The notes below the pieces were generated by a model. That model saw only the letters and a program-made list of their open reading frames with translations, did no database searches and was not told the DNA's origin. Shown here one piece after another: positions 1 to 47,276 of a stretch of DNA of 47,276 bases. A program made the position numbers and the translations under genes. The stretch comes from a virus. Lineage: Duplodnaviria; Caudoviricetes. Positions within the stretch are counted from its first letter, which is position 1. Each line of letters starts with the position of its first letter. The stretch is from positions 1 to 47,276 of IMG/VR virus record IMGVR_UViG_3300046779_000790; one strand, written 5' to 3'.

Positions 1-957
1 CTTAATCAATTAAGGATGATTGAAGATGCAACTGTTATCTATCGTATTTCACGTGCTCCTGAGCGCCGCATTTTTTATATTGACGTTGGTAATTTGCCTA
101 AGTTAAAAGCAGAACAATACCTACGTGATATTATGGTCAAGTATAAAAACAAACTTGTCTATGATGCAAACACTGGTGAAGTCCGTGATGACCGTAAATT
201 CATGTCCATGATGGAAGACTTTTGGTTGCCACGTAGAGAAGGTGGCAAAGGCACAGAAATTACTACACTACCAGGTGGACAAAACCTTGGTGAGTTGGAA
301 GATGTTAAGTACTTTCAAAAGAAATTATATGGTGCATTGAGTGTACCAGTTTCACGTTTGGAACCAAATCAAAGTTTCTCTCTTGGTAGAACCACAGAGA
401 TTACAAGAGATGAATTGAAATTCTCTAAGTTTGTTTCTAGACTACGTAATAAATTTTCAGACACATTTACACAAGCACTACGTGTTCAATGCGTATTAAA
501 AGGTATTTGTACTGCTGAAGAATTTGATGATTTCAAACAACACATTCATTACAACTTCATTCAAGATAACAACTTTGAAGAATTAAAAGAAGCCGAACTG
601 ATGACAAATCGTTTGACTTTGTTGGGTGCAGTTGATGCCTATACAGGTCGTTATTTCTCACAAGCATGGATTCAACGTAACGTATTACGTTTGACTGATG
701 ATGAAATCAAAGAAATGCAAACAGAAATGGATGATGAGAAAGAACAAGGACTTGGTTTGCCAGTTGGTGTAACAAATGATATTGCTTCACAACAAATGGC
801 AGCATCAGTGCAAACAGATGCACAAGCACAACAAGCACAAAACCAATCCGAAATAGACCAAGATAATGCTCAACACCAACACGAATTAGATGTTAAGGCA
901 GCCAAAGCAACACCTAAAAAAGAAGAAGTGTTTAGTAAATTGAAACGTATATTATAA
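1..957 (+). CDS. gp20: Portal vertex protein (5'-truncated by window edge)
   Basis: Frame open from base 1; T4 gp20 motifs YRISRAPERRIFYIDVGNLPK and EDFWLPRREGGKGTEITTLPGG. Confidence 0.97.
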   Translation, partial: LNQLRMIEDATVIYRISRAPERRIFYIDVGNLPKLKAEQYLRDIMVKYKNKLVYDANTGEVRDDRKFMSMMEDFWLPRREGGKGTEITTLPGGQNLGELEDVKYFQKKLYGALSVPVSRLEPNQSFSLGRTTEITRDELKFSKFVSRLRNKFSDTFTQALRVQCVLKGICTAEEFDDFKQHIHYNFIQDNNFEELKEAELMTNRLTLLGAVDAYTGRYFSQAWIQRNVLRLTDDEIKEMQTEMDDEKEQGLGLPVGVTNDIASQQMAASVQTDAQAQQAQNQSEIDQDNAQHQHELDVKAAKATPKKEEVFSKLKRIL

Positions 958-960
958 ATA
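953..960 (+). promoter_or_regulatory. T4-type late promoter TATAAATA
   Basis: Exact gp55 consensus upstream of prohead core genes. Confidence 0.8.
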
Positions 961-979
961 ATTTAATTGGGAGAAAATT

Positions 980-1156
980 ATGGAAAACGCAAGAGCAATT
1001 ATAGATTACGCAGCACAAGATAATGGCACCGCTATGCGTGATGCTTTGTATGCTGGTATTCAGGATAAAATCGCTGCACACATTGAGGCTAAAAAACAAG
1101 AAGTTGCTTTGAACTTGATTGTTAAGCCTGAAGAAGAAGAACAAACCGCAGAATAA
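980..1156 (+). CDS. gp67: Small prohead core protein (gp67-like), 58 aa; not in ORF track
   Basis: GGAG RBS; MENARAIIDYAAQDNGTAMRDALYAGIQDKIAAHIEAKKQEVA...; acidic; position between gp20 and gp21. Confidence 0.7.
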   Translation: MENARAIIDYAAQDNGTAMRDALYAGIQDKIAAHIEAKKQEVALNLIVKPEEEEQTAE

Positions 1157-1168
1157 CAGGGATTACAA

Positions 1169-1690
1169 ATGTCAAATTCATTTACATATCAAGTGATAAA
1201 AGATACCACAGAGCATACAGTTATTAAATTAACTGGTTCTTTTGATGGTTCTGGCCAAGAATCAAATGCTGTTCGTATTCAAGCAAACACACTTTATGGT
1301 GCAATGGATACATCAAAAGCAAATTTGCTTTCTTCTACTGCAAACACCGGACCATTAAGTTTTTATGGTTTATCTGTTTATCGTTTATGGTATGACTGTG
1401 CTTCTGGTGGTGATGTAACACTTTCTTGGAACGCAGATACACAAATTCCTATATTTGTAATGAATGGTAACGGCGAATATGATTCTGCTGGCAACTGGGT
1501 AACAATACCAAACAATGCAAGAGGCACAACTGGATGTAAAGGTGATATCGCTGTTACAACTAGAGGTATGGCAGCAAACGATAGTTACACAATGATTTTA
1601 GAATTGCGTAAAGATAATGAACATTATCAACGTGGTCAATTTAATGATCCAGCTGCATTTAACTATGCACCATATAACATTCGTCCTTAA
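1169..1690 (+). CDS. Hypothetical protein, possibly virion structural
   Basis: 173 aa ORF within head operon. Confidence 0.6.
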   Translation: MSNSFTYQVIKDTTEHTVIKLTGSFDGSGQESNAVRIQANTLYGAMDTSKANLLSSTANTGPLSFYGLSVYRLWYDCASGGDVTLSWNADTQIPIFVMNGNGEYDSAGNWVTIPNNARGTTGCKGDIAVTTRGMAANDSYTMILELRKDNEHYQRGQFNDPAAFNYAPYNIRP

Positions 1691-1699
1691 GGAAAAAGA

Positions 1700-2344
1700 A
1701 TGAAACTTATTAGAGAACTTACCGAATCGGTACAGTATTTAACGGAAGAAAAAGATGGAAAGAAAACTCTTTTCATTGAAGGTCCGTTTCTAGTAGCAGA
1801 AGCTGTTAACAAAAACAAACGCATGTATAAAGAAGAAACAATGCGTAATGAAGTTAACCGTTACAGCGAAGAATACATTACAAAAAACCGTGCCTTTGGT
1901 GAACTGGGACATCCAGACACCCCATCCATTAATCTTGACCGTGTATCACACTTAATCGTTGGTCTACGTCAAGAAGGAAATGCTTGGATAGGCAAAGCAA
2001 AAATTCTTGAAACCCCTATGGGTAACATTGCAAGAAATCTTATCGAAGGTGGCGCACAACTTGGTGTATCATCTAGAGGTATGGGTTCTCTTAAAATGGA
2101 AAACGGCATCAATGTCGTTCAAGGAGACTTTCATCTGGCCACAGCGGCAGATATCGTAGCTGACCCTTCTGCGCCTGGTGCTTTTGTGCAAGGCATCATG
2201 GAAGGCAAAGAATGGGTGATGGTCAACGGCGTATGGACCGAATATCAATTTGAAGAAGCGAAGCAAACAATCAAGCAAGCTTCTCGTAAAGAAATTGAGC
2301 AAGTAAGTCTACGCATTTGGGAATCATTTGTCAAAAAACTTTAA
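1700..2344 (+). CDS. gp21: Prohead core scaffold and protease
   Basis: GELGHP, GVSSRGMGSL, ADIVADPSAPGAFV motifs. Confidence 0.96.
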   Translation: MKLIRELTESVQYLTEEKDGKKTLFIEGPFLVAEAVNKNKRMYKEETMRNEVNRYSEEYITKNRAFGELGHPDTPSINLDRVSHLIVGLRQEGNAWIGKAKILETPMGNIARNLIEGGAQLGVSSRGMGSLKMENGINVVQGDFHLATAADIVADPSAPGAFVQGIMEGKEWVMVNGVWTEYQFEEAKQTIKQASRKEIEQVSLRIWESFVKKL

Positions 2345-2345
2345 T

Positions 2346-2353
2346 TATAAATA
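2346..2353 (+). promoter_or_regulatory. T4-type late promoter TATAAATA
   Basis: Exact consensus upstream of gp22. Confidence 0.8.
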
Positions 2354-2382
2354 TCCAATATAAAATCAAGGAGATTTTCAAA

Positions 2383-3639
2383 ATGGGAAAATTTAATCTG
2401 ACCGAAGCCGCTAAAGACATTCTATCAGGCAATGTTGCAGCTAAAAAAGGTGGCCAAGATAAACCACAAAAACTACCTACATCTGTTGTTACAGGACAAA
2501 AAGATGTTGGCAAAGTTGGTGATGCACCAGAACAAAAGGATGATGCAAATCCTGATTACACAAAAGGTGTACCAGCAGCAACAGCACCAGGTGCAACACC
2601 ACCAGTTGGTTCACAACCAGCTGCAAAGTTGTCTGGTGATGCAGACCAACAATCTAAAGGTCGTTCTGACTTAGTTGCAACTGCACAAGATCCAGCAACT
2701 GACTACGGTTCTATTCGTGACCGTATCAAAGCTAAATTGGCAAAGCAAACTATGCCTTCTAACCCAGGTGCAACATTCCAATCTTATGCTGAAGAAGAAG
2801 TAAAAGATGAAGAAGTTGTGGCTGAAGAAAAAGAAGAAGGCCATGAAGATGCTGCTCAAGACAAAGCAATGATTAAGGCTGCAATGAAGAAACAAAAGAT
2901 GAAAGAAGATATCGAACAAGATATCAATGCTCTTCTTTCTGGCGAAAATCTTTCAGAAGAATTTGTCACAAAGGCATCTACAATTTTTGAATCAGCAGTT
3001 ATTGCTCGTACAGAAGCAATCTTGGAAGATATCCAAGAAGAATTGTTCACACAGTTTGAAGAAGCTGTTGAAGAAGTTAAAGAAGATTTGGCAACTAAAG
3101 TTGATGACTACATGAACTATATGGCCGAAGAATGGATGAAAGAAAATGCATTGGCTATCGAAAAAGGCCTACGTGCAGAAATCGTAGAAGATTTCATCAA
3201 AGGTCTACACGACTTGTTTGTTGAACACTACATTGACATTCCAGAAGAAAAAGTTGACGTTGTTGAAGAATTGACAACACGTGTTGAAGAACTAGAATCT
3301 TCATTGAGCGAACAAATCAATTCTGCCGTTCAACTTAAAAAAGAATTAAACGAACACAAAAAAATTGAGGCTATACATGCAGTATGTGAAGGCCTAACGC
3401 AGACACAAGTAGAAAAAATGAAATCACTCGCAGAGAGTATTGAGTTTACTACCGAAGAAGAATTTGCAGACAAAGTGGTTGCAATAAGAGAATCTTATTT
3501 TGAAACAGCCGTTAAATCTGCCGATAGTTCTGCTCTAAATGAGGAAATCGTAGTTGAAGAAGAAAAGAAACAATCCGTTTCTACTGATCCTGCAATTGCT
3601 CAGTACGCACAAACAATCTCTAAAACCTTGGTAAAATAA
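2383..3639 (+). CDS. gp22: Prohead core (scaffold) protein; start revised to ATG 2383
   Basis: AGGAG RBS; acidic coiled coil with VDDYMNYMAEEWMKEN; between gp21 and gp23. Confidence 0.92.
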   Translation: MGKFNLTEAAKDILSGNVAAKKGGQDKPQKLPTSVVTGQKDVGKVGDAPEQKDDANPDYTKGVPAATAPGATPPVGSQPAAKLSGDADQQSKGRSDLVATAQDPATDYGSIRDRIKAKLAKQTMPSNPGATFQSYAEEEVKDEEVVAEEKEEGHEDAAQDKAMIKAAMKKQKMKEDIEQDINALLSGENLSEEFVTKASTIFESAVIARTEAILEDIQEELFTQFEEAVEEVKEDLATKVDDYMNYMAEEWMKENALAIEKGLRAEIVEDFIKGLHDLFVEHYIDIPEEKVDVVEELTTRVEELESSLSEQINSAVQLKKELNEHKKIEAIHAVCEGLTQTQVEKMKSLAESIEFTTEEEFADKVVAIRESYFETAVKSADSSALNEEIVVEEEKKQSVSTDPAIAQYAQTISKTLVK

Positions 3640-3680
3640 ATAAAAATTACCAATAAAAAGATACTTACAAGGAGACACTC

Positions 3681-5030
3681 ATGTATCTAACAGAAGAACT
3701 ACAAAAGAAATGGGCTCCAGTTTTGGAACATCCAGAACTTGAATCCATCAAAGACCCATACAAGAAAGCTGTTACAGCACTTGTTTTGGAAAACCAACAA
3801 CAAGCTATGCAAGAATCTGCACAGCAGTTGAACGAAACAACATACTCTGCTGCACCAACCAACGTTACTGGTTCTGGTGTTGCAAACTATGACCCAATTT
3901 TGATTAGCTTGGTTCGCCGTGCTCTTCCAAACTTGATTGCATATGATGTTGCTGGCGTTCAGCCAATGACAGGACCTACTGGTCTTATCTTTGCAATGCG
4001 TGCTCGTTACAATGCAATGTCTGGTTCACCAAGCAACTCAAACGAAGCATTCTTCAACGAAGCAAACACAATCTTCTCTGGCGCTGGTTCATCTGGTAAC
4101 CCATACGGTTTCCAAGGTAACAATGCAACAGATATCGTTACAAACGCAGGTGCAGACCTAGTTGCTAACCACTACTCAACTGGTATTGCAATGACAACAT
4201 CAGTTGCTGAAGGTTTGGGTGCAGACACTTCTACTGGTATGTTCAATCAAATGGCATTCAGCATTGAGAAAGTTACTGTAACTGCTCAAAGCCGTGCATT
4301 GAAAGCTGAATACTCACTAGAACTTGCACAAGACTTGAAAGCAGTTCATGGTTTGGACGCAGAAACAGAATTGTCAAACATTCTTTCTACAGAAATTTTG
4401 GCTGAAATCAACCGTGAAGTTATCCGTACTATCTACACAACTGCTGTTGCTGGTGCTCAATACGGTGTTACAACTGCTGGTACATTCGACTTAGACACTG
4501 ACTCTAACGGCCGTTGGTCTGTTGAGCGTTTCAAAGGTTTGATTTTCCAAATCGAGCGTGATGCAAACGTTATTGCAAAACAAACTCGTAGAGGTAAAGG
4601 CAATGTGATGATTGTATCATCTGATGTTGCTTCTGCTATGGCAATGGCTGGCGTGTTGCAATACACACCTGCTCTACAAGCTGACTTGCAAGTTGACGAT
4701 ACAGGCAACACATTCGCTGGTTTGTTACACGGTCGTATCAAGGTCTATATCGACCCATACTTCGGTGGTTACACATCTAACCAAGAATTGGTTACAATCG
4801 GTTATAAGGGTTCTTCTCCTTATGACGCTGGTATTTTCTACTGCCCATACGTTCCTCTACAAATGGTTCGTGCAGTTGACCAGTTCACATTCCAACCAAA
4901 GATTGGTTTCAAGACTCGTTACGGCATGGTTGCAAACCCATTCGCAACAGGCTTGACAACTGGCAACGGCGCATTGAACGCACGTTCAAACGTCTACTAC
5001 CGTATCTTCCAAGTTCGCAACTTGATGTAA
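3681..5030 (+). CDS. gp23: Major capsid protein
   Basis: GVQPMTGPTGLIFAMR, SRALKAEYSLELAQDLKAVHGLDAE, FQPKIGFKTRYG. Confidence 0.99.
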   Translation: MYLTEELQKKWAPVLEHPELESIKDPYKKAVTALVLENQQQAMQESAQQLNETTYSAAPTNVTGSGVANYDPILISLVRRALPNLIAYDVAGVQPMTGPTGLIFAMRARYNAMSGSPSNSNEAFFNEANTIFSGAGSSGNPYGFQGNNATDIVTNAGADLVANHYSTGIAMTTSVAEGLGADTSTGMFNQMAFSIEKVTVTAQSRALKAEYSLELAQDLKAVHGLDAETELSNILSTEILAEINREVIRTIYTTAVAGAQYGVTTAGTFDLDTDSNGRWSVERFKGLIFQIERDANVIAKQTRRGKGNVMIVSSDVASAMAMAGVLQYTPALQADLQVDDTGNTFAGLLHGRIKVYIDPYFGGYTSNQELVTIGYKGSSPYDAGIFYCPYVPLQMVRAVDQFTFQPKIGFKTRYGMVANPFATGLTTGNGALNARSNVYYRIFQVRNLM

Positions 5031-5058
5031 GATAAGAAGTCACCGCAGAGTGACATTT

Positions 5059-5088
5059 AAAGACCACCTTCGGGTGGTCTTTTTTTTT
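5059..5088 (+). terminator. Rho-independent terminator after gp23
   Basis: AAGACCACC-TTCG-GGTGGTCTT followed by T run. Confidence 0.92.
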
Positions 5089-5116
5089 GGCTCCTAAATA
5101 ATAGAGAGGAGTTAAA

Positions 5117-5632
5117 ATGACTGCATTAAATAGAAACCCACAGAATACTAACCCATTACAACCTACCAAGTTCTTGCTGATATTCGACAGAATCAGCACA
5201 GTACAATATTTCTGCCAAAGTGTAAACTTACCAGGAGTATCTTTGGGTGAAGTTACAAGAACAACACCATTTTTGGACATGTATTCACCAGGCACCAAAC
5301 TATCATACTCTCCATTGAGTGTTAGTTTTCTTGTAGATGAAGAATTGGCCACATGGAAAAATCTTTATAAGTGGTTCACTTCTATTGCCGATCCAAATGG
5401 TTTTGAAAAAAGAAATCACGAAATAGAACTGCAAAAGAATAAACATTTCTCTGACGCCACTTTGACGGTTCTTTCAGCATTGAATAATCCAATTTTAAGA
5501 ATTCATTATAAAAATGTATTTCCATTAACAATGAGTGATATTAATTTTGATACCACATTGTCAGCGGATAATTTGGTTACAATCAATGCCACATTCAGGT
5601 ATGAATCATATTCTTATGACATGTTAACTTGA
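5117..5632 (+). CDS. gp3: Tail completion / sheath stabiliser
   Basis: NPLQPTKF...YFCQSVNLPGVSL...DATL motifs; follows gp23 as in many T4-like phages. Confidence 0.85.
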   Translation: MTALNRNPQNTNPLQPTKFLLIFDRISTVQYFCQSVNLPGVSLGEVTRTTPFLDMYSPGTKLSYSPLSVSFLVDEELATWKNLYKWFTSIADPNGFEKRNHEIELQKNKHFSDATLTVLSALNNPILRIHYKNVFPLTMSDINFDTTLSADNLVTINATFRYESYSYDMLT

Positions 5633-5657
5633 CTTTTAACACGAAAACCTTTATAAT
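5629..5657 (+). promoter_or_regulatory. Sigma70-type promoter
   Basis: TTGACT-17nt-TATAAT upstream of uvsY. Confidence 0.75.
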
Positions 5658-5683
5658 GTAATTTTATTGCCACTTTAATAATT

Positions 5684-6118
5684 ATGGAAAATCTTGAACA
5701 AGTATTGAAATATTGGGAAACAGATTCTGTTATGGATCAAACAGAACCAAGTAAAGAACTATTACGAATACCTATGTTGCATAGTAAGTATTTGAATATT
5801 CTAACCAAACATAAAATCGCATCCAAAAAGGCCCACTTTGATTATCTGCGTATGCGTAAGGTCAAATGGGAATACTTTACCGGTAAAATGTCAAAAGAAG
5901 AACTCGACCAATATGGTTGGGAACCATTTCAATTTGCACTCAAATCTGACATAACTACATACTTAGAAGCTGACGGTGATTTAATTAAACTGTTAGAAAA
6001 GAAAGTATATCATGAGGAAGTTATTTCAGTTATTGAATCAGTGATGGCTGAATTGAAACAACGCACATGGCAACTTAGAGATTTTATATCATGGGAAAAG
6101 TTTGTTAACGGTCAATAA
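5684..6118 (+). CDS. uvsY: Recombination mediator UvsY
   Basis: IPMLHSKYL, KWEYFTGK, YLEAD motifs; upstream of uvsW. Confidence 0.9.
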   Translation: MENLEQVLKYWETDSVMDQTEPSKELLRIPMLHSKYLNILTKHKIASKKAHFDYLRMRKVKWEYFTGKMSKEELDQYGWEPFQFALKSDITTYLEADGDLIKLLEKKVYHEEVISVIESVMAELKQRTWQLRDFISWEKFVNGQ

Positions 6119-6120
6119 TT

Positions 6121-7614
6121 ATGTCAGATATCAGTGTAATTAAAAAGAATGAAGTTTACGCAAAATTAATTTGCGAAAAACATATTGCAAGAGAACTTTC
6201 AGAGTTCTTTACATTCTTTGTTCCTGGTTATCAATTTGTTCCAGCATTCAGAAACAAAATCTGGGACGGCAAAATCAGACTATACAATCTTCAAACTTCA
6301 CAACTATACCTTGGTCTTGTAGACTATCTGAAACAGTTTGCTGAAGAACGTGAGTATGGAATAGAATGGAACGGTCTGGAGACACAGGACGAATACTCAG
6401 TATATCACTTTAACAAGTTTGCAGAATCTTTGAACCTGCACTCTCAGGACAAACCTATTGCACCTAGAGAACATCAACAGAATGCTTTCATTCATGCAAT
6501 GCAGAATCGCAGAGCATTATTGTTGTCACCAACAGCCTCAGGCAAATCATTAATCATCTACTTGTTGTTTAGACAGTTGTTGGACTTTCAAGACCTAAAA
6601 GGATTGATTATTGTTCCAACAACATCTTTGGTTGAACAATTATTCTCCGATTTTGTGGACTATTCATCACACAATGGATTTGATGTGTTAGATAACGTAC
6701 ACAGAATCTATCAAGGTAAAGATAAAGTATCAGATAAGAAATTGTTTATCTCCACATGGCAATCATTGTACACGATGCCGGCAAATTACTTTGAACAGTT
6801 TGATTATGTGATTGGTGACGAAGCACACCTATTCAAATCACAATCTCTGACAACTATTATGACTGCGGCAGTCAACACCAAATACCGTATTGGCCTAACT
6901 GGTACTTTGGATGGAACAAAAACACATAAACTGGTACTAGAAAGTCTTTTTGGACCAGTGGAACAAGTTACAACAACCAAAGAATTGATTGATAGTAAAC
7001 AACTATCAGATTTTCGTATCAAATGTTTGATATTGAAACATTCGGATGAAATTGCGGAGCAGATGAAAGATTGTAGTTATCCTAAAGAACTACAATATCT
7101 TATCACATCCGAAAACAGAAACCGTTTTATTAGAAATCTTGCAATTAGTTTAGGTACGAATACACTGGTTCTGTATCAAATGGTTGAAAAACATGGCAAA
7201 GTCCTGTATAATCTAATTAAAGAAAAAGCGAATGGCCGTAAGGTCTTTTTCATACATGGTAATGTTGAAACGGAAGACCGAGAAGAAGTTCGCCGTATCA
7301 TGGAAACAGAAAATGATGCTATCGTTGTGGCCAGTTTTGGAACGTTTAGTACAGGTATTAATATTAGAAATTTACATAATATTATATTTGCATCACCTAG
7401 TAAGAGTAGAGTAAGAAATCTACAGTCTATTGGTCGTGGACTAAGACAATCTGAAGGCAAAGAAATTGCAACTTTATATGATATTGCTGATGACCTTAGA
7501 TACAAGAAACACATGAACTTCACTCTGAAACATTTCGTTGAAAGAGTAAAGATATATAATGATGAGAAGTTCTCATTTAAGATTTATAACATAGGACTTA
7601 AAGATGGAAAATAA
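6121..7614 (+). CDS. uvsW: SF2 DNA helicase UvsW
   Basis: SPTASGKS, DEAH, GLTGT, LQSIGRGLR. Confidence 0.96.
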   Translation: MSDISVIKKNEVYAKLICEKHIARELSEFFTFFVPGYQFVPAFRNKIWDGKIRLYNLQTSQLYLGLVDYLKQFAEEREYGIEWNGLETQDEYSVYHFNKFAESLNLHSQDKPIAPREHQQNAFIHAMQNRRALLLSPTASGKSLIIYLLFRQLLDFQDLKGLIIVPTTSLVEQLFSDFVDYSSHNGFDVLDNVHRIYQGKDKVSDKKLFISTWQSLYTMPANYFEQFDYVIGDEAHLFKSQSLTTIMTAAVNTKYRIGLTGTLDGTKTHKLVLESLFGPVEQVTTTKELIDSKQLSDFRIKCLILKHSDEIAEQMKDCSYPKELQYLITSENRNRFIRNLAISLGTNTLVLYQMVEKHGKVLYNLIKEKANGRKVFFIHGNVETEDREEVRRIMETENDAIVVASFGTFSTGINIRNLHNIIFASPSKSRVRNLQSIGRGLRQSEGKEIATLYDIADDLRYKKHMNFTLKHFVERVKIYNDEKFSFKIYNIGLKDGK

Positions 7615-7978
7615 CGTAAAGATTGTAAGATTCAAGGATGACCTTGATGTTATTTGTTTTTTGACAGAGATGGAAGACTATACGTATGAAGTTTCAGAAC
7701 CAATGCTGTTTGAGGTTAGAAACACTAACCTTGTGATGCAGCAGTGGTTGCCTTTGGCTATGTTGAAAGAAAACAAAGTGAATATCAAAGGTGAAGATAT
7801 TCTCTGTGTGATGGAACCTAATGATGAGTTCGCTGAGTATTATGTTAGTACCGTGGAACGAATCAATGAAGTCAACGCATCGAAACCAAAAGATAAGAAC
7901 GAAGAAAAGGAATATCTGATGGGGGTTATGGATGCTATGGATGAACTAGGTAATATAAAGAACTTGGTATTACATTAA
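7604..7978 (+). CDS. Conserved T4-like hypothetical protein (possibly Sm-like fold)
   Basis: Position between uvsW and gp55; beta-rich N-terminus. Confidence 0.6.
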   Translation: MENNVKIVRFKDDLDVICFLTEMEDYTYEVSEPMLFEVRNTNLVMQQWLPLAMLKENKVNIKGEDILCVMEPNDEFAEYYVSTVERINEVNASKPKDKNEEKEYLMGVMDAMDELGNIKNLVLH

Positions 7979-8006
7979 TATTAATATCATCGGGGCTACA
8001 CCGTGG

Positions 8007-8035
8007 ACTTTAACACATGTCAAGCCCTTTGTCAA
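8007..8035 (-). promoter_or_regulatory. Leftward sigma70-like promoter upstream of gp55
   Basis: Minus strand TTGACA-17nt-TAAAGT. Confidence 0.5.
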
Positions 8036-8057
8036 CAACTTTTTATGGTATATTTGA

Positions 8058-8603
8058 ATGAGTAAACAGAAACATTATATAAACAATGAAGATTTCCTAA
8101 AGGCATTAACCGATTACAAGCTTGCCGCAAAGACAGCCAAAGACCAGAATCTTCCAACACCTGCAATACCAAACTACATTGGTGAATGCTTCATGAAGAT
8201 TGCCGAAGGTCTATCACACAAACCAAACTTCATTAATTACACCTACCGAGATGAGATGATATCTGATGGTATTGAAAACTGTTTAATGTATTTTGCCAAC
8301 TTTGACGAAACCAAATCAAAGAACCCATTTGCATACTTCACACAAATCATCTACTACGCCTTTCTCAGACGAATTCAAAAAGAAAAGAAACAACTGTATG
8401 TGAAATACAAAGCCACAGAACAGATGGGTATTCTGGATGAATTTGAAATGATGGAATCGGAAGATGGTACCACAAGACAATTTGAACTCTATGATAATAT
8501 TGCCGAATTTATAGAGACATACGAAGATGCCAGAAGTGCCAAAAAGGCAGAGAAAGATGCGGCAAAGAAACCAAAAGGCCTTGAGAAGTTTATTGAGGAG
8601 TGA
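8058..8603 (+). CDS. gp55: Late transcription sigma factor
   Basis: HYINN, YIGECFMKIAEGLSHKPNF, NPFAYFTQIIYYAFLRRIQKEK. Confidence 0.97.
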   Translation: MSKQKHYINNEDFLKALTDYKLAAKTAKDQNLPTPAIPNYIGECFMKIAEGLSHKPNFINYTYRDEMISDGIENCLMYFANFDETKSKNPFAYFTQIIYYAFLRRIQKEKKQLYVKYKATEQMGILDEFEMMESEDGTTRQFELYDNIAEFIETYEDARSAKKAEKDAAKKPKGLEKFIEE

Positions 8604-8605
8604 TT

Positions 8606-9016
8606 ATGAAAGTTGGATTTACATGTTCCACATTTGACTTGTTTCATGCAGGTCATGTGATGATGTTGAAAGAGGCAAAGACTCAATGTGAGCATTTGAT
8701 TGTTGGTTTACAAATGGACCCTACCATTGATAGGCCTACCACCAAAAATAAGCCAATACAAACGGTACTGGAAAGATTCATACAGGTACAGGCCTGCAAA
8801 TATGTTGATGAAATTATACCGTATGCCACAGAAAAAGAATTGATGGACATATTGACTTCCTATCCAATTGATGTTAGAATCATAGGTGAGGAGTATAGAG
8901 ATAAACAATTTACTGGTTATCAACTCCCTATGGCAGTATATTTTAACAGTCGTCAACACAGTTTTTCAACCACTGAGTTACGACAAAGAGTATTGGATAT
9001 TGAAAAACACAAATGA
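8606..9016 (+). CDS. Glycerol-3-phosphate cytidylyltransferase-like (TagD family) nucleotidyltransferase
   Basis: TFDLFHAGH (HxGH) and HSFSTTELR motifs. Confidence 0.85.
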   Translation: MKVGFTCSTFDLFHAGHVMMLKEAKTQCEHLIVGLQMDPTIDRPTTKNKPIQTVLERFIQVQACKYVDEIIPYATEKELMDILTSYPIDVRIIGEEYRDKQFTGYQLPMAVYFNSRQHSFSTTELRQRVLDIEKHK

Positions 9017-10086
9017 AAGTAGCAATAATAACTGACCAACATTTTGGAGCACGAAATGATTCTACACACTTCTTGGATTACTATGAAAAATTTTATAATG
9101 AAGTATTCTTTCCTACATTACAAGTTAATGGAATTACTACTGTTCTTATTCTTGGCGACACGTTTGATAGACGCAAATATATAAACTTCTTCACACTTAA
9201 ACGTGCCAAAGAAATGTTTTTCAACCCATTATTTGAAATGGGTGTGCAGGTTCATATGCTTGCTGGCAATCATGATACTTACTTTAAGAACACGAATCAT
9301 GTCAACTCGGTAGATTTGTTACTTGGTGAATATGGTTCATCAATCAATGTGATTGACCAACCATCCGAAATCTATGTTGGTCCACATAAAATCTGTATGA
9401 TGCCGTGGATATGTGCCGACAACCATGAAGCATCCACAAAGATGTTAAAAGATACAGATGCGAATGTTTGTATGGGTCATTTTGAGATTGCAGGTTTTGC
9501 CATGTATCGTGGTATGCCATCACATGAAGGACTAGAACGTGCTCTTTTTACAAAGTTTGAATACACTTTTAGCGGTCATTACCATCATAAGTCCAATGCT
9601 GATGGCATTTTTTATCTGGGAAACCCGTATGAACTTACTTGGCAAGATTATAATGACGATAGGGGTTTTCACCTATTCAATTTGGATGATGGAACACTGG
9701 AGTTCATAAAGAATCCAAATAAGATGTTTCATCGTATTTTATATGATGATAAAGAGCAATCCATTAAAGAGATTTCAGATATGGATTTAACAGGTTATGC
9801 CGGCAAGTATGTTAAGGTGGTAGTAATTAACAAAACAAACCCATATTTGTTTGACAAGTTCATGAATAACCTGTATAATGTAAACCCTGTCGATATTACA
9901 ATTGCAGAAGATTTCACCGACTTGAATGAAGGTCTTGAAGATGATATGGTGGATCAGGCTGAAGATACATTAACGACACTAAACAAATATGTTGAATCAA
10001 TTACTGACGAAAATATTGATAACAACAAGTTGAAAACATTATTAAAAGAACTCTACGTAGAGGCATTGAATACTGAACAAGCATGA
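9013..10086 (+). CDS. gp47: Recombination endonuclease subunit (Mre11/SbcD-like)
   Basis: DQHFG, GDTFD, GNHD, SGHYH. Confidence 0.96.
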   Translation: MKVAIITDQHFGARNDSTHFLDYYEKFYNEVFFPTLQVNGITTVLILGDTFDRRKYINFFTLKRAKEMFFNPLFEMGVQVHMLAGNHDTYFKNTNHVNSVDLLLGEYGSSINVIDQPSEIYVGPHKICMMPWICADNHEASTKMLKDTDANVCMGHFEIAGFAMYRGMPSHEGLERALFTKFEYTFSGHYHHKSNADGIFYLGNPYELTWQDYNDDRGFHLFNLDDGTLEFIKNPNKMFHRILYDDKEQSIKEISDMDLTGYAGKYVKVVVINKTNPYLFDKFMNNLYNVNPVDITIAEDFTDLNEGLEDDMVDQAEDTLTTLNKYVESITDENIDNNKLKTLLKELYVEALNTEQA

Positions 10087-11801
10087 TATTATTTCAAAAG
10101 GTTAGATGGAAGAATTTCCTTTCTACTGGTGCGTCATTTACAGAAATTAATTTCACTAAATCCACCAATACATTGATTGTGGGACAGAATGGTGCAGGCA
10201 AGTCTACCATTCTTGATGCACTTTGTTTTGGTCTATTTGGTAAGCCATTTCGTAAGATTAATAAACCTCAACTATTGAATTCTATCAATGGTCGTGATGC
10301 CGTTGTTGAAGTTGAATTTAATATTGGCCAAAAACGTTACAAAGTAATTCGTGGTATCAAACCTAATGTGTTTGAAATATACCTGAATGATGTACTGCTG
10401 AACCAAGATGCAGCTGCAAAAGACTATCAAGAGATACTAGAGAAGAACATTCTCAAACTAAATTACAAGTCCTTTACGCAGGTTGTCATTCTTGGTTCAG
10501 CATCATTTGTTCCATTCATGCAGTTATCGGCTGCTGACCGTAGGGCAATCATTGAAGACCTACTGGACATTCAAATCTTTTCCACAATGAACGTAGTACT
10601 AAAAGATAAAATGTCTACTCTCAAAGACAATCTAACTAAAGGTCGATACGAAATTCAATTGATTGAAGAAAAGATTGCAATGCAATTGGCAAACATTGAA
10701 GAACACAAGAAACATAACGATGACGAGATTGCCAAAAAACAAATTGAAGTTGAAACATCGAAAAAACAATTGAAACAACTATTAAAAGATGTTGAATTGA
10801 TTAATAAACATATTGATGTATTAACTTCCAAAGTTGGTGATAAGAAAGAAAAATTGGAAAAGAAATCCAAATCTCTATTCACTTTGCAAGGTAAGATTGA
10901 AAGTAATATCAAAAAGAATGAGAAAGATATTGAGTTCTATGAACACAATGATAACTGTCCTACTTGTAAACAATCTATTGAATTAACTTTTAAAGAACAA
11001 CAGGTTGAAGAACGTAGACTTAAGGTACAAACACAACAAACAGGTCTTAATGATATTAGTACAGAATTGAAAAATGTTACCGATGAAATGACCAAAGTGT
11101 CCGGTATCATCAAACATATAAATGAACATAGTAATGAGATTACTAAACACAATGCCACAATGGCAGCCATATCAAAATACATTGTCAAATTGCAAAAAGA
11201 AATTACGGAACTATCCGTTAAGTATGATGACGTTGAAAAAGAGAACCAAAAATTAAAAAACTTACGTACCGATTTGTTGATGCACACTGAAGCACAACAA
11301 GAAGGTTCAGTAGAAAAACAATACTATGAATTTGCAGGTACTTTGTTGAAAGATGGTGGCATTAAGACCAGAATAATCAAACAGTATTTGCCGATTATGA
11401 ACAAGTTGATTAACAAGTACCTGACTGCAATGGACTTCTTTGTTAACTTTAACATCAACGAAAACTTTGAAGAAACAATTAAGAGTAGGCACCGTGATGA
11501 ATTCTCTTATGCCAATTTCTCAGAAGGTGAGAAGATGCGTATTGATTTGGCTTTGTTGTTTACATGGAGACAGATTGCCAAGTTGAAGAATTCTACCAAT
11601 ACAAACCTATTGATATTGGATGAGGTGTTTGATTCAAGTTTAGATACTGTTGGCACAGAAGAATTTCTAAAATTGATTAATGAAATGGGTACAGATACAA
11701 ATGTGTTTGTAATTTCCCACAAAGGCGACCAACTGTTCGATAAGTTCCGTTCGGTCATTAAATTTGAGAAAAAGAATAACTTTTCAAGGATAGCAAAATG
11801 A
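10083..11801 (+). CDS. gp46: Recombination endonuclease ATPase subunit (Rad50/SbcC-like)
   Basis: GQNGAGKST, CPTC zinc hook, FSEGEKMRID, LILDEVFD. Confidence 0.97.
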   Translation: MILFQKVRWKNFLSTGASFTEINFTKSTNTLIVGQNGAGKSTILDALCFGLFGKPFRKINKPQLLNSINGRDAVVEVEFNIGQKRYKVIRGIKPNVFEIYLNDVLLNQDAAAKDYQEILEKNILKLNYKSFTQVVILGSASFVPFMQLSAADRRAIIEDLLDIQIFSTMNVVLKDKMSTLKDNLTKGRYEIQLIEEKIAMQLANIEEHKKHNDDEIAKKQIEVETSKKQLKQLLKDVELINKHIDVLTSKVGDKKEKLEKKSKSLFTLQGKIESNIKKNEKDIEFYEHNDNCPTCKQSIELTFKEQQVEERRLKVQTQQTGLNDISTELKNVTDEMTKVSGIIKHINEHSNEITKHNATMAAISKYIVKLQKEITELSVKYDDVEKENQKLKNLRTDLLMHTEAQQEGSVEKQYYEFAGTLLKDGGIKTRIIKQYLPIMNKLINKYLTAMDFFVNFNINENFEETIKSRHRDEFSYANFSEGEKMRIDLALLFTWRQIAKLKNSTNTNLLILDEVFDSSLDTVGTEEFLKLINEMGTDTNVFVISHKGDQLFDKFRSVIKFEKKNNFSRIAK

Positions 11802-12394
11802 GTGAAGTGATTACAATTAATACCGAAGATGCATCGAAAGTTGCATCACCAACAATAAAAACATTTGATTTGGTTTCTGCTGATTGGCCTGTTTTATATA
11901 AAGAACTACCTGAATTTGATTTCAGTAAACCACCAGTAAATCCAAATGAATTCGCATCTGCATTAGTAGAAACTTGTAAGAAGCACAATGGCTTTGGTTT
12001 GTCTGCCAATCAATGTGGTTATCCATATCGTGTATTTGTTATGGGCACTGGTGATGAATATGTGGCATTCTTCAATCCAAAGTTAATTAAGACTGAGGGT
12101 GAAGTACACATGGAAGAAGGATGTTTATCCTGGCCATTGTTAACGCTACGCATTACCAGACCTAAAAAGATTTGGGTAGAATACCAAGATTTCACAGGTG
12201 AGAAAAAAGAGGCAATCTTTGAAGGTATATCTGCACGTTGTTTCCTCCATGAATTGGATCACATGAATGGTATAATGTATACCAGTAGGGTTAAACCACT
12301 TGCGTTGCAGTTTGGTCTTAAGAAACTGGAAAAGATTAGACGCAAGTATTTCAATCCTAAAATTTTGAAACAGATGCAAGCGAAAAATATTTAA
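11798..12394 (+). CDS. def: Peptide deformylase
   Basis: GLSANQCG, EGCLS, HELDH motifs. Confidence 0.93.
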   Translation: MSEVITINTEDASKVASPTIKTFDLVSADWPVLYKELPEFDFSKPPVNPNEFASALVETCKKHNGFGLSANQCGYPYRVFVMGTGDEYVAFFNPKLIKTEGEVHMEEGCLSWPLLTLRITRPKKIWVEYQDFTGEKKEAIFEGISARCFLHELDHMNGIMYTSRVKPLALQFGLKKLEKIRRKYFNPKILKQMQAKNI

Positions 12395-13659
12395 TGGCAA
12401 CACCTACTGATTATGTCGATAAACAATGGAATGAATGGCAACAGGCCAATCCAGTTGAATCGTTTGAACACATTGATACTGACGTATTGAAAGAAACTTT
12501 AATACAGGATTTATCCTATGCATCCCAAATGGATGTGCGTGAGTATACTTTATATCAGAAATGGTGTGAAGTGCATGAGAGATATCCTGTACATGAAGTT
12601 TCTACAGTTTTTGGTGCAGAAATGCAAATGGTTAATCCAGAACAAAAGATTTTGATTGACCAAGTAAAATCTAATTTTTGGATGCCAGAATCACCAGACG
12701 ATTATGAAAAACTGAAACCAGTTATGCAAATTCATAATGGTGATTTGGCTGAAACTTGGAATGCAATTCGTACATTCTCATCTACAATGAAGAACAACAG
12801 TAACATTGGTCGTAACTTATTCTACACTGTTGTTGATGAACATTCAGGAAAGTATCTTGGTGTCATTTGTATTTCATCTGACTTCTTAGACCTTACACCA
12901 AGAGATAATGCGATTGGTTGGCCACGTGATGTTAAGACACAACAAGGCATGATTAACCACACAGCAATCGGTTCTACAATTGTTCCACTACAACCACTTG
13001 GTTTCAATTACATGGGTGGTAAATTATTGGCACTATTGTGTCTTGCTGACACAGTTCAAAAAGATTGGAAAGAACGATATGGTGATGTTCTTGTTGGTGT
13101 TACAACTACTTCCCTTTATGGCAATACTAAGTCCAATGGTCTATCTCAGTATGATGGTCTTGAACATTGGAACAAAATGGGTTTCTCTAGTGGTTCGGTT
13201 GCTTTTGAACCTTCTAAGAAAACAATGAAGATGGTATTCAATTGGATTAAAGAAAACTATCCACGTAAATATTTTGAATGGTGGGATGCCAAGAATACAC
13301 AAGGTCTTCCACTTAAGCGTGACCACAAGAATCGTTCTTTAAATTTTGCCTATTCTAAACTTGGCATTCCTAAGAACTTGATTCGTACAGAGCACCAGAG
13401 AGGCATCTATTTCTCACCTCTGTATAACAACACCAATGAATATCTCCGCAAGGAGATTGGTGATGAACAACTGGTAAAATCGTTTGATACCAGTGAAGAA
13501 ACCTTGGCACAAATTTGGAAAACCAAATATGCCAAAGGTCGTATATCAATGTTGAAGAAAAAGAATAATGTATCTTATGAATCGTTATTCTATGATGACT
13601 TGATATACCTGTCTTGGGAAGATACCAAGGCAAAGTATTTGCCACAAGTTGGCAGATAA
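12394..13659 (+). CDS. DUF4338 / DruA-like protein
   Basis: IVPLQPLGFNYMGGKLLALLC and TTSLYG...SQYDG motifs shared with 39401-40507. Confidence 0.65.
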   Translation: MATPTDYVDKQWNEWQQANPVESFEHIDTDVLKETLIQDLSYASQMDVREYTLYQKWCEVHERYPVHEVSTVFGAEMQMVNPEQKILIDQVKSNFWMPESPDDYEKLKPVMQIHNGDLAETWNAIRTFSSTMKNNSNIGRNLFYTVVDEHSGKYLGVICISSDFLDLTPRDNAIGWPRDVKTQQGMINHTAIGSTIVPLQPLGFNYMGGKLLALLCLADTVQKDWKERYGDVLVGVTTTSLYGNTKSNGLSQYDGLEHWNKMGFSSGSVAFEPSKKTMKMVFNWIKENYPRKYFEWWDAKNTQGLPLKRDHKNRSLNFAYSKLGIPKNLIRTEHQRGIYFSPLYNNTNEYLRKEIGDEQLVKSFDTSEETLAQIWKTKYAKGRISMLKKKNNVSYESLFYDDLIYLSWEDTKAKYLPQVGR

Positions 13660-13680
13660 AAAAGTATACCGCCAGGATAC

Positions 13681-13709
13681 TTGACACACACACTAAATAG
13701 TGTTATACT
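13681..13709 (+). promoter_or_regulatory. Sigma70-type promoter
   Basis: TTGACA-17nt-TATACT. Confidence 0.8.
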
Positions 13710-13770
13710 GTGAATACTTGCAAAACGCAAGACTTTGTTTTTAACTTTGTCATTATTAGGAGATTATATT

Positions 13771-14043
13771 ATGACTACTAAAATTTCTGCAAAAGAAAAG
13801 ATTCTCAACTATTTGAGCAAGACTGAGGGTTACAATACCCTTTCCACAGCACAAGCACGTGCTCGTTTCGGAATCCAAAATGTTTCCGCACGTATTGATG
13901 AGTTGCGCCAAGAAGGCCATGTCATCTACACCAACACCAAAACACGTGGTGATGGTTCTAAAGTATCCGTATATCGTATGGGTAAACCAACCAAGGCAAT
14001 GGTTCGTGCCGCATTGAGCACAGGCTTTAACTACACAGCTTAA
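13771..14043 (+). CDS. Small winged helix-turn-helix DNA-binding protein
   Basis: AGGAG RBS; LSTAQARARFGIQNVSARIDELRQEGHVI pattern; own promoter and terminator. Confidence 0.7.
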   Translation: MTTKISAKEKILNYLSKTEGYNTLSTAQARARFGIQNVSARIDELRQEGHVIYTNTKTRGDGSKVSVYRMGKPTKAMVRAALSTGFNYTA

Positions 14044-14054
14044 GTTTGCCAACT

Positions 14055-14089
14055 GGGGAGACCGCAGGAATGCGGTACTCCCCTTTTTT
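14055..14089 (+). terminator. Rho-independent terminator
   Basis: GGGGAG-ACCGC...GCGGT-ACTCCCC followed by T run. Confidence 0.85.
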
Positions 14090-14106
14090 ATATTCCTGGA
14101 GAGCAA

Positions 14107-14925
14107 ATGGAAATTTCAATTAAAAAAGAAGAATTACAAAAGAAAAGTATCTTTGTTGCAACACCAATGTATGGTGGTATGAATCATGGTTTGTATGCTA
14201 AGGCTTGTTTGGATTTACAGGCTTTGTGTATGCAATACGGTGTGTCAGTTAAATTTTCATTTCTTTTCAATGAATCTTTGATTACACGTGCAAGAAATTA
14301 TCTCGTAGATGAGTTCTTAAATCGTTCAGACTGCACACACTTGTTGTTCTTAGATGCTGACATTCACTTTGATCCAAAAGACGTTATTGCTCTTTTGGCA
14401 TTAGATAAAGATGTTATTGGTGGTCCTTATCCTAAGAAAGCCATCAAATGGAAATCTGTTAAACGTGCTATTGAAAAGAATCCAAATATTGACCCGCAGG
14501 TGTTGGAAAAAGTTACTGGTGATTATGTTTTCAATCCAGTAAAAGGCACTGCACAATTCAATATTTCTGACCCATTGGAAGTTTTGGAAATTGGAACTGG
14601 TTTCATGTTGGTTAAACGTGAAGTGTTTCCTAAATTTGCAGAAGCATTCCCACACCTACGTTACAAACCAGACCATGTTGGCCAAGCACACTTTGACGGT
14701 TCACGTTACATTCATGCGTTCTTTGATACGTTGATTGATACTATTGATTCCCCTACAGGTGGTGGTACAGACCGTTACTTGTCGGAAGATTATATGTTCT
14801 GTCAATTGTGGCGCAAGATTGGTGGTTCAATTTGGTTGTGTCCTTGGATGCGTACAGACCACATCGGCACCTATCACTTCAAAGGTGATATGCCAGCAGT
14901 TGCAAACTTCGTTGGTGAAATGTAA
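14107..14925 (+). CDS. Glycosyltransferase-A fold protein
   Basis: ATPMYGG, ESLITRARN, FLDAD (DxD), GTGFML, SEDYMFC. Confidence 0.75.
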   Translation: MEISIKKEELQKKSIFVATPMYGGMNHGLYAKACLDLQALCMQYGVSVKFSFLFNESLITRARNYLVDEFLNRSDCTHLLFLDADIHFDPKDVIALLALDKDVIGGPYPKKAIKWKSVKRAIEKNPNIDPQVLEKVTGDYVFNPVKGTAQFNISDPLEVLEIGTGFMLVKREVFPKFAEAFPHLRYKPDHVGQAHFDGSRYIHAFFDTLIDTIDSPTGGGTDRYLSEDYMFCQLWRKIGGSIWLCPWMRTDHIGTYHFKGDMPAVANFVGEM

Positions 14926-15587
14926 TGATTGTTGGTTTACTTGGATTTATTGGTTCAGGTAAAGGCACAGCTGGTGACCTTTTAAAAGACATGGGTTTTA
15001 CACCTGTGTCTTTTGCCAAAGGTGTTAAAGATGTTGCCGCTGAAATGTTTGGTTGGCCTCGTCACTTATTGGAAGGTGACACACAACAGTCCCGTGAATG
15101 GCGTGAACAACCAGACGCATTTTGGTCTAAAGAATTTGGTCGTGAGTTTACTCCACGACTAGCACTACAATTAATGGGTACAGAAGTTGGTCGTGATGTA
15201 TTTCACCAAGACTTTTGGGTAATCAAACTAAAAAACTATATTCAATCCAATCCAAATCAAAACTTTGTCATCACTGATGTACGTTTTCAAAATGAAATTG
15301 AATTCGTACACAATCAATCTGGTGTTTTAATTGAAGTACAACGTGGTATAACACCACATTGGTATGAAGTTGCCGTCAAGGCCAACAGAGGTGATTATAA
15401 AGCGGAAGAATTCATGTTACACAAATCAGGTATACATGAATCAGAATGGCGTTGGATTGGTGGTTATATTGACCATCGTATTAGTAATTCTGGAACATTA
15501 GAAGATTTAAAAAATAATTTATTGAAATGCTTGACACAATCATATGGTTCAGGTATAATGAGTGAATTGAAACAAGGAGTATCGTAA
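14925..15587 (+). CDS. Deoxynucleoside monophosphate kinase (gp1-like)
   Basis: GFIGSGKGT P-loop, PRLALQLMGTEVGR, ITDVRFQNE. Confidence 0.9.
   Translation: MIVGLLGFIGSGKGTAGDLLKDMGFTPVSFAKGVKDVAAEMFGWPRHLLEGDTQQSREWREQPDAFWSKEFGREFTPRLALQLMGTEVGRDVFHQDFWVIKLKNYIQSNPNQNFVITDVRFQNEIEFVHNQSGVLIEVQRGITPHWYEVAVKANRGDYKAEEFMLHKSGIHESEWRWIGGYIDHRISNSGTLEDLKNNLLKCLTQSYGSGIMSELKQGVS
15531..15559 (+). promoter_or_regulatory. Sigma70-type promoter for gp45 operon
   Basis: TTGACA-17nt-TATAAT (perfect consensus). Confidence 0.8.
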
Positions 15588-16258
15588 TGAAATTATCAAG
15601 TGAAACACTGGCAGTTCTTAAGAACTTTGTCGGTATCAATGCTAGTATTGAATTCAAAACTGGAAATAAACTAGCAACTATTTCCCCAACTAAAACTGTT
15701 TTGGCAAAGGCCACAGTCAAGGATCAATTTCCCCAAGATTTTTGTATCCATGATTTGAACCAGTTTTTGTCTGTACATTCTATGGATAAAGATTGTGAAT
15801 TAGACTTTGATTCTAAACATGTTATCTTTAAGAGTGGTAAACGCAAAACAAACTATCGTACAACATCACGCAATGTGATTGTTACAGTACCAGATAAAGA
15901 ATTGTCTTTGCCTTCCGTTGATGCATCATTCACATTGTCAGCTGATGACTTGGCGGCAATCATTAAATCATCAAGTATTCTGCAATCACCAAATGTTGCC
16001 ATCGAATCTGATGGTGATAAAATCTTTGTTACAGCATTTGATGCAAGTGATGATGCTGCACACATTAACTCAACTGAAATTACTGATGGTAATGGCACAA
16101 AATTCAAAGCAGTTTTCTTGACTGAGAATTTGAAGATGATGCCTGATTCATATGAAGTTGAAATCTCATCAAAAGGTTTGGCGTCCTTCAAAAACACCAA
16201 AGGCGACATTCAATATTGGATTGCAATTGAAGCCAAACATTCTAAATTTGGAGATTAA
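15587..16258 (+). CDS. gp45: Sliding clamp
   Basis: MKLSSETLAVLKNF..IN, C-terminal YWIAIE. Confidence 0.95.
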   Translation: MKLSSETLAVLKNFVGINASIEFKTGNKLATISPTKTVLAKATVKDQFPQDFCIHDLNQFLSVHSMDKDCELDFDSKHVIFKSGKRKTNYRTTSRNVIVTVPDKELSLPSVDASFTLSADDLAAIIKSSSILQSPNVAIESDGDKIFVTAFDASDDAAHINSTEITDGNGTKFKAVFLTENLKMMPDSYEVEISSKGLASFKNTKGDIQYWIAIEAKHSKFGD

Positions 16259-16259
16259 T

Positions 16260-16448
16260 ATGATTTGGTTAACAGACGCAATAAACAAACACAAAGTTGC
16301 AATTAATCCACATTATATTGTGGCAGTATTTCGTATTCCAGAGGGCAGTGAAGCTGCTGACCATGTTGGTAAAACAGGAATAACTTTGACTAATGGTTCA
16401 ATCATCGTTGAAGAATCTGAACTTGAAGTTGTAGGAATGATGGCATGA
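16260..16448 (+). CDS. Small hypothetical protein; start revised to 16260
   Basis: GGAG RBS; MIWLTDAINKHKVAINPHYIVAV. Confidence 0.6.
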   Translation: MIWLTDAINKHKVAINPHYIVAVFRIPEGSEAADHVGKTGITLTNGSIIVEESELEVVGMMA

Positions 16449-16720
16449 CTAAAGTAACTACACTATTCGGTTCTTTTGATGAAGACCAATTGAAGAAACT
16501 CAAAGGTTATGTTGATGAAATGGTTCTTCACATGAACCGCAATCAAGCAAATACAGATGCAATGAAAGATATTGTTGATGCAGCCAATGATGAGTTGAAA
16601 GTTCCTAAAAAGATTATCAAACGCATGGCAAAAACACAATTTAAAAATTCATTTCAAACTGAGGTTGCAGAGTCAAAAGAGTTTGAAGCTCTATTTGAAA
16701 GTATGAATGAGGTGAAATGA
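16445..16720 (+). CDS. Putative dsDNA-binding protein (T4 DsbA-like)
   Basis: KDIVDAANDELKVPKKIIKRMAK...FEALFE pattern. Confidence 0.6.
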   Translation: MTKVTTLFGSFDEDQLKKLKGYVDEMVLHMNRNQANTDAMKDIVDAANDELKVPKKIIKRMAKTQFKNSFQTEVAESKEFEALFESMNEVK

Positions 16721-16917
16721 TGGGTGAAATCAGAACATGGACAGACAAAGATGAATACCTTGCTGTATTGAGGAAAGAAATTCAGGTTTTGAAAACTCGT
16801 TATAATCCATCATCAGAAGGCACAGGTCATTTTAATACAGCAATTTCTGTATTAGAAAATCGTGTTAAAGAAATTGAACAAGAATTGACTTGGCCATTTC
16901 CAAATGCAACAAATTGA
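16717..16917 (+). CDS. Hypothetical protein
   Basis: GAGG RBS; overlapping start and stop with neighbours. Confidence 0.6.
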   Translation: MMGEIRTWTDKDEYLAVLRKEIQVLKTRYNPSSEGTGHFNTAISVLENRVKEIEQELTWPFPNATN

Positions 16918-17236
16918 AATACCATTTTTCTATCCACTAACGGAACAAACTTCGTTAGACTTAGATTTCACTCAAACTGAACAATGGATTGCTGAGTGGC
17001 GTAACAAACAATGGAGTCCTGTTACCAGTGGCAGTTACTTAATTAGTAATGGTGGTGTTGTTGGAACATCATGGTCACAACCAACAACCGAGTTTGTTAT
17101 AAGACCTAGTGAAAAGAATGTTGGCAAGTGGGAAATCACGAACAATATGTTTGTGTATAGACCTACAAAACCAAATGCAGTCGTAAGATTTTTTGCCAAG
17201 TTGTTACTTGGTTTTAAATGGCATGACGAAATTTAA
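16904..17236 (+). CDS. Hypothetical protein
   Basis: 110 aa ORF in co-directional operon. Confidence 0.6.
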   Translation: MQQIEIPFFYPLTEQTSLDLDFTQTEQWIAEWRNKQWSPVTSGSYLISNGGVVGTSWSQPTTEFVIRPSEKNVGKWEITNNMFVYRPTKPNAVVRFFAKLLLGFKWHDEI

Positions 17237-17256
17237 TTATATTATGGAGTATTTGA

Positions 17257-18192
17257 ATGAACGAACACATGTTGTGGGTGGAGAAGTATCGCCCTAAGAA
17301 AGTTGAAGATTGTATTCTTCCTGAAGCAATTAAAACTACATTTCAGGAATATGTAAACCGCAAAGAGATTCCTAATCTTCTTTTGTCTGGTACCGCAGGT
17401 GTTGGTAAAACTACAATTGCAAAAGCCTTGTGTGAAGAAGTTGGTTGCGATTACATTGTCATCAACGGTTCAGATGAATCTGGCATTGACACATTCCGAA
17501 ACAAAATCAAAAACTATGCCTCATCTGTTTCCTTGTCTGGTGGACGCAAGGTCATCATCATTGATGAAGCAGATTATCTAAATGCAAATTCAACTCAACC
17601 TGCGTTGCGTGGTGCCATTGAGGAGTTTGCGGAGAACTGTTCATTCATCTTCACCTGTAACTTCAAGAACAGGATCATCGACCCAATTCACTCTCGTTGT
17701 ACCGTTGTTGACTTTAAAATCAATGGCAGTAAACCTAAGATGGCTGCACAATTCTTTAAGCGTGTTGAGTGGATCCTAGAACAAGAAGGTGTTACATACG
17801 ACAAACAGGTTGTTGCTGCCGTTATCACCAAACATTTCCCTGACAATCGCCGTGTTCTTAATGAGCTTCAGCGTTATAGCGTTAGCGGCACAATTGATAA
17901 AGGTATTCTTGCATCAGTTTCCGATTTGCAATTGACAGAACTTATTAAAGGTCTAAAAGATAAAGACTTCGGAACTTGTCGTAAGTGGGTTACATCAAAC
18001 TTAGACAACGATGCAACAACCATTTTTAGAAAGTTATATGATACATTATATGAATCATTGACACCAAATTCTGTACCACAGATGGTTCTTATCATTGCAA
18101 AGTATCAGTATCAATCTGCTTTTGTTGCAGACCATGAGATTAATTTGATTGCATGTTTGACAGAAATCATGGTTGAGTGTGAGTTCAAATAA
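17257..18192 (+). CDS. gp44: Clamp loader large (AAA+) subunit
   Basis: WVEKYRP, GTAGVGKTT, IIDEAD, SRC. Confidence 0.97.
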   Translation: MNEHMLWVEKYRPKKVEDCILPEAIKTTFQEYVNRKEIPNLLLSGTAGVGKTTIAKALCEEVGCDYIVINGSDESGIDTFRNKIKNYASSVSLSGGRKVIIIDEADYLNANSTQPALRGAIEEFAENCSFIFTCNFKNRIIDPIHSRCTVVDFKINGSKPKMAAQFFKRVEWILEQEGVTYDKQVVAAVITKHFPDNRRVLNELQRYSVSGTIDKGILASVSDLQLTELIKGLKDKDFGTCRKWVTSNLDNDATTIFRKLYDTLYESLTPNSVPQMVLIIAKYQYQSAFVADHEINLIACLTEIMVECEFK

Positions 18193-18740
18193 TGAATATT
18201 GATTTTTCTGTTTATAGTTTTAAACCCACCTATAAAATAACAAAAGGTTCTGATGCAGGTGAATTTTTAGAATCTGAATTTAGAAAACATTTCAATTACA
18301 CACAAAAAAGCAAAAGGCAAAAATATGCCGATGTTTGGATTAATTCTAAATTTGGATATAACTTAAAAACAAGTTGTGCCATAAAAACAACAGGTCGTTT
18401 GTGTACTGCCCAAGTCGCAGAATTTTTAAGTGATATTGACTGTGAATTAAAAATGATACATTTGGAATACAAAAATGATTCTGGTGTAATTACACTAACT
18501 CGTTTGTCAGAATACTTTTTTGAAGAAATTGAATATAATATTTCAAACCAAGGAAAAGGATTCTTACAACCAAAGGTTAATCCTGACAATAGTTTTAAAA
18601 CCAGACCAAGACCTTCTAGAGAAGAATGGTTAGATGAGTTTAAATTGAAGTATGATGTTTATTGTAATGAACAAAAGATTAGATTGGACTCACAGAATAA
18701 AAAATTTCAAAATTTAAAGGTGAATCATGTCTCCGTTTGA
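18192..18740 (+). CDS. Putative PD-(D/E)xK-like endonuclease inserted between gp44 and gp62
   Basis: GEFLE...ADVWIN...YNLKT spacing resembles restriction-type nuclease cores; very AT-rich. Confidence 0.45.
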   Translation: MNIDFSVYSFKPTYKITKGSDAGEFLESEFRKHFNYTQKSKRQKYADVWINSKFGYNLKTSCAIKTTGRLCTAQVAEFLSDIDCELKMIHLEYKNDSGVITLTRLSEYFFEEIEYNISNQGKGFLQPKVNPDNSFKTRPRPSREEWLDEFKLKYDVYCNEQKIRLDSQNKKFQNLKVNHVSV

Positions 18741-19116
18741 TTATGTTGATTTCATTCTCCGTAAAAAAACACCAGACGGAGAAATAGATTATAAAGACTA
18801 CGCACCATTTATTGTGAATCGTTCTTTGTCCTATCACCTGGACTGTATTTTATATGCAAATGATATGAATTTACATCCAGGTGTTGACAAAGATATGCAA
18901 TACCAGTATTTTCTAAATAGTATTAGACCTATGAAACGGAAATTCCAACCGTGGCAGAAGTCTAAAACTGACGAGAATATTGAGTGTGTGAAAGCCTATT
19001 TTGGTTATTCTAACGCCAAGGCTAAAGAAGCCCTACGTATTCTTACCGATGAACAAATCGCTGTAATAAAAACAAAAACAGATACTGGCGGAGTGAAGAA
19101 TAATGGTAAACATTAA
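18727..19116 (+). CDS. gp62: Clamp loader small subunit
   Basis: YAPFIVNRSLS, ANDMN, YFGYSNAKAKEAL. Confidence 0.94.
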   Translation: MSPFDYVDFILRKKTPDGEIDYKDYAPFIVNRSLSYHLDCILYANDMNLHPGVDKDMQYQYFLNSIRPMKRKFQPWQKSKTDENIECVKAYFGYSNAKAKEALRILTDEQIAVIKTKTDTGGVKNNGKH

Positions 19117-19510
19117 CGATTTGGTTGAAGTGACCTTAAATGAAAAAGATGATTTTCTAAAAGTACGTGAAACATTGACCCGCATTGGGGTTGCTTCCAA
19201 AAAAGACAAGATTTTATATCAATCATGCCACATACTCCACAAACGTGGACAATATTATGTGGTACATTTCAAAGAACTATTTGCATTAGATGGTAAACCA
19301 ACTGATATTTCAGAGGGTGACCTAGCACGTAGGAATGCAATTGCAAACCTACTGGAAGACTGGGGATTGGTCAAACTGGTAAATCCTAAACAGACGGAAG
19401 TACCAGAACCTATCTTCTTGTCACAGGTTAAAATCATATCCCACAAAGAAAAAGACGAATGGCAATTAATACCAAAATACAATATTGGTAAAAAACCGAA
19501 CGCTTCTTGA
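19103..19510 (+). CDS. regA: Translational repressor RegA
   Basis: DDFLKVRETLTRIGVAS, LYQSCHILHKRGQYYVVHFKELF. Confidence 0.98.
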   Translation: MVNINDLVEVTLNEKDDFLKVRETLTRIGVASKKDKILYQSCHILHKRGQYYVVHFKELFALDGKPTDISEGDLARRNAIANLLEDWGLVKLVNPKQTEVPEPIFLSQVKIISHKEKDEWQLIPKYNIGKKPNAS

Positions 19511-19535
19511 CATTTGTTATAAATATTGATACAAT
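19507..19535 (+). promoter_or_regulatory. Overlapping sigma70 and T4 late promoters for hsp20
   Basis: TTGACA-17nt-TACAAT with TATAAATA (19518-19525) inside the spacer. Confidence 0.7.
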
Positions 19536-19686
19536 AGTCCCACTCGGGATGGGAAAAGGTGCTCCACCTACCTTAGGAGCGTAATAAAACGGGCAAACGT
19601 TATTGTCGCTGGAGAACGTAACCAGTACCTCAACCGATACGCCTTCGGGGTATCAATTTTTTAATCTCGCTTTTTAGGAGAAACAC

Positions 19687-20133
19687 ATGACAAATCTTAT
19701 GAAAGATTTTTTTGGCGCCGACTTCGGCCGCATCCAACCATTCACAGTAGGCTTCGATGACACATTGGAACTTATGCGTGAAGCAGCAACGATAGCTGCA
19801 AAATCCGTATCGTATCCTCCATATAACATTCGTCAGGTAAAAGAAAACAAGTATGTCATTGAGATGGCAGTTGCTGGTTTTTCTAAGTCTGATATTGAAA
19901 TGACTTTGGAAGGAAATAAACTTGTAATTAAAGCTGCATCTAAAGACGATGATAACGGTGATTATTTGTACAGGGGCATTGCCAACCGTGCATTTGAACG
20001 TACTTTCACTCTTGCAGATAAAGTAGAAATCAAAGATGCAGAAATGGTAAATGGTATGCTTAAAGTTTGGCTAGAGAATATGGTCAAAGCGCAAGATGCC
20101 ATTAAGAAAATTACTATTAAGGAAAAGGAATGA
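19687..20133 (+). CDS. Small heat-shock protein (Hsp20/IbpA family)
   Basis: YPPYNI, EMAVAGF, YLYRGIANRAFERTFTL, NGMLKV. Confidence 0.95.
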   Translation: MTNLMKDFFGADFGRIQPFTVGFDDTLELMREAATIAAKSVSYPPYNIRQVKENKYVIEMAVAGFSKSDIEMTLEGNKLVIKAASKDDDNGDYLYRGIANRAFERTFTLADKVEIKDAEMVNGMLKVWLENMVKAQDAIKKITIKEKE

Positions 20134-20199
20134 ATTGGTGGCCTGTCTCCGATGAGGAGTGGGAACAACTGAATTATCCAGAAAAGTTCCGGTAATAGT

Positions 20200-20239
20200 A
20201 AAGAGGTTGCTTGACAACCTCTTTTTTTAAGTGTATAAT
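20200..20239 (+). promoter_or_regulatory. Terminator hairpin overlapping a sigma70 promoter
   Basis: AAGAGGTTG/CAACCTCTT plus T run; TTGACA(20211)-17nt-TATAAT(20234). Confidence 0.75.
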
Positions 20240-20245
20240 GATACT

Positions 20246-20428
20246 ATGAAAACTGAAAAACAATACATCAAAAAAGTTCGTGTTAAAACCACGTTGGAGA
20301 ATTACTACGTTTGTTCACCAGAAACTAAAGAGATTGATGGTGTTCAATTCGTTTACGTAATTAAGAACATTGGTATTAGGGAAACACCTAAACTGATGAG
20401 GAAAGAATCGTTAGAATACGTCAAATAA
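20246..20428 (+). CDS. Hypothetical protein
   Basis: 60 aa ORF directly after promoter. Confidence 0.55.
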   Translation: MKTEKQYIKKVRVKTTLENYYVCSPETKEIDGVQFVYVIKNIGIRETPKLMRKESLEYVK

Positions 20429-20503
20429 GGGCCTATAGCTTAATGGTAAAGCAGTGAACTCATAATTCATTGAGTCTAGGTTCAATTCCTAGTGGGCCCA
20501 CCA
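20429..20503 (+). tRNA. tRNA-CAT (Ile2/lysidine-type or Met)
   Basis: Cloverleaf, loop CTCATAA, encoded CCA; acceptor resembles bacterial Ile2. Confidence 0.88.
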
Positions 20504-20523
20504 TTTTTTATTAAGGAGTTAGT

Positions 20524-20973
20524 ATGTCAGTTACAATTAAAAACCTTGAGGCTGCATTGGCTGGTGAGTCAATGGCACATATCAAGTATCGTTACTTTGC
20601 TAAAATTGCATTTGAAGAAGGATATGATGATATCGCCGTGCATTTTTTGAATATTGCGGGCCAAGAGATTCTTCATGCATGGGGTCACTTAGAGTTGTTG
20701 ATTGGTAAACCATCTACTAAGGAATGCTTAGAACTTGCTATTGAAGGTGAGACATATGAGTTTACTACAATGTATCCAAATATGAAATCAGAAGCAGAAG
20801 TTGAAGGTAATCAAGAAGCTGTTCGTGAAGCATCACATCAAATTGCTGAAAGTCAAACCCATGCGGAAGAATTCCGTGCAGTACTTGCTAAGGCAGAGAA
20901 ACGTTTTGCTGCATTGGCCAAAATTGAAAAACGCCATGCAGAAGCATATCAACAAAAATTGGGAGAACTATAA
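20524..20973 (+). CDS. Rubrerythrin (ferritin-like di-iron)
   Basis: NLEAALAGESMA, EILHA, GETYE...MYP, ESQTHA. Confidence 0.9.
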   Translation: MSVTIKNLEAALAGESMAHIKYRYFAKIAFEEGYDDIAVHFLNIAGQEILHAWGHLELLIGKPSTKECLELAIEGETYEFTTMYPNMKSEAEVEGNQEAVREASHQIAESQTHAEEFRAVLAKAEKRFAALAKIEKRHAEAYQQKLGEL

Positions 20974-21107
20974 TGAGTGAACAACATGTGTGTGTAGTTT
21001 GTGGCCATGTCCACGATGATGAAACAGAAGGTGCATGGAATACATTGCCTGATGACTTTATTTGTCCTGATTGTGGATGTGGTAAAGAAGATTACGAGGT
21101 TCTGTGA
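20973..21107 (+). CDS. Rubredoxin, 44 aa; not in ORF track
   Basis: MSEQHVCVVCGHVHD...WNTLPDDFICPDCGCGKEDY: two CxxCG motifs. Confidence 0.9.
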   Translation: MSEQHVCVVCGHVHDDETEGAWNTLPDDFICPDCGCGKEDYEVL

Positions 21108-21532
21108 AACAAAAATTTCGTGATGCATATATGAAAGTAGCCGAGACTTTTGCAGAATTGTCCTCGGCTAAAAGACTTCATGTTGGTGCCATTGTAGTCA
21201 AAGATGACAGAATTATTTCAATTGGTTACAATGGTATGCCATCTGGATGGGATAACAACTGTGAATATGAAGAAGGTGATGAGTTAGGTGGTTATTATTT
21301 AAAAACCAAACCGGAGGTACTACATGCTGAAACAAATGCGATTGCCAAGTTGGCTAAATCTAACGAATCTGGTATGGGTGCTACTATGTTTATTACCCAT
21401 GCTCCATGTTTGGACTGTGCCAAACTTATATACCAAAGTGGTATTAATCACGTTTTATACCGGAGCTCTTATCGGAGTGATGATGGTATCAAGTTTTTGG
21501 AAAAAGCTGCGGTGACTGTGGAAAAAATCTAA
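21104..21532 (+). CDS. cd: dCMP deaminase
   Basis: GYNG, HAETNAI, PCLDC. Confidence 0.93.
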   Translation: MKQKFRDAYMKVAETFAELSSAKRLHVGAIVVKDDRIISIGYNGMPSGWDNNCEYEEGDELGGYYLKTKPEVLHAETNAIAKLAKSNESGMGATMFITHAPCLDCAKLIYQSGINHVLYRSSYRSDDGIKFLEKAAVTVEKI

Positions 21533-21578
21533 ATAATCAGGGGGTTCAAATAGTTTAAATTCCTTACAGGAGACTTAC

Positions 21579-22088
21579 ATGAATTTAAAAGTAGTTAATT
21601 GTCCTGATAAAGATTTAAAACCTTATGTGGAAAGAGCAGCATCTTTCTTTGCCAAAGAACTCATACCTAATACACGTATTCGCAATAACTGCCATACACT
21701 GATTGTGTTCAATGAAAACATTGTAGAATATGGATGTGCAGAGATTAAAGGATATAATACACAAAACAAAGCCAGAGATTTTCTAATAGAGATTCATCCT
21801 GGTATTGGTGTCAGAAACATATTTGAGACACTGGCGCATGAAATGGTTCACGTGAAACAATACGTTGAAGGTGAATTGAATGATACGATGACCACCTGGC
21901 GTGGTAAAAAAGTCAATGCTGACAATATAGAATACTGGTCACAACCATGGGAAATTGAAGCATTGGGTAAAGAAGCTGGTCTATTGACCAAGTTTGCAGT
22001 ACAAGAAACTTTGTGGGAAATCTTTGAAGGATTTAGAAATCCTGGTGCACCAATTGAGATGGCACCCATTCAATGGAAAATAAATTAA
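21579..22088 (+). CDS. HExxH zinc metallopeptidase-like protein
   Basis: TLAHEMVHVKQY and PWEIEA motifs. Confidence 0.7.
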   Translation: MNLKVVNCPDKDLKPYVERAASFFAKELIPNTRIRNNCHTLIVFNENIVEYGCAEIKGYNTQNKARDFLIEIHPGIGVRNIFETLAHEMVHVKQYVEGELNDTMTTWRGKKVNADNIEYWSQPWEIEALGKEAGLLTKFAVQETLWEIFEGFRNPGAPIEMAPIQWKIN

Positions 22089-22108
22089 AAATATTTTGAA
22101 AAAACCGC

Positions 22109-22137
22109 TTGCCAAGGCTAAAAGTTTACTATATAAT
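22109..22137 (+). promoter_or_regulatory. Sigma70-type promoter for leader and tRNA array
   Basis: TTGCCA-17nt-TATAAT. Confidence 0.8.
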
Positions 22138-22172
22138 AGAGTCAATTAAAAAATTTTTGGAAGTTAATTAAA

Positions 22173-22274
22173 ATGTTATCGCATATATCCTTTAAATCAC
22201 AGCAAGAGTATCGCTCAATTAGTACACCTAATTGCGCCGATTTGCCATGGCTCGTGCATAGGGGATTTGTATAA
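22173..22274 (+). CDS. Putative attenuator leader peptide (33 aa, all 20 amino acids)
   Basis: MLSHISFKSQQEYRSISTPNCADLPWLVHRGFV; 30 distinct codons of 33; lies between promoter and terminator. Confidence 0.65.
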   Translation: MLSHISFKSQQEYRSISTPNCADLPWLVHRGFV

Positions 22275-22298
22275 CGTAATAGTAAAATACTACAAACA

Positions 22299-22338
22299 CA
22301 AAACCTCTAGGCCTAAAAATCTAGAGGTTTTTTGTTTT
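22299..22338 (+). terminator. Rho-independent terminator (candidate attenuator)
   Basis: AAAACCTCTAG/CTAGAGGTTTT plus T tract; 5' arm can alternatively pair with TAGGGGATTTGT (22259-22270). Confidence 0.85.
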
Positions 22339-22341
22339 GGT

Positions 22342-22424
22342 GTTGTCAATTTACAACAACCAACTTGACTAGAGGTCGCATCTGTTGTATACTCTAGTTT
22401 GTTCTTTAAAAATTTGTTGTAGTT
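22342..22424 (+). promoter_or_regulatory. tRNA-operon promoter module 1: palindrome, sigma70 promoter, boxA-like element
   Basis: GTTGT-N6-ACAAC, 7 nt, TTGACT-17-TATACT, TGTTCTTTAAAAATTTGTTGTAGTT. Confidence 0.75.
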
Positions 22425-22427
22425 TAT

Positions 22428-22501
22428 TGGGGTATAGCATAGTGGTAGTGCTGCGGACTTTGAATCCGTAGGTCCTTGTTCGATTCAAGGTACCCCAGCC
22501 A
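22428..22501 (+). tRNA. trnQ: tRNA-Gln(TTG)
   Basis: Cloverleaf, loop CTTTGAA, CCA. Confidence 0.93.
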
Positions 22502-22573
22502 TATAAAAGCACACTGCGGATGGGTAGCGAAGCCATCCTAAGAGTAGCTCTCAGCAGTGTGTTTCTATATGGT
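22498..22573 (+). ncRNA. Family-B structured element, copy 1
   Basis: CCATATAAAAGCACACTGC...GCAGTGTGTTTCTATATGG closing stem with two inner hairpins. Confidence 0.55.
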
Positions 22574-22577
22574 TAAT

Positions 22578-22669
22578 GGAAGATGATGCAGCGGGGATGG
22601 TCCTGCGACTGGCCTTGAAAACCAGGTTCTCAGAAATGGGATGGGGTTCGACTCCTCCGTCTTCCGCCA
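22578..22669 (+). tRNA. trnS: tRNA-Ser(TGA), non-canonical 8/4 fold
   Basis: 8-bp acceptor GGAAGATG/CGTCTTCC, 4-bp T stem, long variable arm, loop CTTGAAA, GCCA end. Confidence 0.8.
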
Positions 22670-22745
22670 AGTTGTGTTGCAACTAATCTGGGGTGCTTGC
22701 GTTCTCGCCCAGTTAAAATGCCAAATAATACGCAGCCAAATTTAT

Positions 22746-22837
22746 AGTGAGTTGGATGAGAGGTTTAAATCGGCACCCTGCTAAGGTGTTGTTCGTAGAA
22801 ATACGGGCCGTGGGTTCAAATCCCACACTCACTGCCA
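22746..22837 (+). tRNA. trnS: tRNA-Ser(GCT)
   Basis: Long variable arm, loop CTGCTAA, GCCA. Confidence 0.92.
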
Positions 22838-22844
22838 GTTTAAT

Positions 22845-22936
22845 GCCAGCGAGACTTGGAAGTCAGAGAGGTCTTATACACCTTTTAGCGCCAGATTAGC
22901 GTTCTTGAGAAGGTTCGATCCCTTCCGCTGGTACCA
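22845..22936 (+). tRNA. Atypical tRNA, anticodon TAT (Ile), long variable arm
   Basis: GCCAGCG/CGCTGGT-ACCA acceptor, loop CTTATAC, T arm GAAGG-TTCGATC-CCTTC. Confidence 0.75.
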
Positions 22937-22944
22937 AATGAAGG

Positions 22945-23190
22945 ATGAATATGTGGAATATTAAAATTGAAAATGGAATGATATTAAATGCAAGTCCAAC
23001 TTTGGACGATGCAATAAAGTTTGCAAAAGGTTACAACAAGTTTGTAACTATCACCGATGGCACTACAGAGATTGTAGGTAAGTTTGGTGTTGATGCAGTA
23101 GAAGAAAAAGTTTTACCAGATGGTGGAACATACGATTGGACCATGCGGCGTGATGAAACACACCGTAGTTCAAGGAAGAAATTAATGTAG
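22945..23190 (+). CDS. Hypothetical protein
   Basis: 81 aa ORF between tRNAs; TAG stop overlaps tRNA-Cys. Confidence 0.6.
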   Translation: MNMWNIKIENGMILNASPTLDDAIKFAKGYNKFVTITDGTTEIVGKFGVDAVEEKVLPDGGTYDWTMRRDETHRSSRKKLM

Positions 23191-23262
23191 GTGTGACCCG
23201 AAAGGCTAGGGAACGGATTGCAACCCCGTTTTATGCAGGTTCGATTCCTGTCACCTACTCCA
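23187..23262 (+). tRNA. trnC: tRNA-Cys(GCA)
   Basis: Loop TTGCAAC, U73 discriminator, CCA. Confidence 0.9.
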
Positions 23263-23278
23263 TAATACGAAAGTATTA

Positions 23279-23383
23279 GTTGTTGAAATACAACACACTG
23301 GTTGACAGAGATTCATGGTTGTGTTATACTTCATCTATGAATTGAGAAATCAATCAAATGTTCTTTAAAAATTTGTTGTAGTT
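23279..23383 (+). promoter_or_regulatory. tRNA-operon promoter module 2: palindrome, sigma70 promoter, boxA-like element
   Basis: GTTGT-N6-ACAAC, 7 nt, TTGACA-17-TATACT, same 25-nt boxA-like sequence at 23359-23383. Confidence 0.75.
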
Positions 23384-23386
23384 AAT

Positions 23387-23461
23387 GCACCTATCGTCTA
23401 TCGGTTAGGACGCTGCCCTTTCAAGGCGGAAAGAGGAGTTCGATTCTCCTTAGGTGTACCA
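23387..23461 (+). tRNA. trnE: tRNA-Glu(TTC)
   Basis: Loop CTTTCAA, CCA. Confidence 0.93.
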
Positions 23462-23586
23462 TTTGTTTTGCTGATGTAAGCCACAGCAGAAACGTTCAAT
23501 GTTGAGTAACTATGTATATAAACGGTCAGTTCTAGCTAGCAATCCCGTTGAGCATAGCAAATAGTGCGTCAGCAAAACAAATGGTA
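23457..23586 (+). ncRNA. Long irregular hairpin RNA, function unknown
   Basis: TACCATTTGTTTTGCTGATGTA pairs with TGCGTCAGCAAAACAAATGGTA; inner stems CTATG/CATAG and AACGG/CCGTT. Confidence 0.5.
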
Positions 23587-23592
23587 AATTAT

Positions 23593-23667
23593 GGGGGTAT
23601 AACTTAACGGCTAAAGTATCTGGCTTTTAACCAGGAAATCAGAGTTCGATTCTCTGTGCCCCTACCA
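23593..23667 (+). tRNA. trnK: tRNA-Lys(TTT)
   Basis: Loop CTTTTAA, CCA. Confidence 0.92.
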
Positions 23668-23675
23668 AGAAATTT

Positions 23676-23761
23676 GGAGATGTAGGAAAATTGGTAACCC
23701 CAGTGGACTGTAAATCCGCCGCCCCTGTGCATTGTGTGTTCAAGTCACACCGTCTCCACCA
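23676..23761 (+). tRNA. trnY: tRNA-Tyr(GTA)
   Basis: Loop CTGTAAA, long variable arm, CCA. Confidence 0.9.
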
Positions 23762-23767
23762 AATTTT

Positions 23768-23842
23768 GGTCCTGTCATATAGTGGCTATTATACCGGCCT
23801 GTCTAGTCGGATATCGGGGTTCGATTCCCCGCAGGATCGCCA
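23768..23842 (+). tRNA. trnD: tRNA-Asp(GTC)
   Basis: Loop CTGTCTA, G73, CCA. Confidence 0.9.
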
Positions 23843-23926
23843 GAGCAAATAACAATAATGTCCTAGGCATCTTTGTTCAACGGTTGTTAGTGACGATGGG
23901 TGATATCGGAACTTTCAAGATTTTAT

Positions 23927-24001
23927 TCCCCAGTAGCTCAGCGGTAGAGTAGCGGACTGTTAATCCGTTTGTCGTTGGTTCGATCCCAGCCTGGGGAGCC
24001 A
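23927..24001 (+). tRNA. trnN: tRNA-Asn(GTT)
   Basis: Loop CTGTTAA, GCCA. Confidence 0.94.
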
Positions 24002-24006
24002 GTTTT

Positions 24007-24065
24007 AGGATTCTTTCAGCAAATTAAAAATCTTTTTGGAATAAAGAAAAAAGCGAATCCTGTTG
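24007..24065 (+). ncRNA. Family-A RNA copy 1 (GGA anticodon-like hairpin)
   Basis: AGGATTC..CAGCAA...GAATCCT-GTTG frame; TCTTT-TTGGAAT-AAAGA inside. Confidence 0.7.
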
Positions 24066-24071
24066 TATTTT

Positions 24072-24145
24072 CTCGGTGTAGTGAAATGGTATCACCCGTG
24101 CTTTGGGAGCATGTAGCGCAAGTTCGATTCTTGCCACCGAGACCA
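24072..24145 (+). tRNA. trnP: tRNA-Pro(TGG)
   Basis: Loop TTTGGGA, CCA. Confidence 0.92.
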
Positions 24146-24202
24146 GTAATACTCGCCTTTATTGACGGCGTAGAGAAGGATAAATTGTCAATAACAAATT
24201 TC

Positions 24203-24277
24203 GGGCTGATGGTATAATTGGGAACACAGTGGCCTTGCAAGTCACAGTTGGGGGTTCGATTCCCCCTCGGTCCACCA
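24203..24277 (+). tRNA. trnA: tRNA-Ala(TGC)
   Basis: Loop CTTGCAA, G3:U70, CCA. Confidence 0.93.
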
Positions 24278-24363
24278 TATAAAAACACACTCTACCCTAC
24301 CCTGGCTGGAACGGCTGTGCGGGGATAGGAGAACAGACCCGTTTGAGTGTGTTTCTATATGGT
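24274..24363 (+). ncRNA. Family-B structured element, copy 2
   Basis: ACCATATAAAAACACACTC...GAGTGTGTTTCTATATGGT. Confidence 0.55.
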
Positions 24364-24435
24364 TCAGTAGCATAGTGGCAGTGCAGCATCTTCATACGGT
24401 GCCTTGTGTGAGTTCGATTCTCACCTGAACCACCA
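24361..24435 (+). tRNA. trnM: tRNA-Met(CAT), elongator-like
   Basis: Loop TTCATAC, CCA. Confidence 0.87.
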
Positions 24436-24441
24436 GATTAT

Positions 24442-24517
24442 GGGTCTTTAGCTCAGTGAACAGAGCTCTTGGCTACGAACCAAGAGGTCGGGGGTTTGAA
24501 TCCCTCAAGACCCTCCA
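24442..24517 (+). tRNA. trnR: tRNA-Arg(ACG)
   Basis: Loop CTACGAA, CCA. Confidence 0.92.
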
Positions 24518-24523
24518 TGATTT

Positions 24524-24597
24524 TCCCGGATAGTTAAATGGCATAACAATCGGCTGATAACCGGTCATCGCAAGTTCGATTCTTGCTCTGGGAACCA
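24524..24597 (+). tRNA. trnI: tRNA-Ile(GAT)
   Basis: Loop CTGATAA, CCA. Confidence 0.92.
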
Positions 24598-24602
24598 TTT
24601 TT

Positions 24603-24665
24603 AGGATAGTAACAGCAATAAAATACTTCAAACTTGTAACTTGAAAAGTAAAATCTATCCTGTTG
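24603..24665 (+). ncRNA. Family-A RNA copy 2 (Thr TGT anticodon-like hairpin)
   Basis: AGGATAG..CAGCAA...CTATCCT-GTTG; TTCAAA-CTTGTAA-CTTGAA inside. Confidence 0.72.
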
Positions 24666-24670
24666 TTTAT

Positions 24671-24744
24671 GTCTCGCAAGTGTTCCGGTAGCATAAGACT
24701 CTCCAAAAGTCCAGGACGGGGTTCGATTCCCTGGCGAGGCGCCA
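24671..24744 (+). tRNA. trnW: tRNA-Trp(CCA)
   Basis: Loop CTCCAAA, G73, CCA. Confidence 0.9.
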
Positions 24745-24768
24745 TATTTTTTTAAAAAGGTGATTGAT

Positions 24769-25257
24769 ATGAAAAATTTCAACGTAGATGAAGTCAAGCA
24801 ATTCCTTGCAACACAAGGACCTGATACCAAAGTTTATCTTGGTGCTGACTCTGAAAGAGTAAGAGTGAATGGTGTTTGGTATGCTGACTATGCTCTTGCA
24901 GTTGTAGTTCATATTGATGGCCGTCACGGTTGTAAGATTTTCGGTTTTGTAGACCGTGAAATTGATTATGACCACAAGAAAAGTAAACCTGCTATGCGTC
25001 TGATGACAGAAGTATATAAGGTTTCAGAATTGTTCCACAATCTACAAGAAGTTCTGGAAGATTTTCATGTTGAAGTTCATTTGGACTTGAACAAGAGTGA
25101 TGAATTCGGTTCTTCATGTGTTGTGCAACAAGCGATTGGTTACATCAAAGGTACATGTAATGTGACACCAATGGTTAAACCAGATGCACCTGCTGCAAGT
25201 TTCTGTGCTGATAGATTGAAAAGAATCTTAGCAGAACAAGAAATGGCAGGAGTCTAA
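24769..25257 (+). CDS. RNase H-like protein (YkuK/DUF458 family)
   Basis: YLGADSE, RLMTEV, EVHLDLN, VKPDAPAASFCAD motifs. Confidence 0.8.
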   Translation: MKNFNVDEVKQFLATQGPDTKVYLGADSERVRVNGVWYADYALAVVVHIDGRHGCKIFGFVDREIDYDHKKSKPAMRLMTEVYKVSELFHNLQEVLEDFHVEVHLDLNKSDEFGSSCVVQQAIGYIKGTCNVTPMVKPDAPAASFCADRLKRILAEQEMAGV

Positions 25258-25305
25258 CAGACCCCCGTGAATAAACACGGATGAAAATTCCAAAGTTTAC
25301 TTTGG

Positions 25306-25380
25306 GGAGATATTAGTTTAGTGGCAAAACCACGGGTTGTGATTCCGTTATCACCAGTTCAATTCTGGTATATCTCCCCA
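25306..25380 (+). tRNA. trnH: tRNA-His(GTG) with G-1
   Basis: Loop TTGTGAT, G-1:C73, CCA; flanked by inverted repeat 25292-25390. Confidence 0.9.
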
Positions 25381-25393
25381 AAGTAAATTTTAT

Positions 25394-25468
25394 GCCTTGT
25401 TAACTCAGCGGTAGAGTAGCGCTTTTACACAGCGAAGGTCGGCAGTTCGATCCTGTCACAAGGTACCA
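25394..25468 (+). tRNA. trnV: tRNA-Val(TAC)
   Basis: Loop TTTACAC, CCA. Confidence 0.92.
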
Positions 25469-25470
25469 TT

Positions 25471-25648
25471 TTTGTAAGTGTAGATGTTGAGAAAGTGTAC
25501 CTAGGCATAGGAACATGAGCTTTAAGCGGGCAATGGAGCAGCGCAGAAGCAAGTATCAACTATTACTACGTACCTCTATACAGTCGGCCGCATCAAAGAA
25601 AATACTGTTAAAATGGTGGGAAATAAGCGAGGTCTCACTACTTACAAA
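25471..25648 (+). ncRNA. Candidate ~180-nt structured RNA
   Basis: Terminal stem TTTGTAAGT/ACTTACAAA enclosing a non-tRNA region between tRNAs. Confidence 0.4.
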
Positions 25649-25674
25649 TTCACATTTGACATATATAGTTATAT

Positions 25675-25749
25675 GCTTCTATGGCAGAGTGGTTATGCGA
25701 CCGATTCTAAACCGGTTTGAGGTGAGTTCAAATCTCACTAGGAGCACCA
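25675..25749 (+). tRNA. Amber-suppressor tRNA (anticodon CTA)
   Basis: GCTTCTA/TAGGAGC-ACCA; ACCGA-TTCTAAA-CCGGT; T arm GTGAG-TTCAAAT-CTCAC. Confidence 0.82.
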
Positions 25750-25861
25750 ATTTTATTTTGAAAAGGAGATTGACATGGAGAAGTTGTCAGCATAGATTCG
25801 TCCACCATAAGTTTTCTTGTACTTTAAAACAAAACACATTTTAAATAAACAGGAGAATTAT

Positions 25862-26239
25862 ATGAGTATCGAATTAAAAATCAAATCAAAGCATCTGGCC
25901 CTTGAGCCACAAATCATTCGTAAAGAGGAAGCAAAACTCAAGAAGCGAATGAAACATCATCGCAGTGATGATAAAGTAAGTTCAATTTCTTTGGAATGGA
26001 AACTACACAGTTTAACCAACCATCGAAAAATAAATGTTCGTAACGAAGCAAGAGCAACACACTTAGCACGTGCCTATCTTGCAAACAAACCATACAACTA
26101 TTGCGAAATAAAACGCAAGGACGATTATTACTTTCGGTATTATATCGTACCTAGAGTTCTTGCAATGGTAACCAAGTATGGCACAGGCGAACAAAGAAAA
26201 GCAACAAGAGAGACTATTGAAGAATGGTCTAAGCAATAA
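25862..26239 (+). CDS. Basic hypothetical protein; start revised to 25862
   Basis: AGGAG RBS; MSIELKIKSKHLALEPQIIRKEE...RNEARATHLARAYL. Confidence 0.75.
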   Translation: MSIELKIKSKHLALEPQIIRKEEAKLKKRMKHHRSDDKVSSISLEWKLHSLTNHRKINVRNEARATHLARAYLANKPYNYCEIKRKDDYYFRYYIVPRVLAMVTKYGTGEQRKATRETIEEWSKQ

Positions 26240-26315
26240 GCCGATATAGCTCAGGTGGTAGAGCAGTAGACTGAAAATCTATGTGTCAGCGGTTCGACTC
26301 CGTTTATCGGCACCA
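26240..26315 (+). tRNA. trnF: tRNA-Phe(GAA)
   Basis: Loop CTGAAAA, CCA. Confidence 0.94.
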
Positions 26316-26320
26316 GTTTT

Positions 26321-26388
26321 AGGATAGTAACAGCAAACAATTTATACATTTGACTTTTAATCAAAACCGTAAAAATGCTATCCTGTTG
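26321..26388 (+). ncRNA. Family-A RNA copy 3 (Lys TTT anticodon-like hairpin)
   Basis: AGGATAG..CAGCAA...CTATCCT-GTTG; TTTGA-CTTTTAA-TCAAA inside. Confidence 0.75.
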
Positions 26389-26393
26389 TATAT

Positions 26394-26470
26394 ACCCAAG
26401 TGACGGAATTGGTATACGTACTTGTCTCAAAAGCAAGGTGATGTGGGCTCGTATCCCACCTTGGGTACCA
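26394..26470 (+). tRNA. trnL: tRNA-Leu(CAA), short variable arm
   Basis: Loop CTCAAAA, CCA; atypical T loop CTCGTAT. Confidence 0.85.
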
Positions 26471-26473
26471 TAT

Positions 26474-26548
26474 GGGTTGTAAGCTTAAGTGATGAAGCAA
26501 CCGGCTCTTAACCGGAAGAACAGAGTTTGATTCTCTGACGACCCACCA
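26474..26548 (+). tRNA. trnK: tRNA-Lys(CTT)
   Basis: Loop CTCTTAA, CCA. Confidence 0.88.
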
Positions 26549-26553
26549 ATCAA

Positions 26554-26627
26554 GCTCTTATAGGTAAATGGCATACCACATCCATGGTAAGGATGTATCC
26601 TAAGTTCGATTCTTAGTAGGAGCACCA
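26554..26627 (+). tRNA. trnT: tRNA-Thr(GGT)
   Basis: Loop ATGGTAA, CCA. Confidence 0.88.
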
Positions 26628-26824
26628 ACTTGTTTTAATGTTGTTAAGACAAACTCTTTTTCAGGTTGAATATATAATTCATCATCTTTAAAAGATTTTT
26701 TCTCAGTGACATATGATGAAACAAATTCAGAATCTATACAGTAGTAAGCATGAGGCACATATTTTTGGTGTGCAAATAATTCATAGAATATTTCTACTGT
26801 AGGTTTTTGTGAATGAGGTGTCAT
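26600..26824 (-). CDS. Small antisense hypothetical protein inside tRNA array
   Basis: MTPHSQKPTVEIFYELF...; fills an AT-rich gap; late-promoter-like AATAAATA just upstream on minus strand. Confidence 0.45.
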   Translation of the reverse strand: MTPHSQKPTVEIFYELFAHQKYVPHAYYCIDSEFVSSYVTEKKSFKDDELYIQPEKEFVLTTLKQVGAPTKNRT

Positions 26825-26837
26825 TAAAGTATTTATT

Positions 26838-26914
26838 GCCCCGGTGACGGAATTGGTATACGTGTTGGTCTTAGAAGCCAAATTTTAGGAGTTCGACTCT
26901 CCTCTGGGGCACCA
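26838..26914 (+). tRNA. trnL: tRNA-Leu(TAG), short variable arm
   Basis: Loop CTTAGAA, CCA. Confidence 0.9.
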
Positions 26915-26920
26915 AGTTTT

Positions 26921-26997
26921 GCGGTTGTGACGGAATTGGCATACGTATCGGACTTAAAATCCGAGTTTTGAGGGTTCGACTCCCTCCTTCCGCACCA
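26921..26997 (+). tRNA. trnL: tRNA-Leu(TAA), short variable arm
   Basis: Loop CTTAAAA, CCA; mismatches in acceptor stem. Confidence 0.85.
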
Positions 26998-27001
26998 GAT
27001 T

Positions 27002-27076
27002 CTGGCGTTAGTATAATGGATAATACAATGGTCTTCTACACCACTAATAGGGGTTCGATTCCTCTACGCCGGACCA
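27002..27076 (+). tRNA. trnR: tRNA-Arg(TCT)
   Basis: Loop CTTCTAC, CCA. Confidence 0.87.
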
Positions 27077-27094
27077 TTTAATAAGGAGTTTATT

Positions 27095-27658
27095 ATGCCA
27101 TCAGTATTTCTTGTGAGTGACACACACTTCGGTCATGCTGGTGTGTGTAGATTCACCGACTCTATGACAGGTGAAAAGATTAGGCCATGGACTGATCCTG
27201 ATGAGATGGATGAGGAAATGGTAAAACGATGGAACGAAACAGTAGGACCAAAAGATAAAGTATATCATCTTGGCGATGTTGTAATCAACCGTAAAGCACT
27301 TAGCATTATGCATAGACTTAACGGTGATAAAGTTCTTATTCGTGGTAACCACGATATTTTTCGTGATGATGAATATAGAGTACACTTCCGTGAGCTTCGT
27401 GCATATCATGTGATGAACGGAATGATTCTTTCACATATTCCAATTCATACTGATAGTATCGGCCGATTTGGTACCAACATTCACGGACACCTTCATACAG
27501 GTCGTGTTAGAGTTGATGATAAAATTGATCCGAGATATCATTGCGTATGTGTTGAACAAACAGATTTTCGTCCTATCCTTTTTGAAGATGTGATGAAAAG
27601 AATTAAAGCTGAAGGTGGTGAAGTTGGTTTCCGTAACGGAAACGGACCGACCATGTGA
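27095..27658 (+). CDS. Calcineurin-like metallophosphoesterase
   Basis: SDTHFGH, HLGD, GNHD, HGHLH. Confidence 0.92.
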   Translation: MPSVFLVSDTHFGHAGVCRFTDSMTGEKIRPWTDPDEMDEEMVKRWNETVGPKDKVYHLGDVVINRKALSIMHRLNGDKVLIRGNHDIFRDDEYRVHFRELRAYHVMNGMILSHIPIHTDSIGRFGTNIHGHLHTGRVRVDDKIDPRYHCVCVEQTDFRPILFEDVMKRIKAEGGEVGFRNGNGPTM

Positions 27659-27661
27659 CGC

Positions 27662-27690
27662 TTGCCAAGAATTGTTTTTTACTATATAAT
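27662..27690 (+). promoter_or_regulatory. Sigma70-type promoter
   Basis: TTGCCA-17nt-TATAAT. Confidence 0.75.
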
Positions 27691-27700
27691 AAACACTTCT

Positions 27701-27775
27701 GCGGGATTGGTGCTAGTGGTAACACGGGACCTTGCCAAGGTTCAGTTGCGAGTTCGATCCTCGCATCCCGCTCCA
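27701..27775 (+). tRNA. trnG: tRNA-Gly(GCC)
   Basis: Loop TTGCCAA, U73, CCA. Confidence 0.93.
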
Positions 27776-27779
27776 ATTC

Positions 27780-27853
27780 GCCCTACTAGTACAATGGTAG
27801 TACACTGGTTTTGTAATCCTGTGATGGCAGTTCGATTCTGTCGTGGGGCACCA
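27780..27853 (+). tRNA. trnT: tRNA-Thr(TGT)
   Basis: Loop TTTGTAA, CCA. Confidence 0.88.
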
Positions 27854-27861
27854 ACACTTTT

Positions 27862-27910
27862 GGTATATTTGAATATACCGCTTGACTACAACAAATTTTT
27901 GTGTTAGAAT
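27862..27910 (+). promoter_or_regulatory. Promoter for family-A RNAs and TROVE-like gene, with upstream palindrome
   Basis: GGTATA-N6-TATACC then TTGACT-17nt-TAGAAT. Confidence 0.7.
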
Positions 27911-27939
27911 ACACAGTATTGAAAGATTGAAAAGGTTTT

Positions 27940-28095
27940 AGGTAAGGTACAGCAACATCAAATATAACTGATGGCTGCCCCCATGTTGGTGTACACTGGA
28001 GTTTAATTACTTTGAAGGTGTACATTGAAAACGTAGGCAGCGAGGTGAGTTTCGATATTCTCACTGTAAACAAAAAGTAGAAAACTTACCTGTTG
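27940..28095 (+). ncRNA. Family-A RNA copy 4 (large multi-hairpin insert)
   Basis: AGGTAAG..CAGCAA...CTTACCT-GTTG; inner stems CATCA/TGATG, GCTGCC/GGCAGC, TGTACAC/GTGTACA, GTGAG/CTCAC. Confidence 0.7.
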
Positions 28096-28100
28096 TTTTT

Positions 28101-28220
28101 AGGATACTCACAGCAAATAATTTTTCCGACTATAACGGAGAGGTTACTGGTTCGACTCCAGTTTTACGCTTCGGCGTGAATAGCTCAATTGGACAGAGCG
28201 CTAAAAAATGTATCCTGTTG
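28101..28220 (+). ncRNA. Family-A RNA copy 5 containing a circularly permuted tRNA (Y RNA/YrlA-like)
   Basis: AGGATAC..CAGCAA...GTATCCT-GTTG; inside: anticodon-like arm, T arm, acceptor stem closed by TTCG, D arm. Confidence 0.8.
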
Positions 28221-28242
28221 TTTGAAAGAAAGAGAGAAAATT

Positions 28243-29670
28243 ATGAACACTTTTGTAGACGCCGTTGTTAATCAAGATGCCCGTACCGCAAACGGTATGA
28301 AGGCTCGTAAGTCCACTGCTAATGCAGTTGTAGATTTGTTCTACAACATTGGTGCATCCCGTGGCAAAAACATTGTGCCAGCTTTCACTGCTGCCTTTGT
28401 TGAAAACAAAGACTTGGCATTGCGTGTTGCCGCATGGGCTCGTGATGTTCGTGGTGGTGCTGGTGAACGTGAAACCTTCCGTAACATTTTGCGTCACTTA
28501 GAAGATACCGATGTTAAGTCGGCTGCTCTCTTAATGGCAAAAGTTCCAGAGTTAGGTCGCTGGGATGACTTGTTAGTATTCAAAAATGCTTTCTTAAAGC
28601 AAATGGCTTTTGAATACATTCATCACGCTCTAGAAGCTGGTGATGGCCTTTGTGCAAAATGGATGCCTCGTCAAGGACAAATTGCTGCTGAATTGCGTAA
28701 TTACCTTGGTTGGTCTCCAAAGTTTTACCGTAAGCGTTTGGTTGAATTGACCAACGTGGTTGAAACTCAAATGTGTGCAAAGCAATGGGATGAAATTAAT
28801 TTCTCTCATGTACCTTCTGTAGCGGCATCCCGTTACAAGAAGGCTTTTAACCGTAACACTCCAACTTATGCAGCATATGTTGCTTCGTTGGTTAAGGGTG
28901 ATAACCCTGAAGTTAAGGTTAATGCAGGTGCTGTGTTCCCATACGATGTGCTGAAAGGCCGTATCGGTGGTTACATGAAATTCGACAAGACCGAATTGAA
29001 CTTGGTGCAAAAACAATGGGAGGCTTTGCCTAACTTTGTTGGCGATGCAAACATTCTACCTTTGGTGGATGTTTCAGGTTCGATGACCTGCCCAGCAGGT
29101 GGTTATGGTTCCAAATCAGGTCTAACCTGTATGGAAGTAGCAGTCTCTTTGGGACTATACTTGGCAGATAAGAATGAAGGCAAGTTCAAGGACACCTTCC
29201 TAACTTTCTCTGACAAACCAGAATTGTTGCACTTGAAAGGTAACATTAACCAAAAGATTGACCAAATGGTTAAATCTGATTGGGGTATGTCTACTAACCT
29301 ACACAAGGCATTTGAAAGAATCCTTGATGTAGCAGTAAAAGGTGGCGTGCCACAAGAAGAAATGCCAGCGATGGTATTGATTCTGTCAGACATGCAATTT
29401 AACGCTTGCGTTAGACATGATGACTCTGCCATGCAGATGATTGCACGTAAGTACAAAGAAGCGGGATACACTTTGCCAAAGGTTGTATTCTGGAACTTGA
29501 ATGCCACATACGGCAACGCTCCAGTAAAGTTCGATACTTCTGGTACTGCATTGGTATCTGGTTTCTCACCAGCAGTCGTAAAACCACTGTTGGCGGGTGA
29601 CTTAGAAACCTTTACACCAGAATCTGTGATGCTTAAAACCATCATGGATGACCGTTACAAAGTATTGTGA
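28243..29670 (+). CDS. TROVE-like helical domain plus C-terminal vWA protein (DUF2828-type, Ro60/Rsr-related); start revised to 28243
   Basis: RDVRGGAGERETFR, GRWDDL, AKWMPR; vWA MIDAS DVSGSM, STN, ILSDMQF, VFWNL. Confidence 0.8.
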   Translation: MNTFVDAVVNQDARTANGMKARKSTANAVVDLFYNIGASRGKNIVPAFTAAFVENKDLALRVAAWARDVRGGAGERETFRNILRHLEDTDVKSAALLMAKVPELGRWDDLLVFKNAFLKQMAFEYIHHALEAGDGLCAKWMPRQGQIAAELRNYLGWSPKFYRKRLVELTNVVETQMCAKQWDEINFSHVPSVAASRYKKAFNRNTPTYAAYVASLVKGDNPEVKVNAGAVFPYDVLKGRIGGYMKFDKTELNLVQKQWEALPNFVGDANILPLVDVSGSMTCPAGGYGSKSGLTCMEVAVSLGLYLADKNEGKFKDTFLTFSDKPELLHLKGNINQKIDQMVKSDWGMSTNLHKAFERILDVAVKGGVPQEEMPAMVLILSDMQFNACVRHDDSAMQMIARKYKEAGYTLPKVVFWNLNATYGNAPVKFDTSGTALVSGFSPAVVKPLLAGDLETFTPESVMLKTIMDDRYKVL

Positions 29671-29674
29671 TGGT

Positions 29675-29701
29675 ATGAGGACTTGAAAAAGTCCTCATTT
29701 T
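29675..29701 (+). terminator. Terminator hairpin after TROVE-like gene
   Basis: ATGAGGACT/AGTCCTCAT followed by TTT. Confidence 0.7.
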
Positions 29702-29773
29702 GAAACATACTATTACCGTGGCAGGCGAAAGTCCTACGCCAAAAGTTAAAACTAGATAGTGTGTTTCAAAATG
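29696..29773 (+). ncRNA. Family-B-like structured element, copy 3
   Basis: CATTTTGAAACATACTAT...ATAGTGTGTTTCAAAATG; shares AGTGTGTTTC with copies 1 and 2. Confidence 0.5.
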
Positions 29774-29791
29774 ATGTATATATAGATATAT

Positions 29792-29865
29792 GCGGGATTA
29801 GTTTAATGGCAAAACTAGAGATTTCCAATCTTTCGTCATCAGTTCGATTCTGATATCCCGCTCCA
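29792..29865 (+). tRNA. trnG: tRNA-Gly(TCC)
   Basis: Loop TTTCCAA, U73, CCA. Confidence 0.92.
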
Positions 29866-29871
29866 TTTAAT

Positions 29872-29938
29872 GCGGTTTGTAATAGTACGACATGAGGCAC
29901 CCCCTTATGTTAGCTGAGCAAAGCAGAAGACCGCTCCA
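29872..29938 (+). ncRNA. 67-nt mini tRNA-like element with Gly-type acceptor
   Basis: GCGGTTT/AGACCGC-TCCA, reduced D and T hairpins, long anticodon-like stem. Confidence 0.55.
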
Positions 29939-29951
29939 CTTTGAGGTTATT

Positions 29952-30197
29952 ATGAATATTAAACCATTGGGAAATAAAATTGTTATTAGCCGTATTGAAG
30001 GCACAAAACAAACAGCATCTGGAATTATCCTCAGAACAACAGAAGAACCAGACCGTGCAGAAGTTCTCGCAATTGGTCCTGATGTTAATGAAGTAAGTGT
30101 AGGTGATGTTGTTCTATTGAATTGGAATGCTGCAATCAAAACTGGTGATTACTATGTTATCACCATTGACCATGTAGTATTCATTTACGGAGAATAA
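29952..30197 (+). CDS. groES: Co-chaperonin GroES (gp31-like); start revised to 29952
   Basis: IKPLGNKIVI...TASGIIL...VLAIGPDV..VSVGDVV. Confidence 0.9.
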   Translation: MNIKPLGNKIVISRIEGTKQTASGIILRTTEEPDRAEVLAIGPDVNEVSVGDVVLLNWNAAIKTGDYYVITIDHVVFIYGE

Positions 30198-30198
30198 A

Positions 30199-30465
30199 AT
30201 GTCTGATGGTGGCAAAGGTTCTAGTCCAAGACCGTTTAGTGTTTCACAAGAAACATTTGGTAATAACTACGACAATATTTTTAGAAAACCGTCACCAAAA
30301 GAAATAGAAGATGATAAAGCTGAACAAGAAGAATTTGATAGAATTTTAAAACAAAATCTAGAATATCAAAGACGACAAAAAGCTTTAGACGAATTAGTAA
30401 GAATCAATGAAGAATTAGGATTGTATGTTAATGATAATACACCTAATCCTTTAATAAAGAAATGA
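30199..30465 (+). CDS. Hypothetical protein
   Basis: MSDGGKGSSPRPFSV...NYDNIF; 88 aa. Confidence 0.7.
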   Translation: MSDGGKGSSPRPFSVSQETFGNNYDNIFRKPSPKEIEDDKAEQEEFDRILKQNLEYQRRQKALDELVRINEELGLYVNDNTPNPLIKK

Positions 30466-30538
30466 TGCGGATTGGTGAAATAGTATCACAGTGGGCTCAT
30501 AATCCTCAGTTCCGGTGCAACTCCGTGGTCCGCAACCA
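30466..30538 (+). tRNA. trnM: tRNA-Met(CAT), initiator-like
   Basis: GGG-CTCATAA anticodon arm, CCA; atypical T arm. Confidence 0.78.
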
Positions 30539-31246
30539 TTAAATTTTAACAAGCCATTCGGCCTCTGGTATTCTTGTCTTAGTATTTTTACTACCAAGAA
30601 CTACTACGATTCTTCGGCCGATATCGGTATTCATCAACATTACAACACAACCACCAGCACGATTGGTAAACCCAGTTTTACTTACAATGATATCTTGATT
30701 GATGCCTGCATCTGGATTGGTGTTCTTGAAATGCACCCATTTATTTTTGGCTTTTAATTTCAATACATTGATTTTTGATGCCTCAATTATTTCATTGTAT
30801 TTGAATGCTTCACGAACAATTACAATCAATTCTTCCGCTGTACTAACATTCTTACGGCTCAGTCCAGTGGCATCATGAAATTTTGTATTCTTAAGGCCTA
30901 GTTGTTTAGCCTTCTTATTCATATCAGCAATACATTTTTTATAACCACCTGGATACTTTCTACACAATGTATCTGTGGCACTATTGTTTGAATTGACTAA
31001 TGCAAGAAGAATTAAATCACTTCTATAATAAGGTTGAATATACTCATTTAAATTTTGTTTTGCATCTAATATAACCATAACTGTCATTAACTTGGTGATA
31101 GAAGCGATAGGCATAACCTTAGTATCATTTTTGCCTGTTAATTTAGTTCCATCTTCTTTTGCTACTACCCAACTTCTTGCTGTAATCGGCATACTCCAAG
31201 ATAAAGATGCCGTCATCAAGACGGCTGCAATAAACATCTTAAACAT
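30539..31246 (-). CDS. D-Ala-D-Ala peptidase family S11 (PBP7/DacA-like), signal peptide
   Basis: SxxK (ASITK), SxN (SNN), KTG motifs. Confidence 0.9.
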   Translation of the reverse strand: MFKMFIAAVLMTASLSWSMPITARSWVVAKEDGTKLTGKNDTKVMPIASITKLMTVMVILDAKQNLNEYIQPYYRSDLILLALVNSNNSATDTLCRKYPGGYKKCIADMNKKAKQLGLKNTKFHDATGLSRKNVSTAEELIVIVREAFKYNEIIEASKINVLKLKAKNKWVHFKNTNPDAGINQDIIVSKTGFTNRAGGCVVMLMNTDIGRRIVVVLGSKNTKTRIPEAEWLVKI

Positions 31247-31263
31247 CCTAACTCCTGTGTGTG

Positions 31264-31572
31264 TTATCGGCTTGTCTTTTTAACTTTTTCCTCTATGACT
31301 CTTTGACAAACCATACTGTTATTGAACATTGTTTTAGAGACAGTTATATTATCTCCATCCTGACATTTATATGAGCAGACCTGATGACCTTTTTCATCCA
31401 AAAAACTTTGTTGTAATTCACATTTAGTGCTTACGATACTGTAAGGTTTTTCAGTTTTCACAGCAGCTGCCATGTTTATATTTAACGTCACGTTTTTGGG
31501 CACCAAAGGTGCAACCACAGTAGCCACAGTTACTGCTGCAATCAACAATTTTTTTGATGTTGAAGATTTCAT
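31264..31572 (-). CDS. Secreted or membrane-anchored Cys-containing hypothetical protein
   Basis: N-terminal hydrophobic segment, four Cys. Confidence 0.65.
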   Translation of the reverse strand: MKSSTSKKLLIAAVTVATVVAPLVPKNVTLNINMAAAVKTEKPYSIVSTKCELQQSFLDEKGHQVCSYKCQDGDNITVSKTMFNNSMVCQRVIEEKVKKTSR

Positions 31573-31712
31573 TGTTTAGTGTACCACCAAATAAATGATA
31601 GTACCATGATAGAAATTACAATTAAAATCCCAATATAATATAACATAAACTTACCAAAACCTACAACTTCAAATACCCATTCCAAAAATGTGTATTCTTT
31701 TTCTTTTTTCAT
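31569..31712 (-). CDS. Small membrane protein, 47 aa; not in ORF track
   Basis: MKKEKEYTFLEWVFEVVGFGKFMLYYIGILIVISIMVLSFIWWYTKQ; ATGA overlaps on both sides. Confidence 0.65.
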   Translation of the reverse strand: MKKEKEYTFLEWVFEVVGFGKFMLYYIGILIVISIMVLSFIWWYTKQ

Positions 31713-32539
31713 TCTTCGTTTGTTATTAGTTTCTTGTTACTTTCGTAGTTTTGTTCGTCCAATAATCTAATAGCATCTTTAATTTTATTCGCTTCATATC
31801 GTTTTTGTTTTTCCAACTCATTCTGGTATGTACCGTTCCACAATTCTGGATGTCTTTCTCTTGCATCGTGATATACCCATGTCCAAAATAAACCCATAAC
31901 TATACATAACACTAAAAATCCTATAACTGCACCAAATTCCATTTTATAATGTTCTATTCTTTGTGCTCTTCTTTTAGCCTTTATTGCTTCTTGTTCCATC
32001 TGTTTAGCAATAAGAACCCTTTGTTGTTTACCAAGTTCTTTAGTCATGGCTTCAACATCAGTAAACAATGCACCAAGTTCAGGCGGGCTTTGATATATCA
32101 TTAATTCACGCAACTCAGTACCCATGGCCTCTAGTTGTTTCTTCATCAACACACGCTTCAAAGCACGCTTAGCTAAACTATCTCCGCCGGTGTAAACTTC
32201 TGTGGAACTGCGTTTTTCTTCTTCTTCAAGTACAGCTACACATTTAAAATAATTATCATAATATTGTCCTAGGTAATCACCTATCTCGACATAGATATCG
32301 GTGGTTTCTTCACTTCGTTTGTTTAACTCTTTAACCCGAGCCTTTTCTTCATTTAACTGTTTAACTGCTTCAGGAGGTACAGGTTTGCCTTCATATTTTT
32401 TATGAAACTGGTCATCAAGGTCCTTAAGCACGCCTTTGACTTCACCTGCAGCACCTTTAATATCTTTATAAAGTTGGCAACCTTTTTTGACGGCTTGAAC
32501 CGCACCGTTAGCCAAAGCGAATAGTGTAAACGGATCCAT
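31709..32539 (-). CDS. Coiled-coil protein with C-terminal TM helix
   Basis: MDPFTLFALANGAVQAVKKGC...; one TM segment. Confidence 0.7.
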   Translation of the reverse strand: MDPFTLFALANGAVQAVKKGCQLYKDIKGAAGEVKGVLKDLDDQFHKKYEGKPVPPEAVKQLNEEKARVKELNKRSEETTDIYVEIGDYLGQYYDNYFKCVAVLEEEEKRSSTEVYTGGDSLAKRALKRVLMKKQLEAMGTELRELMIYQSPPELGALFTDVEAMTKELGKQQRVLIAKQMEQEAIKAKRRAQRIEHYKMEFGAVIGFLVLCIVMGLFWTWVYHDARERHPELWNGTYQNELEKQKRYEANKIKDAIRLLDEQNYESNKKLITNEE

Positions 32540-32635
32540 TTTATATCACAAATGGAACACGATTTTTTGAGGATTGGGTGTTCGTCATTTTGTACCTTGA
32601 GATAATAATTTTATGGCAAAGATAACAAGAACAGC

Positions 32636-32664
32636 TTGCCTGTTCAGACGAATTCATATATACT
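32636..32664 (+). promoter_or_regulatory. Sigma70-type promoter for gp43 operon
   Basis: TTGCCT-17nt-TATACT. Confidence 0.6.
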
Positions 32665-32690
32665 TAACTATATTTATGTGAAGGAACATT

Positions 32691-32999
32691 ATGAACATCC
32701 AAGTCTTAAAACTTATCAACAATGAAGAAATTCTAGCCGAAATTCAAGAAACACTCGTTGAATACACCTTAACTAATCCTGTCGGTATTGCAATCGTCCG
32801 TGGTAAGGATGGTACACCAAATGTAGGATTTGCACCATGGCCAATCCATGCAGAATCCAAATCTGGTGCAACCTATAGTATTCCTAAATCAAATGTGTTA
32901 TACTCCTATGTGCCTGCTGAAGATTTTGTAAACAATTACAACCAACTTTTCGGTACAGGTATCATCCTTCCTAAAACACAATCAATTATTACAGGTTAA
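32691..32999 (+). CDS. Conserved hypothetical protein (possibly Sm-like) upstream of polymerase
   Basis: LKLINNEEILAE...GFAPW...YNQLFGTGIILP. Confidence 0.7.
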   Translation: MNIQVLKLINNEEILAEIQETLVEYTLTNPVGIAIVRGKDGTPNVGFAPWPIHAESKSGATYSIPKSNVLYSYVPAEDFVNNYNQLFGTGIILPKTQSIITG

Positions 33000-35533
33000 T
33001 GTCAAATTTTTATACAAATGTCCAGGTTATTTCTGGTAACATTCTTTATCGTGGTGTCTTAGATGGCAAAAGAGTAAAGCAAAAGATTGAATACTCACCA
33101 TCACTTTATATTTCCACCAACAAAAAAACAGAATATCGTTCTTTAGACGGTGAACCGTTGCAGCGTAAACTGTTTGGTAACATCTACGAAGCCAAGAATT
33201 ACATTGAACAATTCAAAGATGTATCAAACATTCGTATCTTTGGTAATACAAGGTATGAGTATGCATTTATTGCTGAACAACATCCAGACATGGTTGATTG
33301 GGACCAGAGCAAGATTCTTATTGCCGTAATTGACATTGAAGTTGGTTCAGAGAATGGTTTTCCTGATCCTTATGATGCCAATGAACCTATCACCGCTATC
33401 ACTATTACATATCTTGGTGAGGCACCAATCGTTCTTGGTTGCGGTGATTATGAAACTAAAGGCAATGAAGTATACATCAAATGTCGTGATGAATGGTCTT
33501 TGTGTAAAAAGTTTATTGAAATCTGGACTCGTAAATGTCCAGACGTTATCACTGGTTGGAACACCAAGTTCTTTGATATTCCATATTTGATTAACCGATT
33601 CAACCGTATTCTTGGTGAAGATGATACCAAGAAGTTGTCACCATGGAATTTCATTAAGAATCGTACAACAGTAATTAATGGTCGTCAGTTGATTGCCTAT
33701 GAGATTGTTGGTGTTGCGTCACTTGATTATATTGAACTGTACAAATGGTATGCGCCGGGTGGCAAGTCACAAGAATCTTATCGTTTGGATAACATTGCAC
33801 AGGTAGAACTTGGTGAAGGTAAGATTTCGTATGATGAATATGAAAACTTACACCAACTTTACAGATTGAATTACCAACTCTTTATCGAATACAACATCAA
33901 AGACGTTGACTTGATTCTCCGTTTGGAAGATAAGTTGAAGTTGATTGAATTGGCTTTGACTCTTGCATATGATACCAAATCAAACTACGAAGATGTATTT
34001 GCACAAACTCGTATGTGGGATTCTTTGACATATTCTTATCTGTTGAAACAAAACATAATTGTGCCACCAAAAGTGATACAAGAAAAAGATACTGCTTTTG
34101 AAGGTGCGTATGTCAAAGAAGTCCAGGTTGGCCTACATAGTTACGTGGCCAGTTTTGACTTGAACAGTTTGTATCCTCACTTGATGATGCAATACAATAT
34201 CAGTCCAGAAACACTAATTGATCCAAGTGATTATACACCAGCGATGCGTGAAATCATCTCACAAGGTGTTACAGTCGATAAACTCTTGCAAAGACAAATT
34301 GACATTTCAAGTTTGGAAAATGCCACAATCACACCCAACGGACAATTCTTTAGAACCGACTTTCAAGGTTTCTTGCCTAAGATGATGGAAGAAATGTATG
34401 AAGACCGTAAGAAGTTTAAGAAGTTGATGTTGCAGGCTAAACAAGAATATGAGAATGAAAAAGATGAATCGAAGAAATACGAAATTGAAAAACGAATCGC
34501 CAGATATGACAACCTCCAACTCGCAAAGAAAGTTTCCCTTAACTCTGCCTACGGTGCTTTGGGAAGTCAGTATTTTAGGTTTTATGACCTACGCATGGCA
34601 CTTGGAGTTACTACGGCAGGCCAGCTCTCGATTCGTTGGATCGAAAACAAAATCAACCAATACATGAACAAATTGTTGAGTACAGATGAAAAAGATTACG
34701 TTATCGCCTCAGACACAGATTCGATATATCTTAATCTTGGTCCGCTTGTTGAAAAGGTCTATTCTAAAAAGACAGACGTTAATCAACTTATCTCCTTCAT
34801 GGATCGTGTCTGTGAAGATAAGTTGCAACCGTATATCGACAAGAGTTATCAGGAGCTTGCTACGTATGTCCATGCGTATGAACAAAAGATGCAAATGAAA
34901 CGTGAAGCCTTGGCAGATAAAGGTATCTGGACTGCCAAGAAACGATACATTCTAAACATCTACAATAACGAAGGTGTGCAATATGCAGAACCTAAGATGA
35001 AAGTTATGGGTCTTGAAATGGTCAAGTCATCTACACCTGCGGCTATCCGTGAGAAGATGAAAGAATCTATCAAGTTGATGATTTCTGGTACAGAATCAGA
35101 CATTCATAAATTCATTGCAGACTTTAGAGAAGAATTCAAAAAGTTACCACCAGAAGCCATTTCCACACCACGTGGTATGAATGGTTTGAAGAATTATTCT
35201 GATGCGGTAACCTTGTACAAAAAAGGTACACCAATCCATGTGAAAGGTGCCATTCTCTATAATCACCATTTGAAACAACTTGGTCTTACCAAAAAATATG
35301 AATTAATCAAAGAGGGTGAGAAGATTAAGTTTACCTATTTGAAGATGCCAAACCCATTTAAAGATACCGTTATTTCTTACCCATCAAGATTGCCGAAAGA
35401 GTTTGAGCTTGACAAGTATGTTGATTATGATTTACAATTCGATAAAACTTTCTTGGATCCAGTTCGTGCAATTTTGGAATGTATTGGTTGGAAAACTGAG
35501 AAAGGTAATTCTTTAGAGGACTTCTTTTCATGA
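32999..35533 (+). CDS. gp43: Family B DNA polymerase
   Basis: DIEV exonuclease, SFDLNSLYP, KVSLNSAYG, SDTDS. Confidence 0.98.
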   Translation: MSNFYTNVQVISGNILYRGVLDGKRVKQKIEYSPSLYISTNKKTEYRSLDGEPLQRKLFGNIYEAKNYIEQFKDVSNIRIFGNTRYEYAFIAEQHPDMVDWDQSKILIAVIDIEVGSENGFPDPYDANEPITAITITYLGEAPIVLGCGDYETKGNEVYIKCRDEWSLCKKFIEIWTRKCPDVITGWNTKFFDIPYLINRFNRILGEDDTKKLSPWNFIKNRTTVINGRQLIAYEIVGVASLDYIELYKWYAPGGKSQESYRLDNIAQVELGEGKISYDEYENLHQLYRLNYQLFIEYNIKDVDLILRLEDKLKLIELALTLAYDTKSNYEDVFAQTRMWDSLTYSYLLKQNIIVPPKVIQEKDTAFEGAYVKEVQVGLHSYVASFDLNSLYPHLMMQYNISPETLIDPSDYTPAMREIISQGVTVDKLLQRQIDISSLENATITPNGQFFRTDFQGFLPKMMEEMYEDRKKFKKLMLQAKQEYENEKDESKKYEIEKRIARYDNLQLAKKVSLNSAYGALGSQYFRFYDLRMALGVTTAGQLSIRWIENKINQYMNKLLSTDEKDYVIASDTDSIYLNLGPLVEKVYSKKTDVNQLISFMDRVCEDKLQPYIDKSYQELATYVHAYEQKMQMKREALADKGIWTAKKRYILNIYNNEGVQYAEPKMKVMGLEMVKSSTPAAIREKMKESIKLMISGTESDIHKFIADFREEFKKLPPEAISTPRGMNGLKNYSDAVTLYKKGTPIHVKGAILYNHHLKQLGLTKKYELIKEGEKIKFTYLKMPNPFKDTVISYPSRLPKEFELDKYVDYDLQFDKTFLDPVRAILECIGWKTEKGNSLEDFFS

Positions 35534-36651
35534 TTTTTTTGACCTTATTAACAGCAATAGCATTATCTGCCGTTGCTGGTTATTATTCTGTTATCGGTTT
35601 GGCGGAAATCTTTCCAGGTTCTTTCTGGCCAGTCATTATTATGGGTTCGATACTTGAAGCATCGAAACTTGTAACTGTATCTTGGTTGTATAGGAACTGG
35701 AAAGAATGTCCAATACTAATCAAATCATATCTATCAATTGCTGTAACGATTTTGATGTTGATTACTTCTATGGGTATCTTTGGTTTCTTATCAAAGGCAC
35801 ACTTAGAGCATTCATCAGATAATGCACCACTTGTAGATAAGATTGCATTATTGGATGAGAAGATTAAAACGGAGAAAGAAAATGTCGAAGCAAACCGCAA
35901 GGCAATTAAACAGTATGATGAGGTTGTGGACCAAACTATGGGTCGTTCAACTGATGAAAAAGGTGCCGCAACAGCGCAAGCAATACGGCGTTCCCAACAG
36001 AAAGATAGGACTAGAATACTACAAGAAATTCAACAGTCGCAAGCCGCCATTGCCAAATACTCCGAGGAACGTGCGCCTCTATCTACAGAGCTTAAAAAGG
36101 TCGAAGCGGATATCGGGCCAATCAAATACATTGCAGCCTTGGCGTATGGTACAGAGGCTTCTACAGATATTATCGACAAAGCGGTAAGACTTGTTATTCT
36201 ATTGATTATTGTTGTGTTTGATCCATTGGCAATTTTATTGTTGATTGCATACAACATGTCGATAGGTAAAAATGAAAACATTGTAAGTATTAAACAGGCA
36301 GTAGAAGAACCACCACCAATGCCTGAACCAGAACCGATTGATCCGTATGCATACCTAAAGAAACCATTTAAACACTTTGAGAATTTGAAACCAATGGTTG
36401 CACCGATGGATAAACCTATTGAACAAACAAAACAAGAAACTGTAGAAGTAAAAAAAGATAATATGATTGTCATTGATGATGCGACTGGTGAAACCATACC
36501 ACCAATCACACATGAAAAAGTAGAAGTTCATGTGGCACCAGGAATGCATGAAGAACATCATGTGCCTGTCAAATCACTTGAACCTAAGTATGATTATGAA
36601 GAACCTTATTCGTTCAAAGAAAAAAATGTTCGTGATGAAAGTAAATTTTAA
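35530..36651 (+). CDS. Multi-pass membrane coiled-coil protein
   Basis: N-terminal TM helices, ITSMGIFGFLSKAH, VFDPLAILLLIA. Confidence 0.75.
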   Translation: MIFLTLLTAIALSAVAGYYSVIGLAEIFPGSFWPVIIMGSILEASKLVTVSWLYRNWKECPILIKSYLSIAVTILMLITSMGIFGFLSKAHLEHSSDNAPLVDKIALLDEKIKTEKENVEANRKAIKQYDEVVDQTMGRSTDEKGAATAQAIRRSQQKDRTRILQEIQQSQAAIAKYSEERAPLSTELKKVEADIGPIKYIAALAYGTEASTDIIDKAVRLVILLIIVVFDPLAILLLIAYNMSIGKNENIVSIKQAVEEPPPMPEPEPIDPYAYLKKPFKHFENLKPMVAPMDKPIEQTKQETVEVKKDNMIVIDDATGETIPPITHEKVEVHVAPGMHEEHHVPVKSLEPKYDYEEPYSFKEKNVRDESKF

Positions 36652-36662
36652 AGGATGTAACT

Positions 36663-37736
36663 ATGAGTATATTAGATAAAATCAAAAAGAACAGCAGCAT
36701 CAAAGATTCTGCTATCTTGGCTAAATCAAAATTCTTTAATGATAAAGATATGATTCCAACCGCAGTGCCAATTATTAACGTGGCACTTTCTGGTAAATTA
36801 GACGGTGGTCTAACACCAGGTCTTACAATGTGGGCAGGTCCATCCAAACACTTTAAGACAGCATTTTCCTTATTGATGGCCAAATCTTATCTGGACAAAT
36901 ATGAAGATGCAGCACTATTATTCTACGATTCGGAGTTTGGTACTCCGCAGTCTTACTTTGATTCTTTTGGCATCGACACTAACAGGGTGCTCCATACTCC
37001 TCTTACAGATATTGAACAACTCAAATTCGATGTGATGGCTCAGTTGACACAATTGGAACGTGGTGATAAATTAATTATCGTCATTGATTCAATCGGTAAC
37101 TTGGCATCCAAGAAAGAAGTTGAAGATGCCTTGGCGGAGAAATCAGTTGCTGATATGTCACGTGCAAAACAAGTTAAGAGTTTGTTCCGTATGGTAACAC
37201 CACACTTGTCTTTGAAAGATATTCCAATGATTGTTGTTAATCACACATACAAAGAGATTGGTATGTTCCCGAAAGATATCGTTGGCGGCGGCACAGGTTC
37301 ATATTACTCTGCTGATAATATCTTTATTATTGGTAGACAACAAGAAAAAGACGGTACAGAAGTTACCGGTTACAATTTTATTATCAACGTAGAAAAATCT
37401 AGATATGTCAAAGAAAAATCTAAAATACCTGTGTCTGTATCTTTTGACGGTGGTATCAGCACTTGGTCTGGTTTGCTGGACCTTGCTTTGGAATCCAAGC
37501 ATGTGGTTAAACCAAAAAATGGTTGGTATCAACGTGTTGACGCTGATGGTGTGATTGAAGAAAAGAATTACCGTGAGAAGGACACCGATTCCAAAGAGTT
37601 CTGGATGCCTATTCTTAAACAGAAATCATTCCGTGATTTCATTGAGAACAAATACCGTGTGGCATCTGGCGAAATTATGAGCAGTAACATTGATGAAACA
37701 TTCGATGTTGAAACTATGAATGGAACAGAAGTATGA
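36663..37736 (+). CDS. uvsX: RecA-like recombinase UvsX
   Basis: AGPSKHFKT, YDSEFG, DSIGNLASKKE. Confidence 0.97.
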   Translation: MSILDKIKKNSSIKDSAILAKSKFFNDKDMIPTAVPIINVALSGKLDGGLTPGLTMWAGPSKHFKTAFSLLMAKSYLDKYEDAALLFYDSEFGTPQSYFDSFGIDTNRVLHTPLTDIEQLKFDVMAQLTQLERGDKLIIVIDSIGNLASKKEVEDALAEKSVADMSRAKQVKSLFRMVTPHLSLKDIPMIVVNHTYKEIGMFPKDIVGGGTGSYYSADNIFIIGRQQEKDGTEVTGYNFIINVEKSRYVKEKSKIPVSVSFDGGISTWSGLLDLALESKHVVKPKNGWYQRVDADGVIEEKNYREKDTDSKEFWMPILKQKSFRDFIENKYRVASGEIMSSNIDETFDVETMNGTEV

Positions 37737-38056
37737 TTGAAGGTGTTGATTATTGTTACATCTACCCAAAAGATAATGAAACTGCGGTTAACATTAAATT
37801 TTTGGAAGGTCCTTACAAAGATACCATATTCAAATATGGTAAGGTAAAGTTTAAAGAAGAAAACGAACAGGTCTATTTACTTTTTGCTTACGATGTGTTA
37901 GAATCACCAGTTAAGAAGCCAGCTAAGCTGGAAAAAGATGATGCCTTTAAAAATTATATTGGTGACTTATTGGTAGAAATAATGTCATCTAACATGGAAC
38001 AGGAAGTGATTGATGAGACTGGAACAAACGATTCTAAAGAATCTGATTTACAATGA
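37733..38056 (+). CDS. Hypothetical protein in gp40 position (head assembly chaperone-like)
   Basis: Between uvsX and gp41; IFKYGKVKF. Confidence 0.55.
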   Translation: MIEGVDYCYIYPKDNETAVNIKFLEGPYKDTIFKYGKVKFKEENEQVYLLFAYDVLESPVKKPAKLEKDDAFKNYIGDLLVEIMSSNMEQEVIDETGTNDSKESDLQ

Positions 38057-39404
38057 AGAATACTTACGTAAGGTACTCCCTTTCATCAAAGAGGACTACT
38101 TTACAGATAGGACCGATAGAGCAATCTTCACTGAGATTTCCAAATTCACGGACTCTTACAACTCTACACCAACGATTGAAGCACTTGAACTGGCCGTCAA
38201 AGAAAGGCGAAATCTCACAGATGAAGAAGTGGAGAAGTGTGAAACTAATTTGCAAGAGATTGCTAAAACTAGAGAAGAACTCTCCAAGATTGAATGGTTG
38301 GTTGATAAGACCGAAAAATTCTGTCAAGAGAAGGCCATATACAATGCTGTATTGGGGTCTATTTCCATCCTCGATGGTAAAGACAAAACCCAAGATAAAG
38401 GGTCCATACCTAAACTACTTTCCGATGCACTAGCAATTTCTTTTGATAGTTCGGTTGGTCATGATTACTTGGAAAACTCCGATGAACGTTATGACTTCTA
38501 CCACAAGAAAGAAGAAAGAATTCCATTTGACCTTGAATTATTCAATAAGATAACCAAAGGCGGTTTACCTAAGAAAACATTGAACATTGCTTTGGCAGGA
38601 ACTGGTGTTGGTAAATCTTTGTTCATGTGTCATGTTGCCGCAGGCGCAATGGTACAAGGTAAGAATGTATTGTACATCACTATGGAAATGGCAGAAGAAA
38701 AGATTGCTGAGCGTATTGATGCCAACTTGCTGAATGTTACAGTTGATGATTTGTTGAATCTTCCTAAGGAGATGTATGACAAGAAGATTGAAAAACTCCG
38801 TGAAAAAACAGTTGGTAAATTAATCATCAAAGAATATCCAACTGCATCGGCTTCTGCAACACACTTTAGAACACTATTGAATGAATTGAATTTGAAAAAG
38901 TCTTTTGTACCTGACCTTATCTTTATTGACTATTTGAACATCTGTTGTTCCTCTCGTATCAAGGCTGGTGCGAATATCAATTCTTACACTTATGTTAAAT
39001 CTATTGCTGAAGAACTTCGTGGTCTGGCAGTAGAGTATAATGTACCAATTGTGAGTGCAACACAAACAACTCGTAGTGGTTTCAACAGTAGTGATCCTGG
39101 TTTGGAAGATACATCAGAATCTTTTGGTTTGCCTGCAACTGCTGACTTTATGTTTGCGTTGATTTCTTCAGAAGAACTTGAAGAACTTGGCCAGATTATG
39201 GTCAAACAGTTGAAGAATCGTTATGCCGATCCAACAACATACAAACGTTTTAGTGTTGGTGTTGACCGTTCTAAGATGAGATTATATGATGTGGAGCAAT
39301 CTGCACAAAATGATATTACAGATTCCGGTAATGATAAACCATTGAATACATTTGGTGACCGTGAAAGACCACAGAAGAAACAATTTACTGGATTTAAAGT
39401 ATGA
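38013..39404 (+). CDS. gp41: Replicative DnaB-like helicase
   Basis: AGTGVGKS, IDYLNI, SATQTTRSG, KQLKNRY. Confidence 0.97.
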   Translation: MRLEQTILKNLIYNEEYLRKVLPFIKEDYFTDRTDRAIFTEISKFTDSYNSTPTIEALELAVKERRNLTDEEVEKCETNLQEIAKTREELSKIEWLVDKTEKFCQEKAIYNAVLGSISILDGKDKTQDKGSIPKLLSDALAISFDSSVGHDYLENSDERYDFYHKKEERIPFDLELFNKITKGGLPKKTLNIALAGTGVGKSLFMCHVAAGAMVQGKNVLYITMEMAEEKIAERIDANLLNVTVDDLLNLPKEMYDKKIEKLREKTVGKLIIKEYPTASASATHFRTLLNELNLKKSFVPDLIFIDYLNICCSSRIKAGANINSYTYVKSIAEELRGLAVEYNVPIVSATQTTRSGFNSSDPGLEDTSESFGLPATADFMFALISSEELEELGQIMVKQLKNRYADPTTYKRFSVGVDRSKMRLYDVEQSAQNDITDSGNDKPLNTFGDRERPQKKQFTGFKV

Positions 39405-40507
39405 AGTTAGAATTTAATGATGCTGTTCATTGTGCCAAAGTATTTGAAGATTACTTTGGTAATTTTGACCGTATTGATGAATATATGCGTGACCAGAAGT
39501 TGAACTCTTTGGCTGAGTTGCCATCGAATCCTTTGTTTCCAATTGAAGATGAGTTGTTTCAAGATTTCAAAATGCATCCAAAAGATATGGATTTTGAAGT
39601 TGTTGAGATTGATACTGAAACATGGACTAATCTATTGAACATCACTTCATCACATGTGAATATTCCGCCCGTTGGTCGTAATGTCAAAGTGGCAGTACGT
39701 GAGAAGAACACAGGAAAGTACGTAGGTTTCATTCGTCTTGGTTCACCTGTAATCAACTGTAAACCTCGTAATGAATTGCTTGGACAAGTGTTTACACAAA
39801 AACCTGAGTGGGGTAAACGATTCAACAACTCTGCAATGATGGGTTTTGTTATCGTACCTGCACAACCATTTGGTTATAATTATCTTGGTGGTAAACTTCT
39901 GGCTGCAATCTGTACGTCACATGAAGTACGTGAGATTGTGAATAAGAAGTATGGTATGAATTTGTGTTTGTTTGAGACTACCTCTTTGTATGGTAGTTCT
40001 AAGACTGTATCTCAATATGATGGTATGAAACCATATATCAGATACAAAGGTTTAACTGAGAGTGATTTCTTGCCTATGATGCACGGTAAACCATATTCTG
40101 ACCTACGTGATTTCGTCCAAGATAAAGTCGGACCTTTGGTTGAGGATGATGCTTCTAGCAAGAAACTAAAAATCTCTATGAAGATTATTTCACTCACCAA
40201 AGCAGCACTTAAAGGTACACCTGAGGGGGATACATTCTCAGCAACGATTGAGAAGGCAAAAGGGTTGACAGAACAAAAAAGATATTATATTAGTGACTAT
40301 GGTTTCAAAAACATGGTTGACTATGTAAACTGTAAGACGGACGTGCTTATTCCTGGTGAAAACTATGAAAAACATAATTTGGTAAACTTGATTGAGTGGT
40401 GGAGAAACAAAGCCGTCAATCGGTATGCAACACTTCATAATGAAGGTCGTTTAAGAAATGAACTTGAGGTCTGGACTTCTGGAAAGGATATCCAAATCAT
40501 TAGATAA
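39401..40507 (+). CDS. DUF4338 / DruA-like protein, paralog 2
   Basis: IVPAQPFGYNYLGGKLLAAIC, ETTSLYG...SQYDG. Confidence 0.65.
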   Translation: MKLEFNDAVHCAKVFEDYFGNFDRIDEYMRDQKLNSLAELPSNPLFPIEDELFQDFKMHPKDMDFEVVEIDTETWTNLLNITSSHVNIPPVGRNVKVAVREKNTGKYVGFIRLGSPVINCKPRNELLGQVFTQKPEWGKRFNNSAMMGFVIVPAQPFGYNYLGGKLLAAICTSHEVREIVNKKYGMNLCLFETTSLYGSSKTVSQYDGMKPYIRYKGLTESDFLPMMHGKPYSDLRDFVQDKVGPLVEDDASSKKLKISMKIISLTKAALKGTPEGDTFSATIEKAKGLTEQKRYYISDYGFKNMVDYVNCKTDVLIPGENYEKHNLVNLIEWWRNKAVNRYATLHNEGRLRNELEVWTSGKDIQIIR

Positions 40508-40529
40508 ATACTTTCTTTGAAAGTGATCC

Positions 40530-41609
40530 ATGGCTTATACTTTTTTTCCTAAAACAGCAACAGAGATTAAACAAACCTTAAAGGGTGAAAAATCAAAGAT
40601 AGATGATATAATCAATGTCTTTGCGTATTTGAAATCTAAATTTCCAAAAGTTGCAACTCCAATCAACGTTGATCCTGCAGCAATTGCTAAGATTAATGTT
40701 ACTAGAGATTTGCAAACTGATATAGACCTTGCTAAAATAAAAAAGGAAGCAAAAGTAACCAAAATAACCATGAAGTTTGGTTCTGGATCATCTGGCGGCC
40801 GAGGTGTGCAAAACAAAGGTAATGCTTATGAAGGACAACTTGCAGAAGCAATTATACAATGGTGGGAAGGTAAGAAAATACCAGACCTAAAACTGAAAGA
40901 AGCCGTTGATGATATTGTCAAACTACACAAATTAGAAAAAGTAAAAAAACTAGAAGTTAAAATGGTTGGTGAATTGAATAATAAACGACCATTCATTTTC
41001 TCACCACAAGTTTTAATTTCATCTAAGATTGCTGTACAGGATAACAATTTAGGTCCGGTTGTTACCGATATTACGTTGATATGTGATGGCAAAAAAGAAA
41101 TCTATCTAAGTTTGAAAACTGGTGGTACAGTCACATTCTTTAACTCGGGTATTCGTACAGTACTTTCTCCACAAGAAATTAAAACTGGTCGTATCAAAAA
41201 TAAAGACGGTTTAAAAATTTTGGATATGTTTAATATCAATGATGCATTGTTCTGTGATATCTACAATGGCAATCTTAAAAAAGGTTATGTTGAAGATGTT
41301 TGGAAAACAATGACTCAGAAACAGAAGAACGAATTAAAAAACTTTTTGATTTCTGGTGTTGGCCATGGTTATACCATCGTTCACAAGTTGACTGGTAAAA
41401 CTGAGGTTTATGAGATTGATAAAAAGTATATGACAGAAGCGGCAACACCAACTTCTTGTAATGTATATTATGGTGGTAAATCTGGTACAGGTAAGCGTAT
41501 TGACATGGAGATAGAAACAGGTCATTACATTCTTAAACTCAACATACGTGATACACAAGGTGGTGATGGTTATCCTACCCGTATGATGTGTGACTACTCT
41601 TACAAATAA
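40530..41609 (+). CDS. Hypothetical protein, possible PD-(D/E)xK nuclease
   Basis: GNAYE...TDITL...YLSLK pattern; late-promoter-like GATAAATA upstream. Confidence 0.5.
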   Translation: MAYTFFPKTATEIKQTLKGEKSKIDDIINVFAYLKSKFPKVATPINVDPAAIAKINVTRDLQTDIDLAKIKKEAKVTKITMKFGSGSSGGRGVQNKGNAYEGQLAEAIIQWWEGKKIPDLKLKEAVDDIVKLHKLEKVKKLEVKMVGELNNKRPFIFSPQVLISSKIAVQDNNLGPVVTDITLICDGKKEIYLSLKTGGTVTFFNSGIRTVLSPQEIKTGRIKNKDGLKILDMFNINDALFCDIYNGNLKKGYVEDVWKTMTQKQKNELKNFLISGVGHGYTIVHKLTGKTEVYEIDKKYMTEAATPTSCNVYYGGKSGTGKRIDMEIETGHYILKLNIRDTQGGDGYPTRMMCDYSYK

Positions 41610-41890
41610 TGGCACTAACAGACTTTGATAAAATTTTAAAACAGTACGAGAACACTGATAATGATTTCGGTTTCTCTGCTGTATCAGAAGAAGAATATAA
41701 TTCTATAATCAACAAGACTGCCGAGACTGCGGATGATTATAAAACTCGCCTTGCAGAAGTTGAAAAAATGATTATCCCTTTCCTACAGAAACTACATACT
41801 ACAGGCGATAAAGAATACATTTATTGGCCTAATCGTAAACCAGCAATTGAAAAACAAATAGAGAAGATATTGAAATTAACTAGAGGATGA
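41609..41890 (+). CDS. Conserved hypothetical protein
   Basis: DFGFSAV, KEYIYWPNR. Confidence 0.7.
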   Translation: MALTDFDKILKQYENTDNDFGFSAVSEEEYNSIINKTAETADDYKTRLAEVEKMIIPFLQKLHTTGDKEYIYWPNRKPAIEKQIEKILKLTRG

Positions 41891-41893
41891 TTT

Positions 41894-42604
41894 ATGTCTG
41901 CGACTGTGATTATACCAACTACTGGTGCGCCGGAGTTGAAAGATGCTGTTCAATCTGTACTTGAACAAACTTATGAAACAAAATGTTATGTTGTTGCTGA
42001 TGGTGTACAAAACCATTCAAAAACAAGAATAATTACCGATGACTTTCTCTCTAGAAAAAATTTAGAGAGATGTTATCTACCCATCAATGTCGGTGCCAAT
42101 GGTTTTTATGGTCACCGTATCTATGCCGCCTTCACACATTTAATTGATACTGAATACGTATTGTATTTGGACCAAGATTGTTGGATGGAACCAGACCATG
42201 TTGAAAAATGCATCAACACAATCAAAGAGAAAAAACTAGACTGGACTTATTCACTTAGAAAAATTTGTGATAAAGAAGGTAAATATATTACCAATGATGA
42301 TTGTGAATCACTAGGTAAATGGCAAACTTATCATGGTGTCAATCATATAGATACTAATTGTTATTGCCTTAAAACAGAAGTTGCGATAAAATTAGCACAA
42401 GTTTGGCATGGTGGTTGGGGTCAAGATAGAGTTTGGTATCAAGTCATGTCACAATATTTTCCAAACTTTGATTGCACTGGTGAATACACTGTCAATTATA
42501 AGGTAGATGGAAATGCTGGTTCAGTTAATGCAGATTTCTTTCATAATGGAAATAAAATAATGAATGACAAATATAATGGAGTTTTCCCATGGCGAAAAAT
42601 TTAA
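41894..42604 (+). CDS. Glycosyltransferase family 2
   Basis: VIIPTTG, VVADG, YLDQD, HIDTNCY. Confidence 0.85.
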   Translation: MSATVIIPTTGAPELKDAVQSVLEQTYETKCYVVADGVQNHSKTRIITDDFLSRKNLERCYLPINVGANGFYGHRIYAAFTHLIDTEYVLYLDQDCWMEPDHVEKCINTIKEKKLDWTYSLRKICDKEGKYITNDDCESLGKWQTYHGVNHIDTNCYCLKTEVAIKLAQVWHGGWGQDRVWYQVMSQYFPNFDCTGEYTVNYKVDGNAGSVNADFFHNGNKIMNDKYNGVFPWRKI

Positions 42605-43449
42605 TCATCGGTGCTTTCACTGGTTACAACTACAATCAACTAAAACCTTGGGTTGAATCTATTGACCGTTGTGGTTTCAAAGGTGACAAAGTAATGGTTG
42701 TTGGTGACGCAACACCAGAAACAAAACAAGAATTAGAAAAACGTGGTTTTCATTTACATCAAATGCCACGTATCAATGCACCAATTCATGTTGCAAGATT
42801 TTGGTCCATCTATAGTTATCTAAAAGAGTTTGGTCACAACTACGAAATTGTAGTTACAACCGATGTAAAGGATGTTTATTTCCAAAATGATCCTTGCAAA
42901 TGGATTGATAGTCATTTAGACCATCATGCTTTGGTTGCAGGTTCAGAATCCATGAGATACAAAGATGAACCTTGGGGTGACGTAAACTTACTTCAAACTT
43001 ATGGACATGAAGTATATGATATCTTCAAACACAATATCATTTATAATGTAGGAACATTTGGAGGACTATCTAACTATGTCCGAGATATGTGTTTCAACAT
43101 CTTCACCAATGCAACCAACAGGCCAATTCCTATCGTTGACCAGGCGGTCTATAATGTACTAATCAACACAGAACCTTATAAAAGTTCGGTGTTATTTACT
43201 GACCAGAATGATGGTTGGGCAGTACAACTTGGTACAACAGGTGACCCATCTAAAATGGATCAATTCAGACCATTTTTGACAGAACCAGAACCAATCTTTG
43301 ATTATGATAAGAAAATTATCACAACAACTAATGGTACACCACATTGCATCGTACACCAATATGACCGTGTTCCCAACTGGAAAAACTTGGTCATGGAAAT
43401 GTTCGGTCAAGATAACCCAAACGAATACTTTACCTATAGGACTTTATAA
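42589..43449 (+). CDS. GT-A fold glycosyltransferase-like protein
   Basis: TDVKDVYFQNDP, NVG, DQAVYN, IVHQYDR. Confidence 0.75.
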   Translation: MAKNLIIGAFTGYNYNQLKPWVESIDRCGFKGDKVMVVGDATPETKQELEKRGFHLHQMPRINAPIHVARFWSIYSYLKEFGHNYEIVVTTDVKDVYFQNDPCKWIDSHLDHHALVAGSESMRYKDEPWGDVNLLQTYGHEVYDIFKHNIIYNVGTFGGLSNYVRDMCFNIFTNATNRPIPIVDQAVYNVLINTEPYKSSVLFTDQNDGWAVQLGTTGDPSKMDQFRPFLTEPEPIFDYDKKIITTTNGTPHCIVHQYDRVPNWKNLVMEMFGQDNPNEYFTYRTL

Positions 43450-44018
43450 TGAGTGATATAATTACATTTAATACCGAAACACAATCCTTTAACATGGAGA
43501 CAGCTCAATTCAAATGTTCTGGTTTTGGTTTAGGACCAATGTCAAGAGCAATATTAAAACCTGTTGTATTGGAAATTGGTTGTGATATTGGAGACACTTC
43601 TGATTATCTTTTGAATGGACATCCAATGTTGGAACTATATTCAATCGACCCATATGAAAACTATGTTGATTGGAATGGTAATGCATTGAATGAACGTGAA
43701 GAAATTTATCAACGTATGATGAAACGTATGGAACGCTATGGCGATAGATTCACATTGATTCGTGACTACTCCGATAATGTTGTCAATGAATTTGAAGATG
43801 AAGAATTTGATATTATTTTTATTGATGGATTACATACTTACGACCAACTTACAAAAGACTGCAACAACTATTATTCAAAATTAAAACCAGGCGGTATCTT
43901 TTCAGGACACGATTACAATGCAATCACTGGTGTTCGTAAAGCCGCTGACGAATTTGCCGCAAAGGTCGGCAGAGAAATCCATTTCACTGAATCTGATGTT
44001 TGGTACTGGATAAAATGA
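43449..44018 (+). CDS. Class I SAM-dependent methyltransferase
   Basis: LEIGCDIG, IFIDGLH, LKPGGIFSGHDY. Confidence 0.88.
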   Translation: MSDIITFNTETQSFNMETAQFKCSGFGLGPMSRAILKPVVLEIGCDIGDTSDYLLNGHPMLELYSIDPYENYVDWNGNALNEREEIYQRMMKRMERYGDRFTLIRDYSDNVVNEFEDEEFDIIFIDGLHTYDQLTKDCNNYYSKLKPGGIFSGHDYNAITGVRKAADEFAAKVGREIHFTESDVWYWIK

Positions 44019-44707
44019 AAATAGCGGTTTGTTTTTATGGCCTTCTGTACGGCGATTCATTTGGTAGAGATTATGACGTAAGACATTGCTGGCCAAATAT
44101 TTCTCGTATGATTCTTGAACCACTTAAAGTGAATCACACTGTTGATGTTTTATTGTCAACTTATACGATTGATGATGCATCAATTGAAACAGAGGTTCGG
44201 GAACTAATTAAGCCAAACTACAAACATATTTCTTCCATCACAAATTCAAATTCCAGAACAACAAAACTTGGAATTTTTCAAATGTTGGAATCAATAGAAA
44301 AGAAAGATTATGATTTTGTAATAATGACAAGAGCAGACTTACATTTTTCAAAATCTGTGGTTGATATGAATATGAATTACGATAAATTTAATTTTTTATT
44401 TCATGAAGACCACCAACAAAAATATTTAACTTGCGACAATTTTTACGCATGGCCATATAAAATTACTAAAGAGGTTGGTAAATCATTTGAAGAATGCCGG
44501 GCTTTAAATAAGCATGACACACATCAACTGTACGATACTTTATCGAAAAATATTCCTGTCGAAGATATACATTACATTTCTGGTGAAGAAAAACACCTCA
44601 GTGATGTTAATAAATATTTTACAATATGTAAACCAGGTTACGGAAACGATAGGATTGACCACGGTATGCATGAAGATGTGATTAAAAGATTTGATTATAA
44701 AAAATGA
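44015..44707 (+). CDS. Glycosyltransferase-like protein (KIA..F.G family), paralog 1
   Basis: MKIAVCFYG...YDFVIMTRAD. Confidence 0.6.
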   Translation: MKIAVCFYGLLYGDSFGRDYDVRHCWPNISRMILEPLKVNHTVDVLLSTYTIDDASIETEVRELIKPNYKHISSITNSNSRTTKLGIFQMLESIEKKDYDFVIMTRADLHFSKSVVDMNMNYDKFNFLFHEDHQQKYLTCDNFYAWPYKITKEVGKSFEECRALNKHDTHQLYDTLSKNIPVEDIHYISGEEKHLSDVNKYFTICKPGYGNDRIDHGMHEDVIKRFDYKK

Positions 44708-45390
44708 AAAAATGTATAGTATTATCTGGTCAATATAGAACTTTTGAACAGACTTGGAAAAATATTAAAGAATTCATTGATATGAATGAATTGGATGTTT
44801 ATTGCCATATGTGGTCAACGGATGTGAATGAGGTCAATAGTATTGTTGATAGGTTGAAACCAGTCAGATACTTGGTAGAAAATCCAACAAAATATACTGG
44901 CCAATTTGAAGCAATTGAACGAAACGTTCTTTTAAAAAATCCAAAGCCATTATCAATCGACAAGATTGCAGGTAATGCTTCTATGAATTATAGTCGAAAG
45001 AAGGCATTTGAACTGATTGAAGATGAATACGATTCTTTGGTTTATTGTCGTTATGATATTGGTTTCAGAAATATGATTAAATTTGATGAGATTGGAGTTA
45101 CTGTTACACCTCTTGAAGAATCGTACAATTTGATATCCGATATCTTTGCAGTGATGCCTTTCAAAGACGCAAAACATTATTTTCTATTTGATGAATATGA
45201 ACGTTTGCACTCAACACCATTTGAACCTGAATTTGTTGACTGGTTAAGGAATGTTAAGAAATATCCAGAGCAGGACATTAAGATACATATAGAACAAAGA
45301 TATTGTCCTCATATGATGTTGATGAGAAATTTAATTATGAATAATGTTTCATTCATTTCTGAAAATATACCGGTACACTTACAACGATGA
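44704..45390 (+). CDS. Glycosyltransferase-like protein, paralog 2
   Basis: LSGQYRT, DVYCHMW, YDSLVYCRYD, SDIFA. Confidence 0.6.
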   Translation: MKKCIVLSGQYRTFEQTWKNIKEFIDMNELDVYCHMWSTDVNEVNSIVDRLKPVRYLVENPTKYTGQFEAIERNVLLKNPKPLSIDKIAGNASMNYSRKKAFELIEDEYDSLVYCRYDIGFRNMIKFDEIGVTVTPLEESYNLISDIFAVMPFKDAKHYFLFDEYERLHSTPFEPEFVDWLRNVKKYPEQDIKIHIEQRYCPHMMLMRNLIMNNVSFISENIPVHLQR

Positions 45391-46064
45391 AAATTGCATT
45401 ATGTTTTTCTGGTCAAGCCAGAGCATTTAAACAAGGTTACGAATATTATAAACGTAACCTTTTAGACCATTATGATGTGGATGTCTACATTCATACATGG
45501 AAGTTTTTGGAACAAAATGATTTGGTTGCATTGTACAAACCAAAGGCTTGTGAATTTGAAATACCACCGCAAGGAGATTTCAATACAAAGTACACCAATA
45601 CACCAAACAAAATTAAACATCCTCCAGTTAATACATACAGAATGTTGTATTCAATCTATAAGAGTAATCTACTAATTCAAGGAGATTATGATTGGGTTAT
45701 AAAGGCTCGTACCGATTATGCTTTGAATACTGTTATACCTTTTGGTGAATTGGATGATACCAAATTGTACATACCAAATTGTAGAATGGTACCAGAAAGA
45801 GATTTTGGTAACGACCAGTTTGCTTTTGGTTCACAAAAAACTATGATGAAATATATGTCAACCTATGTTAATGGTGACAAATACTATTATGCAGGTGCTC
45901 AGTTTATTGGTGAGAACATGATGCAAGCCAACTTACATGAACATGGTTTAATTGGTGAAAACCTCGTCTATGTTGATATGAACAATCCTTTTCCTCCTGG
46001 TCCACACAATGGTTCATGGCATTCTTTGATACGTGACGATTACGACCAATGGAACAAATCGTAA
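45387..46064 (+). CDS. Glycosyltransferase-like protein, paralog 3
   Basis: KIALCFSGQAR, DVYIHTW, YDWVIKARTD, NDQFAFG. Confidence 0.65.
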   Translation: MKIALCFSGQARAFKQGYEYYKRNLLDHYDVDVYIHTWKFLEQNDLVALYKPKACEFEIPPQGDFNTKYTNTPNKIKHPPVNTYRMLYSIYKSNLLIQGDYDWVIKARTDYALNTVIPFGELDDTKLYIPNCRMVPERDFGNDQFAFGSQKTMMKYMSTYVNGDKYYYAGAQFIGENMMQANLHEHGLIGENLVYVDMNNPFPPGPHNGSWHSLIRDDYDQWNKS

Positions 46065-46801
46065 AAAAATTTGACGGACATTCGGGCAGCCAAATCTATT
46101 TGATGAAGAATGAAAATGGTTTGTTTGTTCGGAAAATTAATAATGTTGACAGAAATGCGGAAAGGTTAACTGCATTGTATAGAGTTGGGTATGCAGTTCC
46201 TGTTATTTACAAATATACAAATAATCAACTTGATATGCAGTACATACATGGTTTGGACATTAAAACATATTTGACACATAATAACGTGAATGATTTGTCT
46301 AAGTTTATCATTGCAACATTCAATTCTTTTTCAAGTCAATTTGTTGATAAAGACTATACAAAAGTATATTATCAAAAATTGGCCTGGTTAGATTCAAACA
46401 ATGACCTACCTTTCACCAAAGAACAACTCATAGAAAAACTTCCAAAGATTCTACCTTCTTCAATGTATCATGGTGACTTGACATTGGAAAACATTATGAG
46501 CACCGATTTTGGTTTCCACATGATTGATCCTGTCACGATAGAATATGACTCATATATATTTGACATAGCTAAAATGCGCCAAGATTTACAATGTAAATGG
46601 TTTTTGCGTAATTCTGATATCAAATTGGATACAAAACTGCAACAAATACAAGACAATCTTAGGTTAATTTATCCAGAAGCTTTTGATGACTCTCTATTGA
46701 TATTGATGTTGTTGAGGGTAATGGCACATTGCCAAAAGGATGATTATAATTACAATTTCATAAAAACTAATATCAATAAACTATGGAAAAATATAACTTA
46801 A
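46049..46801 (+). CDS. APH/choline kinase-like phosphotransferase
   Basis: GHSG, HGDLTLENI, IDP motifs. Confidence 0.8.
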   Translation: MEQIVKKFDGHSGSQIYLMKNENGLFVRKINNVDRNAERLTALYRVGYAVPVIYKYTNNQLDMQYIHGLDIKTYLTHNNVNDLSKFIIATFNSFSSQFVDKDYTKVYYQKLAWLDSNNDLPFTKEQLIEKLPKILPSSMYHGDLTLENIMSTDFGFHMIDPVTIEYDSYIFDIAKMRQDLQCKWFLRNSDIKLDTKLQQIQDNLRLIYPEAFDDSLLILMLLRVMAHCQKDDYNYNFIKTNINKLWKNIT

Positions 46802-47276
46802 TTGTATTGTTGACTTGCCACGAAAATAAAGAAACAATAAAAGATACAATACAAAACATATTCAAATTCAATGAAAATGTTTGTATCATTATCAATGATG
46901 GTATGACTGATGGACTAGATGATTTGTCTTTAGAACATGTTCATATTGTCAAAAGAAAACCATTAACAAAAAATGTATTAGGCAACGATGTGTTTCTTAA
47001 TTTTGAGAGATTTGACACGATGGTTCCTTTACATTTGGATTTGTATGAATATATTATTGAAAACAATATAGTTTCTGATTATGTAATATTAATGTCATCA
47101 AACCAACTATTCATTAATCGTGGTTTATATAACTTCATGAAAGATTATGATGCATCTTATTATGATAGAGAAGTTGATAAGGGATGTATAAATTTCTTAA
47201 AATCTAATAGACATTTTAAGAAATATTATGAAGAATTGGGTGAATCGAATTTTGTATATCAATCAAATCATGACGG
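46783..47276 (+). CDS. Hypothetical glycosyltransferase-like protein (3'-truncated by window edge)
   Basis: MEKYNLIVLLTCHENKETIKDTIQNIFKFNENVCIIINDG...; appears open to window end. Confidence 0.55.
   Translation, partial: MEKYNLIVLLTCHENKETIKDTIQNIFKFNENVCIIINDGMTDGLDDLSLEHVHIVKRKPLTKNVLGNDVFLNFERFDTMVPLHLDLYEYIIENNIVSDYVILMSSNQLFINRGLYNFMKDYDASYYDREVDKGCINFLKSNRHFKKYYEELGESNFVYQSNHD

Follow-up and report, generated by a model that had tools for sequence, protein, structure and literature searches.

The window (the whole stretch of 47,276 nucleotides that was analysed) comes from a T4-like phage, as judged by the Pfam matches of its portal, gp23, UvsW, RegA and family-B polymerase genes, and its closest cultured capsid relatives share only ~65% identity with it. 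ARAGORN detected 29 tRNA genes, 28 of which lie within positions 22428-30538, with all 20 amino acids covered. Including a Ser-TGA and a Lys-CTT gene, the array comprises 30 genes (Table 1) and starts with a Gln-TTG tRNA. A tRNA with the anticodon CTA (25675-25749), present also in the relative L113 and in phage DLP6, is a candidate suppressor or a candidate for TAG recoding; TAG stops were found in 0 of the 44 long ORFs of the window, and its leader ORF (see below) is free of in-frame TAG. A 92-nt tRNA with the anticodon TAT and a long variable arm (22845-22936), whose identity is uncertain, recurs in many relatives and in DLP6. The array also holds five related elements (24003-24066, 24599-24667, 26317-26388, 27936-28097 and 28097-28222) with a closing stem in common and a variable insert, three of the inserts resembling bare anticodon stem-loops (GGA, TGT, TTT). 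The element at 28097-28222 has tRNA-like arms in permuted order and a sub-threshold score for the YrlA Y RNA (E 2e-4), and is located directly upstream of a DUF2828/DUF7788 gene. Possibly, the five elements form a family of Y-like RNAs with anticodon loops, which might act as decoys. A structured-looking stretch after the tRNA-Gly (29811-29888) is similar to a short, non-tRNA stretch that recurs after the anchor gene (the upstream 169-aa gene of Table 1) in a clade of relatives with small arrays (L064-L076). Two genes matching the Druantia DruA family were also observed in the window (12394-13659 and 39401-40507), an unusual number for one phage. Upstream of the cassette described here, a perfect sigma70 promoter overlaps a terminator-like hairpin (20200-20239), and a short ORF and then a lone tRNA-Met (20429-20503) come after it.

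Table 1. Features of the leader cassette and the tRNA array in the window, and of the KVP40/nt-1-type cassettes in two other loci.
Feature	Position	Strand	Basis or remarks
Upstream 169-aa gene	21579..22088	+	Synteny anchor only
P1 promoter, sigma70-type TTGCCA-17-TATAAT	22109..22137	+	11/12 consensus match
Weak Shine-Dalgarno-like GGAAG	22159..22163	+	9 nt before ATG; from sequence
Leader ORF, 33 codons + TAA	22173..22274	+	20 amino acids, 30 different codons
Intra-ORF hairpin under conserved EYR...D motif	22210..22241	+	-12 kcal/mol, z -2.0
Antiterminator 5' strand (final ORF codons)	22259..22270	+	Pairing, folding, covariation
Switch strand (alternative partners: antiterminator or terminator 3' arm)	22298..22311	+	Pairing, covariation
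Intrinsic terminator	22300..22338	+	Stem 22300-22331, 8-nt loop, U-tract
P2 promoter, downstream of terminator, bypasses switch	22365..22393	+	10/12 consensus match
Conserved motif after P2	22400..22411	+	Sequence; boxA-like label assumed
tRNA array (30 genes)	22428..30538	+	28 by ARAGORN, plus Ser-TGA and Lys-CTT (Rfam, by eye)
Ser-TGA tRNA	22578-22669	+	Rfam and by eye
Lys-CTT tRNA	26474-26548	+	Rfam and by eye
Internal promoters of tRNA array	23302, 27662, 27882	+	Promoter prediction
KVP40/nt-1-type leader and switch	L314 14205-14040	-	Cassette scan
KVP40/nt-1-type leader and switch	L317 439-600		Cassette scan

A previous sequence-only reading of this region had placed a promoter, a short ORF and a terminator before the array, and all its coordinates were correct when rechecked. 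The leader RNA is predicted to start near 22144, and the peptide encoded in it has no Pfam match. Folding of the terminator stem together with the U-tract gave -22 kcal/mol (z -5.1). The final codons of the ORF can pair, as that reading had claimed, with nucleotides 22298-22309 at 11 of 12 positions (one of them G:U), and a folding energy of -13.2 kcal/mol (z -2.5) was obtained for the resulting antiterminator hairpin. A promoter and a leader ORF lie upstream of the array, an intrinsic terminator is supported by prediction and covariation, and an antiterminator overlapping the 3' end of the ORF is predicted to exclude it, which are features of a leader-peptide attenuator. No cis-regulatory leader family of Rfam, T-box included, was found at the gathering score; the only matches were sub-threshold chance matches over the terminator. 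The conserved motif after P2, which we take to resemble the boxA of rRNA operons, is also found at ~23360, after the internal promoter at 23302, and its presence after two promoters hints at rRNA-type antitermination through the tRNA array. This motif was present with 55 of the 74 listed leaders of relatives (see below), having been part of the locus search pattern.

The codon content of the ORF was recounted, and the 20 amino acids and 30 different codons attributed to it, with only CAT, TTT and TCA repeated, were confirmed. The 20 amino acids include the start Met, internal Met being absent, and the sole Gly codon sits inside the antiterminator. Of the codons regarded as disfavoured in this genome, TCG, CGC, CTC and AGG are indeed rare (4-7% of their families), whereas ATA is only mildly so (15% of Ile); ATA is present in 18 of 26 representative leaders. 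Using the codon usage of the 44 window ORFs, the chance of finding 20 amino acids in 33 codons was 7e-4, that of at least 30 codons in 33 was 2e-4, and the joint chance was 3e-6. Among 10,529 windows taken from these 44 real ORFs, 15 contained 20 amino acids and none contained 30 codons, and in random stop-free DNA with 30-50% GC the joint chance was at most 1.5e-4. Since a single ORF chosen by eye might be a matter of luck, relatives were tested.

Related loci were found by means of the anchor gene or the pattern of terminator plus downstream motif, the leader sequence being left unused. The relatives are a sample, consisting of 201 loci among the matches listed plus the window, in which 91 distinct terminators lie no more than 330 nt before a tRNA. 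A fixed rule, which required an ORF whose end lay 22-48 nt upstream of the terminator stem, was satisfied at 79 of these 91 listed terminators. The 12 misses, which were left out of the leader count, include eight with a leader by inspection (L035, L038, L064, L065, L090, L103, L144 and L150), three without one, and L196, which was placed in neither group. After merging duplicates and dropping L148, which is the end of the anchor gene and has no antiterminator, and with the first-pass starts retained for L112 and L141, at least 74 distinct leader peptides were obtained among the loci listed, with identities to the window peptide down to 15%. Clustering of these peptides gave 26 groups at 70% identity and 6 at 50%; because leaders share ancestry, the 74 do not represent 74 independent events.

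Other searches were also carried out. An exact search for the terminator in viral contigs gave 0 matches, and the three matches of a looser search were rejected as unrelated terminators lacking tRNA, leader and antiterminator. When the leader region was compared with cultured phages by blastn, the tRNA was the only part that matched. A scan of bacterial and archaeal genomes with the leader motif gave at least 121 matches, which were chance-like; among the matches listed, two had a tRNA in the locus, two had a downstream T-run and none had the cassette. Public RNA runs contained at most 0.17 of the words, and in four public RNA contig sets that cover the tRNAs of relatives no listed piece spans the leader, both sources being uninformative on it. 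In Cr30, no tRNA was found near the anchor gene.

Among the 74 listed leaders, 51 contain 20 amino-acid types, 16 contain 19, four contain 18 and three contain 17. When only the last 30 codons were counted, which makes the result independent of the start assigned (n=70 listed leaders), the mean was 18.1 types, as compared with 14.3 for one of the other frames and 14.8 for the second, and 7,120 windows of 30 codons from long ORFs averaged 14.3 types, 23 of them reaching 19 and none 20. Nucleotide shuffling of each leader gave 16.3 types versus the 19.6 observed, and the other two frames of the leader DNA showed ordinary diversity and contained stops in 23 and 26, respectively, of 26 representatives. 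A column-shuffle test was performed with 23 aligned representatives of the main family, the small-array clade being excluded. These leaders average 19.57 types versus 17.77+-0.21 in column-shuffled chimeras, with none of 5,000 shuffles reaching the observed value, and 20 types were present in 61% of real leaders versus 39% of single-crossover chimeras. His is found in 22 of the 23 aligned leaders (1.09 copies) distributed over 10 columns, and Gln in all 23 (1.13 copies) over 7 columns. Both are thus near single-copy and yet shift between columns, which indicates that loss at one position is compensated elsewhere.

The same tendency was seen in decoding classes, with 720 in the 26 representatives versus 672+-8 expected from pooled leader usage, 660 from genome usage and 686 from uniform usage; in 10 divergent leaders 288 were counted versus 258 and 267 expected. 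The excess of raw codons over uniform usage was not significant in the 26 representatives (p 0.15). Amino acids repeated within a leader tend to fall in different decoding classes. The excess in decoding classes supports a pan-tRNA reading, beyond a merely pan-amino-acid one. As judged by these sequence comparisons, selection demonstrably acts on a complete repertoire of amino acids and decoding classes rather than on the peptide sequence, and it is likely that sampling of nearly every tRNA class is what the leader is built for. Leaders with conserved diversity and an unconserved peptide, as foreseen for relatives by the sequence-only reading, are therefore present, and their codon-class diversity exceeds three null models. 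The region preceding the antiterminator contains a mean of 18.7 types, or 17.0 with a margin of four codons (74 listed leaders), and internal Met is present in 31 of the 74. In the window copy Gly is predicted to be unsensed and Val marginal, elongator Met being absent; with the last 5-6 codons predicted to be blind, ~17-18 amino acids would be sensed by this copy.

Conservation of the switch was analysed in the same loci. The antiterminator duplex was significant against shuffles (p<=0.05) in 74 of 76 listed leaders, the exceptions being L098 and L148, and it ends within ~6 codons of the ORF stop. In a 27-row alignment made from sequence only, 11 of 14 antiterminator pairs showed changes on both sides, in agreement with the covariation expected from the pairing originally proposed, and 0 of 500 shuffles had a paired fraction as high. 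The covariation score was 0.196 in the true register and 0.170 and 0.201 with slides of +1 and +2; slid registers score alike since both strands consist of G- and T-runs and the alignment contains some misregistered rows. Compensatory changes were found in 3 of 7 terminator pairs, and in a register-anchored table, which is structure-fitted, the bases upstream of the stem track the antiterminator and not the 3' arm. An antiterminator of -11 kcal/mol or stronger was predicted at 88 of 93 listed terminators before tRNAs. The remaining five lie directly after the stop of the anchor gene and have no leader, the last 30 codons of the anchor gene containing 13-14 types in them; these five relatives have lost leader and antiterminator together. 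Among the other listed terminators, 4 of 13 have an antiterminator, and all four are leaders on contigs ending within 170 nt.

These data bear on whether the terminator simply ends upstream transcription, with P2 acting independently and the diversity of the ORF arising as a by-product of RNA structure or of a small RNA. The conservation of P2 in relatives, the five relatives that keep the same terminator with no leader, and the finding that short ORFs with at least 19 amino acids arise by chance 3-7 times per 14-30 kb region would all fit such an arrangement. We nevertheless regard it as very improbable, given the results with the other frames and with nucleotide shuffles described above, the dedicated promoter (at least 9 of 12 consensus positions) before 65 of the 74 listed leaders, the stop-to-stem distance of 26-47 nt across them, and the lack of the antiterminator in precisely the five leaderless relatives. 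The cassette is very likely, on the comparative evidence, a ribosome-dependent transcription attenuator. In trp and his leaders, a protector hairpin terminates untranslated RNA; a hairpin of this type (1:2) was significant in only 8 of the 74 listed leaders. Thus, from the trp/his-type attenuation proposed for this locus, the competition between an antiterminator at the ORF end and the terminator was retained, whereas the protector hairpin was unsupported and the tandem control codons are absent, with 30 different codons in 33.

Structure is also predicted inside the ORF, whose folding z-score was below -1 in 20 of the 27 representatives analysed, and the hairpin at 22210-22241 could possibly be an RNA-polymerase pause or synchronising hairpin. 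TnaC and SpeFL are nascent-peptide arrest switches, and the motif above this hairpin raises the question of whether the peptide, through EYR...D..W, senses one metabolite in a similar manner, or else is a small trans-acting protein. Among the 23 leaders of the main family, W and Y occur in all, E in 19 and R in 20, these two each in one column, in keeping with such a function. Completeness alone, however, requires W and Y once, the codons of the motif residues are fixed (TAT in 26 of 26 representatives, CGC in 20 of 26) and fall within a conserved RNA hairpin, and families down to 15% identity that lack the motif keep 19-20 amino acids and the switch. We regard a peptide with a function of its own as very improbable.

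The content of the leaders was compared with that of the arrays. At least ~6 kb of DNA was available downstream of 20 listed leaders, and in every one of these the array had 25-29 tRNA genes, representing 18-20 amino acids. By contrast, the small arrays of L064 (4 tRNAs), L065 (6) and L058 (7), all three of them fragments and the first two belonging to one clade, are preceded by leaders of 21-25 codons with 11-17 types (11 and 12 in L064 and L065). The leader codons that match amino acids of the array were 9 of 20 in L064 (p 0.009), 14 of 21 in L065 (p 0.0002) and 12 of 24 in L058 (p 0.026). No significant enrichment was found in the leaders of the mid-size arrays of L026, L029 and L038 (11-13 tRNAs), and in large arrays the amino acids absent from the leader and those absent from the array do not match one-to-one. 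A relation between the codons of the leader and the regulated product, as in known attenuators, is therefore seen in complete leaders before complete arrays and in the three small arrays.

The broad-sensing attenuator of the tRNA array that was first read from the window thus passed the comparative tests of diversity, decoding classes and covariation. We consider it probable that this conserved cassette before a complete array lets transcription pass on into the tRNA genes once decoding slows at almost any codon; since relatives keep the layout, the phage likely makes extra tRNA when ribosomes stall for almost any tRNA. According to the folding predictions, a ribosome keeping pace with transcription would cover 22259-22270 at the last codons and let the terminator form. 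A ribosome waiting at codons 2-28 would leave the antiterminator strand accessible for pairing with 22298-22309 ahead of the 3' arm, and transcription from P1 would run on into the tRNA genes. The trigger would be the loss of charged tRNA from any cause, such as host tRNA decay in infection, anticodon-nuclease defence or starvation, and a missing tRNA, by stalling ribosomes and raising tRNA supply, would close a negative-feedback loop.

Folding of the RNA downstream of a simulated ribosome was done for the 26 representatives. With the ribosome at codons 10-20, antitermination had a mean P of ~0.99, and it was predicted to persist until the ribosome was 2-3 codons before the antiterminator. With the ribosome at the stop no antitermination was predicted in any of the 26, a result that follows from the masking assumption and hence is not independent evidence. 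For untranslated RNA, antitermination was the predicted outcome in 23 of the 26, the window copy being an exception (P 0.01), so that failed initiation would also be read as ON. One question is whether a real attenuator at this site reads the overall speed or coupling of translation (antibiotics, ribosome damage, cold, infection stage) and not tRNA supply. The predicted read-through for any upstream stall and for untranslated RNA is in agreement with this, as are the responses of toiL and whiB7 to many antibiotics (PMC12121999) and the induction of the Anabaena trn operon by translation antibiotics (PMC10272220), in so far as the portions of these reports consulted describe them. General slowing, however, needs no single His, Cys, Gln and Trp kept at shifting positions, no excess of decoding classes and no shrinkage of the repertoire with small arrays. 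Sensing of speed instead of tRNA supply is thus improbable, and it is compatible with the tRNA-supply sensor preferred here, as both can hold.

Two caveats had been raised about the window copy, a weak ribosome-binding site and a second promoter. The site is weak indeed, and the concern is eased by the 34 of 74 listed relatives whose leader ORF appears to be leaderless, its start codon coinciding with the predicted start of transcription. P2 is present in the window and conserved downstream of the terminator in 64 of the 74; in 7 there is no room for it, the terminator being no more than 30 nt from the first tRNA. Conservation of P2 makes it likely that the switch boosts the array rather than being its sole gate. 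P2 and the internal promoters would provide a basal supply and read-through from P1 an on-demand boost.

The tRNA regions of five cultured phages (CZ01, DLP6, Acj61, RaK2 and V45v66) were scanned for the cassette, which was found only in Vibrio phage CZ01 (PV740454); no leader-plus-switch was present at the array head in the other four. The CZ01 leader has 37 codons and 19 amino acids and is unrelated in sequence to that of the window. It is followed by a predicted antiterminator starting from the stop codon, a terminator and 25 tRNAs, with one tRNA-Met further upstream. The cassette was kept in all eight KVP40-type phages examined (CZ01, KVP40, nt-1, phi-pp2, VH7D, VS1, D482 and F86), whose leaders have 37-38 codons and 18-19 types and differ by frame-preserving indels. 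Their switch regions hardly vary, and therefore covariation cannot be shown there. In the annotations of phi-pp2 and F86 the leader is listed as a hypothetical protein, and in KVP40 an opposite-strand ORF is annotated instead. In the KVP40/nt-1-type loci of Table 1, the cassette is followed by a conserved promoter-like stretch.

Phage tRNAs of T5 and SP15 replace host tRNAs cut by the defence nucleases retron-Eco7 and PrrC, and rescue from retron-Eco7 depends on expression level or a strong promoter (PMC11555353). Phage tRNAs have also been considered as counter-defence against PARIS (PMC11464382) and in an anticodon-loop hypothesis (PMC10264068). In the text of these reports that we covered, supply from strong promoters is described and neither sensing nor induction, whereas the cassette described here would sense. 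We tentatively suggest that in T4-like phages a minimal pangram leader, with at least two independent origins (the window lineage and the KVP40 type), may audit host tRNAs as an inducible counter-defence. An anticodon nuclease destroying any tRNA would stall the ribosome, and the replacement set of tRNAs would be switched on.

Why phages carry tRNA genes has long been asked, and the proposals include codon compensation, host tRNA decay and evasion of anticodon nucleases. If the array is indeed coupled to a sensor, this would show what the phage monitors, namely decoding failure at any codon, and would favour supply on demand over static codon matching. The question is testable with one reporter and with cultured phages (nt-1 on Vibrio natriegens). 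If this interpretation is true, attenuation extends to tRNA genes and to viruses, selection is shown to act on completeness of a repertoire and not on residues, a sequence signature becomes available for mining the same control elsewhere, and ~200 nt would serve as a general reporter for tRNA-targeting defence systems.

In the leaders of amino-acid operons (trpL, hisL, thrL, ilvL, pheM), a short ORF extends with its 3' end over an antiterminator, which cannot coexist with the terminator, and a stall at a hungry codon leads to read-through; the phage cassette is predicted to share these traits. Such leaders repeat the codons of one, two or three amino acids, and their targets are biosynthetic or synthetase genes. 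The phage leader differs from them in using each amino acid about once, in having a tRNA array as its target and in the lack of support for a protector. No attenuator acting on tRNA genes was found in searches of an open-access library or among the relevant terms in phage papers examined for them. The toiL leader of E. coli topAI-yjhQ resembles the phage cassette in that stalls at many positions of the uORF give one output; it differs in acting through translational attenuation and Rho-dependent termination, in lacking Ala, Ser and Thr codons, in sensing antibiotics and in having a toxin-antitoxin target, as far as the part of the report covered describes it (PMC12121999). The Anabaena trn operon, likewise, is a spare array of 26 tRNA genes turned on under translational stress, whereas it is controlled at initiation by the ribbon-helix-helix repressor TrcR, is located on a cellular megaplasmid and, in the sections of its report consulted, has no leader ORF (PMC10272220).

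Like the phage cassette, whiB7/wblC combines a uORF, an antiterminator and an intrinsic terminator. The uORF of whiB7 in M. smegmatis contains every amino acid except Cys, the starvations that induce it are determined by its composition, and its single Trp codon matters, a precedent for one codon being sufficient (10.1101/2023.06.02.543512, in the part consulted). whiB7 was the top induced transcript after tRNA cleavage by VapC5, which its authors link to stalling (PMC10287673, in the part consulted). According to the portions of these sources covered, whiB7/wblC controls a cellular transcription factor by means of a longer, Ala-enriched uORF, several amino acids being missing from it in M. 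tuberculosis. In the window, the downstream genes are tRNAs and the leader has one Ala in 33 codons, so the cassette would work in a similar way and is not a member of that family. Unlike whiB7, the phage leader is of near-minimal length, selected for completeness and diversity of decoding classes, viral, and directed at tRNA genes.
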